Source: Ignavibacteria bacterium (GTDB lineage: Bacteria > Bacteroidota > Ignavibacteria > Tepidaquicellales > Tepidaquicellaceae). From it: a stretch of DNA of 64,000 nucleotides. A program made the translations under genes and the position numbers. Below the pieces are notes generated by a model that did not search any database, was not told where the DNA came from, and saw only the letters and a program-made list of their open reading frames with translations. Below, piece by piece: positions 1-64,000 of this stretch; position 1 is the first letter of the stretch, and each line of letters opens with the position of its first letter. The stretch covers positions 872 to 64,871 of the forward strand of contig JBBRMY010000002.1 in the NCBI GenBank assembly GCA_038230595.1. The letters are read 5' to 3'.

Positions 1-144
1 CTGCCATAAGTTATAAATATAGCCAATTTGTGCTGTAAGGAAAATGCTGATGCAATATCAAAATCAGATATTTTTTTTTAGCTTAATTAACTTAAAATTT
101 CTTATTTTAATTTCTAATTTATAATATAAATTTAATTTATTTTT

Positions 145-795
145 ATGAAACCGAGGATAAAGATCTGCTGTATTGCTTCAAAAGAAGAGGCAAAGCTGGC
201 GATAGATCATGGAGCAAACGCTATAGGACTTGTAGGAAGAATGCCAAGCGGACCCGGACCGATATCAGATAATCTTATTAGAGAGATCACTCAAACAATT
301 CCACCTCCTATCGCTTCATTTCTTTTAACATGTGAAACATTTGCCGATAAGATAATAGAGCATCATTTAAGAACAAATACAAATACTATTCAGATAGTTG
401 ATGAAGTTGCCGAAGGCACTTATAAGATCTTAAAAGAAAAAATACCTGCAGTTAAAATAGTGCAGGTAATTCATGTGATCAATGAAAACTCGGTTGATGA
501 AGCAGTCAGGATCTCAGAAGAAGTTGATGCATTACTTTTAGATAGCGGTAATCCTTCATTAAAAGTTAAAGAGCTGGGAGGAACCGGCAGAGTCCATGAT
601 TGGAATCTAAGCAAGAAGATAGTCGAGCAATCAAAAGTACCGGTTTTTCTGGCAGGCGGGTTAAATCCCCATAATGCCCGGGAAGCTTTTGAAAAAGTGC
701 AGCCATTCGGCTTAGACCTTTGCAGCGGGATAAGAGTGAATGGAAAGCTTGATCAGAAAAAGCTTGAAGCATTTTTCAGAGCAGTATTTCAATAA
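145..795 (+). CDS. trpF: phosphoribosylanthranilate isomerase (TrpF-like)
   Basis: N-terminal IKICCI...AIDHGANAIGLV and C-terminal GGTGRVHDW...LAGGLNPHNA...GLDLCSGIR match the TrpF TIM-barrel pattern. Not located in a trp operon. Confidence 0.8.
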   Translation: MKPRIKICCIASKEEAKLAIDHGANAIGLVGRMPSGPGPISDNLIREITQTIPPPIASFLLTCETFADKIIEHHLRTNTNTIQIVDEVAEGTYKILKEKIPAVKIVQVIHVINENSVDEAVRISEEVDALLLDSGNPSLKVKELGGTGRVHDWNLSKKIVEQSKVPVFLAGGLNPHNAREAFEKVQPFGLDLCSGIRVNGKLDQKKLEAFFRAVFQ

Positions 796-866
796 TACTT
801 AAGGTTAAATTTAAATTATTTAAACAAAACGCTATAAATAATATTTCAAAAAGAAAATAAAACATT

Positions 867-1334
867 ATGCAAAAGATCACAACATTCCTTTGGTTCGATA
901 CACAGGCAGAAGAGGCAGTTAATTTTTATACTTCTATATTCAAGGATTCAAAGATCGGAAAAATTGCAAAAAAGCCTGACTCTGTTCCCGGTCCAAAAGA
1001 TTCAATTATGACAATATCATTTGTGCTTAATGGTCAGGAATTTATTGCAATGAATGGCGGACCCTCCGTTACTTTTAATAATGCAATTTCATTGATGGTG
1101 AAATGCAAAGACCAGGAAGAAATAGATAATTACTGGGCTAAGCTGACAGACGGCGGACAAGAAGTACAATGCGGCTGGCTAAAAGACAAATATGGCTTAT
1201 CATGGCAGATATGTCCATCAAATATAGATGAGCTGATCTCTGATCCTGATACATCAGACAGAGTAATGCAGGCAGTAATGAAAATGGTGAAGCTTGATAT
1301 TTCTAAACTTAAAGCAGCAGCAGAAGGAAAATAA
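867..1334 (+). CDS. VOC/PhnB-like (3-demethylubiquinone-9 3-methyltransferase domain) protein
   Basis: ITTFLWFDTQAEEAVNFYTSIF...GWLKDKYGLSWQI is typical of the PhnB-like glyoxalase-fold family. Confidence 0.65.
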   Translation: MQKITTFLWFDTQAEEAVNFYTSIFKDSKIGKIAKKPDSVPGPKDSIMTISFVLNGQEFIAMNGGPSVTFNNAISLMVKCKDQEEIDNYWAKLTDGGQEVQCGWLKDKYGLSWQICPSNIDELISDPDTSDRVMQAVMKMVKLDISKLKAAAEGK

Positions 1335-1336
1335 TA

Positions 1337-2032
1337 ATGGAAAAATTACACGAGAAAACTTTCCCAAACGAAAGCAGTGAATACAGAGATGCACGCAATA
1401 AACTTCTGCAGTCAGAGATCGATCTAAGAAACCAGATAGAAAAAGTTGCCATAGAAAGAAGAAGTCTTCCTTTGGGTGGCAAAGTAAATGAGGATTATAT
1501 TTTTGAAGAAATGGATGACTGGGGAAATATTATAGAAACAAAATTATCTGAATTGTTTAAGTCGGGTAAAGATAATTTAATAGTTTACAGCGCTATGTAC
1601 GGACCAAATGCAAAAAGCCCATGCCCGGGATGCACTGCTTACATTGATGGGATAAATGGAATGGTTGTTCATGCTGAACAAAATTTAAATTATGCAGTAA
1701 TTGCAAAAGCTCCGATCCAAAAAATTGAAAAGTGGGCAGAGACCAGGAACTGGAAAAATGTCAGATTTCTTTCCTCTTTCAAAAATTCTTTTAATACTGA
1801 CTACCATGCTGAAGATGAAAAAGGGTCACAATGGCCGGCACAAAATGTATTTATAAAAAAACCGGAAGGGATTTATCATTTTCATAATGCGGAAATGCTT
1901 TATTCAAAACCTTTCGAAGGTCAGGATGCCAGGCATATTGAACTTGTAGAAGTTCTGTGGAATCTCTTCGATTATACTCCTGATGGACGCCCTAAAAAAT
2001 GGGATCCGAAATTAAATTATGACCAAAAATAA
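1337..2032 (+). CDS. DUF899 thioredoxin-like family protein
   Basis: N-terminal SSEYRDARNKLLQSEIDLRNQIEKVAIERRSLPLGG and a central CPGC motif are characteristic of DUF899. Confidence 0.7.
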   Translation: MEKLHEKTFPNESSEYRDARNKLLQSEIDLRNQIEKVAIERRSLPLGGKVNEDYIFEEMDDWGNIIETKLSELFKSGKDNLIVYSAMYGPNAKSPCPGCTAYIDGINGMVVHAEQNLNYAVIAKAPIQKIEKWAETRNWKNVRFLSSFKNSFNTDYHAEDEKGSQWPAQNVFIKKPEGIYHFHNAEMLYSKPFEGQDARHIELVEVLWNLFDYTPDGRPKKWDPKLNYDQK

Positions 2033-2037
2033 AAAAT

Positions 2038-2577
2038 ATGAAATTGAGAAAAGTAATTTTACAAATGTATATATCCCTTGATGGATATGTTGCAGGACCT
2101 AAAGGAGAGATGGATTGGATATTCAGCAATGAGGAAGCAAATGATTATGCACCAATGCTTCTTGAATCTTCAGATCTTATACTTATCGGCCGGGGTATGT
2201 CCAAGGAATTTATGGATTATTGGCCGAATGATAAATCTGAATTCGGAGCAAAAATTAATGCAACTCCGAAATTAATATTTTCTAAAACTGTTAAAGAATC
2301 TCAATGGCATGATGCAAGAATGATAAGCGATCCTGAAACTGAAATAAAAAAACAAAAAGCTCTTCCGGGTAAAAATATGATACTGTATGGAGGTGCACGA
2401 CTTGCCGGATCATTCTCAAAGCTTGATCTTATAGATGAATATCATATTATGATCGCTCCGGTTATTTTAGGAGAAGGATTGCATTTATTTAAAGATGTAA
2501 CTCGCGTAGATCTTGAACTTATAAAAACCAGGAAGGCAGGAGGTGTCGTTATAAATCATTACGAACCTAAAAAATAA
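2038..2577 (+). CDS. dihydrofolate reductase family protein (RibD C-terminal domain)
   Basis: ISLDGYVAGPKGEMDW...ILYGGARLA...DEYHIMIAPVILGEG pattern. Confidence 0.7.
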   Translation: MKLRKVILQMYISLDGYVAGPKGEMDWIFSNEEANDYAPMLLESSDLILIGRGMSKEFMDYWPNDKSEFGAKINATPKLIFSKTVKESQWHDARMISDPETEIKKQKALPGKNMILYGGARLAGSFSKLDLIDEYHIMIAPVILGEGLHLFKDVTRVDLELIKTRKAGGVVINHYEPKK

Positions 2578-2638
2578 CTTTTGAGAGAACAATTCGGGTT
2601 GAAATAACACTATAAAGATTTTGCAAAGCAGTATTAAA

Positions 2639-3178
2639 CTAAGTAAAACTGCTTGAGATGTTTGAGTTAATTTTTACTGTCAAATTACCGACAGTATTGT
2701 GATTAGCAAAATCAATTCTGCTAATTTTGTTCTCAAAACTATCTTCCTTTATCGCCTTATTTATCAGATCAATACAGTCATCATTTCCATCTGCCAGATA
2801 AATATGATCTTTAAAGGTATTAAGTAACTCGTTTTTAAAAGCAACTAAAGGCTTTCCTAAAGACAGATACTCTTTTACTTTTTGAAAATAAAATTCCTTA
2901 CTTACTTCCGGTTTGTTCAATGGCTCTAAGCAAATATCGAATGAATTAATAATTTCGGATATTTCTGACAGATCAGCTGTTTCTATAAAATAAATATTTT
3001 TTAGATCTTGAAGTTCACTATTCAAAATGGAAATATCTTTAGGTCCGACAAGAACAAAATTCCAATCTAATCTTTTTTTTGCTATATAAATGAGTGCCTC
3101 AATATCAATAAAGCGGGTAGATACTATACCTGCATAACCGATAATAGGTTTTTCAATATTTCTGACTTCTGAGCACAT
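2639..3178 (-). pseudogene. 5'-truncated GT4/GT1-type glycosyltransferase remnant (C-terminal Rossmann half only)
   Basis: The 179 aa ORF begins inside the C-terminal GT-B domain (IGYAGIVSTRFIDIEAL...WNFVLVGP...LSLGKPLVA). No N-terminal half is present, and the upstream 290 bp is occupied by repeat mosaic. Confidence 0.5.
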
Positions 3179-3250
3179 ATAACTTTAGTTTTTGATCGAA
3201 TTTAATATCGACAATATCTTATAGCAGAAATTATGCCAAAAAGTTGGATT

Positions 3251-3293
3251 AAAATTGGTGAAATGGTTGGATTGGAAGCAGGGAAAGGGGTTT
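3251..3293 (+). repeat. G-module of the intergenic mosaic (aaaattggtgaaatggttggattggaagcagggaaaggggttt)
   Basis: Homologous by eye to 18193-18237. Confidence 0.6.
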
Positions 3294-3392
3294 TATAAGA
3301 AAAGAGTGGATCAGCGAAGGTTTTCATTGATGATAAAAGTATTCGGGGACGAACATGGGAAAATGGTTTTGCCGCTTTGCGGAATTCAAGGA

Positions 3393-3415
3393 TTCCTGCT
3401 TTCGCAGGAATGACA
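3393..3415 (+). repeat. B-type hairpin plus GACA tail (TTCCTGC-tttc-GCAGGAA-TGACA)
   Basis: Perfect 7 bp stem, tetraloop, TGACA tail. Part of a 53 bp composite (3363-3415) homologous to 18591-18644. Confidence 0.8.
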
Positions 3416-3470
3416 AATCTTAAAGAGAATTATCACTGTAAATAATCGAAGTAAACATTGAAGTGAATAA

Positions 3471-4415
3471 TTATTTAGTCAAAATAGATTTAAAATAGTC
3501 ATATGTTATCTTCAAGCCTTCTTCACGGTTAACTTTTGGTTCCCATCCTAGAAGGGTTCTGGCTTTTGTAATATCAGGCTGTCTCTGCATAGGATCATCA
3601 ACAGGTAGATCCATATATACAATTTTCTGCTTAGAATCTGTAAGTGCAATTATCTCTTCAGCAAAATCCTTTATAGAGATTTCCATTGGATTCCCTATAT
3701 TTACCGGAAGGTTATAGTCACTCATAAGAAGCTTAAATATCCCGTCGATAAGATCTGAAACAAAACAAAAAGATCGTGTTTGAGAGCCATTACCAAAAAC
3801 TGTTATATCTTCACCTCTTAAAACCTGCCCCATAAAAGCAGGGATCGCTCTGCCGTCATTTAGTCTCATTCTAGGACCATAGGTATTAAATATCCGAACG
3901 ATCCTTGTATCAACATTGTGATAATTGTGATAAGCCATTGTTACAGCTTCCATAAATCTTTTAGCTTCATCATATACACCTCTTGGTCCGATCGGGTTTA
4001 CATTGCCCCAGTAATCCTCAGTCTGCGGGTGTACAGTAGGATCTCCGTAAATTTCAGAAGTAGATGCTACAAGTATCCTTGCTTTTTTTTCTTTTGCCAG
4101 ACCTAATGCATTATGAGTTCCAAGACTTCCGACTTTTAATGTCTGAATAGGAATTTTAAGATAGTCAATGGGACTTGCAGGAGATGCAAAATGCAATATA
4201 TAATCCAGATTTCCGGGAATATGAATAAATTTTGTTACGTCATGAAAATAAAACTCAAATTCTTTTAACGGAAACAGATGTGAAATATTATTAAGCGAAC
4301 CTGTACTGAGGTTATCCATTGCAACAACATTGAAACCTTCTTTTATGAACCTATCGCATAAGTGAGAGCCAAGAAATCCTGCACCCCCTGTTATTAATAT
4401 CTTTTTCTGAGCCAT
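3471..4415 (-). CDS. UDP-glucuronate decarboxylase (UDP-xylose synthase-type SDR)
   Basis: [33 protein letters not shown] catalytic motif and the overall UXS pattern. Sits directly downstream of ugd. Confidence 0.85.
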
Positions 4416-4418
4416 AAA

Positions 4419-5744
4419 TTATTTAATAATATTTTTTCTTCCGATGCTGTAGTAATCAAATCCATGCTCTTTCATTGATTCCAGAGAGAATATATTCCTA
4501 CCATCAAAAATAACTTTTTCTTTCAACGAAGAGTTGACAATGTCCAGGTCCGGATTCCTGAATTCATTCCATTCAGTAAAAATAAGCAGTGCATCAGCAC
4601 CATTCAAAGCATCATACTCGTCATTTGCATATTTAATTTTATCTTTGAGATAAAATTTTGCCGCTTCAATTGCAGCAGGATCATAAGCTGAAACTGTTGC
4701 CCCTTCATCCAGAAGCTTGTTAATAATAATTACAGAAGGCGCTTCACGCATATCATCCGTATTAGGTTTAAAAGATAATCCCCAAACAGCGAAATGCATT
4801 CCTTTCAGATCCTTATATCTTTCTTTAATTTTATTAAAAAGAACGAGCTTTTGAGCATGATTGACCTTATTAACTTCAGTCAAAATTGTCATCTCAGATC
4901 CTTTTTCAGTAGATGTCTTTATTAGAGCATTTACATCCTTAGGGAAGCAGGAACCTCCATATCCGATACCTGCAAATAGAAATCTTCTGCCTATTCTGTC
5001 ATCAGTTCCAATTCCTTTTCTGACCAGATCAATATCGGCTCCGGCTTTTTCACAAAAATTAGCAAGCTGATTCATATAGGTAATTCTCATAGCAAGGTAA
5101 GAATTCCCTGCATACTTTGTAACTTCAGAACTGGCAGTATCCATTTCTATTATCGGATTCCCCTGCCTTACGAATGGTTCATAGATCTGTCTCATTGTAT
5201 CAAAAGCTTTTTGACTGTCAGAACCGATCACTATTCTGTCGGGCTTCATAAAATCTTCAACTGCAAATCCTTCGCGTAAAAATTCAGGGTTGGAAACGAT
5301 ATCAAAATTTTTAACACCATGCTTTGAAATGCTTTCATGAACTTTTTGAGCAGTACCAACAGGCACAGTACTTTTATTCACGAATATTTTATAATCATTA
5401 TCTTTATTTTCCTTTAATATTTTTCCGATATCATCAGCAACTCCCATAACATATTTCAAATCGGCTGAGCCGTCCTCTCCTTGCGGAGTAGGGAGACAAA
5501 GAAAGATCACATCAGAATCATTGACGGCTTTTTTTAGATCTTTAGTAAAAGAGATCCTGCTCTTTTCTATATTTCTGTGGAAGATCAATTCGAGACCGGG
5601 CTCATAGATCGTGACTTCAGAATTCTGAAGCTTTTTTAATTTTTCATCACTATTATCTACACAAATAACCTGATTACCCATCTCTGCAAAGCAGGTACCT
5701 GAGACCAGTCCAACATATCCTGTTCCTATTATTGCTAAATTCAT
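4419..5744 (-). CDS. ugd: UDP-glucose 6-dehydrogenase
   Basis: IGTGYVGLVSG N-terminus and the GGSCFPKD catalytic Cys motif. Confidence 0.9.
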   Translation of the reverse strand: MNLAIIGTGYVGLVSGTCFAEMGNQVICVDNSDEKLKKLQNSEVTIYEPGLELIFHRNIEKSRISFTKDLKKAVNDSDVIFLCLPTPQGEDGSADLKYVMGVADDIGKILKENKDNDYKIFVNKSTVPVGTAQKVHESISKHGVKNFDIVSNPEFLREGFAVEDFMKPDRIVIGSDSQKAFDTMRQIYEPFVRQGNPIIEMDTASSEVTKYAGNSYLAMRITYMNQLANFCEKAGADIDLVRKGIGTDDRIGRRFLFAGIGYGGSCFPKDVNALIKTSTEKGSEMTILTEVNKVNHAQKLVLFNKIKERYKDLKGMHFAVWGLSFKPNTDDMREAPSVIIINKLLDEGATVSAYDPAAIEAAKFYLKDKIKYANDEYDALNGADALLIFTEWNEFRNPDLDIVNSSLKEKVIFDGRNIFSLESMKEHGFDYYSIGRKNIIK

Positions 5745-5772
5745 TAAACTTTAATCTCCTGTAATTTTTATT

Positions 5773-6321
5773 TTAATATATAAAATCTGAACTGATTTCA
5801 CTGAATTTTAATGCCTGAAGATCTTTTTCAGATATCACAGGCTTCTCTACCATCCAGTTTATATTCAGATCTTTGTCATTGAACAATACTGCTCTTTCAC
5901 TATCCTTGTTATAAGGGTTAGTGCATTTATAATGAAAGATGGCTTCCGAAGAAAGAACAGAAAAGCCATGAGCAAAACCTTTTGGTATCCATATCAGCTT
6001 ATGATTTTCTTCTGATAGTTCAACGGAGACATGCTTACCATAAGTCGGAGAATTTTTTCTTATATCAACTGCAACATCAAGTACTCTACCGGATAAAACT
6101 TCGCAAAGTTTTCCCTGCGCAAAAACACCGATCTGATAATGCAAACCTCTGATCACTCCTTCAGATGACTTTGAAATATTATCCTGAACAAATTTTTGAT
6201 CTCCAATCGCTTCTTTAAATTTTTCTTCAGAAAAAGATTCGAAAAAATATCCTCTGCTGTCAGCGAAAACATCCGGAATAATTATCTTAACATCCGGTAT
6301 TTCAGTGCTAATGATCTCCAC
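5773..6321 (-). CDS. rfbC: dTDP-4-dehydrorhamnose 3,5-epimerase
   Basis: FADSRGYFFESF...RGLHYQ...GFAHGF cupin motifs. Confidence 0.9.
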   Translation of the reverse strand: MEIISTEIPDVKIIIPDVFADSRGYFFESFSEEKFKEAIGDQKFVQDNISKSSEGVIRGLHYQIGVFAQGKLCEVLSGRVLDVAVDIRKNSPTYGKHVSVELSEENHKLIWIPKGFAHGFSVLSSEAIFHYKCTNPYNKDSERAVLFNDKDLNINWMVEKPVISEKDLQALKFSEISSDFIY

Positions 6322-7184
6322 TAACTTTCTTTTAAAATTCTGTCAAGGTACTCTCTGTAAAGGGAATTCGGAATAGAATCAACCAGCTTTGCAAATCCTG
6401 CATAATCAATGAATTTCATTTTAAATGCAATTTCTTCAAGGCATGCAACTTTCAATCCCTGTCGGTCTTCAATAACTCCAAAGAAATTTGAAGCTTGTAG
6501 TAATGCTTCAGGTGTTCCTGTATCAAGCCATGCGACACCTCTTCCGATCTTTTCTACTTTTAATCTTTTTTTATGAAGATAATGTACATTTACATCGGTA
6601 ATTTCGAGTTCACCTCTAAGTGATGGTTTAAGATTTTTTGAAATATTCACAACTTCATTATCATAGACATATAATCCCGGAACAGCAAAATGAGACTTAG
6701 GCTTTGCAGGTTTTTCCTCGATAGATATTGCATTACCTTCTTTATCAAATTCAACTATACCATATCTTTCAGGATCATTTACCCGATAACCGAAAATTGT
6801 AGCTCCTTCATTATTTGCAATCGCACGGTAAAGAAAATCAAGTCTTCCGTAAAAAATATTGTCACCTAAAATTAATGATACACTATCTTTTCCAATGAAA
6901 TCTTCTCCGATCAAAAACGACTGAGCGATACCATTTGGCTTATCCTGCATTCCATAAGTTATAGAAATACCAAACTGACTTCCGTCACCGAATAGCTTAT
7001 GATACCAGGGCAGAGTTTCTTCATTAGAAATAATGAAGATATCTTTTATACCTGCCAGCATAAGAATGGAGATAGGATAATAGATAAGAGGTTTATCGTA
7101 TATCAGGCAAAGCTGCTTGCTATATATTTGAGTGATCGGATAAAGCCTGGAACCGGCTCCCCCTGCAAGGACTATACCTTTCAT
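6321..7184 (-). CDS. rfbA: glucose-1-phosphate thymidylyltransferase
   Basis: MKGIVLAGGAGSRLYPIT...LGDNIFYG...VEFD...EEKP pattern. Overlaps the rfbC start by 1 nt. Confidence 0.9.
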   Translation of the reverse strand: MKGIVLAGGAGSRLYPITQIYSKQLCLIYDKPLIYYPISILMLAGIKDIFIISNEETLPWYHKLFGDGSQFGISITYGMQDKPNGIAQSFLIGEDFIGKDSVSLILGDNIFYGRLDFLYRAIANNEGATIFGYRVNDPERYGIVEFDKEGNAISIEEKPAKPKSHFAVPGLYVYDNEVVNISKNLKPSLRGELEITDVNVHYLHKKRLKVEKIGRGVAWLDTGTPEALLQASNFFGVIEDRQGLKVACLEEIAFKMKFIDYAGFAKLVDSIPNSLYREYLDRILKES

Positions 7185-7322
7185 TAAGTTGATTTAAGGA
7201 TTTTCAATTATCAGATAACCAAAGGAAGGATATATCTAATTCTTATTTATATATAAAATTACCATATATTTTTGAAATTTAATATATAAAACGAAAAGGA
7301 ATTATGCCTTCTATTGGATTTT

Positions 7323-8972
7323 CTACTGGTTTTTTCTGGTAAAGTACAGGGTCAGGAAGACTATAAAAAATAAAAGTACTCCGAAAGCTGATGAGCCGCC
7401 GGTATTATATAACCGAAGCATAGAGTATATTTCAACTGAGATGGTCTTAGTTGAGAAAGTATACAGCAAAATAGTGGATACAAATTCTCCGAAAGAGTTT
7501 ATGAAGACGATCAGAGAGCCGTAAATGATAGCCGGCAAAACAAGAGGAAGAACGACTTTAAAAAGTGTTTTGGTTTCAGAAGCGCCTAAAGTTAGTGATG
7601 CTTCTTCCAATGAAGGATCGATATTCTGAAAGCCGGAAGAAACGAATTGTAGCATAACCGGCATGTTCCTGATTGAGTAAGCAATTGGCAAGATTATAAA
7701 TGTTCCCGTCAGCGCTTCACCAAATGTTAATGATGTTCCTCTGCTAAACCCAATAATAAGACCAATAGCAATTACAGTACCTGGAATTCCATATGGCAAT
7801 GATAATAATGATTCGAGTAAACCGCTTAGCCTATTCTTTCTTTTTGAAATAAAATACGCTGCTGTTATTCCCAGAAAAAGTACAATTCCTACTGTTGTAA
7901 GTGTAGAATTAAAACTGTTAAGAATTGAATTATATGAAGATATGTCTGTAAATATTTTTTGATAATTTATAAAAGTCAGGTTGTCTGCAAATATATTTCT
8001 GACGAGTGACCCTTCCGGGATCAAAGAAAGATATATTAGTGTAAGAACCGGAGAAACTATAAAAAGTATCATGAGGGAAAGGAATATTTTCAGAAATATA
8101 CCTGTTCTCATAAATGAAGAAATATTTTTTATCGTGCCTTTCATTCTCAGCGAATATTCATTTGATATTCTCAGCTTTCTAAGAGCAAATAAGAATATCA
8201 AAGAAATTAATGTCAGCAAGACTGCAAGAGCTGATGAAAGGGCTGCGTCTCCGTTGATCTTTGTAAAATAGATCTCAGTTGTAAGAAATCTTAAAGCACC
8301 TCCATAAATAAATGGCGCTGAGAAGGAAGCCATACTTGCCATGAATACTACAATTGATGCTCCTGCAAGCTCGGGTATCATTATTGGAAGTATTATCTTG
8401 AAAATAGTTTTCATTCTTGATTCACCTAGAGATAGTGATGCATCTACAAGGCTGTGATCGAATTTGGAAAGTCCGGCTTTTGTAAACAATAAAAACATGG
8501 GGTAGAAAGAATAAATATGTACAATTATTATAGCTGTCCAGCCTTCAAACCCGGTTTTAATGCTACCGGTTTTAAAAAATAATCCAAGCAGCCTTCCTAT
8601 CAATCCGTTATCACCTGTTAAATATAAAAATGAAACTACACCTACGATCGGAGGTAATGCAAGCGGGATCAAGAACATAGTTTCCAGTAATTTCTTATTT
8701 TTTATCTTATAAAAATAAAATATTAAAGAAAGTGAAGTTCCTACAATGAGCCCCCCGGCGACTGTTATAACAGATAACAGGATTGAATTAAAAGATGCTT
8801 TCAGAACATTAGGGCTGAAGATATCTGAGAATATTTTAAATGAAAAAGATGATGTTTCGGATGTGAAACTATTTAGTAATAATGAAAAGAGCGGATAAAG
8901 TATGAATGTAATAATAAAATACAGAACAGGTATAAGAAGAAATACTTCAGCAGGATTTAATTTTCTTCTCAT
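7323..8972 (-). CDS. ABC transporter permease, two fused TM domains (Fe(III)/thiamine-type)
   Basis: 549 aa, highly hydrophobic, with a duplicated MalFG-type permease layout. Overlaps the upstream ATPase gene by 4 nt. Confidence 0.8.
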   Translation of the reverse strand: MRRKLNPAEVFLLIPVLYFIITFILYPLFSLLLNSFTSETSSFSFKIFSDIFSPNVLKASFNSILLSVITVAGGLIVGTSLSLIFYFYKIKNKKLLETMFLIPLALPPIVGVVSFLYLTGDNGLIGRLLGLFFKTGSIKTGFEGWTAIIIVHIYSFYPMFLLFTKAGLSKFDHSLVDASLSLGESRMKTIFKIILPIMIPELAGASIVVFMASMASFSAPFIYGGALRFLTTEIYFTKINGDAALSSALAVLLTLISLIFLFALRKLRISNEYSLRMKGTIKNISSFMRTGIFLKIFLSLMILFIVSPVLTLIYLSLIPEGSLVRNIFADNLTFINYQKIFTDISSYNSILNSFNSTLTTVGIVLFLGITAAYFISKRKNRLSGLLESLLSLPYGIPGTVIAIGLIIGFSRGTSLTFGEALTGTFIILPIAYSIRNMPVMLQFVSSGFQNIDPSLEEASLTLGASETKTLFKVVLPLVLPAIIYGSLIVFINSFGEFVSTILLYTFSTKTISVEIYSMLRLYNTGGSSAFGVLLFFIVFLTLYFTRKNQ

Positions 8973-9958
8973 ATGATCTTAAATCTTTTATCCCTGATGG
9001 ATATACCGGCTTTGTCTGCCGGTTTTAAGTTTTGAATATTTTCAGAAAGATTTGTTACTCGAATAAGCTCTTTATTTGAACTTAAAATTATTTCAGATGT
9101 GAAGCCTGTAAAATTTACTGATACGATCTTTGCAGATCCCGATGGGTCAGCAGTTATAATAAGATCTTCAGGAAGTACAATTAATTTCTTTCCATCTTCA
9201 ATACTCATATTGAAAAGAGCAATGCTTTCCTGAGAACTGAAAATATTAAAATGCCCTATGAAATCTGCAGTAAATAAATTATCCGGTGAGTAATAAACAT
9301 CTGCCGGGGAACCGGATTGCATGATCTTTCCCTTGCTCATTACAGCAATAGTATCCGATATTGAAAGAGCTTCAGACTGATCATGCGTTACATATACCGA
9401 AGTGATATTAAGTTCAGATTGCAGTCTTTTGATCTCATTCCTTGTTTCTATTCTTATGAAATGATCAAGATTAGAAAGGGGTTCATCGAATAAAATAAGA
9501 TCGGGTTCGTTAACGAGAACTCTTGCGAGAGATATTCTTTGTTGCTCTCCTCCGCTCAGAGAGCTGACTTTACTTTTTATTTTCGAGGAGAGTGAGATCT
9601 TTTCAAGGATATCATTAATTCTTTTAGATATAATTTTTTCATCAGTTTTTTTAACCCTTAAACCATAAGCAATGTTATCGTAAACATCCATATTCGGGAA
9701 CAGAGCATAATTCTGAAAAACTATTCCAAGTTTTCGTTTTTGAGGAGCAAGATCAGTTATATCATTTCCATTCAAAACAATATTCCCTTTTTCTGATGCT
9801 TCAAGTCCGGAAATAATTCTTAATAAAGTAGTTTTACCGCAGCCGCTTGGACCGACTAAAGAGAGGAATTTTCCTTTTTCAATTTTTAGATTTATATCGT
9901 CGAGAATTAGATTATTGTCGAACGATTTTGAGATGTGATTTATTTCGAGAAAGGACAT
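8969..9958 (-). CDS. ABC transporter ATP-binding protein (FbpC/PotA-like)
   Basis: Walker A GPSGCGKTT, signature LSGGEQQR, Walker B LILFDEP. Confidence 0.85.
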   Translation of the reverse strand: MSFLEINHISKSFDNNLILDDINLKIEKGKFLSLVGPSGCGKTTLLRIISGLEASEKGNIVLNGNDITDLAPQKRKLGIVFQNYALFPNMDVYDNIAYGLRVKKTDEKIISKRINDILEKISLSSKIKSKVSSLSGGEQQRISLARVLVNEPDLILFDEPLSNLDHFIRIETRNEIKRLQSELNITSVYVTHDQSEALSISDTIAVMSKGKIMQSGSPADVYYSPDNLFTADFIGHFNIFSSQESIALFNMSIEDGKKLIVLPEDLIITADPSGSAKIVSVNFTGFTSEIILSSNKELIRVTNLSENIQNLKPADKAGISIRDKRFKII

Positions 9959-10028
9959 GATATATGGGTAATTATAGACGCAATATTTTGCGCCTATATA
10001 ATTTGATTGATATCATAAAATAATTGGA

Positions 10029-10056
10029 TCCCCGATAAATGCATTCGGGGATGACA
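10029..10056 (+). repeat. C-type hairpin plus GACA tail (TCCCCGA-taaatgcat-TCGGGGA-TGACA)
   Basis: Perfect 7 bp stem. Located in the spacer between the SBP and ATPase genes of the ABC operon. Confidence 0.8.
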
Positions 10057-10083
10057 ATTAATATGAGATCATATTAATTGTCA
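10052..10083 (-). promoter_or_regulatory. 13 bp perfect inverted repeat overlapping the SBP stop codon (TGACAATTAATAT-gagatc-ATATTAATTGTCA)
   Basis: Together with the adjacent C-type hairpin it forms a double stem-loop between the SBP gene and the ATPase gene. Confidence 0.5.
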
Positions 10084-11109
10084 TTTATTAGTCTTTATTA
10101 CTGAATCCCATTTTTTCATCCATTCACTTTCGTTTGCAGTAATGGCTTCCCAGTCAAGAGGCATTTCTGTATAGTTTGCATTTTTCAGCCAATCAGGTAA
10201 TTTATTTTTGTCAAGATCATTTCTCGAAGGCACTCTGTAAAATTTTTCTGCCTGTGCATACATTGATTCCTGAGTAGTCACAAATTCATAGAATTTTTTT
10301 GCAAGCTCAACATTCTTTGAATTTTTTACTATTGCAATTCCATCTGTAACAACAACTGTACCACCTGAAGGAAAAACATAACCAAACGGATAACTATAAT
10401 TTTTTTGCTGGAGAACTATATCGGGCATATTCCATAGTGTGAGATTCTTACCATCTGATGCAAGTTTGAGATACATCTGAGTCGGGTCGGCAGCATAACT
10501 GCTTGTGTTATCATCTAAAGCCTTCAGCCAGTTAAAACCTTTTACATCATTACCAGTTTCTTTAACTGACTTATAGATCATTGCAGAGAATATCATTCGC
10601 AATGTTCCGGATGCCATTGGATTTCGCAGAACTACCATTCCTTTTCTATCCGCTGATACAAGTTCTTCCCATGTTTTGGGAGCTGAAGTTGAATCAACAA
10701 ACTTATTATTATAAGCAATAACTTCAGGGGTCAGAAATGTACCAAACCAGAAATCATTTTTGCTTTTATGAGAAGCTTCAATATTAGCTGACCATGTAGG
10801 AGTATATTTTTCAAGAAGACCTAAACCTTCTGCTTTTATAAAAAGTGTTGATGGAGCACCCCACCAGATATCAGCCTGCGGATTATCTTTTTCCGTTTTT
10901 ATTCTGTCAATTATTTCCTGCGATCCCATATCAAGCCATTGCACATCAACTCCGGGATTTGCAGCTTCAAATCTTTTTTCAAATTCTGAAAGAAGCTCTT
11001 TTCCATGGGGTGAATATATTACAAGAGTGTTCGATTGCTTTTTTGAACAGCCGGCGAAGATAAATATTAAAATTAAAAATATTCCAAGCTTGATTAATTT
11101 TTTATTCAA
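10081..11109 (-). CDS. ABC transporter substrate-binding lipoprotein (Fe(III)-type family 1 SBP)
   Basis: Lipobox FAGCSK. VIYSPHGKELL...ADIWWGAP pattern as in FbpA/AfuA-like binding proteins. Confidence 0.8.
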   Translation of the reverse strand: MNKKLIKLGIFLILIFIFAGCSKKQSNTLVIYSPHGKELLSEFEKRFEAANPGVDVQWLDMGSQEIIDRIKTEKDNPQADIWWGAPSTLFIKAEGLGLLEKYTPTWSANIEASHKSKNDFWFGTFLTPEVIAYNNKFVDSTSAPKTWEELVSADRKGMVVLRNPMASGTLRMIFSAMIYKSVKETGNDVKGFNWLKALDDNTSSYAADPTQMYLKLASDGKNLTLWNMPDIVLQQKNYSYPFGYVFPSGGTVVVTDGIAIVKNSKNVELAKKFYEFVTTQESMYAQAEKFYRVPSRNDLDKNKLPDWLKNANYTEMPLDWEAITANESEWMKKWDSVIKTNK

Positions 11110-11110
11110 T

Positions 11111-12025
11111 TTATTTCAGGTTATTATATTCTTTTTTTGTGAATTGAATTGCCTTAAGTCTCTCAAATAGTATTTTTGTACTCTCAATTTTTGCAGGGTC
11201 ATTGATAGCAAAGTAAGAATACATTTCTATATCTCCCCTGTTCATAAGAAGCTGCATTGTTCCCTGTGATTTATGCTCAGCTATTACCCAATTTGAGATT
11301 ATTTTAAAATTCAGAGCATTATTAAATCCGAAAGGAGTAGTTCGGTCGAAGCTAAATACAGGAGCGTCCGGATTAATTTTTGTTTCCGGATAACCTTCAA
11401 GCCCGGTATAGTCTGAATAAGTAGTATCAATTATATTTCTTCCGTTCCCTGCAAGTATAACCGGACGGTCTTTTAATTTCATTCCTCCAATAACTCTTAA
11501 TGCTAAAATACCTGCTGAACTATGATGAGCATGAGTTGTTTTTGTTGGCGGAAGAACCAAGACATAATTATATTTTCCGTTATTTAAAATTTCTTCAAGC
11601 CTTTTTGTTACATAGGGTACATCCCAAACACTGTCAAGGACTTCAGGAATATTATTCGTGTACTTATGATCTTTTTGATCCATAAAGAAAAAATCCTTTA
11701 TACCAACGATCTTACATCCGGCAATAAGCTCTTTCTTTCTGATGTCCGGTAAATATTTTCTTCCAACATCTTCATCAGTCAGTTCCAGTCCGTAAATATC
11801 TTCTGCTAAAGTTGAATATTTATACCCGCCTTCTCCATTAGTAATTAAGCATAGATCCGCTTTCCCGTGAAGCAAATGGGTGAACTGATAAACAGTTCCT
11901 GAAAAGGCTGCATCATCATCAGGATGTGCAGTAACTATTAATAACTTAAGTGTTGTATCGGTTTGAGAAAAAAGTTGTGTAGAAGTAAAAAGAACGAAAA
12001 GCAGTAAAATAAGTTTTATTTTCAT
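11111..12025 (-). CDS. PIG-L/LmbE family deacetylase, secreted
   Basis: Signal peptide, then VTAHPDDDAAFSG and later HHSS motifs typical of PIG-L. Lies 1 nt from the SBP gene. Confidence 0.75.
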   Translation of the reverse strand: MKIKLILLLFVLFTSTQLFSQTDTTLKLLIVTAHPDDDAAFSGTVYQFTHLLHGKADLCLITNGEGGYKYSTLAEDIYGLELTDEDVGRKYLPDIRKKELIAGCKIVGIKDFFFMDQKDHKYTNNIPEVLDSVWDVPYVTKRLEEILNNGKYNYVLVLPPTKTTHAHHSSAGILALRVIGGMKLKDRPVILAGNGRNIIDTTYSDYTGLEGYPETKINPDAPVFSFDRTTPFGFNNALNFKIISNWVIAEHKSQGTMQLLMNRGDIEMYSYFAINDPAKIESTKILFERLKAIQFTKKEYNNLK

Positions 12026-12123
12026 GTAACAATATTATGAATTAAGGTGATATTTGAAATTAACAAATTTTTGCTTGGTGGATGATGGCAGCAAATGGTG
12101 GAGCCCGAGATATTCTTCAGATG

Positions 12124-12167
12124 GCCGTTGATGACGTTCCGATAAATCGGAACTAAACACCAACGGC
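12124..12167. repeat. A-type nested palindrome (GCCGTTGGTG-ac-GTTCCGAT-aa-ATCGGAAC-taaa-CACCAACGGC), copy 1
   Basis: Outer arms gccgttgatg/caccaacggc and inner perfect palindrome gttccgataaatcggaac. Confidence 0.85.
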
Positions 12168-12235
12168 GGAGAATCAAATTTTTGCTTGATGGATGTTGGT
12201 AACAAATGGTAGAGCCCGAGATATTACTTCAGATG

Positions 12236-12279
12236 GCCGTTGGTGACGTTCCGATAAATCGGAATTAAACACCAACGGC
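12236..12279. repeat. A-type nested palindrome, copy 2
   Basis: gccgttggtgacgttccgataaatcggaattaaacaccaacggc. Confidence 0.85.
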
Positions 12280-12296
12280 GGAGAATCCTAAAGATG

Positions 12297-12325
12297 GTTG
12301 TTGGTGGAAGAGCAACACCAACAAC
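12297..12325. repeat. A-type short variant (outer arms only)
   Basis: gttgttggtg-gaagagcaa-caccaacaac. 10 bp perfect arms with compensatory C-to-T/G-to-A changes relative to the long copies. Confidence 0.75.
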
Positions 12326-12334
12326 GGCAAATAT

Positions 12335-12370
12335 AAAAAAGACCTCTCAGAGTATTTCACCTGACAGGTC
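12335..12370 (-). terminator. E-type repeated terminator hairpin (GACCTGTCAGG...CTGAGAGGTC plus T6 on the minus strand)
   Basis: 10 bp stem with one mismatch, followed by TTTTTT when read on the minus strand. Lies downstream of lipoprotein gene 12759-13466 and the three hairpin modules. Confidence 0.65.
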
Positions 12371-12403
12371 GATTTCAATACGACTCTATTATACTTTTTT
12401 GTT

Positions 12404-12483
12404 TTTTGAGAATGCGGGGGGCGATTCTTAGTTTCCCCCCTTATCTCAACTTAAAAACTTCGGGAGCCGATTCCAAAGTTTTT
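12404..12483. repeat. two-hairpin module, unit 1
   Basis: ttgaga-[GGGGGG-13 nt-CCCCCC]-tctcaa, then aaaaacttcgg-GAGCCGATT-ccaaagttttt. Confidence 0.7.
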
Positions 12484-12540
12484 ATTAATACTTTCGTTTT
12501 TATTTATACTTTTTAAAAGAACTTTTAAAATTTATTTCAA

Positions 12541-12632
12541 AATTGAGAAAACGGGGGGCGATTAGTTTAGGATTCTTAACTCCCCCCATCCTCAATTTAA
12601 AAGCTCCCGGGAGCCGAATACCGGAAACTTTT
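12541..12632. repeat. two-hairpin module, unit 2
   Basis: ttgaga-[GGGGGG-23 nt-CCCCCC]-cctcaa, then aaaag..cccgg-GAGCCGAATA-ccgg..ctttt. Confidence 0.7.
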
Positions 12633-12654
12633 ATTTGAAAGAACGATATATCTA

Positions 12655-12720
12655 CTCTCTAAAATGGGAGGAGTAATCCTCCCATGAAAATTGAGGCTTT
12701 GGGAGCCGAATCCAAAGCCT
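12655..12720. repeat. two-hairpin module, unit 3
   Basis: [ATGGGAGG-agtaat-CCTCCCAT], then ggctttgg-GAGCCGAAT-ccaaagcc. Confidence 0.7.
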
Positions 12721-12758
12721 ATCCGGAATTATCTTAATGAACCGGTTTGTTCATTTTT

Positions 12759-13466
12759 CTAATGATCATCATTACCGTCATGGTCGTTGTCTCTGAATCC
12801 ATTTTTAAAAGAGCCTCTTATATTATCATCAATCAGATCATCATTACCTGAATTAGCCGGGTTAATTATGATATTTCCGTTTTTAAACCATAAATTTTTG
12901 TTGAATACAAATGTGAAGTTTATTGCGTTGCCGTCAACTGCAACTACATTGTTCAGATTGATCACAAGGCTTGCTGACTTTCGTGATCTGTAAACAAACG
13001 GAGTTCCGTTGAATGTTCCTTTTACAATAAATGAATATCTTTCATTTCCGCTTGAACCTGTTCTGAATTCAGGATCGCTTAATACTTCATTATCTTCAGG
13101 CTTGTGGAGCTTGAATTTTATTTTACTGAATCTTCCTATAGGTAGATCACCTGTTATAAGAGATGTAAGACCTCCTGTTACATTAAAATTCGCAACAAAG
13201 GGAGCAAGGTGCAGCTCAGTTTCAACTTCAGTTGATTCCTGTTCAAGCTCTACTTCATTTATTAAAGCTTTGGCTTCGGTTATAACAATTACATCTGTTG
13301 AATTAACTACATTGTCATCTGCTTTGGCGCTTATAGTTACACTGCTTGTTGTGCTGCCAGTACCTGTTCCGGTAACTGAATTATTTTGATTGCATCCTGA
13401 AATGAATGCTGAGATGAAAAGTGCTGCAGCGAAAAATGCAGTGATCTTTAAGTTTAATGTTTTCAT
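12759..13466 (-). CDS. hypothetical lipoprotein (possibly DUF4382-like) with acidic DNDHDGNDDH tail
   Basis: Lipobox ISGCNQ and beta-rich composition. Family assignment is tentative. Confidence 0.6.
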   Translation of the reverse strand: MKTLNLKITAFFAAALFISAFISGCNQNNSVTGTGTGSTTSSVTISAKADDNVVNSTDVIVITEAKALINEVELEQESTEVETELHLAPFVANFNVTGGLTSLITGDLPIGRFSKIKFKLHKPEDNEVLSDPEFRTGSSGNERYSFIVKGTFNGTPFVYRSRKSASLVINLNNVVAVDGNAINFTFVFNKNLWFKNGNIIINPANSGNDDLIDDNIRGSFKNGFRDNDHDGNDDH

Positions 13467-13655
13467 TTTTTCTTTATTTTATTTAATAGTGTCTGAGTAA
13501 AAATTAATCAGTACGTTAATTCATTTATATTTTGTTGTAAAAAGTTTGATAATTCCTGCTAAAGTGTATAATACAGCTGATGAAATTTTCATTTTTATAA
13601 GTCCTTTGATCTTTTTCATGTAGTCTGAAATTTAAGTTATCCCGGCTCATAGTTA

Positions 13656-13925
13656 TCATTTTATTAAAAGCATTTTTTTAGTTTCTGTAATATCTCCCGA
13701 AATAAGCTTGTAGAAATATATTCCGCTTGTTAAAGCCGAAGCATTAAACCTGACCTCATAAGTACTGGGCTGCAATGATTCATTTACTAACTCTGCTACC
13801 TGCTGACCGATAAGATTATAAACTGTAACTCTTGTCAAAGATGATTTCGTAAGAGAGAATTTTATAGTCGTTTCAGGATTAAACGGGTTAGGATAATTCT
13901 GCTCAAGTTTAAAATTAACCGGGAT
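13656..13925 (-). repeat. near-identical T9SS CTD-coding segment, paralogous to 14517-14786
   Basis: About 270 nt, roughly 85% identical by eye to the 3' end of the neighbouring gene. This is far closer than to the other three CTDs in the window. Confidence 0.75.
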
Positions 13926-14474
13926 ATTTTCAGAAATTGAATGTACAGTAGTAGAAGGACTTACTGTTACTGAGCTGCTTATCGCAAAATTCCAGTCGTC
14001 TCCGGAAGCAAGACTGTCTCTATTAGTCGTAACCCCAGCTGCAAATATAGTATCCACTGTACCAAAAGCCGGAGCTGTGTAAGTGAACTGAAGCTGCGCT
14101 ATTCCGTTTACCAATGCTATGTTTGTGTTCTGAGTCAGTTCGCCGTTCATAAGATGTAATCTGGGATCAACAACTGAAAGTGAACCGCTTCTGACAGAAA
14201 TGTTCAATCCTGTTCCGGTTTTTGTTCTTGATTCAGTAAGAACTGTTACAGTGCAGGTTATAGACTGACCCGGAGTAACATTGTGAAGGTTAGTAATAAT
14301 AATTCCCAAGTTTCCGGGTGTAACAGGACCATGACAACTTCCGCATCCATCTGAAGAAGTTTTTAAAGTTCTCCCTGAGATGCCATGTATGTATGCCATA
14401 CAATATTGGGTTACAAAAATATTTAAAAAGAGAATCACAAATACCGGTAACATAATTGATCTAAAATTTTTCAT
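13656..14474 (-). CDS. T9SS C-terminal-domain secreted protein with a CxxCH motif (CGSCH)
   Basis: Signal peptide, SSDGCGSCHGP near the N-terminus, and a C-terminal QNYPNPFNPETTIKF...GIYFYKL...KKMLLIK sorting domain. Confidence 0.7.
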   Translation of the reverse strand: MKNFRSIMLPVFVILFLNIFVTQYCMAYIHGISGRTLKTSSDGCGSCHGPVTPGNLGIIITNLHNVTPGQSITCTVTVLTESRTKTGTGLNISVRSGSLSVVDPRLHLMNGELTQNTNIALVNGIAQLQFTYTAPAFGTVDTIFAAGVTTNRDSLASGDDWNFAISSSVTVSPSTTVHSISENIPVNFKLEQNYPNPFNPETTIKFSLTKSSLTRVTVYNLIGQQVAELVNESLQPSTYEVRFNASALTSGIYFYKLISGDITETKKMLLIK

Positions 14475-14516
14475 AGTGTTTCTGTTTTAATTTTACAATT
14501 TTTCTAAACATCAACT

Positions 14517-14786
14517 TTACTTTATTAAAAGCATTTTTTTAGTCTCTGTAACATCGCCTGAAACAAGCTTGTAGAAATATATTCCGCTTGGAAAAGCCGA
14601 GCCATTGAATCTTACATCATATGTTCCCGGCTGCAGTGATTCATTGATTAATTCTGCTACCTGCTGACCGATAAGATTATACACTGCAATTCGTGTTAAA
14701 GATGATCTCGTCAGAGAGAATTTAATAGTTGTCTCGGGATTAAACGGATTCGGATAATTCTGTTCCAGATGAAACTTATCCGGTAA
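14517..14786 (-). repeat. near-identical T9SS CTD-coding segment, paralogous to 13656-13925
   Basis: See 13656-13925. Confidence 0.75.
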
Positions 14787-16526
14787 CTGAGAACTTATAT
14801 TATGCACTGCTGCAACTGTAGATGTATCCAGATAAAAATTTACTGTATCCAATGAAGTGGATGAAACATTTATCTGTCTTGATGAATTCTGATATCCTAC
14901 CCTGTAAACCATTGCATTATATGTGCCTGCCGGAACTCTTGAGATATTATATTGCTGTAATGTATTGCTCACCCCGAAACCTTTATATATGCTGCCCTGC
15001 TTCAGATAAACAATTGCATCTTTATTGTAAGGGAAATTACCCGGCTGCTGCGGAGGTATATAATTCAGATATGCATAGCCGCCAACATGTAAGTTTGCTG
15101 AATTCAATCCGGTTGTATCTATTCTGAAAACATTTACATTTATATTTGTCAGATTGCCTGTAAGATTTAACGCTGTTGCAGCCGCCCAATCAACAGTTGA
15201 AGGGAAATAGGTCGGCACATAATCAAGTACATCATTTGGAAATATTATAACTCTTAGTTCCGGATTTCCCGGTACATTTGGTAAAAGATAATTGCCTGCC
15301 GAAACCACAGCAGAATCAACTATTATAACTTCCAGCGTACTGACATCTCTTCTTAATATTTTTGCGGTTCCTGAAGCTACCGGCTGATTATTATCAGAGT
15401 ATTTTACTGATCCAGAAACTGAACTTATAGAAACGCTTCCCCATCTTGAAATATGCTTTGCATATTTACCGCCTGAAGTTGTGAATTCACCACCAACATA
15501 TAAGCTTGTATCTGTTCCGAAAATATAAACATAAGTGCAATAAACTTTTTCATTCATTCCTGTTGATAATCTTGACCAGGTAACTCCGTTCCATTGCGCA
15601 ATTCGATCTACAAATACATTTCCGGTTGAATGAAAATTACCGCCGGCTATCAATAACCCTTTAAAAGAACAGAGTGTGTTAACATCATTATCCTGAGTGC
15701 CTCCAACAGGAGTCCATGAACTTCCTGAATACTGAGATATATTATAACCTGTTCCGGCTTTTCCACCGGCATACAGTATATTATTATTTACTGTTAAAGC
15801 AAAAACTCTGTCACTTCCCGTACCGAATCCGCTTCCGATGGCAGACCAAACAAGATCATCCCATGCAGCTACATTATTTACAGCAATTGAACCGCTTGCT
15901 GTATTAATCCTGCCTCCGGCTACGAGCTTAGTACCAAACAGAGTGAAAGCATAAACTTTAGAACTGTTGTTTGTATTAAAGCCGCCGCCTACATCAGACC
16001 ATACTGTTCCGTTCCATCTGCCGATTCTGTTCGCAGAAACACCGCCGGCATTATCAAATTCTCCGCCTGCATAAAGCTTTGCATTATAAACTATCAGAGC
16101 TCTCACTTCTGCATTTGTACCGCTGCCTAAAGCACTCCAGGAAGAGCCGTTCCATCGTGCTATGTTGTTAGCCGGTGTGCCTCCTGCAGAAGTGAAATTT
16201 CCGCCCGCATAAAGATCTCCGTTATAAACTACCAATGAATAAACTGTGTCACTTGGGGAACCTATTCCTGATCCGAGGGGTGACCAGGAAGAACCATTCC
16301 ACATTGCTATATTTCTGGCTAATATATCTCCTCCATAAGTAAAGCTGCCCGTAACTATAATATTACCATTGTATCTTGTGAACGCTTTCACAACTCCGTT
16401 GGTTCCGTTTATAGCTGGGCTCCCCAATGGTGACCAGTCTAAGACCTGTGAGTTAACAACTTTTATATTTCCTAAAAGAAGGGAAATAAAAAGCACGGCT
16501 AATATCTTTATAATTTTTTGTGTCAT
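14517..16526 (-). CDS. T9SS C-terminal-domain secreted protein with about 6 W-N-G-x-x-W-S repeats (beta-propeller-like)
   Basis: Repeats IAMWNGSSWSPLGSG / IARWNGSSWSALGSG / IGRWNGTVWSDVGGG / VAAWDDLVWSAIGSG / IAQWNGVTWSRLSTG, followed by an Ig-like region and the T9SS CTD. Confidence 0.7.
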   Translation of the reverse strand: MTQKIIKILAVLFISLLLGNIKVVNSQVLDWSPLGSPAINGTNGVVKAFTRYNGNIIVTGSFTYGGDILARNIAMWNGSSWSPLGSGIGSPSDTVYSLVVYNGDLYAGGNFTSAGGTPANNIARWNGSSWSALGSGTNAEVRALIVYNAKLYAGGEFDNAGGVSANRIGRWNGTVWSDVGGGFNTNNSSKVYAFTLFGTKLVAGGRINTASGSIAVNNVAAWDDLVWSAIGSGFGTGSDRVFALTVNNNILYAGGKAGTGYNISQYSGSSWTPVGGTQDNDVNTLCSFKGLLIAGGNFHSTGNVFVDRIAQWNGVTWSRLSTGMNEKVYCTYVYIFGTDTSLYVGGEFTTSGGKYAKHISRWGSVSISSVSGSVKYSDNNQPVASGTAKILRRDVSTLEVIIVDSAVVSAGNYLLPNVPGNPELRVIIFPNDVLDYVPTYFPSTVDWAAATALNLTGNLTNINVNVFRIDTTGLNSANLHVGGYAYLNYIPPQQPGNFPYNKDAIVYLKQGSIYKGFGVSNTLQQYNISRVPAGTYNAMVYRVGYQNSSRQINVSSTSLDTVNFYLDTSTVAAVHNISSQLPDKFHLEQNYPNPFNPETTIKFSLTRSSLTRIAVYNLIGQQVAELINESLQPGTYDVRFNGSAFPSGIYFYKLVSGDVTETKKMLLIK

Positions 16527-17383
16527 TATTGTTTTTTGTTAAGCTTTAATTTTTTATACTCTTCAATAGTGTGTGACCTTGTCCAGCAATCATCAAAATA
16601 TTCAGCCATAGCTTTTGCATAATTTTCATTTCTTATTATTACGTCAGATCTGTTATTTTTTGAAATCGCAGGGTTGATCAAATTTACATAAACAGCTTTC
16701 CTGTCAAATATCGCCATAGTCTGGAACACTTCATCAGTCAGTCTCACAGCACCCACATCATCCTGTAGTCCCCCTGCAATTTCAAAAAAATTCTTCTCTG
16801 TAACATTCTGCCAGATACCATCAATAGATATCTTGAAATTGTATCCGACTTCGTACAGTGTCTTTATTACTCCGCCTTGCTTCATAAAGTTCATAGAAAA
16901 CTCATCAACTTCACTATCAATATGCCCTTCCAGCTTGTTCATCAGCAGCATTTCTTTGCTTGACTCTTTCCACAGTTCCATGAATTTCAGGTCACGGTGC
17001 TTATTAAATCCCTTAATAAGCTCTACTTCCCTCTTTTCTTTAGAACTCTCTTTAGCTTTAAAGACCGGATGAAGCTTTTCAAACGATTCTTTAAGCTTTG
17101 AAACTCTTGAAGTATAGGTATCATGAAAATCCTTTTGTATCTTATCCTCTACTATTTTAGGGTCAATGATCTCATAAAGAGCAGCCGAACTGGTTGAGAT
17201 CTCATTGCATATTCCCTTTTTAGTAAAGGATCTTAAGATATCATAAGTGGATGTACGCGGGATCTTGGCTTCTTTTGCGATCTCAGAAGCAGTCATAGTT
17301 CTGCCTTCAAAAAGCACGCAAAAAACTTTCGATTCGTAATTCGTAAATCCTAAGGATTCAAGATTTTTAACTATATCTTCCAT
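16526..17383 (-). CDS. TrmB family transcriptional regulator
   Basis: N-terminal LESLGFTNYESKVFCVLFEGRTMTASEIAKEAKIPRTSTYDILRSFTKKGI winged-helix of the TrmB type. Its stop overlaps the start of the 669 aa gene by 1 nt. Confidence 0.8.
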   Translation of the reverse strand: MEDIVKNLESLGFTNYESKVFCVLFEGRTMTASEIAKEAKIPRTSTYDILRSFTKKGICNEISTSSAALYEIIDPKIVEDKIQKDFHDTYTSRVSKLKESFEKLHPVFKAKESSKEKREVELIKGFNKHRDLKFMELWKESSKEMLLMNKLEGHIDSEVDEFSMNFMKQGGVIKTLYEVGYNFKISIDGIWQNVTEKNFFEIAGGLQDDVGAVRLTDEVFQTMAIFDRKAVYVNLINPAISKNNRSDVIIRNENYAKAMAEYFDDCWTRSHTIEEYKKLKLNKKQ

Positions 17384-17473
17384 TTACCTTGTGAACATTC
17401 CTATTAAAACCAGAATAGCCAAAAATGCTGCAAGTCCAAATCCGAAGACGTTGAAATTTGATTGTTTGTCCAT
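17384..17473 (-). CDS. candidate 29 aa single-TM micro-protein (MDKQSNFNVFGFGLAAFLAILVLIGMFTR)
   Basis: Manual translation. Its TAA stop directly abuts the TrmB ATG (TAAATG), suggesting translational coupling. One hydrophobic helix. Not in the ORF track because it is under 60 aa. Confidence 0.3.
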   Translation of the reverse strand: MDKQSNFNVFGFGLAAFLAILVLIGMFTR

Positions 17474-17505
17474 GATGTTTTTAGAGTTTAAATTTAGCTT
17501 CAACA

Positions 17506-17531
17506 ATTGTCGTAGCCTTAACTACGACAAT
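17506..17531. promoter_or_regulatory. perfect 10 bp inverted repeat (ATTGTCGTAG-ccttaa-CTACGACAAT), candidate operator upstream of the micro-ORF/TrmB operon
   Basis: Located 33-58 nt upstream of the 17473 start on the minus strand. Palindromic sites are typical of TrmB-type autoregulation. Confidence 0.35.
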
Positions 17532-17935
17532 ATTAGTAAGAATTAGATGTAATGTCAATAGCAAAATTAAAAATATTTTTGTATTGGGATTTTACCTATG
17601 ATAAAGAGAATGAAATATAGTTTTTCTCAATCCAATATTTGTAAAAGTATTTTTAAATAACAGGTCGCTCTTACGGAGCTAATCATAAATGGATAATTTT
17701 TTCTAGAAATAGAACGCCTCCCACGGAGCTAAAAATAATCAAAAAATTTTTTAATACAAAAAGTTAAAATTTATATATAGAAATCCCACAAGCTGTTGAA
17801 GAGCTTAGGAAAATTTTATAGTTTAATATTTAATATTTTTTTATAAGACCGAAAATAACAATAATAAAATATTTGTTACCCCCGTACCCTTATTTATTAA
17901 AAAGGGTGAAATAGAAATAGTATTTATTAAATCAA

Positions 17936-18085
17936 GCCTCCGTTAAGTCTGTAAAGTCCCTGTTACCACAGTCGGACTGATTCAGGGCAGACAACCGGTC
18001 TGCAAGCGGGATCTTTTGAAATCGCAACCCGTGACCGCACCGGCATGTTCAGGTCAGTTAAATTAATGCCGATCCGAGGGAAACA
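17936..18085. ncRNA. candidate structured RNA (GC-rich island, three local hairpins); identity unknown
   Basis: Complementary pairs seen by eye: gtctg..ccctg/caggg-cagac (17947-17992), cggtc..cggg/cccg..gaccg (17996-18037), cggcat/atgccg (18041-18071). The island is markedly more GC-rich than its AT-rich surroundings and lies in a 1.28 kb ORF-free region. Confidence 0.25.
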
Positions 18086-18192
18086 AAATATTATTAAATT
18101 TGGTGTTACCGGGAAACCAAGATTTAAAAGGAATCCATATATTTTTAGGTGAAGCTTTAGTTATAAATTTTATTATATACAAAATTGCAAAG

Positions 18193-18237
18193 AAAATTGG
18201 AGAGTGGTTTGGAAATTGATATGGGGGGAAAGGGATT
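18193..18237 (+). repeat. G-module of the intergenic mosaic, second copy
   Basis: aaaattggagagtggtttggaaattgatatggggggaaagggatt. Confidence 0.6.
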
Positions 18238-18291
18238 ATTTATTTTTACAGGTGTTTGTTGATGTGTTATAATCAAAAAGAAGTAGTAATG

Positions 18292-18336
18292 GCTGTTGGT
18301 GACGTTCCGATAAATCGGAACTCAAACACCAACAGC
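18292..18336. repeat. A-type nested palindrome, copy 3
   Basis: gctgttggtgacgttccgataaatcggaactcaaacaccaacagc. Confidence 0.85.
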
Positions 18337-18392
18337 GGCGAGGAGAGGTGCATCCAGCAAGTGACACAAAAGCTTCCGTTGCTTCGCAACAG

Positions 18393-18420
18393 TCCCCGAC
18401 AAAAGCATTCGGGGACGACA
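18393..18420 (+). repeat. C-type hairpin plus GACA tail (TCCCCGA-caaaagcat-TCGGGGA-CGACA)
   Basis: Same architecture as 10029-10056. Confidence 0.8.
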
Positions 18421-18480
18421 CTATTGGGGCAACCAGTTTTTTGCGAAAACAAGAATAGGATTTAAAAACCTATGATTGGA

Positions 18481-18508
18481 TTCCAGCCAGAAGCATGCTG
18501 GAATGACA
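18481..18508 (+). repeat. D-type hairpin plus GACA tail (TTCCAGC-cagaagcat-GCTGGAA-TGACA)
   Basis: C-type loop (..aagcat) and tail combined with a fully different but still complementary stem. Confidence 0.75.
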
Positions 18509-18520
18509 ATGTTGGGATGC

Positions 18521-18563
18521 CCGTTGGTGACGTTCCGATAAATCGGAACTAAACACCAACAGC
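18521..18563. repeat. A-type nested palindrome, copy 4
   Basis: ccgttggtgacgttccgataaatcggaactaaacaccaacagc. Confidence 0.85.
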
Positions 18564-18621
18564 GGAAAGGTTAGATGCTCATATGTTTTAATGGTATGCG
18601 TCGCTTCGCGGAAGTTCGAGG

Positions 18622-18644
18622 TGCCTGCTTTCGCAGGCATGACA
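18622..18644 (+). repeat. B-type hairpin plus GACA tail (TGCCTGC-tttc-GCAGGCA-TGACA)
   Basis: Same loop and tail as the other B copies. The stem carries a compensatory T/A to G/C pair change. Confidence 0.8.
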
Positions 18645-18664
18645 GTAGTAGAAGGATAGTTGGA

Positions 18665-19009
18665 TTATTTATTGAATATTGCGATGTATAAAACGATCAC
18701 TCCGCTTATTGCCAGGATGGAATGTAGAATCCAAAGCCATTTGGGAGATCTTTTGTGCATGATGTCATATACGAAAAGAACAGTACCGAAAAATGCTGCG
18801 ATTAGTAATATGAAGAATGGTGCTATTGAAGAAGGAATGCTTGTAGAGAGAGATAAATAAATGATAAAGCACATCAATCCGGCTCCGCCAAATAATCCGT
18901 GTATGAAGACTACTTTTTTATTTGTTTTTCTTTTGCGGAAATAATATGACAAAACCCATATCCCGAATATCAATGCGAGAGTGAACATCCCTGCCAGGAA
19001 ATAGATCAT
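18665..19009 (-). CDS. hypothetical small membrane protein (about 4 TM)
   Basis: 114 aa, hydrophobic. Starts 4 nt after the PPK2 stop on the same strand. Confidence 0.55.
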   Translation of the reverse strand: MIYFLAGMFTLALIFGIWVLSYYFRKRKTNKKVVFIHGLFGGAGLMCFIIYLSLSTSIPSSIAPFFILLIAAFFGTVLFVYDIMHKRSPKWLWILHSILAISGVIVLYIAIFNK

Positions 19010-19013
19010 GTAG

Positions 19014-19718
19014 TTAAGCGGATTTTAATATAGTTTTTATAATTTTAAGTCTTGCAAATTCTTTATCATCACCTTCAATTATATGCCAGGGAGCATGGTC
19101 TGTAGATGTCTTGTTCAGCATATCTTCATAGGCATCTGTATATTCTTTGAACTTACTTCTGTTCTCATAATCATCCGGTCCTATTTTATATTCTTTCATT
19201 GGATTTGTTTCTCTCTCCTCAAATCTTTTCAGCTGCTCTTCCTGTGAAATATGCATAAAGAACTTATAGATCAAAGTATTATCATTAGCAATAATCTTTT
19301 CAATTTTATTTATTTCATCATAAGCCCGTTTCCATATTTTCTTTTTTGTAAGACTTTCTACTCTTTCTACAAGCACTCTTCCATACCATGTCCGGTCAAA
19401 AACTGTTATCACTCCGATAGAAGGCAGGTGTATAAGGAATCTCCACATATAATGCCTGCTCTTTTCTTCTTCCGTAGGCGCACTTATAGGGTAAACTTTT
19501 ACTCCGCGGGGATCCCAGAATTTTGTTAATGTTTTTATTGCTCCTCCCTTACCTGAGGCATCCCAACCCTCCAGCATAATTAAAACTTTCTGGCCTTTTT
19601 CTTTCAGCCCAAGCTGGAAGCGAAGCAGGTTAAGCTCGTACTCTTCAAGCTCTTTTTTATAATCACTTTTATCTATCTTCTTTGATAGATCAATGTCCTT
19701 TAACTTTATTCTTCCCAT
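19014..19718 (-). CDS. ppk2: polyphosphate kinase 2 family protein
   Basis: EGWDASGKGG Walker A and FDRTWYGRVLVERV are typical of PPK2. Confidence 0.85.
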   Translation of the reverse strand: MGRIKLKDIDLSKKIDKSDYKKELEEYELNLLRFQLGLKEKGQKVLIMLEGWDASGKGGAIKTLTKFWDPRGVKVYPISAPTEEEKSRHYMWRFLIHLPSIGVITVFDRTWYGRVLVERVESLTKKKIWKRAYDEINKIEKIIANDNTLIYKFFMHISQEEQLKRFEERETNPMKEYKIGPDDYENRSKFKEYTDAYEDMLNKTSTDHAPWHIIEGDDKEFARLKIIKTILKSA

Positions 19719-19719
19719 A

Positions 19720-20109
19720 TTAATAATTTGCAGGTTTTTTTCCTGATCTGGAAATGATAGTTGATTGCAGCCCCCCTCTCACAGTAAACTCTCCTAGAAC
19801 TTCCATATACTTTGGCTTGAGAATGCTGCAAAGATCTTCAAGTATCCTGTTGATCACATTCTCATAGAATATACCTTCATTTCTGAATGATTGCATATAA
19901 TATTTAAGAGACTTCAGTTCAACACATTTTTTTCCTGCTGTATAACTGATAGTAATTATTCCGAAATCAGGCTGTCCTGTCTTTGGACAAACTGAAGTAA
20001 ATTCATTTACCCTGTGAACTATCATATAATCCTTTTTAGGAAATGAATTATCGAAAACTTCTAATAGCTTTGTTCTTTCAGGATTTGATCTTATAGGGTC
20101 AAATTTCAT
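19720..20109 (-). CDS. queF: NADPH-dependent 7-cyano-7-deazaguanine reductase
   Basis: EFTSVCPKTGQPDFG catalytic Cys motif and the unimodular QueF length (129 aa). Confidence 0.9.
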   Translation of the reverse strand: MKFDPIRSNPERTKLLEVFDNSFPKKDYMIVHRVNEFTSVCPKTGQPDFGIITISYTAGKKCVELKSLKYYMQSFRNEGIFYENVINRILEDLCSILKPKYMEVLGEFTVRGGLQSTIISRSGKKPANY

Positions 20110-20135
20110 TAAAGTATTTCTTTATTTTATAAAAT

Positions 20136-20170
20136 AAAAAAGCCGTTCATATGAATAATCTGAACGGCTT
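20136..20170 (-). terminator. intrinsic terminator after the T9SS gene 20193-20861
   Basis: aagccgttca-N11-tgaacggctt stem followed by a T-run on the minus strand. Confidence 0.7.
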
Positions 20171-20192
20171 GAATTAAAACTTTTATTGGAAG

Positions 20193-20861
20193 CTATTTTG
20201 CAAGGATCATTTTTTTAATATCAGAGGAGTAATTTGTCTGAAGCTTGTAAAAATAAATACCTGTTGAAAGTTCAGGAAAATTTGCAGAATTAAATTCAAC
20301 ATTATATGTTCCCGCTGCCTGAACCTCATTTATAAGTTGGACAATAAGCTTGCCTGTAAGACTATAGACATTAAGAGATACATTTCCGGCAGAGGTCAGA
20401 TCATACGTGATCATTGTTGTTGGATTGAATGGATTCGGATTATTCTGATGCAGCTTGAAATCAGAAATTTCAGAAATACCAAGCTTTATCTCTTCGCTAT
20501 TGATCGCAGCTCCGTGTATATCATAAGTTGAAAGCTTGTAAAAGTAAACTCCGTTCTCATCTCTTTTATCCTTATAGGAAAATGAATAAAGATTTACCGA
20601 GTCAATTGCTTCTTTCTTAATGTATGATGCAAAAAGAACTTCATCGATCAGCTTATATTCTTCAGTTCCTTTCATTTTATATTCAAGTCGGAACTTGCTT
20701 ACATTATTCGGATTGGAGATCTTCCAGTTCAGAGTAACTGATCCTTTTTTTATTTTTGCAGAATAGCCTGATATAGAATTAGGTACATCTGTCTGCGCAA
20801 AAGAAATTGCGCTCGCAAATAATAGATAGAATAGAATTTTATATGTAATGGATAACTTCAC
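20193..20861 (-). CDS. T9SS C-terminal-domain secreted protein (FN3-like N-domain)
   Basis: Signal peptide and a C-terminal HQNNPNPFNPTT...GIYFYKL...KKMILAK. Confidence 0.7.
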   Translation of the reverse strand: MKLSITYKILFYLLFASAISFAQTDVPNSISGYSAKIKKGSVTLNWKISNPNNVSKFRLEYKMKGTEEYKLIDEVLFASYIKKEAIDSVNLYSFSYKDKRDENGVYFYKLSTYDIHGAAINSEEIKLGISEISDFKLHQNNPNPFNPTTMITYDLTSAGNVSLNVYSLTGKLIVQLINEVQAAGTYNVEFNSANFPELSTGIYFYKLQTNYSSDIKKMILAK

Positions 20862-20874
20862 TTACTCTTATAAT

Positions 20875-21372
20875 TTATCTTGCTTCTTTTAAATAATCTA
20901 AACGTTTTTGTAATTTAGCTTTTGGAACAAGCAGTTTTTCTTTTCCGTAAATAGCTTCATGCTGCGAATTGAATACGAGTTCATATTCATCGCTCATTAC
21001 TATTGCTTCTTCAGGACAAACTTCTTCACAGAAGCCGCAATAAATGCATCTCAGCATATTGATCTCAAATTTAACAGGGTATCTTTCTTTTTCATCAGTA
21101 GTTTCGGCTGCTTGTACTTCGATAGCTAGTGACGGGCATACTCTTGAACATAAACCACATGCAACACATCTTTCACTGCCATCTTCTTCTTCAACCAAAA
21201 CCGGCCTGCCACGAAAGGCTGCAGGTGATATCCATTTTTCTTCAGGATACTGGCGAGTGAATTTAGGCCTGAACATCTGCTTAAAGGTAAGAGCCATTCC
21301 CTTTACGATCTGGGGAATATATGTTTGCTCAAATATTGTAAGATCTTTACCTTTTACTTCTTTCATTAACAC
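20875..21372 (-). CDS. nuoI: NuoI-like 2x[4Fe-4S] ferredoxin subunit (NADH-quinone oxidoreductase subunit I family)
   Basis: Two CxxCxxCxxxCP clusters ([24 protein letters not shown]) and a NuoI-type N-terminus ([21 protein letters not shown]). No other nuo genes are nearby. Confidence 0.75.
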
Positions 21373-21482
21373 TTTTTAGATTAAGAAACAAACTACTAAC
21401 AGATGGCTAAGATAAATCTTATTTTGCAAAATAAAAATTCAACAAAAAAGACTTATTTTCATTCCACTTTTAGCATAGCTGC

Positions 21483-21968
21483 CTAGTTCATAAGTCCCTG
21501 CAGCTTATTAAAAAGCTGCTTTGCTGCCACAAAGTTTGGTTCTATATCAAAAGCAGTTCTGTATTCATCTAAAGCTTCAAACCATAAGCCCTTGCTTTCG
21601 AAAACTCTTCCAAGATTATAGTGAGCAAAGTGATAGTTCTCATATCTTTTTGAATTTATTGCCATTTCAAGATATGGAATAGCATCATCATACTGCTTTC
21701 TGCTAATGAGATAAGCACCTATATCGTTGTAAGGATTTCCATATTCCGGGTCAAGTTCAATTGAGTTTTTACATTCATCTATGGCTTTATCGAGCTCACC
21801 ATTTAAGGAATAAGCCCAGCCTAAATATGTATGCGCTTCAGGTGTTGGAAAAAGGTCAATTGAAATTAAATAGTTCTCAATTGCTTTTTTATAATCACCG
21901 TTTACCTGAAAGTTATATGCTTTAGAAAAATAATCTTTTGATTGTTCTACAACATTTTTAATCATCAT
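21483..21968 (-). CDS. tetratricopeptide repeat protein
   Basis: Repeated TPR consensus (Y..A...Y..AI..D P....A...LG). Confidence 0.75.
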   Translation of the reverse strand: MMIKNVVEQSKDYFSKAYNFQVNGDYKKAIENYLISIDLFPTPEAHTYLGWAYSLNGELDKAIDECKNSIELDPEYGNPYNDIGAYLISRKQYDDAIPYLEMAINSKRYENYHFAHYNLGRVFESKGLWFEALDEYRTAFDIEPNFVAAKQLFNKLQGLMN

Positions 21969-22119
21969 TTTACCTTTTTCGAAATTTCAAATTCTTTAGT
22001 TTTAATACATGAAATTTCTTATATTTGTAACGATACATCTAACCAAAAAGTTTCCATTGAAAAATAGGGGTAACCGCTAATTTATGCAAGGGAAAGGCAT
22101 TTTAAACAAAATTATATAG

Positions 22120-22827
22120 TTGGGTAAAACAGGTATAGTATTAGGGTCAGGACTGAACAATTTTTCCGACGAAGTTGAAGATAAAAAGATCATATTCAGT
22201 GATGATTCAGGCTTTCATAAAAGGAAAATATATACAGGGAGTATCAACGAAAAGCCGGTTGTACTCTTCGAAGGCCGCCAGCATATTTATGAAGGTAATG
22301 ATGTAAGCACAGTATGTGGAAATGTTGAGAAGGCAAAGGAGCTTGATGTTGATCTTCTGATAATTACAAACGCAGCCGGAGGAATTAATTCTGTTTTCGA
22401 AGTCGGTGATCTAATGATAATGACATCACATATTAATCTGATGCAGAAAAGATCTGATACATGCTTTAACCCCTATAACCGGAATATTATAAACAATGTA
22501 AGAAATGTTTGCACGGAAAACTCTATCCCGGTCAGGTATGGAGCATATTGCGGAGTTACGGGACCAAACTATGAATCAAATTCAGAGATAAACGTTTTCA
22601 AAAAATTCCATGCAGATGCTATCGGAATGTCAACAATTCATGAAATAATGAGAGCTAATAATCAGGGTATCAAAACAATAGGTATTTCCTGCATTACAAA
22701 TCTGCTGAGATTTAATAATATGAAAGCTGCCGACCACAGCGAAGTAGTAGAAGCAGGTAAAAATTCTTATGAAAGATTTTCCAGCCTTCTTAAATGCCTG
22801 GTTACAAACTCTCATCTTTTCACTTAA
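22120..22827 (+). CDS. purine nucleoside phosphorylase family protein (divergent, short N-terminus, TTG start)
   Basis: GIVLGSGL, ITNAAGG, GMSTIHE and CITN motifs of PNP-I/PunA. The canonical phosphate-binding V-x-G-H-x-G segment is not recognisable. Confidence 0.7.
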   Translation: MGKTGIVLGSGLNNFSDEVEDKKIIFSDDSGFHKRKIYTGSINEKPVVLFEGRQHIYEGNDVSTVCGNVEKAKELDVDLLIITNAAGGINSVFEVGDLMIMTSHINLMQKRSDTCFNPYNRNIINNVRNVCTENSIPVRYGAYCGVTGPNYESNSEINVFKKFHADAIGMSTIHEIMRANNQGIKTIGISCITNLLRFNNMKAADHSEVVEAGKNSYERFSSLLKCLVTNSHLFT

Positions 22828-23604
22828 ATGTTAATAGACACACACGCTCACCTATTTATTGATAAAGTATATTCTCAGATAGATGATGTAATTAAGAGAG
22901 CTGAAGACGCCGGAATTCAGAAAATAATATGTCCAGCAGTTGATCATCAATCATCGTTAAAGATCCTTGAGATATGCAGTAAGTATGATATTGTTTATGC
23001 AGCAGTGGGAATTCATCCCGGAGATTGTAAAGATATTGAATTTTCTGAGATAGATAAAATTGCTTCATTAGTGAACGAGCCGAAAGTTGTAGCAATCGGA
23101 GAAACAGGTCTGGATTATTACTGGGATACTTCTTACAATGAAAAACAAAAAGAATTTTTTCGATTACAAATAGAGCTTGCAAAAGATTCCGGCTTGCCGG
23201 TTATTATACATCAAAGATATTCGATAGATGATTGCATAGAAATTATCGGCAATAATATTGATGAACGTCTTAAAGGTCAATTCCATTGCTTTGAAGGAAC
23301 TACTGAACATTTAGATAAAATAAAAAGGTTTAAAACATTTTTTATATCCTACTGCGGAAATATAACTTACAAAAATTATTCAGATGTAAATAAAGTAATT
23401 CAAACGCCTATGGAAATGATGCTTTCCGAAACCGACTCCCCTTATCTCCCGCCTGTACCTTACCGTGGAAAATCCAATGAGCCTTCCTATATAATAAATA
23501 CAATAAATAAAATTGCTGAGCTGAAAGGAATTGAAGTGGATGAAGCAATAAAGATCTTGACAGGAAATGCTGAGAAATTGTTTTTTAAGAAGTTCGTGGT
23601 TTAA
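22828..23604 (+). CDS. tatD: TatD family hydrolase
   Basis: LIDTHAHL, GIHP, GETGLDY and ETDSPYL metal-ligand motifs. Confidence 0.85.
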   Translation: MLIDTHAHLFIDKVYSQIDDVIKRAEDAGIQKIICPAVDHQSSLKILEICSKYDIVYAAVGIHPGDCKDIEFSEIDKIASLVNEPKVVAIGETGLDYYWDTSYNEKQKEFFRLQIELAKDSGLPVIIHQRYSIDDCIEIIGNNIDERLKGQFHCFEGTTEHLDKIKRFKTFFISYCGNITYKNYSDVNKVIQTPMEMMLSETDSPYLPPVPYRGKSNEPSYIINTINKIAELKGIEVDEAIKILTGNAEKLFFKKFVV

Positions 23605-23769
23605 GACCCATAAAAAGTAGTTTCCATAAGATAAATTATCCGGAGACTTCTTTTTCCTCTTTGGAAACAGGTAAACTATTCATAAAAGTTACAGTTAATA
23701 CTTTAAAGCATTTTTACTATATTGAAGTATAAAACCTTCACTTTTTTTTATAAACTAAATATTCAGCAT

Positions 23770-24216
23770 ATGATCCGTTCCAGACTTTACAGACAGGATA
23801 GCAATTCAGGCAATTTTCCGCCGCCACCGCCACCGCCGCCTTCATCAGGATATAATCCTGTTCCACCACCTCCTCCACCCCCGCCGCCATTTGGTACCAC
23901 GAATACCGGGAACACAGGAATGCCAGGCAGTCAGATGGAAGGAAGTGCAAGTTCAAACGCTATTTTAGCTCTTGTATTAGGAATAGCAGCATGGGTTATC
24001 GGCTGCAGTATTTTAACTGCTATACCGGCATGGATCATCGGCAAAAAAGAATTAAGAATGATCAATGAAGGAAGATCACCGCATGCAGGAAAAACAATGG
24101 CAACGATCGGTATGTGGCTTGGAATAATAAATGTGATAATTGCAGTTCTTGCAGGTATCGGAATTATTATTGCTCTTGCATTGGGATTACTTTCATCAGC
24201 AAATCTGAATAATTGA
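23770..24216 (+). CDS. proline-rich DUF4190-like membrane protein
   Basis: Poly-Pro N-terminus followed by two TM helices (ILALVLGIAAWV..., GMWLGIINVIIAVLAGIG). I prefer the internal ATG at 23770 over the track start at 23722. Confidence 0.6.
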   Translation: MIRSRLYRQDSNSGNFPPPPPPPPSSGYNPVPPPPPPPPPFGTTNTGNTGMPGSQMEGSASSNAILALVLGIAAWVIGCSILTAIPAWIIGKKELRMINEGRSPHAGKTMATIGMWLGIINVIIAVLAGIGIIIALALGLLSSANLNN

Positions 24217-24668
24217 AATTAAATTACTGCAAGTTTAACAAAAATACAGAGACTATCCTGCCGGAATATAAAACAGAAGGTTCGGCAGGAATGGATCTTT
24301 GCTCATCTTCATCTGAAACAATCAGCATTCCTCCCGGCGAAACAGCTATCATCCCAACAAATTTAATACTGGAAATTCCATCAGGCTATGAAGGACAGGT
24401 ACGATCAAGAAGCGGGCTTGCACTAAAGCATTCTGTTGCTGTACTGAATTCACCGGGGACAATTGATCATGATTACAGAGGAGAAGTTAAAGTCCTTCTG
24501 ATAAATCATGGAAAAAATATTTTTAAAGTGAATTTCGGAGACAGGATTGCGCAACTAGTAATAGCTTCTTATGCAAAGGCAACCTTGAATGAGACCTTTG
24601 AACTTTCAGAAACTGAAAGAGGTGAAGGTGGATATGGAAGTACAGGATTGGAACATAAGCAGAAGTAG
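24213..24668 (+). CDS. dut: dUTP diphosphatase
   Basis: GSAGMDL, RSRSGLA, LNSPGTIDHDYRGE and RGEGGYGSTG motifs. TTG start overlaps the upstream stop. Confidence 0.85.
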   Translation: MKLNYCKFNKNTETILPEYKTEGSAGMDLCSSSSETISIPPGETAIIPTNLILEIPSGYEGQVRSRSGLALKHSVAVLNSPGTIDHDYRGEVKVLLINHGKNIFKVNFGDRIAQLVIASYAKATLNETFELSETERGEGGYGSTGLEHKQK

Positions 24669-24684
24669 AAACTTATTGTTTCCA

Positions 24685-24706
24685 TTCCCAATCAGGGGAT
24701 TGGGAA
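24685..24706. repeat. F-type hairpin (TTCCCAATC-aggg-GATTGGGAA) after dut
   Basis: 9 bp perfect stem with no T-run. Preceded by a GTTTCCAT motif. Confidence 0.65.
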
Positions 24707-24740
24707 CGAGATAATATCTAAAATAAATTATTTATCTTTT

Positions 24741-25532
24741 TTGACCGGTACTTTAAATATAATCACTACACCAATTGGAAATTATGCTGATATGACTTTA
24801 AGAGCATTGGAAACTCTAAAGTCGATGGATTATATTATCTGTGAAGAGTTTAAGGAAGCTAAAAAGCTTTTACGAACGTTTAACATTGATAAAGAACTTC
24901 GTCAGATCAATGAACATACTGAGAAAAAAGGTTCATCAGAAGAAATGGATGAAATTTTTCATGATATTCTGACAGGAAAGAATGTCGGCCTTATCTCTGA
25001 TGCCGGTACTCCCCTTTTTGCAGATCCGGGTAAAGATCTTGTTAAAAAATGCATCGAGTTTAATGTTAAGATAGAATTTTTTCATGGTGCGAATTCACTT
25101 CTTGCTGCACTTGTCTGCTCGGCATTTGATATTAGCAGGTTTTATTATATAGGATTCATCTCTCCAAAGTCAGAGCATAGAATCAAAGAGTTAAAAGATC
25201 TATCTTCAATCAATAAAGTTATGGTTCTCATGGAAGCGCCGTACAGATTAAAGCAGATATTAACTGATATAAGCGCAGTTATGCCTTTACGAAGAATTTA
25301 CATTGGCTTTGATCTTACACTGCCCGCTGAAAAGCATTTTCGTGGAACTGCAAAAAGTATTTTAGATGAGCTTGGAGAAAATAATATTAAAGGAGAATTC
25401 GTAATTGTAATTGATAAATCGGAAAAGATCATTAAAGAATCTGCAGGTAATAAATATCTGAACCTGGCAGAAAATGATATTGAAGACGATATTGAAGATG
25501 ATATTGTTGAAGAAATTATAGAAGATAAATGA
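24741..25532 (+). CDS. rsmI: 16S rRNA (cytidine1402-2'-O)-methyltransferase with acidic C-terminal tail
   Basis: TTPIGNYADMTLRALETLKSMDYIICEE... tetrapyrrole-methylase fold of RsmI. The tail is EDDIEDDIEDDIVEEIIEDK. Confidence 0.85.
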   Translation: MTGTLNIITTPIGNYADMTLRALETLKSMDYIICEEFKEAKKLLRTFNIDKELRQINEHTEKKGSSEEMDEIFHDILTGKNVGLISDAGTPLFADPGKDLVKKCIEFNVKIEFFHGANSLLAALVCSAFDISRFYYIGFISPKSEHRIKELKDLSSINKVMVLMEAPYRLKQILTDISAVMPLRRIYIGFDLTLPAEKHFRGTAKSILDELGENNIKGEFVIVIDKSEKIIKESAGNKYLNLAENDIEDDIEDDIVEEIIEDK

Positions 25533-26527
25533 TAACAATTCACAGACAAAAGCCGTGCGGCAAGTGCGAAACTATCGATCTCGCAGAGATAACCAGCTGG
25601 GATAAAAAATCTCAGGAATTTATCTGGGTAGATCTATGGAATACTCCCAATGCAGAGATAGGTCATATTCTTAATGATAAGTTCGGACTTCATGAGCTTA
25701 ATATCGAAGATGTTCTCAAATATAATGAATCAAAGGATAACGTTCAGCTTCCGAAGATCGATGATTTCGGAGAATATATATTTCTCATTTTTAACGGTTT
25801 TACACTGGATGAGAAAACTTATCATATTTTTTCTTTAAGCTGTTTTGTCGGGAATAATTTTATAATTACTATTCATAACGAAGAAAAAGTAAATTTTGTT
25901 CTTAAGAGCGTTGAGACATACCAAAAAGATTCACTTCTGCTTAAAGGTCCTGATTATATACTCCATTTAATATTAGATCATCTCGTAGATAATTATTATC
26001 CGATGCTTGAGATACTTGATACGAGGATAGATGCTATCGAAGAAAATGTTTTTGAAAAAGACTCTTCAAAGAAAACACTTCAGGAAATATTAGCTTTTAA
26101 ACGTGAGCTGCTTTATGTTCGCAGGATATCGACTTATCAGAAAGAGATCCTGTTCAAGGCTTTCCGAGGGGACTTTGAAGTTATCGATAAAAAAGAATCT
26201 CTCTATTACAGAAATGTTTATGATCATCTGGTACGAGTTGCTGATACAACAGAATCATATCGTGATGTAGTGACGGGTCTTTTAGACTCATATCTCTCTA
26301 TCGTAAATAACAAGATGAATGAGATCATGAAAGTTCTGACAGTTATCGCTACAATAATCCTACCGCTAAATTTAATTACGGGAATTTTCGGAATGAATTT
26401 TTCTAAAAACTTTCCGCTTCTGGACAATGAATATGGATTCTGGATAAGCGTGGGAATGATGTTTATTATTTCGATGTTAATGCTGAATTTTTTCCGTAGA
26501 AAAGGCTGGCTGAGTAAGGATAATTAG
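25529..26527 (+). CDS. corA: magnesium/cobalt transporter CorA
   Basis: GMN signature (GIFGMNF) before the last TM. 4 nt overlap with rsmI. Confidence 0.85.
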   Translation: MITIHRQKPCGKCETIDLAEITSWDKKSQEFIWVDLWNTPNAEIGHILNDKFGLHELNIEDVLKYNESKDNVQLPKIDDFGEYIFLIFNGFTLDEKTYHIFSLSCFVGNNFIITIHNEEKVNFVLKSVETYQKDSLLLKGPDYILHLILDHLVDNYYPMLEILDTRIDAIEENVFEKDSSKKTLQEILAFKRELLYVRRISTYQKEILFKAFRGDFEVIDKKESLYYRNVYDHLVRVADTTESYRDVVTGLLDSYLSIVNNKMNEIMKVLTVIATIILPLNLITGIFGMNFSKNFPLLDNEYGFWISVGMMFIISMLMLNFFRRKGWLSKDN

Positions 26528-26718
26528 GGTTAAGAATTTACACATCTGTGAACTTTTAATTTCCCTTCATTGAATAGACGTAGATATGCGTATCTATGTG
26601 AAATTTATTTATATTTAAAAACACACTTTAAACGTTTTAAACTGCATTTTCTTCGATTTTATTCTCTTTTTGCACTTTTTGGATTGAACTCAACAGCCTT
26701 ATTTCGTATCTTACCTAT

Positions 26719-27723
26719 GTGAAATTATCCCGCAGATTATCGTACAGATCTTCAGGTGTCAGCATTTCTGAAGGAGATAAATTTGTTAATTCCATTAAGC
26801 CGCTTGTTAAAAAAACTTTTAACAGCTCAGTAATATCCGGCTTGGGAAATTTCGGAGCCTTTTACAAGCTTAATAATAAATATAAGTCCCCTGTTTTCGT
26901 TTCAAGCATAGATGGTGTCGGTACTAAATCAAAGATCGCTTCTTTACTAGATCGCTATGATACTGTTGGTGAAGACCTTGTTAATCATTGTGTAAATGAC
27001 ATAGCAGTTTGCGGCGCAGTACCTCTCTTTTTTCTGGACTATTATGCTTCCGGAAAGCTGAACGCAAAATACGCTTCAAAGGTAATTGAAGGAATGGCGA
27101 GAGGGTGCATAAATAATAATTGCTCTTTGATAGGCGGTGAAACAGCAGAAATGCCCGGTGTATATTCCGGAAAAGATTTTGATCTTGCCGGATGCATAAC
27201 AGGAATTGTTGAAAAGAGAAATATACTAGATAGAAAAAATGTAAAGATGGGTGATCTTCTTATAGGACTTCCATCGAATGGATTGCACACTAACGGTTAT
27301 TCATTAGCCAGAAAGATATTTGATACAAAAGTAAAACTGAATAGCAAATTTTCAGATAAGAACTTAGCAATTGGGGATGAACTTCTTAAAGTTCACAGAT
27401 CTTATCTGAAAATTATTCAGTTATCATTAAAAAAGTTTAAGATAAATTCCATCTCACATGTTACAGGCGGAGGAATTGAAGGGAACACAAAAAGAGTAAT
27501 TCCTCAAAGCAGAAAATTAAGCATCGACTGGAATGCCTGGGCTAAGCCTGAAATTTTCAAGCTGATAAAAGCCAAAGGCAATGTATCAACTAGTGATATG
27601 GCAAAGACTTTTAATATGGGAATAGGACTGGTTTTTATTATTACCCCTTCAATAGCAGATAAATTTATAAAGTATCTCTGGTCTAAAAATGAATTGCCGG
27701 TTATAATCGGTGAAGTAAAATAA
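26719..27723 (+). CDS. purM: phosphoribosylformylglycinamidine cyclo-ligase (AIR synthetase)
   Basis: DGVGTK, DLVNHCVNDI, GGETAEMPG and GLHTNGYSL motifs. GTG start. Confidence 0.9.
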   Translation: MKLSRRLSYRSSGVSISEGDKFVNSIKPLVKKTFNSSVISGLGNFGAFYKLNNKYKSPVFVSSIDGVGTKSKIASLLDRYDTVGEDLVNHCVNDIAVCGAVPLFFLDYYASGKLNAKYASKVIEGMARGCINNNCSLIGGETAEMPGVYSGKDFDLAGCITGIVEKRNILDRKNVKMGDLLIGLPSNGLHTNGYSLARKIFDTKVKLNSKFSDKNLAIGDELLKVHRSYLKIIQLSLKKFKINSISHVTGGGIEGNTKRVIPQSRKLSIDWNAWAKPEIFKLIKAKGNVSTSDMAKTFNMGIGLVFIITPSIADKFIKYLWSKNELPVIIGEVK

Positions 27724-27753
27724 GATCTTCTAACACTCTAAATCACTCTTACT

Positions 27754-29127
27754 ATGGAAACAAAAGCTGTTACAGGAAGTATCGAAAATAAGATGAAAGT
27801 ATCCGGCTCACATGTTACTGTTGCTCCGGAAAATGTTCAGGATGTACTGAAGCAATATATGATGGTTGATGGATTTGATGTGACTCTTGATTTTAAAAAA
27901 TCACAAGGCTCATACATCTATGATTCCAAGCATAAAAAAAATTATCTGGACTTCTTTACTTTTGTAGCTTCTAATCCATTGGGAATGAATCATCCGAAGA
28001 TCCATAACGAAGAATTTATAAAAAAGATCGGAACTGTTGCAGTAGGCAAACCCTCACTTTCAGACATTTATGCAGAAGAGCAGGCAGTGTTCGTGAAAAC
28101 TTTTTTTGAAACTGCAGTACCTTCATATTTCAAGCATACTTTTTTAATTGAAGGCGGATCGATGGCAGTGGAAAATGCGCTGAAGGCTGCATTCGACTGG
28201 AAAGTTAGAAAGAATTTTGCAAAGGGATACAAAGAAGAAAAAGGAACTCAGGTTATACACTTCAAAGAATCTTTTCATGGCCGATCAGGATATACATTAT
28301 CACTGACAAATACTGATCCGGTAAAGACGATGTATTTTCCGAAGTTTGACTGGCCAAGGATCTCAAATCCAAAGGTTAAATTTCCATTGAATGAAGAAAA
28401 CACTAAATACGTCGTTGAAGCTGAGAAGAAAGCAATTGCTGAAATAAAGGAAGCAATAAAAAACAATAAGGATGATATTGCAGCGATCTTATTAGAACCA
28501 ATTCAGGGGGAAGGTGGAGACAATCAGTTCAGAAAAGAATTTTTTATTGAACTCAGAAATATCTGTGATGAGAATGAGATCATATTTATTCTTGATGAAG
28601 TTCAGACGGGTATCGCTATGACAGGCAAATGGTGGGCGCACCAGCATTTTGTGCAACCTGATATTATTTCATTTGGAAAAAAGACACAGGTTTGTGGAAT
28701 TCTGTCAACGGGCAGAATTGATGAAGTTGAAGATAATGTGTTTGCAAAAGCGAGCAGGATAAATTCTACATGGGGCGGCAACATTGTTGACATGGTGAGG
28801 TTCACAAGGATCCTTGAGATTATAAAAGAAGATGGCTTGGTTTATAATTGTGAAATAATGGGAAATATTCTTAAGAAAAATCTTAAAGACCTTGCACTTG
28901 AATTCCCAGATAAAGTCAGTAATGCAAGAGGGCTTGGGTTATTCTGTGCATTCGATGCAGCGTCAGCTGAAATGAGAAATAAGATATCGGCAAAAGCATA
29001 TGAGAATGGATTGATGATACTGGGATGCGGAGAAAAAACTATCAGATTCAGACCTCCGATCAATATTAATGAATCAGAGTTGAGTGAAGGAATTGGAATA
29101 TTGAAGAGTGCTTTGAAGGAATTGTAA
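27754..29127 (+). CDS. lat: class-III aminotransferase, L-lysine 6-transaminase-like
   Basis: N-terminal DGFDVTLDFKKSQGSYIYD...NYLDFFTFVASNPLG and FILDEVQTG...FGKK (PLP Lys) resemble lysine epsilon-aminotransferase. Confidence 0.7.
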   Translation: METKAVTGSIENKMKVSGSHVTVAPENVQDVLKQYMMVDGFDVTLDFKKSQGSYIYDSKHKKNYLDFFTFVASNPLGMNHPKIHNEEFIKKIGTVAVGKPSLSDIYAEEQAVFVKTFFETAVPSYFKHTFLIEGGSMAVENALKAAFDWKVRKNFAKGYKEEKGTQVIHFKESFHGRSGYTLSLTNTDPVKTMYFPKFDWPRISNPKVKFPLNEENTKYVVEAEKKAIAEIKEAIKNNKDDIAAILLEPIQGEGGDNQFRKEFFIELRNICDENEIIFILDEVQTGIAMTGKWWAHQHFVQPDIISFGKKTQVCGILSTGRIDEVEDNVFAKASRINSTWGGNIVDMVRFTRILEIIKEDGLVYNCEIMGNILKKNLKDLALEFPDKVSNARGLGLFCAFDAASAEMRNKISAKAYENGLMILGCGEKTIRFRPPININESELSEGIGILKSALKEL

Positions 29128-29161
29128 GGATATAGTTTTATTTCGGTTTACTTATTGAAAA

Positions 29162-29187
29162 GGCGTGCTTTGCACGTCTTTTTTTTT
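29162..29187 (+). terminator. intrinsic terminator after the lysine aminotransferase-like gene
   Basis: ggcgtgc-ttt-gcacgtc stem followed by T9. Confidence 0.7.
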
Positions 29188-29221
29188 GTGCCAAAAATAG
29201 ATCTCAAAGACCAAATCAGTT

Positions 29222-29246
29222 TGTTATTCCTGCGAAAGTAGGAATC
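29222..29246 (-). repeat. B-type hairpin, inverted and slightly degenerate copy
   Basis: tgttattcctgcgaaagtaggaatc is the reverse orientation of gattcctgctttcgcaggaatgaca, with 2 changes. Confidence 0.6.
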
Positions 29247-29302
29247 CCCGAGGGTCAATTCATTAAAAGCGGTTGATCTTAGGTGGAAAGTGGAATATTA
29301 AG

Positions 29303-29338
29303 AAAAGCGACCTGACAGGGAAAAGAATCTGTCAGGTC
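29303..29338 (-). terminator. E-type repeated terminator hairpin
   Basis: gacctgacagg-gaaaagaat-ctgtcaggtc with the flanking aaaagc on the plus strand (GCTTTTC on the minus strand). Downstream of pgl and its repeat mosaic. Confidence 0.6.
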
Positions 29339-29349
29339 AATGTTTGGTG

Positions 29350-29394
29350 GCCGTTGGTGGCGTTCCGATAAATCGAAACTAAAACACCAACGGC
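29350..29394. repeat. A-type nested palindrome, copy 5
   Basis: gccgttggtggcgttccgataaatcgaaactaaaacaccaacggc. Confidence 0.8.
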
Positions 29395-29458
29395 GGCGGA
29401 GACTTCAATGGCATTGGATTTAGTCTTTGTATAAAATGTAAGTGTTTCATTATCGGAA

Positions 29459-29481
29459 TTCCTGCTTTCGCAGGAATGACA
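29459..29481 (+). repeat. B-type hairpin plus GACA tail
   Basis: ttcctgctttcgcaggaatgaca, identical to the copy at 3393-3415. Confidence 0.85.
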
Positions 29482-29517
29482 AAGATTTTGATGGCTGTTG
29501 GTATTAAAAGTTCGGGA

Positions 29518-29545
29518 TCCCAGATAAAAGCATTCGGGGAAGACA
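29518..29545 (+). repeat. C-type hairpin, degenerate left arm (TCCCAGA-taaaagcat-TCGGGGA-AGACA)
   Basis: Right arm, loop and GACA tail are conserved. The left arm has one mismatch. Confidence 0.65.
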
Positions 29546-29564
29546 TTTTGTAAGGAAGTAGCAA

Positions 29565-30275
29565 TTACGCCACTACACTTTTATCGATCCAGTAAATAAG
29601 GTTTTTATCCATTGTGGAAATGTGGTATGCGGGATAGTTAATTGCTTCAGGAGTTTTGTTTATTATGTCGTTAAAAACTTTTGCTTTCTTTCCCCCGGTT
29701 ATAAGAAAAGAAACTTCAGCGGAATTATTAATAACTTTTGCAGTAAGAGTTAAACGATCCTGCTTTGTTTGAGGATTTACAGTATGAAGACAGAATTTAT
29801 CTGAATCAAGCAGATCAAGATTACCCGGAAAGATCGAAGCCGTATGTCCGTCTTCACCTACTCCTAAAAATAATAGATCAAATGAAGGGAGATTATTTTT
29901 TAAAGGAGCATTGTTAGTTAATACTTCAGTATATTCTTCAACTGCTTTTTCTGGAGGCATCTCACCTTTCATTCTAAAAATATTTATTTCAGGCATAACA
30001 ATTTTATTCAGCAGAAGCTCTTTAACTTTCCCATAATTACTTTGATCATTTTCTGGGGGTACACATCTTTCATCAACCCAGAATAACCTGATCAAATCCC
30101 AGTTCATTTCATCACGCTGAGCAAGAATTTGGAAAAGTCGTTCAGGAGTACTTCCGCCGGAGACAGCCAGATGGAAAAAATCATTTCTTTCAGTTTTAAT
30201 CCGGGACTTTAAATATAAATATTCTGCAAAATTTTCTGCGGTCTCCTGCGGGGATTCATAAACTTTTATCTGCAT
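29565..30275 (-). CDS. pgl: 6-phosphogluconolactonase
   Basis: LAVSGGSTP, FWVDERCVP and LGVGEDGHTASIFPG motifs. Confidence 0.85.
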   Translation of the reverse strand: MQIKVYESPQETAENFAEYLYLKSRIKTERNDFFHLAVSGGSTPERLFQILAQRDEMNWDLIRLFWVDERCVPPENDQSNYGKVKELLLNKIVMPEINIFRMKGEMPPEKAVEEYTEVLTNNAPLKNNLPSFDLLFLGVGEDGHTASIFPGNLDLLDSDKFCLHTVNPQTKQDRLTLTAKVINNSAEVSFLITGGKKAKVFNDIINKTPEAINYPAYHISTMDKNLIYWIDKSVVA

Positions 30276-30330
30276 AAAATAAATAGAAGTAAAACAATTC
30301 TTTCAGAAAGCTGCCTTCAAAAGTGGTATG

Positions 30331-30359
30331 GCTGTTGGTGGATAAGCAACACCAACAGC
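30331..30359. repeat. A-type short variant, copy 2
   Basis: gctgttggtg-gataagcaa-caccaacagc, in the pgl-zwf intergenic spacer. Confidence 0.75.
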
Positions 30360-30375
30360 GGCAATTACTTAATTA

Positions 30376-31953
30376 TCAAAGCTCGCAATAAGTATCATCG
30401 TTCGTAAGATTTTTACATGGATATCTCCATTTCATATCTTTTTCTACGATAAGATCATCTGCGTTTTTAGGTCCCCATGAACCTGCAGGATAACCATGAA
30501 CAGGGATCTTTTTATTATTCTCAAAAGCATTAATGACGGGCTGAACGAATTCCCAGCAAGCTTCAACAGCGTCCTGACGAACAAACAAAGTTGAATCACC
30601 TATCATACAGTCAAGCAGCAATCTTTCATAAGCAGTTGGAATAGATTCAAATTTCAGATCTGTGTAATGAAAATCCATTCCTACATTCTCAAGTTCAAAA
30701 CCTTCACCGGGCTTTTTCATTCCGAATTTAAGAAGAATTCCTTCATCGGGCTGTATTCTTAAAATGAGCTGGTTTGATGTCTGAGCAATATTTTCTCCCA
30801 GAGTAAAAAGCTTGTGAGGAGTAGGCTTGAACCTAATAACAATTTCAGAAACTCTTGTAGGAAGTCTTTTACCTGTTCTTAAATAAAACGGTACACCTTC
30901 CCATCTCCAGTTATCAATATATGCTTTCATTGCAATAAATGTTTCAGTCTTAGATCTTGGCTTAACATCTTTTTCCTGCCTGTATCCTTTTAGCTGTTCA
31001 CCCTTCACGATAGATTCAGTATACTGTCCGCGAATAACGCATTTAGGCACATCCGCTTCTTTCATAGGCTTAAGTGACTGAAGAACTTTCATAGATTCAT
31101 TACGGATAAAATTTGATCTGAAAGAAGATGGCGGCTCCATTGCTACAAGACACATTAGCTGCATCAAATGATTTTGAACCATATCTCTTAAAGCTCCTGT
31201 CTGATCATAATATCCCCCGCGATTCTCAATGCCTATGCTCTCTGCAGCAGTTATTTCGACGTGGTGAATGTAATTCCTGTTCCAGAGCGGTTCAAAAATT
31301 CCATTGGAAAATCTTGTAACTAAAATATTCTGAACAGTTTCTTTCCCCTGGTAGTGATCAATACGATAAATCTGATATTCAGTAAAATATTTTGCTAAGT
31401 GCGCATTTAGATCTTTAGCTGATTCAAGATCATTTCCAAAAGGCTTTTCAACAATTATTCTTGTCCAGCTATCAGGTCCGCATGGAACATTCAGCCCGGC
31501 AATACCTAAATTATCTACTGCTTTTTTGTAAGCCGTAGGAGGAATTGCAAAATAAATAAGCAGGTTATCACATGCTTTTGTTTTTGCATCAAGTTCACGG
31601 ATAGTTCTTCTTAGCTCATGGTATGATTCAGGATTATCAAAATCAGCTGCAAGATAATTCAGCTTATCTGCAAAATCTTTCCATTTGGCTTCATCAAGAT
31701 CTTTAAAATCCTTATTACCCTGAATTGCTTTTTTAAGAAAATCCCTGAACTCATCACTATTCATTTCAGTTCTTGCAAAGCCAAGGATAGAGAATTCTTT
31801 TGGCAGCAATCCTCGGAGGTGAAGCTTGTATAAAGAAGGAATAAGCATTCTTTGCGTCAGATCACCTGAGGCTCCGAATATTACCATTATGCTGGGAGAT
31901 ATTTCCATGTTTTCTGTTTTATTCTTTTTTAACTTCGTGACCGCCAAATTCAT
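30376..31953 (-). CDS. zwf: glucose-6-phosphate dehydrogenase
   Basis: VIFGASGDLT, RIDHYQGKE and EKP motifs. The track start overlaps gnd by 35 nt. The internal ATG at 31908 (MEISPSIMVIFGASGDL) is a plausible true start. Confidence 0.9.
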   Translation of the reverse strand: MNLAVTKLKKNKTENMEISPSIMVIFGASGDLTQRMLIPSLYKLHLRGLLPKEFSILGFARTEMNSDEFRDFLKKAIQGNKDFKDLDEAKWKDFADKLNYLAADFDNPESYHELRRTIRELDAKTKACDNLLIYFAIPPTAYKKAVDNLGIAGLNVPCGPDSWTRIIVEKPFGNDLESAKDLNAHLAKYFTEYQIYRIDHYQGKETVQNILVTRFSNGIFEPLWNRNYIHHVEITAAESIGIENRGGYYDQTGALRDMVQNHLMQLMCLVAMEPPSSFRSNFIRNESMKVLQSLKPMKEADVPKCVIRGQYTESIVKGEQLKGYRQEKDVKPRSKTETFIAMKAYIDNWRWEGVPFYLRTGKRLPTRVSEIVIRFKPTPHKLFTLGENIAQTSNQLILRIQPDEGILLKFGMKKPGEGFELENVGMDFHYTDLKFESIPTAYERLLLDCMIGDSTLFVRQDAVEACWEFVQPVINAFENNKKIPVHGYPAGSWGPKNADDLIVEKDMKWRYPCKNLTNDDTYCEL

Positions 31954-32815
31954 TTCTTAATGCAGCAAGTACCTTTGCAGAAAATGATTCATCCTGCCTG
32001 GATACTAATCTCATCATCAGAGATAAAGTTATAACGGGCGCAGGAACATTTTTATCAATTGCTTCCTGTATCGTCCATCTACCTTCTCCGGAATCCGGAA
32101 CGTATCCTTTTATTGAATGAAGGTCATGCTCTTTATTTAATGCATCTGCAAGAAGCTCAAGAAGCCAAGAGCGCACAACACTTGAATGTCCCCATAGGTC
32201 TGCAATGCCTGCAAGATCCAGATCATAATTAGAAACTTTCATTATCTGAAAGCCTTCGGCATACGACTGCATCATTCCGTATTCAATTCCGTTGTGTACC
32301 ATTTTCACATAGTGACCGGAACCTGAAGCTCCTGTATATTTATATCCTTTATCAGGTGCAAGAGTTTTGAAAATACTTTCGCATTTATCAAAAGCTTCTT
32401 TGTCGCCTCCAACCATTACGCAATATCCGTTCTTAAGTCCCCATATACCTCCGCTTGTTCCGCAATCGAGAAAGCTAATTTCTTTTTCTTTAAGCATTTC
32501 ATAGCGGCGGATGGAATCCTTGAAGTATGAATTTCCACCATCAATAATAACATCACCTTTTTGAAGAAGGGGTATCAAATGAAGAATGGTTTGCTCAACA
32601 GGTACTCCTGCCGGCACCATTATCCATATTGCTCTGGGTGATTCAAGTTTATCGACGAGTTCCTGCAATGAATGAGCACCTTCACTTTTTATTTTTACAA
32701 GATCATCAACTGCCTGCTTATTAAGATCAAAGCCTACGGTTTTATGACCATCCTTTAATAACCGCTCTATCATGTAACCGCCCATTTTTCCAAGACCGAT
32801 CATCCCAACCTGCAT
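31919..32815 (-). CDS. gnd: 6-phosphogluconate dehydrogenase, decarboxylating (short YqeC/Gnd-like form)
   Basis: MIGLGKMGGYM NAD-binding N-terminus, GSGHYVKMVHNGIEYG motif, 298 aa short form. Confidence 0.85.
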   Translation of the reverse strand: MQVGMIGLGKMGGYMIERLLKDGHKTVGFDLNKQAVDDLVKIKSEGAHSLQELVDKLESPRAIWIMVPAGVPVEQTILHLIPLLQKGDVIIDGGNSYFKDSIRRYEMLKEKEISFLDCGTSGGIWGLKNGYCVMVGGDKEAFDKCESIFKTLAPDKGYKYTGASGSGHYVKMVHNGIEYGMMQSYAEGFQIMKVSNYDLDLAGIADLWGHSSVVRSWLLELLADALNKEHDLHSIKGYVPDSGEGRWTIQEAIDKNVPAPVITLSLMMRLVSRQDESFSAKVLAALRNEFGGHEVKKE

Positions 32816-32935
32816 ACAAAACTCCTTTTAAATTTTAAAGATTAATTTATGGTAAATCTATTAATAATGTAATAACAAACGAGGTTATATTAATTCCGAA
32901 AAACATTTGATGCAATGTAAGAACAACTTATTTAT

Positions 32936-32971
32936 AAAAGCGACCTGACAGGAAAAATAACCTGTCAGGTC
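32936..32971 (-). terminator. E-type repeated terminator hairpin
   Basis: gacctgacagg-aaaaataa-cctgtcaggtc, 11 bp perfect stem, GCTTTTAT on the minus strand. Starts 5 nt after the cca stop codon. Confidence 0.7.
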
Positions 32972-32975
32972 AGAT

Positions 32976-34484
32976 TTATTTATCTTTTTGTAATTCTATC
33001 ATGAAATTTTTAGCGGCTTCGTATTCGTTTGGAATCAAGCCGTCAAGAATTGCTTCTTCTATCTTCTTTTTAATAATACCTACCTGACGCGAAGGAGGAA
33101 TATTAAAATATTCCATGATCTCTTCTCCTTTAACAGGTGACTGGAAATTCCGCAGTTGATCTTTTTCCTGTACATCGACGATCTTTTTTTCCACGATCTC
33201 ATAGTTCTTCATGTACTTACTCTGCTTGTCGTAATTCTTAGTTGTGATATCTGCTCTGCAGAGTGTAAGGAGATCTTCAAGCTCTTCTCCTGCTTCGGCA
33301 GCAAGTCGGCGGATAGCTGAATCGGTTACAGCTTCTTTTGCAAGAGGTATCGGACGTAGATGCATCCGCACTAATTTTTCAACATACGGCAGAACAGTAA
33401 ATGGAAGCTTCTGATCTTTAAATATTTTCTTAAGCATTCTTGCACCGTAATCTTCATGTCCGTGAAATGTCCAGCCCGTACCTTCTACAAATCTTTTTGT
33501 AGGCGGCTTACCAATATCATGCAGCAAGGCTGCATATCGAAGCCAGAGCTTATTAGTTTTAGTAGAAATATTATCGACAACCTGAAGTGTGTGATAAAAA
33601 ACATCTTTGTGATGATAATCCTTTCTCTGTTCAACACCTGCAAGATTAGTGAATTCAGGAAATATCTGTTTCATGACACCGGCTTTATATAGCAGGTCTA
33701 ACCCTAAAGAAGGCTTAGGGCTCATTAATATCTGCAAAAATTCATTTGTTATTCTTTCTCTTGATACAACTTTGTCGGAGATAAGGCGCGAAGCAATATT
33801 ATTCATTCCTTCAAAAGTTTTTTCTTCGATCTTAAATCCAAGCTTTGAAGCAAGCCTTATGCCGCGCATAATTCTAAGCGGATCATCTGAAAAAGTCCTT
33901 TCAGGATCAAGTGGAGTTCGGATGAGTTTATTTTCCAGATCAGATAAACCATTGAACTGATCTATAACAGAATATGAATCGCCTTTATTTCCCGTCAGCT
34001 TTACTGCCAGAGTATTGACTGTGAAATCCCTGCGGGAAAGATCTTCTTCAAGTGTAGCAGATGAAACTGAAGGATTTCTGGACGTTTCTGAATAGCTTTC
34101 TTTTCTTGCGGAAGCAAATTCTATCTTAAGAATATTATTTTTTTCTATGAGGTCGTATTCCGAAACTTCATTTATATTTATAACGTCCGAATTGCTTTTA
34201 GGAATGAGTAAAAGAGCAGTAAGAAAATTTTTATATACAGCTTTTAAAGATGTTTTGAATTCTTTTGCAGCAAGCTCAGCGAATGCAATTGCATCACCCA
34301 TAACCATGATATCTATATCATTGCTCTCAATACCCAAAAGACTATCTCTTACAAAACCGCCGATAATATAGATATCGAACTTGTTCTTTTCAGCAATGGA
34401 TTGTAATTTTTTTATTACAGGATTTTCTATTTTAATATTATTCTGCAGCAACTTTTTTATAATTTCCTGAATTTCTTTTTTCAC
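32976..34484 (-). CDS. cca: CCA-adding tRNA nucleotidyltransferase / HD-domain poly(A) polymerase family
   Basis: GGFVRDSLLG...DIDI head domain, RDFTVN, and a C-terminal HD (HHKDVFYHTL...LHDIGKP). Confidence 0.75.
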   Translation of the reverse strand: MKKEIQEIIKKLLQNNIKIENPVIKKLQSIAEKNKFDIYIIGGFVRDSLLGIESNDIDIMVMGDAIAFAELAAKEFKTSLKAVYKNFLTALLLIPKSNSDVININEVSEYDLIEKNNILKIEFASARKESYSETSRNPSVSSATLEEDLSRRDFTVNTLAVKLTGNKGDSYSVIDQFNGLSDLENKLIRTPLDPERTFSDDPLRIMRGIRLASKLGFKIEEKTFEGMNNIASRLISDKVVSRERITNEFLQILMSPKPSLGLDLLYKAGVMKQIFPEFTNLAGVEQRKDYHHKDVFYHTLQVVDNISTKTNKLWLRYAALLHDIGKPPTKRFVEGTGWTFHGHEDYGARMLKKIFKDQKLPFTVLPYVEKLVRMHLRPIPLAKEAVTDSAIRRLAAEAGEELEDLLTLCRADITTKNYDKQSKYMKNYEIVEKKIVDVQEKDQLRNFQSPVKGEEIMEYFNIPPSRQVGIIKKKIEEAILDGLIPNEYEAAKNFMIELQKDK

Positions 34485-34536
34485 TTCCTTTCCGCCCGAA
34501 TGTGAAGATCTGTTTTGTGAGATAACTTAAAAATTT

Positions 34537-35532
34537 TTACTTACTGTTGCTTTCAATTTCTTTTAAGATCCTTGATGCTACATCGAGGGCTGTTCTTCCG
34601 TCTTCCAGTGTAACATATGGCTCAGTATCATTTATAATGCTTTCAATAAATTTCTCAAGTTCGAATTTAAGAGGGTTTATTTCTTCGACTGCAGGCTTTT
34701 CATAAATTATTTTGTGGCTTTTACCGTTATGCTCTATAGTTCCGAAATTGAATCCGGAGTTTTCTTCATCTTTATCACTTAATCTGAAAACTTCAGATGT
34801 GTTGGTGGAAAAATCTACAGAAAGATAAGCGTTTTTTTGAAAGAGTCTCATCTTTCTCATTTTGTTAAGAGATATTCTTGATGCTGTAATATTTGCGACG
34901 CATCCATTCTCAAATTCAAGACGGGCATTTGCTATATCAATCTTATCACTAATTATGGCAACTCCATTTGCAGATATTTTAGTAACAGGTGACTTTACAA
35001 GATTTAAAATAATGTCAATATCATGGATCATAAGATCCTGAACTACAGATACATCAGTTCCCCGTGGATTAAACTGAGACAATCTGTGCGATTCAATAAA
35101 TAAAGGTTTAATATTAAAGTTTTCAAGTGATAGAATTGCAGGATTAAATCTTTCTATGTGACCTATCTGAACTTTAACTTTATGCTTTTTTTCGAGAACT
35201 AATAATTTATCAGCTTCAACTATAGTATCAGTGACAGGCTTCTCAATAAAAGTATTAACTCCTGCTGAAAGTGTTTTTTCTGCAAGCTCATAATGGAATG
35301 AGGTTGGAGTTACTATAATAGCAGCATTTATATTAGCAATAAGCTCTTCAGGAGTATTAAATACTTTTAGAGAGTTTTCTTCTGCTATCTGCTTCATTTT
35401 TTCTGCATCGGTGTCAAAGATACCAATGACTTCAGTGTCTTTTCTTTCGCTGCTGATCTCTTTAAGAAGCTTTAGATGAAGCTTACCGAGATGTCCAATA
35501 CCGAAAATCCCTGCTTTTATTTTTTTGCTCAT
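34537..35532 (-). CDS. Gfo/Idh/MocA family oxidoreductase
   Basis: N-terminal KAGIFGIGHLGKLHLK Rossmann motif and EKP motif. Confidence 0.8.
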   Translation of the reverse strand: MSKKIKAGIFGIGHLGKLHLKLLKEISSERKDTEVIGIFDTDAEKMKQIAEENSLKVFNTPEELIANINAAIIVTPTSFHYELAEKTLSAGVNTFIEKPVTDTIVEADKLLVLEKKHKVKVQIGHIERFNPAILSLENFNIKPLFIESHRLSQFNPRGTDVSVVQDLMIHDIDIILNLVKSPVTKISANGVAIISDKIDIANARLEFENGCVANITASRISLNKMRKMRLFQKNAYLSVDFSTNTSEVFRLSDKDEENSGFNFGTIEHNGKSHKIIYEKPAVEEINPLKFELEKFIESIINDTEPYVTLEDGRTALDVASRILKEIESNSK

Positions 35533-35545
35533 ATTTTATTTTATG

Positions 35546-35572
35546 TCACGCAAAGCTCGCAAAGGCGCAAAG
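35546..35572 (+). repeat. R repeat copy 1 (TCACGCAAAGCTCGCAAAGGCGCAAAG)
   Basis: Internally three CGCAAAG units. Begins 14 nt beyond the Gfo/Idh/MocA start codon, i.e. in that gene's leader on the minus strand. Confidence 0.85.
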
Positions 35573-35612
35573 CATTATTATTAACTTTTATTCAATCAGT
35601 TTCCTTTTTGTT

Positions 35613-35639
35613 TCACGCAAAGCTCGCAAAGGCGCAAAG
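35613..35639 (+). repeat. R repeat copy 2
   Basis: Identical 27-mer to copy 1. Lies 19 nt downstream of the GxxExxY stop on the minus-strand reading. Confidence 0.85.
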
Positions 35640-35657
35640 AATTTTTAAATATTTATG

Positions 35658-36038
35658 CTATAAATTGTTAACTATTCTTTTAATACCATCTTTTAACAAT
35701 TCAACATTAAAATTGATTAAGAGACCTAATTTAATATTTGTTAGTCTCAAATATGTTAATAATATTTTACTATGGACTGGTGCAATAGCTTCAATAGATT
35801 TAAGCTCAATAATAAGTTTATCTTCCACAATTATGTCTGCTCGAAAACCCATATCTAATTTTATTGATTCATAAACAACTGCAATAGAAGGTTGTCTTTT
35901 TATATTGTAGCCAAGCTTAATAAGTTCAAAACAAAGAATTTCTTCATAAACAGATTCAAGTAATCCTGGACCTAGTGTTTTATGTATTTTAAAACATTGA
36001 TCTAGAACTGTTTTTGATAAATCATTTTCTGTAAGCAT
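35658..36038 (-). CDS. GxxExxY protein (PD-(D/E)XK-like small nuclease-fold family)
   Basis: HKTLGPGLLESVYEEILCFEL contains the G-x-x-E-x-x-Y signature. DIIVEDKLIIELK matches the D...E-x-K core. 126 aa. Confidence 0.8.
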   Translation of the reverse strand: MLTENDLSKTVLDQCFKIHKTLGPGLLESVYEEILCFELIKLGYNIKRQPSIAVVYESIKLDMGFRADIIVEDKLIIELKSIEAIAPVHSKILLTYLRLTNIKLGLLINFNVELLKDGIKRIVNNL

Positions 36039-36052
36039 ATTTTATATAATTT

Positions 36053-36079
36053 TCACTCAAAGCTCGCAACGGCGCAAAG
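36053..36079 (+). repeat. R repeat copy 3 (TCACTCAAAGCTCGCAACGGCGCAAAG)
   Basis: 2 mismatches to copy 1. Lies in the leader of the GxxExxY gene. The flanks are also homologous to the flanks of copy 1. Confidence 0.8.
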
Positions 36080-36183
36080 CATTATTAATAATTTTAATAT
36101 ATTTAAAGTATAAATATTAGCCATTTGGCAAATCAAGTTTTTTATGATTACATTTTGTTTTTAAATATTATATAAAAGCTTTT

Positions 36184-36210
36184 CTTTGCGCCTTTGCGAG
36201 CTTTGCGCGA
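36184..36210 (-). repeat. R repeat copy 4, inverted
   Basis: ctttgcgcctttgcgagctttgcgcga is the reverse complement of TCGCGCAAAGCTCGCAAAGGCGCAAAG. Lies just downstream of the CDF stop codon. Confidence 0.8.
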
Positions 36211-36220
36211 GACTGTTTTT

Positions 36221-37636
36221 TTAAATCTTCTTCCCCGGCTCGGCGTGGATGATCACGTTTGAGAGCTTTGGAAATTTGCTTTTCAGCTCGCTGAATATTC
36301 GTGATTCCAAAAGAGTTACAATATCATGAACTTCATCGAATGAAAGCATCTGGTCGAATATACAGCTTAAAGATACTCTGATCTTTCCGTTCGTACTTAA
36401 AATAAATATATCATTTTCAGATAATACCTCAGGCTGACTATCAATTATTTTCTTAATACAATTAATCAGTTCTCCGGATTCATCAGTTATATCAAGAGTA
36501 TCATACACAAGATAGCTTGGCTCATCAATGTGAATTCTAATTTTTGTGATCTCTTTTAGTTCCTGCTTGATCTTGTTTTCAATTTCTGTAACCAGGGTAT
36601 GTGCAGCTGTCAGATCATTCGTGTCCTTTATTTCCACATGAAGCTCAGCAAAAATTTCATTTCCAATTTTGTAAGATATTACATCATGAGATTTAAGCTT
36701 ATAAGAATTTACGATCATCTTAATTTTATCATTAATAGTCTCCTTTGGAGTTTCAACGGGCTCTCCGTGAAGGACTATATCAGCGTTCGGATAAAATGCA
36801 TTAAGTTTTTTTTCTACTACGTCCATTACATTATGAGCTTCTGCAAATGGGATTATCCTGTTAAGATTAATAACCATATCTATAAATATTTTCGACCCTG
36901 AGCTCCGGATCCTTAAATTCTTTATTCCTTCAACACCTTCTATCAGGAGTGTTTCATATTTTATTTTTTCATAGATGCCTGCCGGGACTTTATCAAGAAG
37001 AGAATCGAATGCTTTTTTGAACATTCTAACTCCCATGAATATAATTATAGCTGAAACAGCTAATGCGCTTATGGCATCAGCCTGCTTAAATCCGATCAGG
37101 TATAAAGCCAATCCAATTATCACAACAATTGAACTCATTATATCACTTGTAAAATGCATTGCATCGGCTTCAAGTGCATGCGAATTAGTTTCTTTAGCGA
37201 TCTTGTTCAGCTTTCGCGATCTGTTGACATCAATAAATATAGTAAGTATAAGAGCTCCGAATGTCCAAACCGAAATATTTAATAAACCTGCCTCAGGATG
37301 CATCAGCCTTCTGACAGCTTCATAAATGATATATGCTGTAGTTCCAAACAATACTATAACCTGCATTATTGCAGAAAAATTTTCAATCTTTTCGTAACCA
37401 TAGTTATGACGTTCATCAGGCGGACGAGAAGAATATTGAATAGAAAGAAGAGTGATGATGCAGACGAAAATATCTATTGCAGAATTTATTACTTCTGAAA
37501 GAATTCCAAGACTTCCGCTGAAATATACGGCTGCAACTTTAATAAAAGTTATGACGATCGCAGCTAAAAGTGACTTATAAGCTACATTCAGCTTTTTGCT
37601 TATGATATCTGCCTGATTGGAAGTGTTATTATTCAA
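36221..37636 (-). CDS. cation diffusion facilitator transporter with three tandem cytoplasmic domains
   Basis: 6-TM CDF core (HALEADAMHFTSD) followed by three consecutive CTD-like units of about 75-85 aa ending IVLHGEP / IRIHIDEP / VIIHAEP. Confidence 0.8.
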   Translation of the reverse strand: MNNNTSNQADIISKKLNVAYKSLLAAIVITFIKVAAVYFSGSLGILSEVINSAIDIFVCIITLLSIQYSSRPPDERHNYGYEKIENFSAIMQVIVLFGTTAYIIYEAVRRLMHPEAGLLNISVWTFGALILTIFIDVNRSRKLNKIAKETNSHALEADAMHFTSDIMSSIVVIIGLALYLIGFKQADAISALAVSAIIIFMGVRMFKKAFDSLLDKVPAGIYEKIKYETLLIEGVEGIKNLRIRSSGSKIFIDMVINLNRIIPFAEAHNVMDVVEKKLNAFYPNADIVLHGEPVETPKETINDKIKMIVNSYKLKSHDVISYKIGNEIFAELHVEIKDTNDLTAAHTLVTEIENKIKQELKEITKIRIHIDEPSYLVYDTLDITDESGELINCIKKIIDSQPEVLSENDIFILSTNGKIRVSLSCIFDQMLSFDEVHDIVTLLESRIFSELKSKFPKLSNVIIHAEPGKKI

Positions 37637-37639
37637 AGT

Positions 37640-38551
37640 CTATGCAGGTGGAATTGGGACTACCGGCTTTTTTAATTTAACAGAATTGATCTGTGTAAGT
37701 AGAACACCTAAAATGGTTATAAATGCTCCTATTATGAAAAAATACGATAAACTTTCTTTTAATAAAATCCAAGAAAGCAAAATGGTAAATACGGGAGAAG
37801 TGTTTGTTAAAGTAGTAAGTGTGCTTGTTGGAATAAATTTTGTAGAATAATTATAAAGGAAATAGCTGCTGAAGGCAACTATAACTGTAAGATGGAAATA
37901 ACCCACTATCCCCCAGATCTCAAGACGGTCAAAGTTTAGTTCAGGGATATTGTATAAGAAAACCGGAAGATAGATCACGCTGCCGATAATAAAAGCAATT
38001 GTCTGGGTTTTTAAAGAACCATATTTTACTATCATTCCTTTGCTATATGCCAGATAAATTGCAAAAGAAGTTACTGCCAGAAATAAAAGAAGATCTCCTT
38101 TAAGAATTGAACCGCCATCTTTCTGAACGTGAACAATATTTTCATAAAAGATCACGAAGATCCCTGCTATGGTCATTGAAATATAAAGCAGCTTCTTTTT
38201 ATTGAATACTTCCTGTTTAAGCTTTATAGAAACAAGATATACGATCAGTGGAGTGCAGGCATAAAGTATTCCTGAGTGAGAAGCTCCGGACATTTTGATG
38301 CCGGTGAGGAATACAAACTGGTTGAACGGAATTACAAGGAAGCCGAGGAATAGAAACCTAAGCCTGTCTTCTTTTTTTATTCCGAACTTTACTTTTTTAA
38401 AGAGGCAAACTATGTATAGAAGAAGAGTAGCAACTCCAAACCTGAGAAATGCCAGCTCTAACGGATTGATCTCACTGACAGTGTATTTAGCGGCGATAGG
38501 AGTAAAAGCCGCAGCAAAAGTAAGAAAAGCAAGAAGTGAGAATTTTTTCAA
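37640..38551 (-). CDS. EamA/DMT family transporter
   Basis: 10-TM duplicated EamA layout. Lies 3 nt from the CDF gene. Confidence 0.75.
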   Translation of the reverse strand: MKKFSLLAFLTFAAAFTPIAAKYTVSEINPLELAFLRFGVATLLLYIVCLFKKVKFGIKKEDRLRFLFLGFLVIPFNQFVFLTGIKMSGASHSGILYACTPLIVYLVSIKLKQEVFNKKKLLYISMTIAGIFVIFYENIVHVQKDGGSILKGDLLLFLAVTSFAIYLAYSKGMIVKYGSLKTQTIAFIIGSVIYLPVFLYNIPELNFDRLEIWGIVGYFHLTVIVAFSSYFLYNYSTKFIPTSTLTTLTNTSPVFTILLSWILLKESLSYFFIIGAFITILGVLLTQINSVKLKKPVVPIPPA

Positions 38552-38679
38552 AAAATGAAAATTACAATTTGAACCGGTTTGAGGTCCGGTTAGTTACCTT
38601 TTGTTCAAAACCAATATCTATAATTTAGATAATATATTGAATAGTTTTTAGTAAGAAAGAAAAACTATCAATTTTATTT

Positions 38680-41049
38680 TTACAGTTTTTTGGTTTTGAT
38701 ACGCAGTGAATTTGTAACTACTGATACACTGGAAAGAGCCATTGCGACTCCGGCAAAAACAGGATTTAAAAGTATTCCGAATAACGGAAAGAAGAGGCCG
38801 GCAGCGAGTGGGATACCGATTATATTATATATAAATGCCCAGAAAAGATTTTGCTTAATGCCGAGCATGGTGATCTTTGAAAGCCTGATAGCTTTTACCA
38901 GTTTTGAAATATCTCCGTTGAGAAGAGTGATGCCTGCTGATTCGATTGCAACGTCTGTTCCGGTACCCATTGCAATTCCAATATCTGCCTGAGCCAGTGC
39001 AGGAGCATCGTTTATACCATCCCCTGCCATTGCAACTATTTTTCCTTCTGACTGTAATGCTTTTATTTTGATCAGCTTATCCTGTGGAAGAACCTGCGCA
39101 ATTACTTCATCGATACCGACCTGTGAACCAATAAAACGAGCGGCTCTTTCATCATCGCCTGTAAGCATGATGACTTTTATTCCAAGTGCATGAAGATCTT
39201 TAACAGCCTGAGCAGATTCCTCTTTTACTTCATCGGCTATCATAACGTAACCAAGTACATTATCTTTTGAAAATATAAGGACCGGGGTTTTTCCCTGAGA
39301 AGTAAATTCGTTTAATACATTACTATCAAAATCGATTTTCATTTCGGAAATCAGATTAGGGCTGCCGATGAAGTATTCAATTCCGTCTATTGATCCTTGG
39401 ATACCCTTTCCCTGAATTGCCTGAAAATCTTTTACTTCCATTAAAGATATATTTTTTGACGCTGCATAATTTACAACTGCATTTGCAAGAGGATGCTCCG
39501 ACTTTTTTTCAAGGGAAGCGAGAATTGAAATTAATTTTTCTTCTGATATATCTGAAAGAACTTTTATATCTACCAATGCAGGCTTTCCCTTAGTTATAGT
39601 CCCGGTTTTATCTACTACAATAGTGTTTACTTTATGAAGCTTTTCAAGTGTGGCAGCGTCTTTTATTAGAATACCTTCCTTTGCACCTTTACCAACTCCT
39701 ACAATAATTGCAGTTGGCGTTGCAAGACCTAAAGCACAAGGACATGCGATAACGAGTACTCCAACAAATGAAAGTAACCCATAGGATAAAGCCTGAGAAA
39801 AGCCAAGAGAACTTACTCCAAAGATAAGCCAGAGAGCTAAAGATAAAAAAGCTATCACCATAACTATCGGAACGAATACGGCAGAAATTTTATCAGCCAT
39901 TGCCTGAATAGGAGCTTTGCTGCCCTGGGCATCTTTTACCATTTTAATTATGTGAGCTAAAAAAGTTTCTGATCCGATCTTAGTAGCTTTGAAAATAAAT
40001 GAGCCGCTTGTATTCAGAGTTCCTGCTACAACGCTATCATTTATTTTTTTCTGAACAGGCATTGGTTCACCTGTAATCATTGATTCATCTATAAAGGATA
40101 AACCTTCAGTTACAATTCCATCCACAGGAATTTTTGCACCCGGCTTTACAATTATAAGTTCACCGATCAAAACATCATTTACTGATATCTCTATTTCTTT
40201 TCCATCCCGCTTAACAAGTGCAGTTTTTGCCTGAAGATTTAAAAGCTTTTCGATAGCATCCCCTGTCCTGATCTTTGATCTTGTTTCGAGATACTTTCCA
40301 AGAACGATGAAAGTTATAACTACAATTGTTACATCATAATAAGTATGCTCAACATTTATATAAGGTGCTAACAAACTTTCAAAAGCAGTCACAGCAAAGC
40401 TGTATAGGAAGGCTGCAAGCGTACCTATACCGATCAGGGTATCCATGCCGGCATTTCCATAACGAATGAAAAGCCAGACACCTTTAAGATATGGCTTGCC
40501 GGCAACAAAGAGGATATATGTTGCCATAAGCGGAAGCAGATGATGGAAGAATTCCATCATAGTGTGTGACATAGGAGAAACTGACTTATACATTGCGAGA
40601 ATATCCCAAGCCATAATAAAAATGCTAATGATAGCCATGGGAATTGCGATAAGAATTTTAGTCTTTAAGTCAGCAAGCTCGGCAAGCTTATCGTTAAGTG
40701 AAAGATTCAGGCCGAGGTGCTCAGAATGATCACCATGATCCATTCCTTGCATATCATGGTTCATTTTACTGTGATCCATTTTGTCTGTAAGATCAACTTG
40801 AGGATGCATACCGTTTGGATGCGTATTTGATCTGTCTTCAAGAATAAGTGAATATCCGAATGGTTCGATCTTTTTCGAAAGCTGCTCCGGAGTTACTTTT
40901 GAACTGTCAAAGGAAACCTTTACAGACTCATTACCATAATTGGCTTCTGCTTTTTCAACACCTTCGGTTTTTGTAAAAGTTTTTTCGATAGTGTTAGCAC
41001 ACGAAGCGCAGTGCATTCCTTTTATATCGTATGTATTTGTTTCGTTCAT
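38680..41049 (-). CDS. copA: copper-translocating P1B-type ATPase
   Basis: N-terminal HMA GMHCASCANTIE, His/Met-rich linker, TGEP, CPC in TM6, DKTGT, GDGINDAP. Confidence 0.9.
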   Translation of the reverse strand: MNETNTYDIKGMHCASCANTIEKTFTKTEGVEKAEANYGNESVKVSFDSSKVTPEQLSKKIEPFGYSLILEDRSNTHPNGMHPQVDLTDKMDHSKMNHDMQGMDHGDHSEHLGLNLSLNDKLAELADLKTKILIAIPMAIISIFIMAWDILAMYKSVSPMSHTMMEFFHHLLPLMATYILFVAGKPYLKGVWLFIRYGNAGMDTLIGIGTLAAFLYSFAVTAFESLLAPYINVEHTYYDVTIVVITFIVLGKYLETRSKIRTGDAIEKLLNLQAKTALVKRDGKEIEISVNDVLIGELIIVKPGAKIPVDGIVTEGLSFIDESMITGEPMPVQKKINDSVVAGTLNTSGSFIFKATKIGSETFLAHIIKMVKDAQGSKAPIQAMADKISAVFVPIVMVIAFLSLALWLIFGVSSLGFSQALSYGLLSFVGVLVIACPCALGLATPTAIIVGVGKGAKEGILIKDAATLEKLHKVNTIVVDKTGTITKGKPALVDIKVLSDISEEKLISILASLEKKSEHPLANAVVNYAASKNISLMEVKDFQAIQGKGIQGSIDGIEYFIGSPNLISEMKIDFDSNVLNEFTSQGKTPVLIFSKDNVLGYVMIADEVKEESAQAVKDLHALGIKVIMLTGDDERAARFIGSQVGIDEVIAQVLPQDKLIKIKALQSEGKIVAMAGDGINDAPALAQADIGIAMGTGTDVAIESAGITLLNGDISKLVKAIRLSKITMLGIKQNLFWAFIYNIIGIPLAAGLFFPLFGILLNPVFAGVAMALSSVSVVTNSLRIKTKKL

Positions 41050-41149
41050 TAATGTTTAATTAATAGAACAGATCATTTTAAGACGTTTGCCGATAATGCT
41101 TTTAATAAATTATATTATTGAATATTAACATTAAATGAAAATGAAATGA

Positions 41150-42709
41150 TTATTTTATCAAGATCATCTTCTTTGTCTCCGAAAAATTATCTGTAACAAG
41201 CTTGTAAAAATAAATTCCGCTCGCAATCCCTGAACCATCAAAGGCTGCACTATGATTTCCTGCATTTTGCTTTACCATTATAAGCGTTTCAATCTCATTT
41301 CCCAGAACATCATAAACCTTTAGTGAAACGTAAGTTGAAGTGGGCAAAGTATAATTTATTTTTGTAACCGGATTGAATGGATTCGGATAATTTTGTGATA
41401 GGTTGAACTTTAGCGGTATTTCATTTGATATAGGTTCGATACCGGTCGTTTGCGAATATTTAACAGTTATTGTGTTATTGTAACCTGTGCCGGTTACATA
41501 AACATTATTTAAATTATCAATTGCCATATCTTCAGCCGCATAAAATGTACTGGGACCGCTGCCGGGATATAAAACATACCATATCAGGTCTCCTGCTGGG
41601 TTATATTTTGTTACTCTCAAATCGCTAAAACCAGCCACTCTTTCTAATGGAGTTGTTATATATACATTTCCCTGGCTATCAAGTTTTAAAAGCGGCAAGC
41701 TTGTATAAAAAAATACAGGAAATGTTCTTATCCATTGAAATACACCATCTGTGTTATACTTTATTACTCCGTTAATATTATCTTCAATACGCACTGCAAT
41801 ATATACATTTCCGGTTTTATCTACTTCAATATCCTCGCCAGATTCACCAGGTATTTCATCCCCATATAATCTTGTCCATGCTATGTCTCCGTTTGGCTTA
41901 TATTTTATTATTAGGCAGTCGCCTACAATTCCATTTCCGGCTCTTGCATATCCGGTAACATATACATTACCTGAGTCATCAACAGTGCAGGCATTTGCTT
42001 GATCCCATGGTCGAATTGCATTATCAGGATTATTATATAAATGAGTCCACATCGTATCACCATTCGGAGAATATTTTACTGTCCCTGCAGAATAATCTAA
42101 TGGATCATTGTTATCTGTTACTCTTCCTGTAACAATAACATTATTCCATTTATCAATAGCCTGATCATAAACTGTTTCATTACCATTTCCCGGCCCATTT
42201 AAAAAACGCTGCCAGATTACATTCCCATCACTGTCGTATTTAATGGTTGCATAATCATTAATATTAATACCGCTGCTATACAAATATCCCATACTATCTA
42301 TATTCAATTTATCTCCACCGGAACCAATTCCAATAAATCTTCTTGTCCAGACAGTGTCTCCGTTATTTCTGTATTTAATTAAATATCCACCTCCGGTATA
42401 TATATTACCGGCTCTATCTAAAACAATTCCTCTTCCATAATCATTACCATTTTCAATTCCATTAAACCTTGTTATCCATTGCTGTACGCCGGATGAATTA
42501 TATTTGATTGTTCCAACATCGCCGCTTGCCCCTCCTGTTATATAAACATTGTAGGCATGATCAATAATAATTGCTAAACCCACATCGCCTCCACCTCCCG
42601 GTGTATTATAGGTTCTTGCCCATTCTAAAACAGGCTGGCTTTTAGCTGGAAAAGAATAAAATAAAATGAGTATGAATAATATATTGACCAGTTTCTTCAT
42701 TGTACTCAT
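41150..42709 (-). CDS. T9SS C-terminal-domain secreted protein with SBBP-type beta-propeller repeats
   Basis: Repeated D..GN.Y.TG...........KY...G...W units, then SQNYPNPFNPVT...GIYFYKL...KKMILIK. Confidence 0.7.
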   Translation of the reverse strand: MSTMKKLVNILFILILFYSFPAKSQPVLEWARTYNTPGGGGDVGLAIIIDHAYNVYITGGASGDVGTIKYNSSGVQQWITRFNGIENGNDYGRGIVLDRAGNIYTGGGYLIKYRNNGDTVWTRRFIGIGSGGDKLNIDSMGYLYSSGININDYATIKYDSDGNVIWQRFLNGPGNGNETVYDQAIDKWNNVIVTGRVTDNNDPLDYSAGTVKYSPNGDTMWTHLYNNPDNAIRPWDQANACTVDDSGNVYVTGYARAGNGIVGDCLIIKYKPNGDIAWTRLYGDEIPGESGEDIEVDKTGNVYIAVRIEDNINGVIKYNTDGVFQWIRTFPVFFYTSLPLLKLDSQGNVYITTPLERVAGFSDLRVTKYNPAGDLIWYVLYPGSGPSTFYAAEDMAIDNLNNVYVTGTGYNNTITVKYSQTTGIEPISNEIPLKFNLSQNYPNPFNPVTKINYTLPTSTYVSLKVYDVLGNEIETLIMVKQNAGNHSAAFDGSGIASGIYFYKLVTDNFSETKKMILIK

Positions 42710-44331
42710 CTTTCAAGCTTAATAATTATCCCTATTGATGGAATTCTGTTCTTATTAGAAATGCTACCGCTTAAAGGAGTACTGATAAAAAGCATGTAAT
42801 ATCCCGGCGGAAGAATGTATTCATCATAAGGTGCGGTTAGTGTATATGGATGTATTCCATTTGGTATTCCAGGTACTACTTTTAAATATGCAGCCCTTTG
42901 ATTTTGGTCAAAAGCATGAGTTGTAGAGCCTAAGCTAAGGAGCATTGCTCTTTCAATCTGGACATTAGTAGAAATATCAAATGGTTTATTATAATTTAAA
43001 ATTGTTTCTCTTAAATCACTAATAATAGGGCGGGGTTTTGTATTATCAAAATCAAATAAATATGGTGGGCTGTAGATTTCAATGAAATCGCTTGAAGGAA
43101 CTCCATTTAAACTATCTCCTCCGGCAACCCATACTCTTGCATCAAGCATCACTAAAGCTACAGAATGATACATTCTGGTAAATGTATTAGGAGCAACTAT
43201 TGTCCAACTTCCCATTCCCCCTACTGCTTCAGGATCAAATATTTCCGGGAAGGTAACAGCAGCTTCTCTTTGGTTAATTTGATTTCCACCAATTACGAAT
43301 ATTTTTCCATCAGGAAGAATTTCACCATTAGCCTGCGCCCTTCTGAAATTCATTGGATTTACAAAAGACCAACGGGGTCTTGCGCCGGTACCTAGATCAA
43401 TCATCTCGGCAGTGTCAAGAGCAAATTCGCCAAATGTACTATTACCATCTTTGCCGCCTAAAATTAAAAACTTAACGCTTGTATCAGGAAATGGTGATAT
43501 TGGCATGGCAATAGAACAGCCTTCAGTTCTTAGATTAGTTCTTTCATTTCCAACAGGATTCCAATAAATAGCCGAACCGACAGCAAAAGGATCGAATACA
43601 AAAGCCTGCTTCATCGGCATAGAATAGAATACTTTGCCAATAAAATCACCTCGCGCTACTACGTGCGCAGCAGGATAAAGATCGGGAAAAGGCATTTGAG
43701 CATTATGATCAGTTAAGGCAATCCAAACACCACTACTTACTTTGTATATAACAGGAGTTAAATTCGGAAATGGCTGAGTAGTCCAACCAGACATTACAAG
43801 TAGATTGGATGTATGCAATAATGTAACAGTAGGATACCATCTTCCTCCGTTAGGCATTGGTTTTGCCGCGAATGGTGATCCTAAATACTGCCATGTCTCA
43901 TCTTCTTCATTGAAAATATAAGCATAGTCCAAACCATAATAGGGTGGTGGTGGTTGAGGATTCATAGTAGCTACTTTATTTCCTCCGGCTGCAAATAATT
44001 TTAACTTATTATCAGCAAAGTCTATAAAATGTGTATGCCCACTGCAAAAAAGTCTTGGAAGTGGTGTTAGTAAAGGGTCACCGGGCCAGCTTTCAATTAT
44101 CTGTTCTGAAATAGATGCTGGGGTAGTATCTGTAGGGGGCGTCCAGATTTTAGTTTTAATTACTCCACCTTCATTAAGGTCGGCTCTAAAGTATAAAATC
44201 TTCCAGGTATTCCTAATTGCGTTATAAATGATACTTGCATGGACTGCTGTTTGTAATGTATTCATAACAGTAGTTCCATTTGATTCATACTGAATTTCCC
44301 ACTTTCCTTTTTCATTAAGATTGTAATCCAT
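42706..44331 (-). CDS. galactose/glyoxal oxidase-like copper radical oxidase (with DUF1929-type C-terminal domain)
   Basis: All four signature segments are seen: LFCSGH (crosslink Cys), GGRWYPT (Tyr), RMYHSVA (Tyr-His) and STTHAFDQNQR (His). No N-terminal signal peptide is visible. 4 nt overlap with the downstream T9SS gene. Confidence 0.75.
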   Translation of the reverse strand: MDYNLNEKGKWEIQYESNGTTVMNTLQTAVHASIIYNAIRNTWKILYFRADLNEGGVIKTKIWTPPTDTTPASISEQIIESWPGDPLLTPLPRLFCSGHTHFIDFADNKLKLFAAGGNKVATMNPQPPPPYYGLDYAYIFNEEDETWQYLGSPFAAKPMPNGGRWYPTVTLLHTSNLLVMSGWTTQPFPNLTPVIYKVSSGVWIALTDHNAQMPFPDLYPAAHVVARGDFIGKVFYSMPMKQAFVFDPFAVGSAIYWNPVGNERTNLRTEGCSIAMPISPFPDTSVKFLILGGKDGNSTFGEFALDTAEMIDLGTGARPRWSFVNPMNFRRAQANGEILPDGKIFVIGGNQINQREAAVTFPEIFDPEAVGGMGSWTIVAPNTFTRMYHSVALVMLDARVWVAGGDSLNGVPSSDFIEIYSPPYLFDFDNTKPRPIISDLRETILNYNKPFDISTNVQIERAMLLSLGSTTHAFDQNQRAAYLKVVPGIPNGIHPYTLTAPYDEYILPPGYYMLFISTPLSGSISNKNRIPSIGIIIKLER

Positions 44332-44545
44332 TTTAACTCCTTTTAATTTATTAATTAATTATTTTTTTATGGTGTAATAGAAGTTTAACCTCTTGTTAGA
44401 TTAAAGCCTAATAAACGTAACTTTTACAATATATAATATCAAATGAAATGAACGAGGCTTTTATTATCTTCAAATGTTTATATTGTCCATTCATTACTTT
44501 CCGACTTTAATCCATTTTAGAATTGTCCTTATTTTTCATTATTAT

Positions 44546-44917
44546 TTATAATTTTTTACAGCATCCGTGAAGCTTTTCATAAGCAGCAGGATCTGCCGGC
44601 TTCTCATTCGCGTCATACCCGGCTGCAGTAATTGCATTTTCTATTTCTGCAACTGAGATTTTGTCAGAATCATAAGTGATCTTCGCAGTTTTTTTTGCTT
44701 TATTAATTTTTACTTTTAGAATTCCATCGTGCTTGTTTAATGCTTTGGTGATGGTTACCACACAGATACTACACTGTAATGATGGAAGACTGATCGTAGT
44801 AGTTTTTGTCTTCTGAATCTCATTGGCTTTAGATGTATTAGGCATCAAAGCAGATACAGAAATGAATACAACAGATAAAAATAAAACTATGTAGCTTTTT
44901 ACTTTAATGTTTTTCAT
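44546..44917 (-). CDS. secreted heavy-metal-associated (HMA) domain protein
   Basis: Signal peptide, LQCSICVVTITKAL metal-binding CxxC in an HMA fold, and a C-terminal HGCCKKL. Confidence 0.7.
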   Translation of the reverse strand: MKNIKVKSYIVLFLSVVFISVSALMPNTSKANEIQKTKTTTISLPSLQCSICVVTITKALNKHDGILKVKINKAKKTAKITYDSDKISVAEIENAITAAGYDANEKPADPAAYEKLHGCCKKL

Positions 44918-45009
44918 TTTGCTTTTTTAATTTGATAAAAATAAATATTCTGTGCTCGTATTGTTTTGATCGTTAGAGCATTATTAATTCTGTTACTCTT
45001 TTTATTGTT

Positions 45010-46227
45010 TTATTTCCTGTCTTTGCCTGAACTTCGGGGGTAAAATATTACTAATATAATTATAAACAGAACACCGGATAAAACTGCACCTATCATAAAT
45101 TCTGAGTTCTTAAAATTAGAACCTGTAAATCCAGCAATCGGATATGCAAAAGCCCACCATAAATGCGACCAGGCAAAATGCGCTCCGTAAACTTTACCAT
45201 GCTCTTCTTTTTCAATATGCTCCGCTATTAATATTTGCGAAGGCATTTCAGCAAGTGTCTGCCCGAATCCCGCTATCAGCCATAGTATTAATAATGGAAT
45301 AAAGGTAACATAATTACCAAATGCTATTGCAATACACACCAGACCGCCACCGATCAATAAAGATGCCATTTTATTTTTCGACCTGTCTAAATTTCCGGAT
45401 GCAAATGCCGCTATTGCAGCGCCAATACCAAAGGCAGCCATAACATATCCGTACTCAGTATCATGGAGATTAAGCTGTCCTTTTATATACCCGATCGTGT
45501 TCACAAGTATTTGAGCTCCTGCTATAGCAGAAACAAATTCAACCAGTAAAGCAAATCTTATCGGCTTATTAGTAAATAAAAGCCGTGATCCTTTAAGAAC
45601 ATCTTTCCAAACTTTAGCTTTTATAACCTCACCTTTTCCCTTAGCGGCAATCAGAAGAGGTGGAAGTGATAAAATAAAAACTGCAGCTATTATAAATGAA
45701 GCTGCATCTACAAAAAATATTTGTCTTGAACCAAGCCATACTGCTGCGCCGCCCGCGAGCCCAGGCCCAAGAACTGCGAGAAGCTGATTTGTCGCATTTG
45801 ATAATGCAATGCCTGAGCTGTAATTCGCTTTATTTTTAATAGCCTGTGGAATTGCAGCTTTATAAGCAGGTGTGAAGAATGCATTAAATATGTTCAGAAC
45901 GAAAATTAAAATATAGATCTGCCATGTCTCAGTTACAAAAGGAAGACAGGCAACTATTCCCATTCTCACAAAGTGAGTAATGTACATTATCTTCTTTCTG
46001 TCAACTCTGTCTGCAATTACTCCTGCATAAGGTCCAAAAATAATAAATGCAGTAACCCGCAAAGTAAGCGCAGTTGCAAGTATTACGGCAGACTTTTCAG
46101 CACCCAGCTGAAATGCAAGCAATGCGATACCTACCCATGTAAATGCATCTCCTAAGAGACTTATCGTCTGTGATAAATAAAGCCTTAGAAATATTGTGTC
46201 ACGTAAAGAACTGAATGGATTCGGCAT
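45010..46227 (-). CDS. MFS transporter
   Basis: 12-TM hydrophobic profile with a GVIADRVDRKK loop motif. Confidence 0.75.
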   Translation of the reverse strand: MPNPFSSLRDTIFLRLYLSQTISLLGDAFTWVGIALLAFQLGAEKSAVILATALTLRVTAFIIFGPYAGVIADRVDRKKIMYITHFVRMGIVACLPFVTETWQIYILIFVLNIFNAFFTPAYKAAIPQAIKNKANYSSGIALSNATNQLLAVLGPGLAGGAAVWLGSRQIFFVDAASFIIAAVFILSLPPLLIAAKGKGEVIKAKVWKDVLKGSRLLFTNKPIRFALLVEFVSAIAGAQILVNTIGYIKGQLNLHDTEYGYVMAAFGIGAAIAAFASGNLDRSKNKMASLLIGGGLVCIAIAFGNYVTFIPLLILWLIAGFGQTLAEMPSQILIAEHIEKEEHGKVYGAHFAWSHLWWAFAYPIAGFTGSNFKNSEFMIGAVLSGVLFIIILVIFYPRSSGKDRK

Positions 46228-46236
46228 TAGTATAAT

Positions 46237-47151
46237 TTATTCTTTACAGAATTCATCGTGACATTTTTTGCTTTCTGTTTCAAGTGTTGCATGATGAATA
46301 TTTAAATGCTCCAGCTCATGCTTTAATTCAGCTTTCAATTTTGCGACCTGGGAATCATTAAGGTCATCTTCTGTTATTAAATGGGCAGTCATAGCATTTT
46401 TTGTAGTGCTCATAGCCCAGATATGAATGTGATGAATGCTTTTTATTCCTTCTGTACTTGTCATCTTTTCTTTGATCTTTTCCATTTCCACATTCGCAGG
46501 AACAGCATCTAATGTTAGCTTTAAGCTTTCTTTGAGAAGTGACCATGTGCTAAAGATAACTACTACCATAATAACTAAGCTGATAAGCGGATCTATCCAC
46601 GTTATACCGGTATACGAAATAATTATACCTGCAATAACTACTCCAACTGAAACAAGAGCATCAACTGCAAGATGCATATATGCACCTCTTGCATTTATTT
46701 CAGAATCTTTATCTTTAAAAAAGAAAAAAGCAGAAAGAGAATTGACTAATATTCCTACACCGGCAACAATTGCAATAATTCCGCCTTGTGTTGGTACTGG
46801 ATGCCAGAACCTTTGAAGAGCTTCCCATCCAATGCTTCCAACTGCAATTAAAAGTACAACTGCATTGATAAGTGAAGCGAGAATTGTAGTTTTGTTATAT
46901 CCGTATGTAAACTTTTCTGTTGACCTAGATTTTGCAAGGTGAAATGCAAACAAAGACAAGCCAAGACTTGCAACGTCGCTTAAATTATGTCCTGCATCTG
47001 AAAGCAATCCTACAGAATTATACCAGAAACCAAAGCCAAACTCTATTAGTACATATAAACTGTTTAGAATTATCCCGATCCAAAACGCAGTTGTAACTTT
47101 TGTAAGCTTTGGTGCGTGGCTATGATCATGATTTGAATGCTCTGATGACAT
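46237..47151 (-). CDS. czcD: cation diffusion facilitator (CzcD/ZitB-like)
   Basis: His-rich N-terminus SSEHSNHDHSH, LLSDAGHNLSD, HLAVDALVS, and a C-terminal HIHIW dimerisation domain. Confidence 0.85.
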   Translation of the reverse strand: MSSEHSNHDHSHAPKLTKVTTAFWIGIILNSLYVLIEFGFGFWYNSVGLLSDAGHNLSDVASLGLSLFAFHLAKSRSTEKFTYGYNKTTILASLINAVVLLIAVGSIGWEALQRFWHPVPTQGGIIAIVAGVGILVNSLSAFFFFKDKDSEINARGAYMHLAVDALVSVGVVIAGIIISYTGITWIDPLISLVIMVVVIFSTWSLLKESLKLTLDAVPANVEMEKIKEKMTSTEGIKSIHHIHIWAMSTTKNAMTAHLITEDDLNDSQVAKLKAELKHELEHLNIHHATLETESKKCHDEFCKE

Positions 47152-47197
47152 TTATTGTTTAATAATGAAAAGAATTTTTAAAAAGATTTTATTAATT

Positions 47198-47869
47198 TTA
47201 TTTCTGCCACTCTTTCATCTGCTTAATTTCTTCTTTTTGCTTTGCGATAATATCAGCAGCCATTTTTTTAATTTCATTATCTGAACCATTTTTTACTTCA
47301 ACATCTGACATGTCAATTGCGCCTTCATGATGCATTATCATCATTGAGAGAAAGTCTTTATCGGCATCACCAGACATTTTCATATCTGACATCATCCCTT
47401 TCATTGAACCCATTAGCTTCATACTATTATCGCCGCCGGCACTTTTTTTATCTTTATTTGCATCAAGCCATTTTTGCATAGCTTCAATTTCTCTTGCCTG
47501 ATCCTTAATAATATTCTCAGCCATTTTCTTTACTTTTTCATCTTTGCCTGTTATTATTTCATTCTTCGACATATCAATTGCGCTCTGATGATGAACTATC
47601 ATCATATTAACAAAATCAACATCCATATTACCCGCCATTTTCATCGCATGCATTTTATCCATCATTGAATTCATAGCATCCATTGAACTCATGCTGCTTT
47701 TCTTTTCTTCCATTTTGTTATCAGAAGACTTTGTTTTCTTAGTAGTATCTGCAGATGAAGTGTTTTTCATATCTGCATTCTCATTGCAGCCCATAAATAT
47801 TAAGACAGTAAAAAGAAGCATCATTAAAAAGGACCCTTTAAATATAAGAGCAAATTTATTTTTATTCAT
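47198..47869 (-). CDS. tandem DUF305 domain lipoprotein, Met-rich
   Basis: Lipobox MGCN. Two DUF305 cores (MIVHHQSAIDM, MIMHHEGAIDM) and Met-rich linkers (SSMSSMDAMNSMMDKMHAMKM). Confidence 0.75.
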   Translation of the reverse strand: MNKNKFALIFKGSFLMMLLFTVLIFMGCNENADMKNTSSADTTKKTKSSDNKMEEKKSSMSSMDAMNSMMDKMHAMKMAGNMDVDFVNMMIVHHQSAIDMSKNEIITGKDEKVKKMAENIIKDQAREIEAMQKWLDANKDKKSAGGDNSMKLMGSMKGMMSDMKMSGDADKDFLSMMIMHHEGAIDMSDVEVKNGSDNEIKKMAADIIAKQKEEIKQMKEWQK

Positions 47870-47899
47870 AATAGTTTTTTTATTATTTATTAAAATTTC

Positions 47900-48388
47900 T
47901 TATTTAAAGCTATCAGCCGGATAAATTCCTTTTATCATATCTAAATGACCTGAGAATATATCGTATTGAGCTTTTGTATTTTTATAATCATTTGCATCTC
48001 CATATTTGTCTAAAAGATCTGCAGTTTTGGAAACTTCAGTGACATGAGTATTCAGCATTGCAACTTTATCATTTCCTAATCCCGCAGACATTCCCGGCAA
48101 ACTTTTAACAAGATCTCTGATGGAAAATGCTATTTCATGAACTCCGTCTAATTTTTTTGATTCTACAGTTTTATTCAATTCTGTATTTTTTGCCATAATA
48201 GCATCCCATACCTTTGCGATCTTCGGAGCGGAAGCTGTTGGAGTTGTTGTAGTAGTAGTGGTTGTTGTAGTTTTATCATCTTTCTTTACAGTTACATCTT
48301 CTTTTTTGTCTCCGCATCCTGCGAATAAAAAAGCCAGTACAAATAAATTTACAAGCGCTACAGAGCTAAATTTTGTTACGTTTTTCAT
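47900..48388 (-). CDS. hypothetical lipoprotein (Thr9 linker plus helical domain)
   Basis: Lipobox FAGCGD, a TTTTTTTTT linker and a predicted helical C-domain. No family recognised. Confidence 0.5.
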   Translation of the reverse strand: MKNVTKFSSVALVNLFVLAFLFAGCGDKKEDVTVKKDDKTTTTTTTTTTPTASAPKIAKVWDAIMAKNTELNKTVESKKLDGVHEIAFSIRDLVKSLPGMSAGLGNDKVAMLNTHVTEVSKTADLLDKYGDANDYKNTKAQYDIFSGHLDMIKGIYPADSFK

Positions 48389-48448
48389 TTCAGTTTCCTT
48401 TCAGTTTAGTTTAGTTTTTTGTTTACTACAGTTTTTAATAATTTTTTC

Positions 48449-51400
48449 TTAAGCTTTTACGACTGGTGTTTCTGCTTCAAGAACAAAATCTTTTTTATTG
48501 CTTTCTGCCATGTATTTATCGACAGCTTTTTTACCGAACTTATAAAATACAGTTGGAGTGACTACCATATCAAGAATAGTAGAGCTGATAAGTCCGCCGA
48601 AAATAACGACTGCTACAGGAAATAATATCTCCTTGCCTGATTCACCTGCAGACAGGATAAGCGGAACAAGCCCTAAACCGGCGACTGATGCTGTCATTAA
48701 AACAGGGACAAGTCTTTCAAGTGAACCCCGGATTATCATCTCCTTGTTAAAAGTTTCTCCTTCTTCTTTTATTAAATGGATGTAGTGGGAGATCCTCATA
48801 ATTCCATTCCTAGATGCAATCCCTGTCAAAGTTACAAAACCAACTAAAGAAGCAATAGACAATATACCTCCTGTCATATAAATCGCTATTACACTCCCTA
48901 TCAGAGCAAGCGGAATATTCAGTAAAATCTGTGTAACTATCATTGCTGATTTAAAGTGCATATATAATACAAGGAATATTGCAGCAAAAGAAAATAAGCT
49001 TAAGATCAGAATTAATCTTGAAGCAGACCTTTGTGCTTCAAACTGGCCGCCATAGGTTACAAAATATCCTGCAGGAAGCTTTACATCGGCTCCGATCTTT
49101 TGCTGTACTTCTTCAACAACTGAACCAAGATCTCTGCCGGACACATTTGCCTGAATAACAATTCTTCTTTTAACATTTTCCCGATTAATAATATTCGGTC
49201 CTTTATCAACCAATACATCAGCTACTGCAGAGAGAGGAACTTTTGCTCCGGTCGGAGTATCTATAAGAGAATTTTTTATCTGGTCAATATCATTTTTAAA
49301 TCTATCATCGAACCTGACAACAAGGTCATAAGATTTCTGATCATCTAATATCTCAGAAACAACTTCTCCATTATATGCTGTTTCCAAAATTTTAGTTATA
49401 TCACCTGAATTTAGTCCGTATTTACCGGCTTCAAGTCTTTTAATTTTTATTCTGACCTGAGGGATCAATACCTGCTTCTCAACCTGAAGATCAACAATTC
49501 CATTTACTTTTTTCATAGACTCCTGAATCTGAGCAGCATAACTTCTCAACTGGCTAAGATCATCTCCGAAAAGCTTTACAGCAATCTGCGCCTGAACACC
49601 TGACAGCAGGTGATCTAATCTATGAGAGATCGGCTGCCCTACTGAAACATTGACGCCCGGTATAACAGCAAGCTTATCTCTGATCTCATCTAAAACAATT
49701 TCTTTGGACCTGTCACTCTTTTTTAATTCAACTTCGATCTCAGTGGAATGAACTCCTTCAGCATGCTCATCTAACTCTGCGCGCCCCGTACGTCTTCCGG
49801 TTGAAATAACTTCAGGCACTTTCAAAATAAGCTTTTCTGCAATTGTTCCTATTCTGTTTGATTCTGTCAGAGAAGTTCCGGGTGTTGAAACTATATTTAT
49901 TGTAAGCGCACCTTCATTAAAAGGAGGAAGGAACTCTGAGCCCATAAATATAATAGAAACTATTGAAGTTACTACAAGGACTGCGCTTATCGTTATTACA
50001 GTACGCGGATAATATAAGACCTTATTCAGTACTTTCACATTCTGTTTTTTCAGCCATCGTACGAGAAAACTTTCCTTTTCAATTAATTTTGCTTTTGGCA
50101 ATAGATAAGAGCACAGAACCGGAGTTACTGTCAGTGAAACAACTAATGAAGCTAATATTGAAATTATATAAGAGATACCAAGAGGAGCAAAGATCTTCCC
50201 TTCTATACCGCTTAGACTGAACAATGGAATAAAAACCAATACCACAATAATAGTAGCATATACAATTGAATTTCTGACTTCGCTGGACGCATTATATATT
50301 ACTTTCAGAGTGTTTTCAGGTTCAGCCTTTAATCTGTTCTCTTTTAATCTTCTGAAAACATTTTCAACATCAACAATAGCATCATCAACTAATTCTCCGA
50401 TCGCAACAGCAAGCCCGCCAAGCGTCATAGTATTTACGCCTATTCCAAAAAAATGAAATACTAACGCAGTTATAACAAATGAGAGTGGAATTGCAGTAAG
50501 CGTTATAAAGGTAGTTCTGAAATTCAGCAGGAATAAAAACAGAACTATAGTAACCAGTATCCCCCCGTCTCTTAAAGCATCTTCTACATTCTTTATTGAT
50601 GTTTGTATGAAATTTGATTGCTTAAATACTTCCTTGTTTACAACAACTCCGGGTGGAAGTGTTTTTTGTATTTCATCAACTGCCTTATCGATCTCTTTGG
50701 TAAGCTCAACAGTATTTGCATTCGGCTGCTTTTCAATAGCCATAAGCACTGCAGGCTTTCCGTTTAAGCCTCCGTCACCTCTTTTAATAGGTGGACCTAT
50801 TTTAACATTTGCAACCTGCTTAAGATATACAGGAATATTTTCCCTATATACAACTATGGAATTTGCAATCTCATCGATAGAAGCAGTACGGCCAATATTA
50901 CGCAAGAGATATTCCTGATTGGACTTTTCAGTGAATCCACCTGTTGAGTTAGAATTCGAAGAACCAATTGCGTCTTCGACTTCTTTCACTGATATCTTAA
51001 AATCCTTAAGCTTGTTCGGATCGATCAACACCTGATACTGCTTTACATCTCCACCGATATTTATAACCTGAGACACTCCGGTTATCGTCAGAAGTCTTGG
51101 TCTTATAGTCCAGTCTGCAATTGTCCTGATATCCATTTTTGAAGTAGAATCAGTTGCGCTGATACCAACTAATTGAATCTGTCCCATTACTGAAGAAATC
51201 GGACCCATTACAGGGGTAACATCTTTAGGCAGCTTTTCCTTAACAAGCTGAAGCTTTTCAGAAACCGTCTGACGCGCAATCAATATATCTGTTCCCCAGT
51301 CGAATTCTACGAAAACAATTGACAAGCTTACACCTGAATTAGATCTGACTTGCTGTACACCAGTGGCTCCATTTAGGGCACTTTCTATAGGGAGCGTTAT

Positions 51401-51592
51401 CAATACCTCTACTTCTTCAGGTGATAAACCGTGAGCTTCTGTCATTACAGTTACTCTCGGCCTGTTAAGATCAGGCAGAACATCAATTGGAAGAGTTAAG
51501 ATCGTTCTCACTCCATAGATCAGCAGAAAAGCTGCGGCAGCTATGACGAGTAATCTGTTCTTCAGAGAAAAACTTATGATCTTATTCAGCAT
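48449..51592 (-). CDS. cusA: CusA/CzcA family heavy-metal efflux RND transporter
   Basis: 1047 aa, 12-TM RND architecture, with HME-type conserved segments (GELVDDAIVDVEN, GIASRNGI). Confidence 0.9.
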   Translation of the reverse strand: MLNKIISFSLKNRLLVIAAAAFLLIYGVRTILTLPIDVLPDLNRPRVTVMTEAHGLSPEEVEVLITLPIESALNGATGVQQVRSNSGVSLSIVFVEFDWGTDILIARQTVSEKLQLVKEKLPKDVTPVMGPISSVMGQIQLVGISATDSTSKMDIRTIADWTIRPRLLTITGVSQVINIGGDVKQYQVLIDPNKLKDFKISVKEVEDAIGSSNSNSTGGFTEKSNQEYLLRNIGRTASIDEIANSIVVYRENIPVYLKQVANVKIGPPIKRGDGGLNGKPAVLMAIEKQPNANTVELTKEIDKAVDEIQKTLPPGVVVNKEVFKQSNFIQTSIKNVEDALRDGGILVTIVLFLFLLNFRTTFITLTAIPLSFVITALVFHFFGIGVNTMTLGGLAVAIGELVDDAIVDVENVFRRLKENRLKAEPENTLKVIYNASSEVRNSIVYATIIVVLVFIPLFSLSGIEGKIFAPLGISYIISILASLVVSLTVTPVLCSYLLPKAKLIEKESFLVRWLKKQNVKVLNKVLYYPRTVITISAVLVVTSIVSIIFMGSEFLPPFNEGALTINIVSTPGTSLTESNRIGTIAEKLILKVPEVISTGRRTGRAELDEHAEGVHSTEIEVELKKSDRSKEIVLDEIRDKLAVIPGVNVSVGQPISHRLDHLLSGVQAQIAVKLFGDDLSQLRSYAAQIQESMKKVNGIVDLQVEKQVLIPQVRIKIKRLEAGKYGLNSGDITKILETAYNGEVVSEILDDQKSYDLVVRFDDRFKNDIDQIKNSLIDTPTGAKVPLSAVADVLVDKGPNIINRENVKRRIVIQANVSGRDLGSVVEEVQQKIGADVKLPAGYFVTYGGQFEAQRSASRLILILSLFSFAAIFLVLYMHFKSAMIVTQILLNIPLALIGSVIAIYMTGGILSIASLVGFVTLTGIASRNGIMRISHYIHLIKEEGETFNKEMIIRGSLERLVPVLMTASVAGLGLVPLILSAGESGKEILFPVAVVIFGGLISSTILDMVVTPTVFYKFGKKAVDKYMAESNKKDFVLEAETPVVKA

Positions 51593-51725
51593 AATTCATT
51601 ATAATTAGCATTGTCAATATATATTTAAAAAACTTCAAATTTATTGCGTATACCATTTTTTGCTCTATGTTATTTTAAAATTACTCGTCGTGCCCAATTT
51701 ACTTTGAATTCCATATTTTGTAAAT

Positions 51726-51950
51726 TTATGCTTTAAGCTCTGATATAGTATAGCCTGAATCCTTCAATGTATCCTGCAGAGTATTTAAAGCAATCTTTTG
51801 AGATGATGTGATTTCAGCCTGCTTGGTTGCCCGATCAATTTTTACCGCGGTTACTCCCAAAACAGATGACAATATATACTTAACAGTTGAAACACATCCG
51901 CCGCAGCTCATACCACCTACTTGGTAGGTATGAATATTTAAATTTTCCAT
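51726..51950 (-). CDS. copZ: heavy-metal-associated domain protein (CopZ-like)
   Basis: 74 aa with the GMSCGGCVSTV motif. Confidence 0.8.
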   Translation of the reverse strand: MENLNIHTYQVGGMSCGGCVSTVKYILSSVLGVTAVKIDRATKQAEITSSQKIALNTLQDTLKDSGYTISELKA

Positions 51951-52050
51951 TAATTTTAATTTAAATTTTTAAATGTAATTTATTTGTTGAACTATTTATA
52001 AAAAAAAGAATATCTATTCCCATTTTTGATATTTCTGTCCGTTTAATAAA

Positions 52051-52542
52051 TTATTTACTATCCAACTCTTTTAATTTGGCTTTCATAAAATCAATTTCTT
52101 TTTGCTGCGATGAAATGATATCATCCCCTAATTTTTTTATTTCCGGATCGTTTAGTTTAGTCTCCTTAACCATAAGTATAGCTGCTCCATGATGCGGGAT
52201 CATTGATTTTAAAAATTGTTTATCAGAAACTCCAGATTGGTTTCTTATGAAAAGAAAGCATGCAACCAGAACTATTGCACTCACCGATATAATAATAGCA
52301 TTTATTTTTTTGTTCATATACATACTGCCCATTATTAAAATTTCAATTATTATCATTGGCGCTGTCATAAGCCCGGCCATATAAAATTGATTAATATTAG
52401 GTACAACATTCGCAAAAACATCTACCATGGAATACATAAGGATGAACATGGCAATGTATGAGATCCCCGCCATCAATGCTAACTTTTTGTACATGGACAT
52501 CATCGGATGATCCATTTTTTTATTCATATTTTGCATTTTCAT
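52051..52542 (-). CDS. membrane-anchored DUF305 protein, Met-rich N-terminus
   Basis: MQNMNKKMDHPMMSM, 3 TM helices, then the MIPHHGAAILM DUF305 core. Confidence 0.65.
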   Translation of the reverse strand: MKMQNMNKKMDHPMMSMYKKLALMAGISYIAMFILMYSMVDVFANVVPNINQFYMAGLMTAPMIIIEILIMGSMYMNKKINAIIISVSAIVLVACFLFIRNQSGVSDKQFLKSMIPHHGAAILMVKETKLNDPEIKKLGDDIISSQQKEIDFMKAKLKELDSK

Positions 52543-52578
52543 TATTCTTATGATTTATAATTAAAAATTATTTAATAT

Positions 52579-53343
52579 TTACTTCATTTTTATCCACTCG
52601 AAGTCGGGTTGGAAAACCAGCTGCCATTTGAAATCTTTACTTTCACTTACTGGTGCCTGTATCGCAACACCAAGGATCAGAGTCTTGCTTATCTTTACTT
52701 TTAATCCGCCAAGCAGACTTACAACGGGTAATTCACCTTGCACAGCTTTTCCAAAAATTTCAACAACAGAGAAAAATATTTTTCCTGCCCTTAATACAAA
52801 AGAACCGTTATATTCATACTCTTCTTCGCGCGGATTAAAATGAAGCGCCTGATTGATCGCATAGTTTGAATTTGCTAAAGCTGATGTGAAACCAACTAAA
52901 GTGTTAGTATGCCTGTCACCCCCTGACTTAGTGGGAAATTCAAATTCGATCAGAGGTGAAAATCCGCTCATGCCATCCTTGCTTCTTATTGCTGCGAACT
53001 GAAACATAACCTCTGAATGCTGGTTATTCAAAGCGCCATCATTCCTTATATGCAATCCGATGAAATTTGTTAAACCAGTTTCAAAATGGAAAGCAAAATC
53101 ACCTTCCTTTTTGTCTTCGGTATTCGTAAGCAAGCCTGAGACGCGAAGACTGTAAACACCCACAGCTTCCGGCACTCCCATATGTGAAAAGAAAGGATGG
53201 GCTACTTCATCCATATTTTCACTCATCTTTACATCTTTCTTCATATTCATTGGTTCATTTGTCTGAGATGAAGCTGTAATACTTGTAAATACTAAAATAA
53301 GAAGCATTATTACTTTTTTCATAATATTTTTTTTAAACTGCAT
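52579..53343 (-). CDS. hypothetical secreted protein (possible outer-membrane beta-barrel)
   Basis: Signal peptide, HPFFSHMGVPE motif, alternating beta-strand-like pattern, aromatic C-terminal region. No family recognised. Confidence 0.5.
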   Translation of the reverse strand: MQFKKNIMKKVIMLLILVFTSITASSQTNEPMNMKKDVKMSENMDEVAHPFFSHMGVPEAVGVYSLRVSGLLTNTEDKKEGDFAFHFETGLTNFIGLHIRNDGALNNQHSEVMFQFAAIRSKDGMSGFSPLIEFEFPTKSGGDRHTNTLVGFTSALANSNYAINQALHFNPREEEYEYNGSFVLRAGKIFFSVVEIFGKAVQGELPVVSLLGGLKVKISKTLILGVAIQAPVSESKDFKWQLVFQPDFEWIKMK

Positions 53344-53529
53344 TGGTAAAATATTCTTACTGTTACTTTTACTCTTGCTATGCTTCTTAATAGCTATTTA
53401 ATCTCTTCCTCCTATGTTTTCTAATTCAGTTTAAATTTTTATTTTTTTTACTTTTATGCTTTATGATCAGTGGCGCATTCCGCTGGCTTTTTAAAGACGG
53501 TTACTACAATTTATTTTTTATCTATCAGA

Positions 53530-54669
53530 TCATTTTACGCTTGCCCGAAGCTGGTTATTTCCGACAGTTACAACTCTTGCCCCTGACTTAACTCCGCTTA
53601 ATATCTCGACATATTTTCCATCAGTTTTTCCCTGCACTACTTCGACACCTTTAAAAGTTTGTCCTTTAGTATGAACAAAAACAACATTCTTACCGCCAAT
53701 ATCTACAATAGATTCTTTTGGGACTGTCAGTACAAAAGAATTGTTATCTGAGCTAATATTAATATTAATATTTGCGAACATACCAACTTTCAACATTCGG
53801 TTCTGATTCTGAACTGCAAAAATTACTTTTACAGTTCTTGTCACATCATCGACAACACTTCCCACATTAATAAGGCTGGCATCGAAATACTCTCCCGGAT
53901 AAGCCTGAAGTGTAACGACTGCATGAGAAATATTCTGAAGATTAGCTACATCTGTTTCGTATATCTCGGCTTCAACCCAAAGAGTATTTGTGTTAATGAT
54001 CGTGAATAATTTTTTGGTTGTTTCTACCTGCTCTCCGAGGGAAACATTTGTTTCAGTAATGATCCCGGAGACCGGTGATTTTATTGCGAATACATTATTA
54101 AGACTGCTTTTACCTGCTAATACTGATTCATAATAACTCAATATTTTCTGCGTAGAATTAAGCCTGATCTGTGCTGATAGTATTTCTTTTTGAGCAACCA
54201 CTCCTTCGAGATCGGAAAGACGCTCATAATCTTTTTTTGCCTGCACATAGTCTGCTTCTGCTTTATATTTTTCAGCAGCAATATTAAGCTTGCTTTGAAT
54301 ATCAAGAGTCTGCTGAATTTTCAATAAAGTAGTTCCTGCGGTAACAAATGTTCCTACAGCAGGAATAGAGCTTTGCTCGATCTTTCCCGGTAATGGACTG
54401 AAGATCTCAGCTTTACCGTTGGTTGATGGAACTATCTTACCTGTAGAATTGATCGTAAAGTTCAGCTTCCTGTCTATTGCTACCTCAGTCGATATACCAA
54501 GAATGAACTGAGTCTGCTTTGATATAAAGAATGGATCTCCGAGCGGCGCGCCGTTATTTGACGGAGGAGCATCATCGTGTCCTTCATGTCCCTGCGAATC
54601 ATTATTTAAGATCATTATTGATACTGTAATAATAATGACTGCCAGTATAGAAATTATCTTTTTTTTCAT
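53530..54669 (-). CDS. cusB: efflux RND periplasmic adaptor subunit (CusB/CzcB-like)
   Basis: HEGHDD N-terminal metal-binding-like stretch. Lipoyl/hairpin/beta-barrel layout with a VVTVGNNQL terminus. Confidence 0.8.
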   Translation of the reverse strand: MKKKIISILAVIIITVSIMILNNDSQGHEGHDDAPPSNNGAPLGDPFFISKQTQFILGISTEVAIDRKLNFTINSTGKIVPSTNGKAEIFSPLPGKIEQSSIPAVGTFVTAGTTLLKIQQTLDIQSKLNIAAEKYKAEADYVQAKKDYERLSDLEGVVAQKEILSAQIRLNSTQKILSYYESVLAGKSSLNNVFAIKSPVSGIITETNVSLGEQVETTKKLFTIINTNTLWVEAEIYETDVANLQNISHAVVTLQAYPGEYFDASLINVGSVVDDVTRTVKVIFAVQNQNRMLKVGMFANININISSDNNSFVLTVPKESIVDIGGKNVVFVHTKGQTFKGVEVVQGKTDGKYVEILSGVKSGARVVTVGNNQLRASVK

Positions 54670-55223
54670 AATTCGAAATCCTTTTTACTTTTTAAAGAAG
54701 ATCTGTTATTAAAGCCTATGCGATAAAACAAAAATGCGATAACGAGAAGCAGAATAGTAATAATTATTATCGCCGTAAGATTATCATGAATGACTGTCAG
54801 AAATGAGCGGGATACTGTTGTAGTTTTAACTTCCTCTTTTTGAGCAATGTCTACATCGTTAATTGCGATCAGATCATTTCCGGATGCGCTTTTAATATCA
54901 ACAAGAAAATTATATTTTTTAAATTCAGGGAATTCAACAAATGCTTCATAAATACCTGCATCCGGAGTCGGCTGAACTTTTATTTTTGAATTATCGACTC
55001 CCTGAATATCCAGACCAATTTTTGCGTTTTCTATGGGTATATTGGTTTTAAAATCAGAAAGATAGATCGTCAGCTTTGTTTCTTTTTTTGCAGCAATATC
55101 ATTGTATGAGATGACAATTTCAAATGCGCCTGTTGAGCCTTCGACATAAGGAGACTGAGCATTGGTTATGTTCACAACAAAAAATAAAAGTAATATAACG
55201 CTTAATATAATTCTCTTTCTCAT
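54666..55223 (-). CDS. hypothetical secreted Ig-like (FixH/YtkA-like?) protein with C-terminal TM anchor
   Basis: Signal peptide, beta-sandwich-like segment (KLTIYLSDFKTNIPIENAKIGLDIQG), TM helix AIIIITILLLVIAFLF. 4 nt overlaps on both sides. Family assignment is inferential. Confidence 0.45.
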   Translation of the reverse strand: MRKRIILSVILLLFFVVNITNAQSPYVEGSTGAFEIVISYNDIAAKKETKLTIYLSDFKTNIPIENAKIGLDIQGVDNSKIKVQPTPDAGIYEAFVEFPEFKKYNFLVDIKSASGNDLIAINDVDIAQKEEVKTTTVSRSFLTVIHDNLTAIIIITILLLVIAFLFYRIGFNNRSSLKSKKDFEL

Positions 55224-55225
55224 AA

Positions 55226-56527
55226 TTAATTTATATTTGTTTGCGTTACCTTTTCCAGATCCAGAACAGACTGGTTATAATCTTCAAGTACATCAAGATA
55301 ATTTATTTTCATTTCATAAAGCTTTTTTCTCTCGTTGAGATAATTGATAAGACTAAGTTCACCTTTTTCATATCCTTTGTGCAGCAATTCAAGTGTTCTT
55401 TCTATCTTGAAATTATTTTCGCGGATTAGGTCCAGACTTTTCTTAGCGCTTTCAAACCTGTTAAGCGCGCTTACAACTTCAGCTCTGATCTGCTTTTTTG
55501 TAAATTCAATATCGTTAATCAGAATATTATTTCTGATCTCTGAGATCTGAATATTTCCCCTGTTTGTATTAAATAATCCGTTAAAAGGAAGAGGAATGCT
55601 AAAGCCCACGCCGAACTTTATACTTTTATCGTTATCCATTATCTTTGTTATATTGTGAACGCCGATAATATCGCTCCCGGAGATTACTCTTTCACTGTTT
55701 GAATAACCAACAGAAAGCTTCAGGTTAGGAATATTTTCAGCTTTAAATAAAGATAGCTCACTGGAATTTGCAAGCTGTTCAAGCTGCTTAGATCTGATAT
55801 CTGATCTGTTCTCCAAAGCATCTTTTGTAAGCTTATCAATAGAAAGAGTTAAGGGAACATAGTTGTCATCGGCATACAGATAGAACATACTGCTCTGATC
55901 GTTACCCATATAAATATTAACTTTACCCAGCTCATTTTTATACTCAGCTTCAGCTTTATAATAATTCATCAATGAATTATTAGTTTCGATAGAAATTAAA
56001 TTATAATCCAGCTCTGAGATATCTCCGGCTTTTAATCTTCTTTCTGATGCATCAAGAAGCTCCCGGTCTATTGATCTTATCTCATTTGCAATTTCCATTT
56101 TTAACTGGCGTATCATTGCATTATTAAGAGCAGTTCTGACATTATATTTTATTTCATAGTAACGGATCTTATAATCAAGCTCAGCTTTCTTAATGCGATA
56201 ATTATTAACCTCTTTTCTCAGTGAAAGCTGTCCTCCTATTTCAATTTCCTGAGAAAGTGTAATTGCAATAAGATTATTTCCCTTATTCTCAAAGAATTTA
56301 TCAGTCTCGTATTCAATATCTGCTTCAGGATATTTCGGAAAGAAATTATTTATATTATAATACCGGCTTTTTGCCAGATCAATATTCAAAGATTCGTTCT
56401 TCAAAAGAGGATTATTATCCAGAGCTTTGCTTAGAACACTCTTATAGGAAAGAGTATCCTGAGCAAATGAAACTGAGGAACAAATAAATAAAAACAATAA
56501 ATAATATATGACTGCTTTAAGCTTCAT
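55226..56527 (-). CDS. cusC: TolC family outer-membrane efflux protein (CusC/CzcC-like)
   Basis: Signal peptide and a duplicated coiled-coil/OEP repeat pattern. Confidence 0.8.
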   Translation of the reverse strand: MKLKAVIYYLLFLFICSSVSFAQDTLSYKSVLSKALDNNPLLKNESLNIDLAKSRYYNINNFFPKYPEADIEYETDKFFENKGNNLIAITLSQEIEIGGQLSLRKEVNNYRIKKAELDYKIRYYEIKYNVRTALNNAMIRQLKMEIANEIRSIDRELLDASERRLKAGDISELDYNLISIETNNSLMNYYKAEAEYKNELGKVNIYMGNDQSSMFYLYADDNYVPLTLSIDKLTKDALENRSDIRSKQLEQLANSSELSLFKAENIPNLKLSVGYSNSERVISGSDIIGVHNITKIMDNDKSIKFGVGFSIPLPFNGLFNTNRGNIQISEIRNNILINDIEFTKKQIRAEVVSALNRFESAKKSLDLIRENNFKIERTLELLHKGYEKGELSLINYLNERKKLYEMKINYLDVLEDYNQSVLDLEKVTQTNIN

Positions 56528-56528
56528 A

Positions 56529-57566
56529 TCATTTTACTTTTAACACAAAATTAGTAGTGATCAGCTTTCCGCCGGGATTGAACTGCGCAAAAACTTTATA
56601 AAGTCCTGCCTTTTTGAAAAGAGTGTGAAACACAACAGTAGGTCCGCTTTTCGTTACACTTTTAGTATCCATATTCATCCCCGGCATTGAGTTATTTTTC
56701 CCTGCTTCCATTGGATGAACATGAAGATACATTGATGCCTCTTCGCTGATAACAACCATGTGACCGAGAGCTCCAAGATAGTTCTGAAGGTTCGTAACAT
56801 CTTTACCATCTTTAGTAATTTTCACAGTAAATTCAGCTGACTTGTTTAAGATCAGGTCAGACGGTTCAGTTGTTAGTTCAGCTTTATAACCATTAGTTTC
56901 AAAAGTTGTGCGGGGTGTTAAAGTAACATTTTCAACAGGATCACCTAATACTTTAATTGGTATGTCAAAAACCTGACTTTCTTTTTCTCCTTTAGGTCTC
57001 AGATCTGCAAACAGGACATATTCTCCACCTTGGGCAAATTTTGTTATTACCGATAAAGTACCATCGGCTTTCATTTCAGGATGTATATGATCAAAAAAAG
57101 CCAGATTCTTACTAACAATTATCAGATGAACTATTTTTTCATGAACTATTTCAAGGTCTTTTACCTGCTGCTTAGTTTCGGTATTTGTTAATTTAAAATT
57201 CAAAGTTACATCTTCACCTGAACGAATACTTTGCGGCTCAGTTGTCAGATCTAGAGTAAATTTATCCGAATGCATTTTCATATTGGATCCGTCGGACGAC
57301 TCATCTTTTTTCTCATCTTTTTTTTCTATAAGATTCATTCCGCATTTCGGACATTTATCATCTTTATTAGTTGACGTTACATCCGGATGCATAGGGCAGG
57401 TATAAATAGCCTGCTTCATAGTCGAATCTTTTTTTGTTTCAGTTTTAGTTTCTGTCTTCGTTGTTACGGGTTCATCTTTTTTACTGCATCCTGCAAACAT
57501 TATTAGGGCAGAGAATAAAGTCAGCGCAACAAACATATATCCGGTTTTATTTTTACTATTATTCAT
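56529..57566 (-). CDS. heavy-metal-binding domain lipoprotein with two Ig-like (YtkA/FixH-like) domains
   Basis: Lipobox FAGCSK, zinc-ribbon-like YTCPMHPDV...CPKCGM, then two repeats containing HIHPEM and HVHPMEAG His/Met motifs. Confidence 0.7.
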   Translation of the reverse strand: MNNSKNKTGYMFVALTLFSALIMFAGCSKKDEPVTTKTETKTETKKDSTMKQAIYTCPMHPDVTSTNKDDKCPKCGMNLIEKKDEKKDESSDGSNMKMHSDKFTLDLTTEPQSIRSGEDVTLNFKLTNTETKQQVKDLEIVHEKIVHLIIVSKNLAFFDHIHPEMKADGTLSVITKFAQGGEYVLFADLRPKGEKESQVFDIPIKVLGDPVENVTLTPRTTFETNGYKAELTTEPSDLILNKSAEFTVKITKDGKDVTNLQNYLGALGHMVVISEEASMYLHVHPMEAGKNNSMPGMNMDTKSVTKSGPTVVFHTLFKKAGLYKVFAQFNPGGKLITTNFVLKVK

Positions 57567-57606
57567 TATGATATTTTATATAATTAATTTTTTGTGACAG
57601 ATCCTT

Positions 57607-57705
57607 TTATTTACAGCAGGATCCTTTTTTGTTTACAGATCTTACTTTTTTATAGATAACGAAAGCTATTATTCCTAAAAACATTACAACGATAAGATAT
57701 TCCAT
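57607..57705 (-). CDS. candidate 32 aa Cys-tailed single-TM micro-protein (MEYLIVVMFLGIIAFVIYKKVRSVNKKGSCCK)
   Basis: Manual translation. The layout (TM helix, Lys-rich linker, C-terminal Cys cluster) resembles the FeoB-associated Cys-rich membrane protein family. Lies 40 nt upstream of the HMBD gene on the same strand. Confidence 0.45.
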   Translation of the reverse strand: MEYLIVVMFLGIIAFVIYKKVRSVNKKGSCCK

Positions 57706-57894
57706 ATTGATCAGATTAAGACTGACAATTTGCTTCTTTCATCCATAAGATCAAGTTTCGCACAAGACCAAATTTCGAAAGATAAATTTTACAAAAAGAT
57801 CAGTAACTTTTTTAATTTAAATAAAAATAAGAATTGAAATAAAAAAGAACCGGACGGACTTCTCTCTTACTTAATTCTTGAAAAAGTTATTGTT

Positions 57895-58272
57895 CTAAAC
57901 ACGGAATGTACAATTGAGAATTGGCAGATCTTTGGGTGGTATATGGAATGGGTCTTGAATTTTTTTTGCAAAAATGCAATTTGAGATATTAACAGTTTCT
58001 GCAGGTATTACTGACAAAAAAATTATTTCTGAAATCGTTTCTTTTTGAATGGATTTGAGATCAGAGGCATTGTTGATCTCTTTCAATACTTGTTTGCAGC
58101 AATCTACCTTCGTGAATGAAGCCTGAGTATTACTTTGATCTGTATCTTCACACTGACATCCTTTTTGCATGCTCATATTACACATCGTCTGTGAATATGC
58201 AAAATTTATGTTCCCAAGAAGAACCAGAGCAGCAAAGATAAGCGTGATATATTTTTTATTGAAGATTTTCAT
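57895..58272 (-). CDS. small secreted Cys-rich protein, HYC_CC_PP-family-like
   Basis: Signal peptide, Cys cluster MCNMSMQKGCQCED, CC motif (VDCCKQ), and PP motif near the C-terminus (HIPPKDLPILNCTFRV). Family recalled from memory, not searched. Confidence 0.45.
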   Translation of the reverse strand: MKIFNKKYITLIFAALVLLGNINFAYSQTMCNMSMQKGCQCEDTDQSNTQASFTKVDCCKQVLKEINNASDLKSIQKETISEIIFLSVIPAETVNISNCIFAKKIQDPFHIPPKDLPILNCTFRV

Positions 58273-58418
58273 TCATTACAAAAATAAAAACAAATTGTGG
58301 TAATGTCAAATTTAGCGTGGTATATATTATATAATACAAGAACTTATTTATTTAGTTTAAAGTTCCTATGTTGACCAATTAACGTACTAATGAATATTCT
58401 AGTTTAATAACATCTGTT

Positions 58419-59744
58419 CTATTTTACCAGGAGCATTTTTCTGGTTTCTTTTATATCTCCTACACTTAATGTATAAAAATAAACTCCGCTTGCAATATTT
58501 TTCCCGTCAAAATTCACGCTATAACTTCCTGCCGTTATTCTTTCGTTAATTAATTCTGAAATTTGCTTTCCGGTAATATCATATACTTTGAGTGTTACTA
58601 TTCCTGAAACAGGAATTTCAAAGTTGATCTTTGTATTGGGATTAAATGGATTTGGATAATTCTGCTGCAAACGGAATTTTTCAGGAACGGAACTGCTTGT
58701 AGTATTAATACCTACTGTACTTATACTTGAAAACTGCCAGGTTTCATTAGGATAGTTTCCGTCATTGCCTCCGAATATTATCAGCTTATCTCCGGACGGA
58801 CTGTAAACTGCAGTATGTCCCCATCTTGCTGTTGGCTTAATTCCTCTCTGAGCAACTGAATCCCACTTAGAAGAATCGATAGAGTATTTCCATAAGTCAC
58901 TAAGGAAAGTCGTATTTGATTGTCCTCCGAATATTACAGCCTTATTTGAATTTGTGCAGATCACCTGACTGAAAAATCTTCCTGTCGGTTTTAATGTTGG
59001 TGTAATATTTGTCCAGACAAATGTGTTCAGGTTCAAGGACCAGATATCACTTAATGCTCCGCCATGCTGTCCACCGTAAATTATCATTCTGGTCTTATCA
59101 GGAGTTATGGTGCCGGAATGGAGACATCTTAATTCCGGATGAAATGCATTAGTACGGTCAGTCCAAATCATGCTGTCAACATTAAAAGACCATGTGTCTT
59201 CAAATCTTCCGCTTGTGGTAAAGCCTGCAAAGTTCACAAGTCTTCTGTTTACAGGATCAAAAACAGCTGCAGTGCCATATCTTTTCAGCGGAACTCCTGT
59301 TACATTTCCATCAGGGGAAAGCTGCTGCCAGGAATTGCTGCTTAAGTTAAAAGCCCATACATCGTTATATAATTCTGTACCTTGTCCCGACCAGATTATC
59401 ATTCTGTTCATCAGCGAATCATAAACAGCATTCTGCGAAAAGCGAGGCGCCGGTAAAAGTCCAGATGTAGGAGTTATATCCTGCCAGACATTTGTATTTA
59501 AATTAAGACTCCAGACATCATTCAGAGTTCCTGCTGCATTTCTTCCGCCATACATTATCATTCTGTTGCCCGATGAAATATAAATTGAGGATGCATTGGC
59601 ACGACCGGTCGGATTTCCAGAAGTAGGTAACTGTGTCCATAACTGGGCAGATGTATACTTTGGTATTAATGCAGCTAACAATAAGCATAGAATGTAAAGC
59701 TTACTAACTTTCCTTAAAGAATTCGCCATTTTTGAGATAATCAT
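58419..59744 (-). CDS. Kelch-repeat T9SS C-terminal-domain secreted protein
   Basis: Six repeats of the type R....A.......M...GG......L.D.W..N......W, then QQNYPNPFNPNT...GVYFYTL...RKMLLVK. Confidence 0.75.
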   Translation of the reverse strand: MIISKMANSLRKVSKLYILCLLLAALIPKYTSAQLWTQLPTSGNPTGRANASSIYISSGNRMIMYGGRNAAGTLNDVWSLNLNTNVWQDITPTSGLLPAPRFSQNAVYDSLMNRMIIWSGQGTELYNDVWAFNLSSNSWQQLSPDGNVTGVPLKRYGTAAVFDPVNRRLVNFAGFTTSGRFEDTWSFNVDSMIWTDRTNAFHPELRCLHSGTITPDKTRMIIYGGQHGGALSDIWSLNLNTFVWTNITPTLKPTGRFFSQVICTNSNKAVIFGGQSNTTFLSDLWKYSIDSSKWDSVAQRGIKPTARWGHTAVYSPSGDKLIIFGGNDGNYPNETWQFSSISTVGINTTSSSVPEKFRLQQNYPNPFNPNTKINFEIPVSGIVTLKVYDITGKQISELINERITAGSYSVNFDGKNIASGVYFYTLSVGDIKETRKMLLVK

Positions 59745-60035
59745 ATAAATAAGTTGATTTAATAAATATTACGTATTAGGATGAATTATAGATGTGTAAT
59801 TATAACTTTTAATGGGTTACAGACGCACAAGAAAATTTCTTCACTAAATTGATTTTTCAAAAATGTTTAGTGATTTCTACTTTTAAACAGATGATTACTC
59901 ATTAAAATTCTCCAAAGAGTTCAAATCAAGATCATATAACTGCATTCACTTTCTTCCTTTATTAAATCTTTAAATTGGCATATATTTAAAGTTCGTTTTG
60001 AAATATTTTATGAATTTAAATTGTTAAAATAAATA

Positions 60036-62156
60036 ATGCCGGACTCACAAACTGAAGAGTTGAAAATGAATAAAGCTGAAGTAAAAGCAGATCCAAAAAA
60101 GACCCCTAAAAAAGACAAATCCAAGGATAATACTTCCGAAAAAGATAATTTTCACGGACTTTCTGAGCTGCAGATAAAGGAAGCATACAAAACCATGCTT
60201 ACCTCACGAATAACTGATGACAGAATTGATACACTTATAAAGCAGGGCAAGGCTACCTTTTTAATTTCAGGTGCAGGTCACGAAGCAATTCAGACTGCAT
60301 GCGCTATGGCTATGAAAGCCGGTAAGGACTGGTTCTTTGCATACTACAGAGACAATGCTCTGGCAATTCAGCTTGGCGTAAAAGCAGAATCGATAATGCA
60401 GCATACTATGGGAAGAGCAACCGATCCGTTCTCGGGCGGAAGGCAGATGCCGATGGTTATCGGAAGTAAAGAATTAAGAATTCCTACAGCATCGCTAACT
60501 ACAGGTTCACAATATCTTGAAGCAGTCGGAGCAGCGCTAAGCGCAGTCTACAGAGAAACAGATGAAGTGGCTTATGCCGGCGGCGGCGAAGGCTCTACTT
60601 CTGAAGGTGAATTCTGGGAAGCAGTCAACTGGGCTGCAAGAGAAAAGCTTCCTGTAATATTTTTAATTCAAAATAATAAATTTGCAATCTCTGTTCCTGT
60701 TGAGCAGCAGACTGCAGGAGGTTCTGTTTACCAGGCAACTGAAGGTTTCACAGGATTAACAAGAATAAGAGTTGACGGAACAGATTTTTTCAAAGGATAT
60801 AAAGTTTGTAAAGAAGCAGTTGAACGCGCAAGAGCGGGCGAAGGTCCTACTCTTATTTATGCTGACGTTGTAAGATTAAGATCTCACTCAGCTTCAGATG
60901 CTCAGGAAAAATACCGTACAAAAGAAGATCTTGAAAATGATAAGCAGAAAGACTGTATAGCATTGCTTGAAAAATCCATGCTTGATAACGGAATTATGAC
61001 AGGCGATGAAATGGAGCAGATGAAAAAAGATATTGCTGCAGAGATAATGAATCTTGCAGATGAAGTCTGGAAGCAACCAACACCTGACCCTGCAACTGTT
61101 GAGGATTATTTGTTCTGCCCTGATGATGAACAGGCAAAAATAAATTATGAAGCCGATGATACTGCAGGTGAGCCGGTTGTAATGGTCGATGCTATTAATC
61201 ATGCGCTTCATGAAGAGATGGAAAAAAATCCTAACATGATAATCTACGGTGAAGATGTTCAGGATAATAAAGGTGGAGTTTTCACTGCAACAAAAGGACT
61301 TTCAAATAAATACGGCGTTAAAAGATGCTTTAACTCCCCTCTTGCAGAAGCTTCAATAGTTGGAACTGCTATCGGCGCTGCACTTTCAGGATTAAAGCCT
61401 GTTGTTGAAATTCAATTCGCTGATTATATCTGGCCTGCTATGATGCAGCTTAGAGATGAGCTTGCTATGTTCAGATACCGCTCTAACAATACTTTCCCTG
61501 CGCCTGTGACAATTAGAGTTGCATGCGGCGGATATATTGCAGGCGGACCTTATCACTCACAGAATATTGAAGCGATATTTGCAAAATGCGCAGGAATAAA
61601 AATTGCTTACCCTTCAAATGCAGCAGATGCAAAAGGACTTTTGAAAACTGCATGTCAGCTGAACGATCCGGTTCTTTTCTTAGAGCATAAATTTTTATAC
61701 AGACAAGGATATGCAAAATCTCCTGAGCCGGGAAAAGATTTTTACCTTCCTTTCGGAAAAGCCATTGTAAAAAATATGGGTGAAGATATTTCTATTATCT
61801 GTTACGGTGCAATGGTTGATAAGGCAATGAGAGCTGCAAAGGAAATGGCAAAGAAAGATATTAGCGTTGAAGTTGTTGATATCAGGACTATCGTTCCTCT
61901 GGATGTTGAAACAATACTTAATTCAGTTAAGAAAACCGGAAAGGTTATTGTTCTTCATGAAGACAGTAAGTTCATGGGATTCGGCGCGGAGATTACTTCT
62001 GTTATCTCCGAGCAGGCATTTCAGTATCTAGATGCTCCTATAAAAAGAGTTGGTGGTCTGCATATTCACGTTCCTTATCATCCTGTTCTTGAGAAAGTAG
62101 CCCTTCCTCAGAATGACTGGGTTGTAAAAGCTTGTGAAGAGTTGGCAGCATATTAA
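60036..62156 (+). CDS. 2-oxoacid dehydrogenase E1 component, fused alpha/beta subunits (TPP-dependent)
   Basis: The alpha part has a GDG-like TPP motif region (GGGEGSTSEGEFWEAVNWA). The beta part has EIQFADYIWPA and the transketolase C-terminal domain. 706 aa fusion. Confidence 0.85.
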   Translation: MPDSQTEELKMNKAEVKADPKKTPKKDKSKDNTSEKDNFHGLSELQIKEAYKTMLTSRITDDRIDTLIKQGKATFLISGAGHEAIQTACAMAMKAGKDWFFAYYRDNALAIQLGVKAESIMQHTMGRATDPFSGGRQMPMVIGSKELRIPTASLTTGSQYLEAVGAALSAVYRETDEVAYAGGGEGSTSEGEFWEAVNWAAREKLPVIFLIQNNKFAISVPVEQQTAGGSVYQATEGFTGLTRIRVDGTDFFKGYKVCKEAVERARAGEGPTLIYADVVRLRSHSASDAQEKYRTKEDLENDKQKDCIALLEKSMLDNGIMTGDEMEQMKKDIAAEIMNLADEVWKQPTPDPATVEDYLFCPDDEQAKINYEADDTAGEPVVMVDAINHALHEEMEKNPNMIIYGEDVQDNKGGVFTATKGLSNKYGVKRCFNSPLAEASIVGTAIGAALSGLKPVVEIQFADYIWPAMMQLRDELAMFRYRSNNTFPAPVTIRVACGGYIAGGPYHSQNIEAIFAKCAGIKIAYPSNAADAKGLLKTACQLNDPVLFLEHKFLYRQGYAKSPEPGKDFYLPFGKAIVKNMGEDISIICYGAMVDKAMRAAKEMAKKDISVEVVDIRTIVPLDVETILNSVKKTGKVIVLHEDSKFMGFGAEITSVISEQAFQYLDAPIKRVGGLHIHVPYHPVLEKVALPQNDWVVKACEELAAY

Positions 62157-62218
62157 TAGCATTAGGAATCACGAGTTTCCAATATTCACCTTCGTTTCCA
62201 ATCTATAAAATTTACCCC

Positions 62219-62242
62219 GTTCCCAATCTCCTGGTTGGGAAC
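62219..62242. repeat. F-type hairpin (GTTCCCAA-tctcctgg-TTGGGAAC) after the E1 gene
   Basis: 8 bp perfect stem with the same GTTCCCAA core as 24685-24706. Preceded by two GTTTCCAAT motifs. Confidence 0.65.
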
Positions 62243-62320
62243 ATTTTAATACACAAATAACCGGAACAATATCCTCTCAATTCGATATAACTTATAACTT
62301 TGTCTTACTATTAAATCTCA

Positions 62321-63943
62321 ATGAAAAAAATAATAATCGCATTAGCTTTTCTGACCTTCTCAAATGTAACATCAACTTTCTCACAGAATATAACACAAAA
62401 TGTTGATGTACAGAGTTACAAATTGTATGTAAATCTTTTAAGCTGCTTCAAACCACCATATCCAAATGTGTTCAACGGATATGAAACTATAAATATCAGA
62501 TCAACAGGCACTATCAATGAAGTAATGCTGAATGCTGTAAATACTTCCTTAAATATCAGCGTTGTACAAAATGCAGGAAAAAGTTTTACTCATAGTAATA
62601 ATATTCTGAAAATAGCTTTGGACAGGACTTACAATGAAGGAGAAGAATTCAGCATCGATATAGTTTATGATCATAAGCCGGGCAAAGATACTTCTTTTTT
62701 TACAGGGAATGGATTAATGTTCACAGATTGCGAGCCGGAATATGCAAGACGATGGCTGCCATGTGTTGACAAGCCAATAGATAAAGCAACTTTTGAAGTA
62801 ACGGCAGTTGTTCCTCCGGGAACAATTTTTGTTTCAAACGGAGAGCTTCTGGATTCTACATTATTTCAGGGGAATGTAGTTTACAAATGGGGAACAAAAT
62901 ACCCGGTTGCAACTTACCTTATGAATATGACCGGTAAGACAAATTACACGCTGAACATTATGGATCACTTTGATAAAGTAAATAACAGGACTATTCCGGT
63001 TCGATATTATTATCAGGACGGAATTGATTCGCACGTACCTGATGCTGTTTACAAAATGAATGATGTAATAGAATATTATTCAAAACTTTTCGGACCATAT
63101 CCTTTTGAGAAAATAGGTTTTGCATCGCTCGACAGGCAATTTGCCTGGGGTGGAATGGAAAATCAAACCATCATTACTGTATGCCCTAACTGCTGGCAGC
63201 TTGAGCTTCTTGCCCATGAGTTTGGACATCAATGGTTCGGAGATCTGATATCCCCTACTGACTGGACAGATATCTGGCTGAATGAAGGCTTCGCAACTTT
63301 TTGTGAATCACTCCTTGCAGAAATGCAGGAAGGTAACAAAGGATACAAAGCGAATCTTCATAAAATATTCTCAGAATATCAATTCCGTAATCCGCATAGA
63401 CCTGTGTATAATCCTGAATGGAGAGTTAATGTTCCGCCAACCGCAATATTATTTGATGATGCAATAACTTATGATAAAGCAGGATTGGTAATTGCACAAT
63501 TCAGAGCTTTGATCGGTGATGAAATGTTTTTCAAAGCATTAAAAGCTTATACAACTAATCCCGAGTTCATGTTCAAGAATATTTCAACAGAAAGATTTAT
63601 TTCCTTTATGAATGAGTATACAGGGCAGGATTATACCTGGTACTGGAATGAATGGCTTATGCAAAAAGATCATCCTGATTATATTGTAAAGTATTCAACC
63701 GGAGAAGACAATAAAAATCTGAAAATAGAACTGTCTCAAGGAAATGTTCCAAATACCTTCTTTAAAATGCCGGTAGATATAAAGGTCATTTTTGATGACG
63801 GAACTGAAAAGACTGAAAATATTTTTAACGATAGTAATGCACAGGTATTCAGTTTCAATTACAACAAAACAATTTTGAAGATCGCCTTCGATCCTGATGA
63901 AAAGATATTATTGAAGAAGGTAACATTGCTGAGTAACAAATAA
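62321..63943 (+). CDS. M1 family metallopeptidase (aminopeptidase N-like), secreted
   Basis: GGMENQ exopeptidase motif and HEFGHQWFGD-x17-NEGFA zinc site. Confidence 0.85.
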   Translation: MKKIIIALAFLTFSNVTSTFSQNITQNVDVQSYKLYVNLLSCFKPPYPNVFNGYETINIRSTGTINEVMLNAVNTSLNISVVQNAGKSFTHSNNILKIALDRTYNEGEEFSIDIVYDHKPGKDTSFFTGNGLMFTDCEPEYARRWLPCVDKPIDKATFEVTAVVPPGTIFVSNGELLDSTLFQGNVVYKWGTKYPVATYLMNMTGKTNYTLNIMDHFDKVNNRTIPVRYYYQDGIDSHVPDAVYKMNDVIEYYSKLFGPYPFEKIGFASLDRQFAWGGMENQTIITVCPNCWQLELLAHEFGHQWFGDLISPTDWTDIWLNEGFATFCESLLAEMQEGNKGYKANLHKIFSEYQFRNPHRPVYNPEWRVNVPPTAILFDDAITYDKAGLVIAQFRALIGDEMFFKALKAYTTNPEFMFKNISTERFISFMNEYTGQDYTWYWNEWLMQKDHPDYIVKYSTGEDNKNLKIELSQGNVPNTFFKMPVDIKVIFDDGTEKTENIFNDSNAQVFSFNYNKTILKIAFDPDEKILLKKVTLLSNK

Positions 63944-64000
63944 TTAATTTAAGCAGAATTTTTGTTCTTACATCAGATAATTATTTTTAAAAATTAAATA

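Follow-up and report, generated by a model that had tools for sequence, protein, structure and literature searches.

Behind the stop codon of a lipoprotein gene in an Ignavibacteria bacterium lies an array of tandem two-hairpin modules that very probably represents a new, narrowly distributed structured RNA. The array was found in a 64,000-nucleotide stretch of DNA (hereafter, the window), and counterparts of it occupy the same place in two other genomes. We put at about an even chance that it acts on the sense strand, as a multi-module structured 3′ UTR or as a non-coding RNA derived from one, and that the apex of one of the two hairpins docks a factor acting in trans. The evidence for the RNA itself comes from its architecture, its position and the covariation of its stems, while its function has to be weighed against several other explanations.

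Architecture and genomic setting

In the window, the array spans positions 12403-12724 and comprises three modules (U1, U2 and U3), described here on the minus strand, which is that of the flanking genes. On this strand, each module begins with hairpin B and continues, after a linker of 2-4 nt, with hairpin A. Hairpin B has a stem of 9-12 bp, in which A runs occupy the 5′ side and U runs the 3′ side, and ends in the apex GGA[WUCGGC]UCC, with A(A/U)UCGGCUC as the apical loop. Hairpin A is built of an outer stem of 5-8 bp, a small internal loop, an inner G-rich stem of 6 bp and a variable loop. The features of the locus are as follows:

12759..13466, minus strand: lipoprotein gene upstream of the array (235 aa, lipobox FISGC)
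12737..12755, minus strand: small hairpin between the stop codon and U3, (A)UGAAC-AAACCG-GUUCA(U)
12652-12724, minus strand: module U3, nearest to the stop codon (hairpin B 12694-12720, hairpin A 12654-12691)
12694..12720, minus strand: U3 hairpin B, stem AGGCUUUGG/CCAAAGCCU, apical loop AUUCGGCUC
12654..12691, minus strand: U3 hairpin A, outer stem AUUUUC/GAGAGU with two G-U pairs
12654..12691, minus strand: U3 hairpin A, inner stem (AU)GGGAGG(A)/(U)CCUCCC(AU), loop AUUACU
12540-12636, minus strand: module U2 (hairpin B 12599-12632, hairpin A 12543-12595)
12599..12632, minus strand: U2 hairpin B, 12-bp stem AAAAGUUUCCGG/CCGGGAGCUUUU with two G-U pairs, loop U+AUUCGGCUC
12543..12595, minus strand: U2 hairpin A, outer stem UUGAGG/UCUCAA, inner stem GGGGGG/CCCCCC, 23-nt loop that includes UAAGAAUCC
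12403-12487, minus strand: module U1 (hairpin B 12453-12483, hairpin A 12406-12449)
12453..12483, minus strand: U1 hairpin B, stem AAAAACUUUGG/CCGAAGUUUUU with one G-U pair, loop AAUCGGCUC
12406..12449, minus strand: U1 hairpin A, outer stem UUGAGA/UCUCAA, inner stem GGGGGG/CCCCCC, loop that includes UAAGAAUCG
12335..12370, minus strand: terminator hairpin and U6 closing the array, GACCUGUCAG...CUGAGAGGUC (hairpin 12341-12370; T6 12335-12340, in plus-strand numbering)
11111-12025, minus strand: PIG-L-family deacetylase gene downstream of the array, the first gene of an operon

Read on the plus strand, all three units carry GAGCCGA(A/T)T as the B loop. U1 and U2 share the inner A stem GGGGGG/CCCCCC, and U3 has GGGAGG/CCTCCC; the outer A stem of U1 is TTGAGA/TCTCAA and that of U2 is TTGAGA/CCTCAA. 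The initial annotation, which described three two-hairpin units between the lipoprotein reading frame and a terminator, was accurate in these sequence details. For U3, the outer A stem is better given as AUUUUC/GAGAGU on the minus strand, with its two G-U pairs, than as the CTC...GAG flank of that annotation.

The modules stand out from their surroundings. A composite pattern of both hairpins, TCGGCTCCC..GGGRGG..CCYCCC, has three matches in the window, where 100 shuffles give an expectation of 0.00. Folded singly, each of the three modules forms exactly two hairpins (z = -3.9 to -4.5), and the whole segment of 438 nt from the stop codon to the terminator folds into a string of hairpins (z = -6.6).

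A distance of 34 nt separates the lipoprotein stop codon from the array, which lies in an intergenic gap of 733 nt between two minus-strand genes, those of the lipoprotein and of the PIG-L deacetylase. The hairpin at 12341-12370 with its U6 fits, by eye, the definition of an intrinsic terminator, and from there a 112-nt tandem repeat, separate from the modules, extends down to the PIG-L start. In addition to the deacetylase, the PIG-L operon encodes a phnS-like ABC-transporter binding protein, an ATPase and a permease. The wider gene setting of the array includes a TrmB regulator gene and genes for T9SS-secreted proteins besides the lipoprotein gene. The lipoprotein itself has no sequence match in Pfam, NCBIfam or the PDB. 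Its AlphaFold model (pLDDT 82.5) has two beta-sandwich domains, and the only likeness of this model to known structures is a weak MbnP-like match (7l6g, E 2.5e-3, TM 0.46).

Homologous arrays and covariation

The existence of homologues beyond the window had been set beforehand as a test of the motif, and relatives of the locus were sought through the flanking proteins, that is, the PIG-L deacetylase and the lipoprotein. Two further arrays came to light at the same place. One is on L121, an ENA contig that agrees with the window in gene order and encodes the closest PIG-L relative (87% amino-acid identity); its gap of 742 nt opens with three B+A modules (L121:3266-3558). For the lipoprotein, the family counts 151 members at E<=1e-5, and those from named sources all come from Ignavibacteria, Bacteroidetes/Bacteroidota or 'Chlorobi bacterium OLB5', as metagenome-assembled genomes. 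The closest member of this family (63% identity) comes from a soil-metagenome bin and is encoded on L123, where two modules lie right behind the lipoprotein stop codon (L123:4768-4973) and are followed by a terminator and then by a convergent gene. In total, there are eight modules in three genomes that are distantly related to each other and whose lipoproteins are only 63-64% identical in amino acids.

The distance from the lipoprotein stop codon to the array is about 20-45 nt in each of the three genomes. The terminator of the window is also homologous to the one behind the array in L123, as both contain ACCUGUCA..UG.AAUA followed by U6-7. These observations uphold the early suggestion that the array occupies an apparent 3′ UTR. 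No terminator is recognisable behind the array in L121, where REP-like palindromes are found instead. The same contig holds a Y1 transposase gene (L121:6099-6572) that is flanked by REP-like CTCCGTAGGAG palindromes, unlike the modules in sequence. The small hairpin at 12737..12755 has no counterpart in L121 or L123 and is, thus, probably not part of the conserved element.

PIG-L loci with another upstream context (L122, L146-L148) have no array, so the array goes with the lipoprotein gene and not with the PIG-L operon. In L123, moreover, the convergent gene stands between the array and the PIG-L operon; since this next gene is convergent, the array cannot be a 5′ leader there and belongs to the 3′ end of the lipoprotein gene. 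Farther lipoprotein loci also lack the array (L124/L125, 56%; L139/L140, 61%; L141/L142, 54%; L143, 53%; L144, 52%), and in L124/L125 and L139-L144 another ORF follows 30-70 nt past the lipoprotein stop codon.

Across the eight modules, the length of a module is 73-97 nt and the spacing from one to the next is 92-147 nt. The spacers from hairpin A to the next hairpin B measure 11-55 nt and are not conserved in sequence. The B+A architecture is formed by all eight modules when these are folded singly (z = -3.0 to -6.5), although the sequences that form it differ widely. The inner A stems are GGGGGG/CCCCCC, GGGAGG/CCUCCC, GGGGAG/CUCCCC, GGUGGA/UCCACC or CGGGGG/CCCCCG. The outer A stems are UUGAGA/UCUCAA, AUUGAA/UUCAAU, GAGAAA/UUUCUC, AGAAA/UUUCU, UUGAGGAG/CUCUUCAA, AAUGAG/CUCAUU or AUUUUC/GAGAGU. 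For hairpin B, there are seven distinct stem sequences in the eight modules, including one in which the closing G-C pair is replaced by A-U.

These changes were counted in a hand structural alignment of the eight modules (A4), fitted to the structure with N as padding. In A4, 99.4% of 180 cells hold standard pairs, and 19 of the 26 pairs show double-sided, that is, compensatory, changes. None of 500 shuffles reached the observed values, in a control that takes no account of relatedness, and pairing fell to 41-67% when the partner was moved by 1-3 columns. Because A4 is fitted to the structure, the real sequences were also realigned with a covariance model (A6) and counted afresh, which gave 95.8% paired cells and, again, 19 double-sided pairs out of 26. 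RNAalifold, run on a plain, unfitted MAFFT alignment, likewise recovered helix B, with compensatory changes in 7 of its 10 pairs, and the inner A stem. The compensatory stem changes noticed in the first reading of the window are thus strongly supported by the whole set, with 96-99% of cells paired in the two structural alignments, although the eight modules come from three genomes only and are not independent samples.

By contrast with the stems, the B apical loop is almost fixed. Mean pairwise identity is 95% in this loop, compared with 58% for the columns that pair and 42% for the other unpaired ones. The conservation of the loop and the covariation of the stems together point to selection on the pairing of three helices and on the sequence of one loop. 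Between modules, identity is 45-68%, within genomes as well as between them, which indicates that the array is old and not the product of a recent local duplication.

Relation to known RNA families

The initial annotation had recognised no named RNA family in the motif, and this assessment stands. A search of the whole 64-kb window with Rfam 15 gave no match at gathering thresholds, and a search of 12100-12800 at E<=10 gave sub-threshold noise, the best being His_leader with 26.7 bits against a threshold of 49. With a rebuilt covariance model of the motif (R2), the eight modules reach 43-74 bits (E 5e-8 to 1e-15). No further copy was found in the rest of the window, in about 85 kb of related Ignavibacteria loci or in 63 kb of PIG-L loci with another upstream context, and nothing scored in 117 kb of pattern-matched metagenome and viral loci. 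In all, the model was run over about 330 kb, made up of the 64-kb window and about 265 kb of other loci.

Pattern searches covered more ground. The loose pattern TCGGCTCCC..GGGRGG..CCYCCC was discarded as a probe of species-representative genomes, as it matches at least 120 loci by chance, almost all in GC-rich genomes; no hairpin B lies beside the genome matches listed. The pattern ATAAAAR..AWTCGGCTCCY..GGGRG had 13 matches in the JGI metagenome collection, none of them with the hairpins, and one in viral contigs (IMG/VR), also without them. No match to the array was found by blastn against plasmids and phages. On present data, the motif is limited to one small, poorly sampled clade, with one locus per genome.

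In design, the array resembles several known systems. Like CsrB, RsmY, RsmZ and CrcZ, it presents one short apical sequence on consecutive stem-loops whose stems are free to vary, and it is closed by an intrinsic terminator. In those RNAs, however, the exposed motif is a GGA in the loop (ANGGA-type) or a CA-rich motif, while here the apex is GGA[WUCGGC]UCC; GGA is found in seven of the eight B apices, with both G residues paired in the stem. The array also has two or three modules only, joined to the 3′ end of a coding gene. The Csr/Rsm models of Rfam do not match in the window, and we know of no CsrA, Hfq or Crc partner in the lineage. Another likeness is to CpxQ, SroC and the cry1Aa retroregulator, in which stable hairpins also sit downstream of a stop codon and upstream of a terminator, but the known cases are single units without a repeated apical loop of conserved sequence. 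From these comparisons, the array would work most like a CsrB/Rsm-type protein-binding RNA or like stabilising 3′ stem-loops, without being a member of either group.

Other classes are more distant. ANTAR-regulated leaders also contain an adjacent pair of hairpins, one of which overlaps a terminator-like stem, but they carry two hexaloops (A1, G4) and lie 5′ of the genes that they regulate, while here the array lies downstream of a gene and has loops of 7-10 nt (B) or 6-23 nt (A). Type III toxin-antitoxin arrays (ToxI-like) consist of near-identical direct repeats of ~34-45 nt followed by a terminator and a ToxN/AbiQ-type toxin gene. The present modules measure 73-97 nt and share only 45-68% identity, and the downstream gene encodes the PIG-L deacetylase. 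Integron attC sites have R''/L''...L'/R' inverted repeats with RYYYAAC and GTTRRRY core sites and border gene cassettes; in the array, inspection by eye revealed no such core sites, and there are no cassettes between the units.

Function and competing explanations

An RNA made from the sense strand is favoured by the 3′ position relative to the lipoprotein gene, the sense-oriented terminator and the count of G-U pairs. The U run of the terminator in the window exists on the gene-sense strand only. In the A4 stems, the sense strand has 9 G-U pairs and 1 A-C mismatch, and the antisense strand has the reverse (9 A-C, 1 G-U), a count that is biased towards the sense strand, since the stems were chosen on sense-strand folds. 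Folding energy was rejected as a means of choosing the strand, as both strands fold equally well (summed minimum free energies of the eight modules, -266 kcal/mol for sense and -264 kcal/mol for antisense). Scans for the sigma-70 consensus and for the Bacteroidota-type TAnnTTTG box returned matches at chance rate and are, hence, uninformative. The spacers of 11-55 nt leave little room for a promoter in each module.

In the explanation that we favour, at about even probability, the array would be transcribed with the lipoprotein gene, or just behind it, as far as the conserved terminator (12335-12370). The two hairpins of a module would form a rigid pair, in which hairpin B shows the near-invariant GGA[WUCGGC]UCC on a freely changing stem and hairpin A forms a two-tier, G/C-clamped stem, often with UAAGAAUC in its loop. 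A loop that is 95% identical on compensated stems is the signature of recognition by a partner in trans, and the B apex may, thus, be a sequence-specific docking site for a putative trans-acting factor, most likely an RNA-binding protein. With two or three modules, binding would be multivalent, and its effect would be either titration of the factor or control over how stable the lipoprotein transcript is or how its 3′ end is formed. The B stems, with A and U runs at their sides, might also serve as leaky terminators of bidirectional appearance or halt 3′ exonucleases.

A protein partner appears more likely than an RNA partner, since no complementary RNA target was found. The only near-complement of the B loop in the window is at 7151-7161, in the N-terminal glycine-rich (nucleotide-binding) region of RfbA, at about chance rate, and no complement of the B loop is conserved across the loci of the window, L121 and L123. 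The A loops may contribute as well. Five of the eight modules have UAAGAAUC or a one-base variant of it in the A loop, and this sequence has GAAUC in common with the B loop. Judging from sequence, the GAAUC of the A loop may be a second copy of the B-loop site; alternatively, GAAUCC in the A loop may make a loop-loop contact with GGAUUC in the B apex of the first module, to which it is complementary. A switch in which the B loop pairs with the 5′ arm of hairpin A was considered and rejected: in the third module of L121, hairpin A has changed to GGUGGA/UCCACC and B still has GGCUCCC, and the two do not covary.

A point against co-transcription of the whole array is that the B hairpins resemble bidirectional terminators, and efficient ones would stop transcription at the first. 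Compared with the definition of an intrinsic terminator (GC-rich stem, loop of 3-8 nt, at least 5 U in 8), hairpin B has a stem of 9-12 bp, a loop of 7-10 nt (9 nt in six of the eight modules) and 2-5 U residues after it, and most of its U residues pair with the upstream A run. A terminator consensus scan of the B hairpins called only an alternative small hairpin in U2.

There are also other explanations. The most probable of these, which we nevertheless regard as unlikely, is that the array is a set of tandem sibling sRNA genes on the sense strand. Each transcript would run from hairpin A to hairpin B of the next module, the last would end at the terminator at 12335-12370, and the B loop would be part of a common seed or of the terminator. 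The B hairpins indeed have a GC-rich core with an A run upstream and a U run downstream, and in both the window and L123 the last unit closes with a canonical terminator. The module spacing is like that of tandem siblings such as PrrF1/2, LhrC1-4 and OmrA/B; in these and in the csRNAs, the units are also ~90-150 nt long, with a hairpin and a terminator-like hairpin, and the C-rich segment GCUCC of the B loop is another resemblance. Nevertheless, the tight coupling is from B to the following A, and it is the spacer from A to the next B that varies, which is the opposite of what sibling sRNAs predict, where a 5′ hairpin precedes its terminator. Neither are there promoters for each unit, as no promoter-like box recurs before each A. 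In addition, there is no conserved single-stranded seed and no complementary target in the locus.

Slightly less probable again is the explanation that the plus strand is the functional one, with each module giving a compact antisense sRNA of ~75 nt that consists of hairpin A, hairpin B as terminator and a U tail. On that strand, A is directly followed by B, and a U-rich tail is present in five of the eight modules (UUUUUAUUAAU after U1). The antisense folds are as stable as the sense ones, and more stable for the second module of L123 and the first of L121. Just upstream of U1 on the plus strand, there is a weak match to a Bacteroidota-style -33/-7 promoter, TTTC-N16-TACTTTTT. However, this match does not recur before U2 or U3, and spacers of 11-25 nt are too short for a promoter. 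The module nearest the lipoprotein gene (U3; the first module in L121) has no U tail in plus orientation. The A-C mismatches in the A4 stems and the conserved terminator, which in the window faces the sense strand, also speak against antisense transcripts.

A third explanation, which we hold improbable, is a selfish repeat of the REP/BIME or MITE kind, whose hairpins act at the level of DNA or ssDNA and which was spread by a transposase and piled up in a permissive gap. The gap does collect other repeats, such as the 112-nt tandem repeat in the window and the CTCCGTAGGAG palindromes in L121, and these palindromes flank the Y1 transposase gene of that contig. The BIMEs of E. coli are likewise tandem hairpins between stop codons and terminators, and, as RNA, they could shield the upstream mRNA from 3′ exonucleases. 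By contrast, REPs exist in hundreds of dispersed copies, while the present motif is seen at one locus, in a syntenic position in three genomes, with no other copy found by R2 in the 64-kb window or in about 265 kb of other loci and no true copy in the metagenome and viral pattern scans. REPs also conserve their stems and a GTAG motif, whereas here the stems co-vary and the loop is conserved, and the low identity between modules is at odds with a recent spread. Finally, REPs go together with RAYT transposases, whereas the array has no matching transposase linked to it; the palindromes around the L121 gene differ from the modules in sequence.

The idea of a plain stack of duplicated terminator hairpins that serves termination only, with the likeness of the loops a remnant of duplication, is highly improbable: the B hairpins are terminator-like and the first is where a lipoprotein terminator is expected, but the B loop has stayed 95% identical next to a protein that is only 63-64% identical, on stems that have turned over with compensation, and hairpin A, which is not terminator-like, keeps its two-tier structure with covariation in all eight modules.

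Returning to the structured 3′ UTR with a docking loop, a more specific form of it would be a new class of sponge or scaffold borne by a 3′ UTR, in which the GGA[WUCGGC]UCC apices and the GAAUC of the A loops catch a dedicated RNA-binding protein. This proposal, drawn from sequence, is tentative and has a low probability. If true, it would couple the expression of an envelope lipoprotein cluster to a post-transcriptional regulator.

To our knowledge, no regulatory RNA has been reported from Ignavibacteria and their relatives, where post-transcriptional regulation is largely unexplored, and we know of no global RNA-binding regulator in the phylum; a literature search for regulatory RNAs of the Ignavibacteria lineage found none. 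The motif thus offers a covariation-backed, testable entry point to RNA-based regulation in Ignavibacteria, with a defined apical sequence of 12 nt that can be used as bait for the putative partner. Should the array be only a stabiliser or a stack of terminators, it would add modestly to the list of lineage-specific RNA motifs. If, instead, the loop is a site for protein docking, the principle of multivalent RNAs of the CsrB/Rsm style would be extended to a new phylum and to the setting of a 3′ UTR.

Conserved gene cluster upstream of the array

The array of hairpin A/B modules (U3, U2 and U1) lies 3′ of a lipoprotein gene that belongs to a larger cluster.

Window 12759-17383, minus strand: TrmB/T9SS/lipoprotein cluster

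This cluster is kept across Ignavibacteria-type loci, namely those of the window, of the metagenomic contigs that share the array (L121 and L123) and of more distant array-free loci (L124, L143 and L144). Besides the lipoprotein, its conserved members are a TrmB-family regulator and a T9SS-sorted beta-propeller protein of 670 aa; the window cluster additionally encodes another T9SS protein, of the 'choice-of-anchor V' type, which is 272 aa long and carries a CxxCH motif. The lipoprotein is predicted to fold into two beta-sandwich domains (pLDDT 82.5), and its model weakly matches the copper-binding protein MbnP (7l6g; E 2.5e-3, TM 0.46). Its C-terminal tail is Asp/His-rich (DHDGNDDH).

Other palindromes and repeats

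L121:6099-6572: Y1 transposase gene (PF01797, IS200/RAYT-like)
Window 9959-10080, minus strand: 122-nt spacer from the binding-protein gene to the ATPase gene
Window 35546-35572, 35613-35639 and 36053-36079 (direct) and 36184-36210 (inverted): 26-nt motif CACGCAAAGCTCGCAAAGGCGCAAAG
Window ~35650-36040, minus strand: apparent small ORF amid the 26-nt motif copies

In L121, the Y1 transposase gene is an insertion separating the binding-protein and ATPase genes, with REP-like palindromes (CTCCGTAGGAG / CTCCTACGGAG) on either side (L121:5990-6670). The gap 3′ of the L121 array is also filled with palindromes resembling these (CTCCGGAGGAGTGAAAT, CCCGTAGGG; L121:3750-3900). These REP-like palindromes are unrelated to the A/B modules. 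At the same spot as this insertion, the window carries three separate perfect hairpins: GACAATTAATATGA..TCATATTAATTGTC, CCCCGAA..ATCGGGG and TATAGGCGCAA..TTGCGTCTATA. Elsewhere, the four copies of the 26-nt motif occupy a 690-nt gap and flank both sides of the small ORF.

A candidate leader of the PIG-L operon

Window 12064-12330, minus strand: 112-nt tandem repeat

This repeat comprises two copies (92% identity) and a partial third, and it sits after the terminator of the array and ahead of the start codon of the PIG-L gene. Every 112-nt copy contains an extended hairpin of nested stems, GCCGUUGGUG..UUCCGAU..AUCGGAA..CACCAACGGC, with z of roughly -3.5 to -4. Directly upstream of the repeat is a TAnnTTTG box, TATATTTG (12335-12328), of the Bacteroidota promoter type, for which scans matched at chance rate. 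L123 has a single hairpin resembling that of the repeat, with box CAAAAATTTGTTAATTT in common (L123:5080-5140, and again at 6620-6640).

The apical loop of U2 hairpin A, AGAAUCCUAAA (minus strand, 12566-12576), is a perfect 11-nt complement of UUUAGGAUUCU (12282-12292), the beginning of the first 112-nt copy; about 0.1 such 11-nt pairs are expected by chance in the 700-nt region. This complementarity is not kept in L121 or L123. An Rfam search of the repeat region returned no match. The 112-nt repeat resembles an extended 5′ leader, repetitive and structured, of the PIG-L/ABC-transporter operon.

Follow-up and report, generated by a model that had tools for sequence, protein, structure and literature searches.

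The palindrome-rich spacer described here is most probably a BIME-like accumulation of repeats that form hairpins in single-stranded DNA (ssDNA) and belong to two unrelated classes, namely the REPs of a RAYT enzyme and a set of Ssn-related motifs (SRMs). The mosaic is real, but it is largely explained by kinds of repeats that are already known. The linkage between enzyme genes and repeats of both classes is conserved across genera.

The window, i.e. the whole stretch of 64,000 nucleotides that was analysed, corresponds to positions 872-64871 of contig C2 in a 2.98 Mb assembly of an Ignavibacteria bacterium, which is a metagenome-assembled genome (MAG) of 313 contigs with 35% G+C and a completeness of 93.6%. 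Other contigs are designated in the same way (C3, C29, C64).

The locus and its elements

The gene-free gap 17384-18664 (1.28 kb) is enclosed by two genes of the minus strand, encoding a TrmB-like regulator (16526-17383) and a membrane protein of 114 aa (18665-19009). Five repeat elements belonging to genome-wide families were found within 18287-18650, all in the same orientation. The features of the stretch, including the preceding multi-copy unit and an accessory hairpin, are as follows.

17772-18282, plus strand: multi-copy non-coding unit of ~500 nt, with paralogues elsewhere in the genome.
18287-18344, plus strand: A-type REP no. 1 (nhmmer 69.8 bits; ssDNA fold -16.4 kcal/mol, z = -6.1), with outer stem 18292-18301/18327-18336, inner hairpin 18304-18310/18315-18321 and a GGCG tail.
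18376-18392, plus strand: accessory small hairpin GTTGC-TTC-GCAAC (hairpin 18378-18390), part of the C-type composite, recognised by its fold.
18392-18421, plus strand: Ssn-related hairpin of C-type (nhmmer 32.5 bits; fold), with an 8-bp stem like TCCCCGAC/GTCGGGGA, a loop of 9 nt and a CGACA tail.
18471-18513, plus strand: Ssn-related hairpin of D-type (nhmmer 43.3 bits), with stem ATTCCAGC at 18480-18487/18497-18504, a 9-nt loop and GACA at 18505-18508.
18512-18572, plus strand: A-type REP no. 2 (nested palindrome 18521-18563; nhmmer 64.6 bits; fold), with outer stem 18523-18529/18554-18560 and inner hairpin 18532-18538/18543-18549, abutting the tail of the D-type element.
18602-18650, plus strand: composite unit of E-type, recognised by its similarity to 3373-3415 and to a copy on C64, consisting of a small hairpin CGC-TTC-GCG (18602-18610), a spacer and an Ssn-related hairpin TGCCTGC-TTTC-GCAGGCA (18622-18639) with a TGACA tail (18640-18644).

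Read on the minus strand, the C-type element is a TGTCG-hairpin; on that strand a T-run comes after the accessory hairpin (18376-18392), which therefore looks terminator-like. Folded as ssDNA, the A-, C- and D-type stretches exceeded the stability of shuffled sequences (z = -3.4 to -6.4), and the stretch with the E-type composite did so weakly (z about -2). The arrangement in which the D-type tail runs into the A-type element, GACAAT-TTGGG-TG followed by A, was found again on C64. The search of Rfam, carried out on the whole window at the gathering threshold and on 17300-18750 with E values up to 1, gave nothing credible.

The palindromes had been reported in an earlier note on this DNA, and all were recovered where it had placed them, including the A-type elements at 18292-18336 and 18521-18563. 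Its claim that the same parts recur in other combinations within the window also held, the repeat search recovering copies at five sites (3324-3415, 10026-10059, 12115-12333, 29348-29548 and 30328-30367). The homology of a composite at 18591-18644 to 3363-3415 was borne out at 79% identity, but its extent shrank to 18602-18644 against 3373-3415; identity to the copy in the paralogous C64 mosaic is 83.6% over 61 nt. The division into at least five palindromic families proved too fine, two known classes being sufficient to cover them.

The note had also called for a genome-wide census and had allowed that the elements might be confined to these few loci. Instead, the families are widespread, with hundreds of copies across the genome. 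When the region was compared by BLAST with the assembly, about 100 matches were obtained for each A element, 74 over C and at most 59 over E, and iterated nhmmer searches, after merging, gave 167 loci for the A/S family (S being the short-loop version of the A-type outer stem), 219 for C/D/E and 94 for a further hairpin type, P.

The genome being a repeat-rich MAG of many contigs, the mosaic might be imagined as an assembly artefact, in which reads carrying repeats were joined chimerically or collapsed within the metagenome bin. This is extremely improbable, since 18 kb of a 65 kb contig precede the region, coherent genes flank it, and every element has diverged both from the consensus of its family and from the adjacent element; the two A copies of the region, for instance, differ from each other. 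Similar mosaics are moreover carried by many contigs. An empty-site comparison would need closer relatives than those used, in which homologues of the neighbouring 114-aa protein show only 30-38% identity; no exact record of this protein was found elsewhere.

The ~500-nt unit

The stretch 18193-18268, which had been taken for a repeated palindromic element (the "G-module"), is not a palindromic element but the tail of the non-coding unit 17772-18282. The similarity to 3251-3297 is marginal: the score of 16 was reached by one of 500 shuffles, whose mean was 9.2. The true relatives of the stretch are the tails found in three paralogues of the unit. Five or six copies occur in the genome, those at C66:2599-3110, C6:34144-34635 and C64:1-409 having 85-89% identity and that on C138 72-75%, with a fragment on C32. 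Within the unit are a GC-rich core at 17860-18085 and, at 18245-18273, a promoter-like site resembling the sigma-70 type, which agrees with the consensus at 11 of 12 positions. An ORF or codon periodicity was looked for in it and was absent, Rfam gave no match, and copies were searched for in 40 relatives with a negative result.

The copies on C6 and C64, too, have an A-type REP after the unit, in the same relative place. C64 also bears a partial paralogue of the whole mosaic in which the parts stand in a different order, and this indicates that block duplication and rearrangement contributed to the mosaics.

A-type repeats and the RAYT gene

The outer-stem pattern GTTGGTG-N(3-26)-CACCAACRGC gave 161 strand matches in this genome, none in the reversed control and at most 17 in any of the 40 relatives. 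The consensus of the A/S family is ...CAGATGG-CTGTTGGTG...CACCAACAG-CGGCG, from which the GTAG foot (GT[AG]G) of classical REPs is absent. In 31 of 90 strict copies the loop is AAAA, and in 57 there is an insert of 21-36 nt, with a perfect inner stem in 43 of the 57; compensatory variants of the inner stem include GTTTCGAT, GTCTCGAT and GTTACGAT. Adjacent A/A pairs are direct in 22 cases and inverted in fewer than four, one inverted pair being situated downstream of the RAYT gene on C29. The lack of the classical foot and the rarity of inverted REPIN doublets count against the explanation proposed here.

The possibility that the inner hairpin of the A-type is an inserted REP of the RAYT family represented on C4, with which it has CGTTCC...GGAAC in common, was considered and rejected, since in the relatives unrelated inner hairpins are found between the same AC(G).../...TAAA linkers.

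The genome contains at least 11 Y1/RAYT-like genes, detected as nine Pfam Y1_Tnp matches and two additional NCBIfam RAYT matches, and all 11 are flanked by hairpin repeats of their own. The one on C29 (12058-12579) is a Y1/HUH gene with an intact reading frame, encoding a protein of ~175 aa with the motifs NHIH and YIHKNP. This protein scored 87.3 bits with the NCBIfam model REP_Tyr_transpos (NF047646, cut-off 80) and also matched PF01797; its best match in the PDB was 4ER8, E. coli TnpA-REP, with the HUH and tyrosine regions aligned. Its clade is represented by a single copy in the genome. The gene is preceded by the S-type hairpin GCCGCTGTTGGTG-TTTT-CACCTACAGCC in reverse orientation and followed by the S-type hairpin GGTTGTTGGTG-AAAA-CACCAACAACGGCG in forward orientation.

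Orthologues of the C29 RAYT with 50-63% identity were found in 14 of the 40 relatives. Inverted flanking hairpins were present in all 12 loci that were read, i.e. C29 itself and 11 orthologues in relatives, with hairpin loops from 4 nt to ~70 nt, and also in most of 46 further named loci; among the named orthologues, most of those with at least 47% identity are flanked in this way. The named genomes also confirmed Ignavibacteria as the lineage of the host. More than 30 orthologous loci from Ignavibacteria and Bacteroidia have flanking inverted hairpins with the GTTGGTG/CACCAAC stem. The GTTGGTG stem is kept in Mucilaginibacter, Cyclobacteriaceae and Cesiribacter, and compensatory variants of it occur in Segetibacter (TTTGCAGGTG), Pedobacter (CTGGTCGGTG) and Runella/Dyadobacter (GGTCTGTG in Runella). 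Judged by sequence and gene context, the A-type nested palindromes are the REPs of the C29 RAYT.

Ssn-related motifs and the GIY-YIG gene

On the opposite strand the C-, D- and E-type elements read TGTC-AT-stem-loop-stem-ATCC. The E-type is TGTCATTCCTGCGAAAGCAGGAATCC, i.e. TGTC-ATTCCTGC-GAAA-GCAGGAAT-CC, and the C- and D-types agree with it in tag, stem form and tail and have loops of 9 nt. The C-type family comprises about 120 loci; many of its copies are without the TGTC head, and its form with the 9-nt loop is the commonest local type. The three types are stem variants of one class and not three families, and the extended flanks that C-type and E-type stems have in common suggest one family with swapped stems. 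Of 156 SRM copies, 40 (6.75 in shuffles) are accompanied by an extra small GC hairpin, which as a rule has TTC as its loop and is placed 9-10 nt upstream.

According to Chenal et al. 2025 (PMC11893778), the GIY-YIG nuclease SsnA binds a hairpin called NTS, which includes dRS3, in ssDNA and makes its cut immediately upstream; "Ssn-related motifs" are found on the flanks of most homologues. The same repeats were described by Di Nocera et al. 2013 (PMC3733652) as CGTC-tagged REPs with stems of 8-9 bp starting from AT, loops of 4-5 nt, a CCA tail and TGTC variants; they were found in Chlorobi, Bacteroidetes and other phyla, and no dedicated enzyme was known in 2013.

The only small GIY-YIG gene of the genome, C3:5065-5385, encodes 98-107 aa in an intact frame and matched PF01541 with 64 bits; no solved structural homologue of the protein was found. 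It is situated inside a cluster of six E-type units, with units on both sides, and their architecture is that of the E-type composite of the mosaic. The flanking hairpins are the ATCCCTGC variant of E and not the C or D stems.

Homologues of this gene are multi-copy in the relatives. At 12 of the 13 homologous loci read there the motif is present on both sides of the gene, the 13th being cut by a contig end; the flanks at the 12 loci are TGTCATTCC-stem-loop-stem-GGAATC upstream and its inverse downstream, and the stems of a pair usually match. These stems include ATTCCTGC (E-like), ATTCCAGC (D-like, at an Ssn gene of the relative G018, locus L034) and ATTCCCGC, which is nearly identical to Neisseria NTS. 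The pattern TGTCWTYCC-N9-17-GGRWTC gave 80 matches in this genome, was present in 38 of the 41 genomes and gave about 0 in the reversed control. The median number of its matches was 25 in relatives with a strong Ssn homologue against 6 in the rest (p = 0.006), and some relatives, such as G017, have many SRMs but no detectable Ssn gene.

The published degenerate SRM pattern gave eight matches in the genome (1-2 in shuffles), four of them D-type copies, and covered 7 of the 219 C/D/E loci. It misses most local copies because it bars T at one stem position as well as long loops, and the mismatch was not taken to exclude the SRM class, since motifs of this form flank the Ssn genes. The C/D/E hairpins with their GACA tail are, from their sequence and gene context, classed as TGTC-tagged Ssn-related motifs of the dRS3/NTS class.

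The commonest local C type, with the 9-nt loop, differs from the type flanking the sole Ssn gene; this, the low coverage by the published pattern and the relatives with many SRMs but no detectable Ssn gene count against the explanation proposed here. That the gene bears the ATCCCTGC E variant rather than C or D stems would instead fit the C and D hairpins, and perhaps many A copies, being fossils without an active cognate enzyme, left as a relic of duplication and recombination; the divergence of the copies, as between the two A elements of the region, the reordered partial paralogue on C64 and the orphan SRMs in relatives without an Ssn gene point in the same direction. It is nevertheless very unlikely that the repeats are relics of this kind. 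The RAYT and Ssn reading frames are intact, the extended flanks common to C- and E-type stems suggest one interchangeable family, and the copy numbers are among the highest of the 41 genomes. Further Ssn genes may, moreover, be missing from the assembly, as it is 93.6% complete and fragmented at repeats.

As the earlier note had stated, no such enzyme gene is present in the window, all Y1 and small GIY-YIG matches being on other contigs. Of the two kinds of enzyme that it had suggested looking for, a RAYT was found on C29, flanked by A-type REPs, and an IS110-type recombinase had no match anywhere in the genome. Short, dispersed, intergenic and clustered elements could also be conventional MITEs that arose from insertion sequences of DDE type, or sites acted on by an IS110-type recombinase; in Neisseria, a phage recombinase is known to target dRS3 (PMC11893778). 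Such an origin is highly improbable for the present repeats, as each unit is one hairpin of 25-60 nt, with neither a core framed by terminal inverted repeats nor obvious duplications of a target, the IS110 domain is absent from the whole genome, and the enzymes that adjoin the repeats are of the Y1 and GIY-YIG types.

Organisation of the repeats in the genome

The A/S loci are intergenic in 149 of 167 cases. Taken together with six further families, 660 modelled elements (28 kb) are distributed over 349 of ~1,606 spacers, and the spacer with the mosaic, containing six modelled elements, is among the four richest genome-wide. The elements are enriched in convergent and depleted in divergent spacers (69 against 10 for SRMs and 45 against 4 for the P-type, on a background of 237 against 271), with a bias toward the 3' ends of genes, and they occur in either orientation relative to the neighbouring genes. 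Hairpins of P-type resemble bidirectional terminators in carrying A-runs and T-runs.

This distribution could be read as a sign that the hairpins act chiefly at the RNA level, as 3'-UTR stabilisers, terminators or regulatory structures selected in transcripts, the link with the enzymes being incidental. The strong bias toward convergent spacers and gene 3' ends, the compensatory nature of the stem changes, the terminator-like accessory hairpin at 18376-18392 on the minus strand and the runs of the P-type are in agreement with it. It is quite unlikely to be the main explanation, however, as RNA function does not predict inverted hairpin pairs around RAYT and Ssn genes in many genera; in addition, both orientations relative to neighbouring genes occur, most elements have no T-run, and the Rfam families gave no match. 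A secondary role of the hairpins in RNA may exist.

A-type elements and SRMs occur together in 36 spacers, against 11.4 expected over all spacers, and neighbouring A/SRM pairs are co-oriented in 33 of 42 cases (p = 0.0003), at spacings of -3 to 151 nt. A fixed module grammar of A-type and SRM was rejected, the spacings being variable and the spacers unrelated. Targeting of a replication strand was rejected as well: gene orientation tracks GC skew strongly, unlike the orientation of the elements, which is independent of the local sign of the skew and thus gives no sign of such targeting.

Proposed origin of the mosaic

According to the explanation favoured here, the site would be a permissive spacer downstream of the minus-strand operon, joined to the tail of the ~500-nt unit. 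The A-type elements would be the REPs of the Bacteroidota RAYT on C29, whose gene lies between inverted copies of the GCNGTTGGTG...CACCAACNGC hairpin. By analogy with E. coli TnpA-REP, this RAYT would recognise the foot and the outer stem of the extruded hairpin, and would then cut and rejoin ssDNA at the REP. The loop would be left free to vary, which would explain the short AAAA and nested forms in this genome and the ~70-nt loops in the relatives. The candidate partner enzyme of the C/D/E hairpins is the product of the single small GIY-YIG (Ssn-type) gene on C3; Ssn enzymes bind the hairpin of their motif in ssDNA and cut just 5' of it (PMC11893778). We infer that the repeats were spread by the RAYT and Ssn enzymes, and that the mosaic grew by repeated insertion together with local duplication and recombination.

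The co-orientation of A-type and SRM neighbours is left unaccounted for by accumulation and duplication.

It is tempting to speculate that the two hairpin systems interact, one of them creating or marking ssDNA insertion sites for the other, with Ssn mobilising and the RAYT reading the outer foot only. This would explain both the threefold excess of spacers shared by A-type and SRM and the 33 of 42 co-oriented pairs, and it would make the A-type loop a cargo site for arbitrary inner hairpins; such an interaction is considered rather unlikely. The reading preferred here is that the elements gathered in a permissive 3' spacer, where local duplication added to them.

Significance

The ~3 Mb genome of this Ignavibacteria bacterium holds an unusually rich set of ssDNA hairpin systems, with at least 11 Y1/RAYT-like genes that have private repeat families and an Ssn nuclease with ~220 motifs, and unrelated hairpin systems accumulate in the same spacers. 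For a poorly characterised subclass of Bacteroidetes RAYTs, a precisely defined REP is now available. As its outer stem is conserved and its loop varies freely, the A-type is a convenient substrate for learning what such RAYTs recognise. The local SRMs provide natural variants of the Ssn motif beyond the published search pattern. In annotation, hairpins of these kinds should not be taken for new RNA families or spurious small ORFs.

Comparison with known systems

Quentin et al. 2018 (PMC6006769) described their subclass 2.6, equivalent to group 5 of Bertels, as a group of Bacteroidetes RAYTs with flanking "atypical secondary structures" that lack the GTAG foot. The motifs NHIH and YIHKNP, the length of ~175 aa and the missing GTAG foot fit the C29 protein to this subclass. 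As in the REPtrons of subclass 2.6, a single-copy Y1/HUH gene of ~175 aa with NH[LIV]H and YIHxNP motifs is placed between inverted copies of a genome-recurrent hairpin without a GT[AG]G foot, and enzyme and hairpin stem co-vary among lineages. The A-type differs from them in having a precisely defined outer stem, conserved over 10-11 bp with a GGTG/CACC top and a GGCG tail, and a loop of 4 nt to ~70 nt that often holds a second, co-varying hairpin. It is further distinguished by a copy number of ~170 in the genome, against at most 17 in 40 relatives, and by its occurrence mostly as singlets or direct neighbours and not as REPIN doublets.

With the Ssn/NTS system the C/D/E hairpins have in common the (C/T)GTC tag, an 8-bp stem starting from AT, a 4-nt loop of GAAA type and a C after the palindrome, as well as a small single-domain GIY-YIG gene (at most 150 aa) between inverted copies of the motif and hundreds of intergenic, clustered copies. 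In contrast to that system, most local copies fall outside the published pattern, having T in the stem or 9-nt loops, many are accompanied by an extra small hairpin 9-10 nt away, and one Ssn gene stands for three or more stem types. The host also differs, Ignavibacteria not being found named in PMC11893778 or PMC3733652.

The mosaic had been likened to BIMEs and NIMEs. The likeness is nearly literal, in so far as several short palindromic units share a spacer at gene 3' ends, with parts recombined at other sites, and in so far as REPs with a RAYT and hairpins of the dRS3/NTS class, from which NIMEs are built, are involved. It does not extend to the grammar of BIMEs. A BIME is made of Y and Z REPs from a single system, which alternate in inverted orientation and are joined by fixed linkers, whereas the present spacers combine units of two unrelated systems, co-oriented for the most part and variably spaced; neither the strict BIME grammar of alternating inverted REPs with defined linkers nor that of REPIN doublets was found. 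In NIMEs, longer RS units (50-150 bp) are placed between copies of dRS3, whereas the stretches between the local dRS3-type hairpins are unique or carry A-type REPs, and no such repeated units were found beyond small accessory hairpins.

The earlier statement that this organisation had not been described for the lineage is valid at the level of the lineage, for which a literature search found no prior description of either repeat class, but not for the classes themselves. Both have already been published, and the repeats are thus new members, in this lineage, of known systems.

Hairpin systems in the genome and its relatives

Two RAYT-like genes of the window's own genome (RAYT, the Y1/HUH transposase of REP hairpins) have classical GTAG-footed REPs, GGGCATCACAAGTGATGCCCCTACA and GGGCGAAAGATTTTTCGCCCCTACA, on their flanks:
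C12:22184-22750, RAYT-like gene
C28:7167-7880, RAYT-like gene
Hairpin systems with a GTAG tag, with a TGTC tag and without a tag are therefore present together in one 3 Mb genome. TGTC-tagged hairpins also occur in the relatives G017, G009, G030 and G011 (18-36 in each genome), where a search for a homologue of Ssn, the small GIY-YIG nuclease linked to these hairpins, gave no match or at most a very weak match. The hairpins may be orphans in these relatives; alternatively, genes for the nuclease exist but are divergent or absent from the assemblies. In another relative, the orthologue of the C29 RAYT, the partner assigned to the A-type REPs, contains two in-frame stop codons (G016:C36:3578-4066, locus L026) and still has long-loop versions of the cognate hairpin on both sides, which makes it a REPtron (RAYT gene plus its REPs) in decay.

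A further family, the P-type hairpins (GACCTGACAGG...CCTGTCAGGTC), occupies about 94 loci in the genome, among them:
window 29296-29339, P-type hairpin
window 32929-32972, P-type hairpin
Since they carry A-runs and T-runs and 45 copies lie in convergent spacers, they look like bidirectional terminators. Their stem is shared with inverted hairpins on either side of the gene at C36:15851-16423, whose RAYT-like match is weak (53 bits, under the cut-off).

Repeats outside the hairpin families

The genome carries 5 or 6 copies of a non-coding unit roughly 500 nt long (window 17772-18282), with paralogues at:
C66:2599-3110
C6:34144-34635
C64:1-409
C138:3177-3511, minus strand
C32:1-143
No copy was found among 40 relatives, no match in Rfam and no coding periodicity. 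The core, at about 17860-18040, is highly conserved, and a strong sigma-70-like promoter-like site (18245-18273) closes the unit; in three paralogues this site faces plus-strand genes. One possibility is that the unit is a novel small RNA, another that it is a mobile promoter cassette.

The long direct repeats D1-D5 and D10 from the repeat search (window 13656-14783, 20194-20559, 41150-41416 and 58419-58685) are unrelated to the hairpins; they are DNA of C-terminal domains common to several secreted proteins, with ...GIYFYKL... near the end, and these appear to be T9SS sorting domains. A 61-nt repeat (D8) with internal CGCAAAG triplets, in three copies at window 35520-36087, is separate from every family analysed in this study.

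Y1 genes with their own repeats

Six Y1 genes carry DH[IV]H and Y---Q--HH motifs:
C67:12398-12853
C174:3271-3735
C163:3956-4477
C113:1141-1611
C33:11934-12347
C156:1106-1549
Copies of their hairpin repeats lie at other sites in the genome too (R163, about 69 copies, one of this type at window 17659-17682; R113, 31; R174, 21). R163-type hairpins form tandem arrays of five or six, with spacers of 13-22 nt:
C38:1-256
C202:1-312
C106:6030-6501
Such arrays are frequent at contig ends, so the assembly was probably broken by these repeats. The six genes are similar to those that Quentin et al. 2018 (PMC6006769) place in subclass 1.2, which they report as lacking REPs; unlike that subclass as published, all six are flanked by arrays of their own hairpin repeat.

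Follow-up and report, generated by a model that had tools for sequence, protein, structure and literature searches.

Organisation of the locus

The window considered here is the whole 64,000-nucleotide stretch of DNA from an Ignavibacteria bacterium, and the locus under study occupies an operon junction within it. The upstream host gene of this junction (36221..37636, minus strand) encodes a CDF cation-efflux transporter (TIGR01297, E 2e-67). The downstream host gene (34537..35532, minus strand) encodes a Gfo/Idh/MocA oxidoreductase (PF01408, E 1e-25), whose alignment to 19 relatives begins at residue 1–5. Between the two lies an intact gene for a 126-aa protein of the GxxExxY/PDDEXK_3 type (35658..36038), which runs from ATG to TAG in the same orientation as both host genes, all three lying on the minus strand. 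The profile matches bear out the identity that a sequence-only reading had given to each of the three genes.

The GxxExxY gene is accompanied by four copies of the 27-mer TCACGCAAAGCTCGCAAAGGCGCAAAG, here called an array, which holds three CGCAAAG units at offsets 4, 13 and 21. All four copies announced by the sequence-only reading, at 35546, 35613, 36053 and 36184, were located in the window, and no match occurred in 100 shuffles. In gene orientation, the order is CDF stop codon, 10 nt, array A, 104 nt, array B', 14 nt, the GxxExxY ORF, 18 nt, array C', 40 nt, array D', 13 nt and the Gfo ATG.

Array A (36184..36210, minus strand) is the forward arm; it has one mismatch and begins 10 nt past the CDF stop codon. 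The AT-rich spacer that follows (36080..36183, minus strand) measures 104 nt, in agreement with an earlier estimate of about 105 nt, and has a G+C content of 14%. Array B' (36053..36079, plus strand), inverted relative to the gene and directly upstream of the GxxExxY ATG, is degenerate, with two mismatches. The 14-nt leader between B' and this ATG (36039..36052, minus strand) resembles the 13 nt before Gfo. Array C' (35613..35639, plus strand), a perfect 27-mer without mismatches located 18 nt past the GxxExxY stop codon, is the canonical downstream (inverted) arm. It is separated from D' by a 40-nt spacer (35573..35612, minus strand), whose likeness to the 3' end of the ORF was not significant. 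Array D' (35546..35572, plus strand), inverted relative to the genes, is likewise perfect. The 13-nt remainder from D' to the Gfo start codon (35533..35545, minus strand) and the 10 nt at 36211–36220 together make 23 nt. Arrays A and B' taken together resemble the gene-less doublets found elsewhere in the same genome. An ORF on the plus strand (35476–35874), which runs antisense through two arrays, was treated as spurious.

Insertion into the CDF–Gfo junction

The junction was compared in 19 relatives of the same family or order. In 16 of these, CDF neighbours Gfo at a distance of −11 to +36 nt, versus 688 nt here; in the remaining three, Gfo is abutted not by CDF but by the next gene, EamA. 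None of the relatives compared has a GxxExxY gene at the CDF–Gfo site. Subtracting the 10 and 13 nt outside the outer arrays from the 688-nt gap leaves a block of 665 bp (35546..36210, minus strand) bounded by the outermost inverted arrays, and the 23 nt that remain are about the size of the native CDF–Gfo spacer. The 665-bp block has thus been inserted into a tight operon junction. Its G+C content is 27.5%, and that of the GxxExxY gene is 25.7% versus 33–36% in the neighbouring genes. A second site shows a comparable difference: the 236-nt spacer of this genome holds a doublet there, and the corresponding spacer in one relative is about 10 nt long.

The view that the cassette is an insertion lacking a recombinase, which had been proposed together with a comparison of Gfo–CDF junctions, is upheld by these empty sites. 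No recombinase or transposase ORF was found in or beside the block, and no target-site duplication was detected either at its outer ends (flanks TTTTATG and GACTGTT) or at the other array copies. A search for closer relatives returned Gfo identities of 67% at most among genomes and 66% at most in a metagenome scan, and an exact-protein look-up returned no other contig. With the nearest relatives only about 67% identical in Gfo, the insertion is not datable.

The GxxExxY protein

PF13366/TIGR04256 is a very large family. The protein encoded here matches TIGR04256 with E 3e-40 and 137 bits against a cut-off of 35, over profile positions 2–116 of 116, and PF13366 with E 8.5e-38 and 129.8 bits against a cut-off of 22. 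PDDEXK_3/GxxExxY were the only Pfam/NCBIfam matches to the sole ORF of the block. The eponymous motif reads G25-LL-E28-SV-Y31, and both this motif and the catalytic D68, E78 and K80 are invariant across 53 homologues. All invariant residues (H19, G23, L26, Y31, D68, E78, K80 and Y96) are kept. A check on active-site integrity had been suggested, and the 53-homologue alignment answers it: judged by its residues, the catalytic site is intact.

An alignment-based AlphaFold model of the protein has a pLDDT of 95. A sequence search of the PDB with the protein returned no close solved relative. Among solved structures, the modelled fold comes nearest to Cas4 SSO0001, lambda exonuclease, RecE, Hjc and splicing endonucleases, and every one of these matches is weak (E 2e-3 or worse, TM about 0.47). 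A survey of PD-(D/E)XK enzymes published in 2012 listed the function of the PF13366/TIGR04256 family as unknown (PMC3424549). In a full-text literature search, the GxxExxY family was mentioned only incidentally, and a later paper tying it to repeats was not found.

Arrays in the rest of the genome

The draft genome comprises 2.98 Mb in 313 contigs, with 35% G+C and 93.6% completeness. It contains 26 copies of the 27-mer array at up to 5 mismatches, six of them perfect and six with one mismatch, which makes this the commonest phased-triple repeat of the genome. All 26 copies are intergenic, and their flanks are unrelated. Four of them share one 688-nt spacer, where about 0.04 would be expected if the arrays were spread evenly over the approximately 448 kb of intergenic DNA. 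A single GxxExxY gene was found, although a second copy could be missing from a draft of 93.6% completeness; the expectation of many scattered paralogues is therefore not borne out in this genome. A gene for the four-helix-bundle "IVS protein" (TIGR02436) is absent from it.

Of the roughly 22 arrays outside the locus, 17 are lone arms, and there are two inverted doublets that lack a gene as well as one tandem pair. Even with 8 mismatches allowed, a search within 250 nt gave no partner for 17 arrays. The doublets, at 9346/9483 of contig C3 with a 110-nt spacer and at 1780/1893 of contig C228 with an 86-nt spacer (both G000), share the layout of A and B': a stop codon, 12–24 nt, a forward arm, 86–110 nt, an inverted arm and the next gene. 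The doublets of this genome were considered as copies of one MITE, and this was rejected, as their two spacers and the one between A and B' are not homologous. No ORF remnant was detected in the doublet spacers of this genome.

The arrays follow a positional rule, in that 10 of the 26 lie 5–24 nt past a co-oriented stop codon; for random intergenic placement, 5% would be expected (p 3e-7). The 27-mer has no hairpin of its own and folds no better than shuffles on either strand (z about 0). A promoter in or beside the arrays was also considered, and sigma-70-like matches were not above shuffles. One such match in D', TTGCGA-18-TAAAAT, ends at the Gfo ATG and is too close to serve Gfo.

Association of the gene with its arrays across genomes

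Among 41 genomes (40 relatives and the genome itself), 36 have a GxxExxY gene, with 0–9 genes per genome. The exact three-unit pattern is absent from 34 of the 40 relatives. CGCAAAG doublets occur at least three times in 23 of the 41 genomes, and all 23 carry a GxxExxY gene. In the five genomes that lack it, the doublet counts are 0, 0, 0, 1 and 1 (hypergeometric p about 0.011).

At the 30 loci fetched from relatives, nearly every gene is bracketed by inverted arrays, built from CACAGAG, CGCAAAG, CGCTAAG, CACTAAG, CACAAAG, CACAGAT or CACTAAT units. The 80 closest homologues come from Bacteroidota, Planctomycetota, Desulfobacterota, Chloroflexota, Acidobacteriota and other phyla, the best being 76% identical (a Bacteroidota MAG). 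Their arms are mostly CGCAAAG or CGCAGAG, and the paralogues of the relatives carry CACAGAG, CACTAAG, CACAGAT and other units. When the unit type is mapped on a tree of 102 proteins, it requires 34 changes compared with 44.9 ± 1.8 after shuffling; none of 1000 shuffles reached the observed 34, and unit positions 2 and 5 are each significant alone.

The commonest layout among 110 loci consists of three forward units, the gene and three inverted units. It is strictly kept at 39 loci, and the majority of the remaining ones depart from it by additional arrays. As at the present locus, L114, L116 and L117 have one more inverted array, placed between the forward arm and the ATG. At L058 and L089, a 60-nt module (an inverted array, 11–13 nt and a forward array) is directly repeated on either side of the gene.

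Analogous arrays at other GxxExxY genes, for which a search had been advised, are thus present in relatives and in other phyla. The opposite outcome, in which the 27-mer would be a genome-wide repeat unrelated to the gene, does not describe the data: the repeat has 26 copies, yet it is tied to the gene, since cross-phylum homologues share the unit, the protein tree tracks the unit type, and gene-less relatives lack the arrays.

The covariation between protein and unit offers a further clue. Mutual information with unit position 5 is highest for columns 8, 9 and 12, which lie in the N-terminal helix, on only three independent contrasts on supported branches; for example, K9 goes with CGCAAAG and G/E9 with CGCAGAG. 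Residues 8, 9 and 12 are thus candidate determinants of unit specificity, which is a lead and not a result.

Natural history at a related site

The fate of such cassettes can be followed in 21 genomes of a related genus, at the junction of a cystathionine beta-synthase (CBS) gene and a cystathionine gamma-lyase-like (CGL) gene. Here, a gene-bearing cassette is found in L226, L244, L239 and L243, a gene-less doublet in L230, L232, L234, L235, L237 and L246, and a lone forward arm in L227. No array and a gap of 27–105 nt are found in L233, L238 and L242. Relative to L226, the GxxExxY copies of L244, L239 and L243 are 97, 88 and 80% identical and the neighbouring CGL genes 96, 87 and 82%. This parallel implies vertical descent and decay and not recent hopping.

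The dN/dS of the cassette genes at the CBS–CGL site is 0.04–0.15, so these orthologous cassettes are under purifying selection. The arms are conserved as well. Two species with nearly saturated synonymous sites (dS about 1.8) have identical inverted arms, and this arm is also well preserved in the gene-less doublets. In these doublets, about 50 nt before the inverted arm are colinear with the 3' end of the ORF (z 3.7–4.9). They have therefore kept the end of the gene and are internal-deletion derivatives of the cassette at this site. The array linkers are also conserved between species here, and their conservation among the 26 copies of the genome under study is thus no proof of recent copying.

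These observations qualify the description of the cassette as mobile. Its insertion and its relatives in other phyla agree with that term, but the well-sampled site of the related genus shows vertical inheritance and decay, so that "mobile" is valid on long time scales only.

The duplicated leader

A similarity of about 60 nt between the leaders of Gfo and GxxExxY had been pointed out before and is real. The segments 35530–35590 and 36036–36096 have CATATTTTAT in common towards the start codon, agree at 25 of 27 bases within the array and both have CATTATTAWTAA-TTTTA beyond it, so that the likeness extends from the start codon across the array to about 18 nt past it. With a flank-similarity score of 25, the pair 35546/36053 ranks first among the 325 array pairs of the genome (mean 12.8, sd 2.5; next 20).

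The origin of this duplication is a separate matter. It had been attributed either to an insertion that duplicated the leader of the recipient gene or to a copy that travels with the cassette, and neither is established by the comparison. The closest homologue, L051, also has a degenerate inverted array, some 13 nt upstream of its ATG, and comparable ones are found in L078, L053 and L055. The presence of this array in L051 suggests that the 36053 copy probably belongs to the old sequence of the cassette, and the copy before Gfo would then probably be a secondary duplication. A remnant of the ORF 3' end was sought in the flanks of B' and D' and before other inverted arms, and none was found (z about 0). 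Most simply, B', D' and the 60-nt leader duplication could be a by-product of array-mediated recombination or of gene conversion from one array to another. If B' recombined with D', the gene would be lost and a doublet of the kind found elsewhere in the genome would remain.

Operon setting and transcript

At 61 of 84 loci, both neighbours are co-directional with the GxxExxY gene. Where both neighbours point the same way, the cassette lies in sense orientation 61 times and in antisense orientation 6 times, and the arms are within tens of nt of the ORF. This setting and the closeness of the arms suggest that the gene is probably expressed by read-through. In the predicted fold of the read-through transcript, arm A pairs with D' in a 27-bp stem around the whole insert (z −5.9).

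Possible function of the cassette

With slightly better than even confidence, we read the locus as a GxxExxY nuclease cassette with cognate arrays that was inserted into the CDF–Gfo junction and whose gene and arrays persist and spread together. The cassette is a promoterless ORF, in sense with the host genes and bracketed by inverted arrays of three phased CGCAAAG units. The arrays may be the cognate cis sites of the encoded PD-(D/E)XK nuclease and may be read unit by unit. The about 22 other arrays would be gene-less members or relics, served in trans by the single nuclease gene. PD-(D/E)XK enzymes cut DNA and do not join it, so any spread would have to use host recombination or repair after cleavage of an array and not transposition. 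It could take the form of homing-like copying between arrays after cleavage, and we know of no mechanism for copying a bare 27-mer. Both the binding or cutting of the array by the protein and the origin of the copies are what we infer. A maintained function is suggested by the long vertical residence under purifying selection and by the conservation of the arms; a dispensable element that moves horizontally is suggested by the frequent loss, the patchy distribution and the relatives in other phyla.

Extending this reading to the whole family is possible but tentative. GxxExxY proteins in general may both read and cut phased arrays of 7-nt units in a sequence-specific way and, with these, form minimal self-perpetuating elements in many phyla. 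Such elements would sit promoterless and in sense orientation in operons, spread by cleavage-triggered host recombination and decay to doublets and lone arms, with the N-terminal helix (residues 8, 9 and 12) setting their specificity.

The signs of a maintained function would also suit a site-specific nuclease of the Ssn/NTS kind (see below) that serves the host. The arrays would then be marks that modulate recombination, repair or DNA uptake, the gene would be framed by its own sites for regulation or by descent, and the nuclease would propagate neither. A dN/dS of 0.04–0.15 through long vertical descent agrees with such a role, as do an inverted arm conserved near synonymous saturation and in gene-less doublets, a single gene in the genome and the rule that places 10 of 26 arrays 5–24 nt past a co-oriented stop codon. 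Ssn genes are likewise framed by the repeat that they cut (PMC11893778). However, the cassette has clearly been inserted and is distributed patchily across phyla, its gene has been lost in most species at the CBS–CGL site, which fits a dispensable element better, and close relatives differ in gene number between 0 and 9, with a separate unit for each gene. We therefore consider a purely host-serving role unlikely.

The sense orientation in co-directional gene strings (61 of 67) and the predicted 27-bp A:D' stem that encloses the insert (z −5.9) could alternatively mean that the element acts at the RNA level. Operons would tolerate the cassette because of the long stem that its inverted arms form in the read-through transcript. 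This stem would undergo processing, perhaps by RNase III in the manner of 23S rRNA intervening sequences, and the protein would act on RNA, which would agree with tRNA-splicing endonucleases among the weak fold matches. This is improbable, as the D...ExK triad is of the metal-dependent DNA-nuclease type, the best folds are Cas4, lambda exonuclease and RecE, and 17 lone arrays are unable to form such stems. That the arrays are ordinary regulatory or terminator-like intergenic motifs, clustered at the GxxExxY gene by chance, would account for a 27-mer dispersed genome-wide with unrelated flanks and often just past stop codons, but is hardly credible given the same units around cross-phylum homologues, a unit type that tracks the protein tree, gene-less relatives without arrays, 4 of 26 copies in one 688-nt spacer, a 27-mer without its own hairpin (z about 0) and promoter-like matches not above shuffles.

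Comparison with known systems

The nuclease cassette with cognate arrays has several partial counterparts. Like insertion sequences and MITEs, it has terminal inverted repeats, an intergenic insertion site and, at the CBS–CGL junction, gene-less internal-deletion derivatives at the same site. Unlike them, it has no transposase and no target-site duplication, and all that its gene-less copies in this genome have in common is the 27-nt arms. It resembles free-standing homing endonuclease genes in being a small nuclease ORF in an otherwise conserved site, patchy and often lost, but its flanking arrays, also dispersed elsewhere in the genome, have no counterpart in homing endonuclease genes. To our knowledge, no cleavage of the empty site has been reported for GxxExxY cassettes. 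It also differs from an integron gene cassette, as its neighbours are CDF and Gfo, an integrase and attI are lacking, and the arrays are not attC-like palindromes.

The REP/REPIN–RAYT system (Bertels & Rainey 2011, PMC3116915) consists of a single-copy, vertically inherited gene flanked by an extragenically dispersed repeat. REP sequences occur as singlets and as inverted doublets with a spacer and possible hairpins, and the repeat type matches the gene type (PMC3116915). The likeness is close, in that one gene is flanked here by a dispersed intergenic repeat with 26 copies, three pairs of which are inverted doublets. The differences are that RAYT is an HUH/Y1 transposase, whereas the enzyme here is of the PD-(D/E)XK type without joining chemistry, that REP is an imperfect palindrome, whereas the repeat here is non-palindromic and made of three phased 7-nt units, and that there are only 26 copies here, most of them singlets.

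The second counterpart is provided by the Ssn proteins, GIY-YIG single-strand nucleases with NTS/SRM repeats whose activity has been demonstrated (Chenal et al. 2025, PMC11893778), and whose authors remark on an IS-like repeat–gene–repeat architecture (PMC11893778). As with Ssn/NTS, a small single-domain nuclease gene is framed here on both sides by its putative cognate repeat. This repeat has a direction and is scattered over the genome, nearly always between genes, and there are many protein/repeat pairs, each with its own putative specificity. The nuclease superfamily differs, however, as the protein here is PD-(D/E)XK with no GIY-YIG domain among its Pfam/NCBIfam matches, and SRMs are hairpin-forming inverted repeats of 20–50 nt, whereas the arrays are phased direct units without a hairpin.

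By analogy, the GxxExxY gene and its arrays are best read as a putative PD-(D/E)XK nuclease and its cognate repeat, comparable to REP/RAYT or Ssn/NTS. The locus is a clean example of a widespread nuclease-plus-repeat pairing, a published description of which was not found. It offers a simple, testable pair of one 126-aa protein and one 27-nt array, the latter with 26 sites in the genome, and the insertion is a defined one. Should the protein read the array, this would explain a class of intergenic repeats that is common in many phyla, and a third, chemically distinct nuclease–repeat partnership would stand beside RAYT/REP and Ssn/NTS. Many small nucleases of differing natural specificity would then become available.

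Array layouts at other GxxExxY loci

In two Ignavibacteriales MAGs, a 60-nt module, consisting of an inverted array followed after 11-13 nt by a forward array, flanks the GxxExxY gene on both sides as a direct repeat (L058:1020-1680; L089:1410-2000), and the gene therefore lies between two short hairpins. Modules and gene seem to occupy one common host site in both genomes. In a Candidatus Kapaibacterium MAG (L056:1680-2001), three successive forward/inverted array doublets come after the GxxExxY gene within 300 nt; this series is a gene-less hairpin cluster adjoining the gene. At the CBS-CGL junction, the site of the cassette in other species of the genus, one relative (L231 = G029:C6, upstream of 137182) has an insert of another kind, which is about 1.17 kb long and devoid of arrays.

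Candidate specificity residues

For unit position 5, the most informative protein columns are residues 8, 9 and 12 of the N-terminal helix (window 36003-36017, minus strand), the independent contrasts being too few for a test. Residue 9 is K with CGCAAAG units and G or E with CGCAGAG units, again over few independent contrasts.

Other repeats and an antisense reading frame

Further small repeat families, one of them the hairpin CCCCGAATGCTTTTATCGGGGAT and another of the form CGTTGGTG...TTCGATGAATCGAAAC, adjoin CGCAAAG arrays in the window's own draft genome, G000 (C11:178, C180:2384, C77:9492, C142:2837), so that repeats group in the same spacers. The phased arrays of this genome also include a second family, which is built of RATTACGA units of 8 nt in tandem (e.g. 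TCGTAATTCGTAATTCGTAATT) and is scattered over at least six sites (C26:5646, C29:11851, C149:4163, C171:2718, C187:2796, C244:736). No gene was identified as associated with the RATTACGA arrays in G000, nor was a TIGR02436 gene found there.

In the window, an antisense ORF of 132 aa (35476-35874, + strand) translates through the downstream inverted arrays D' and C', which yield the stretches ...TQSSQRRKA... and ...HAKLAKAQR.... The ORF is probably spurious, and array-derived peptides of this kind could enter gene calls.
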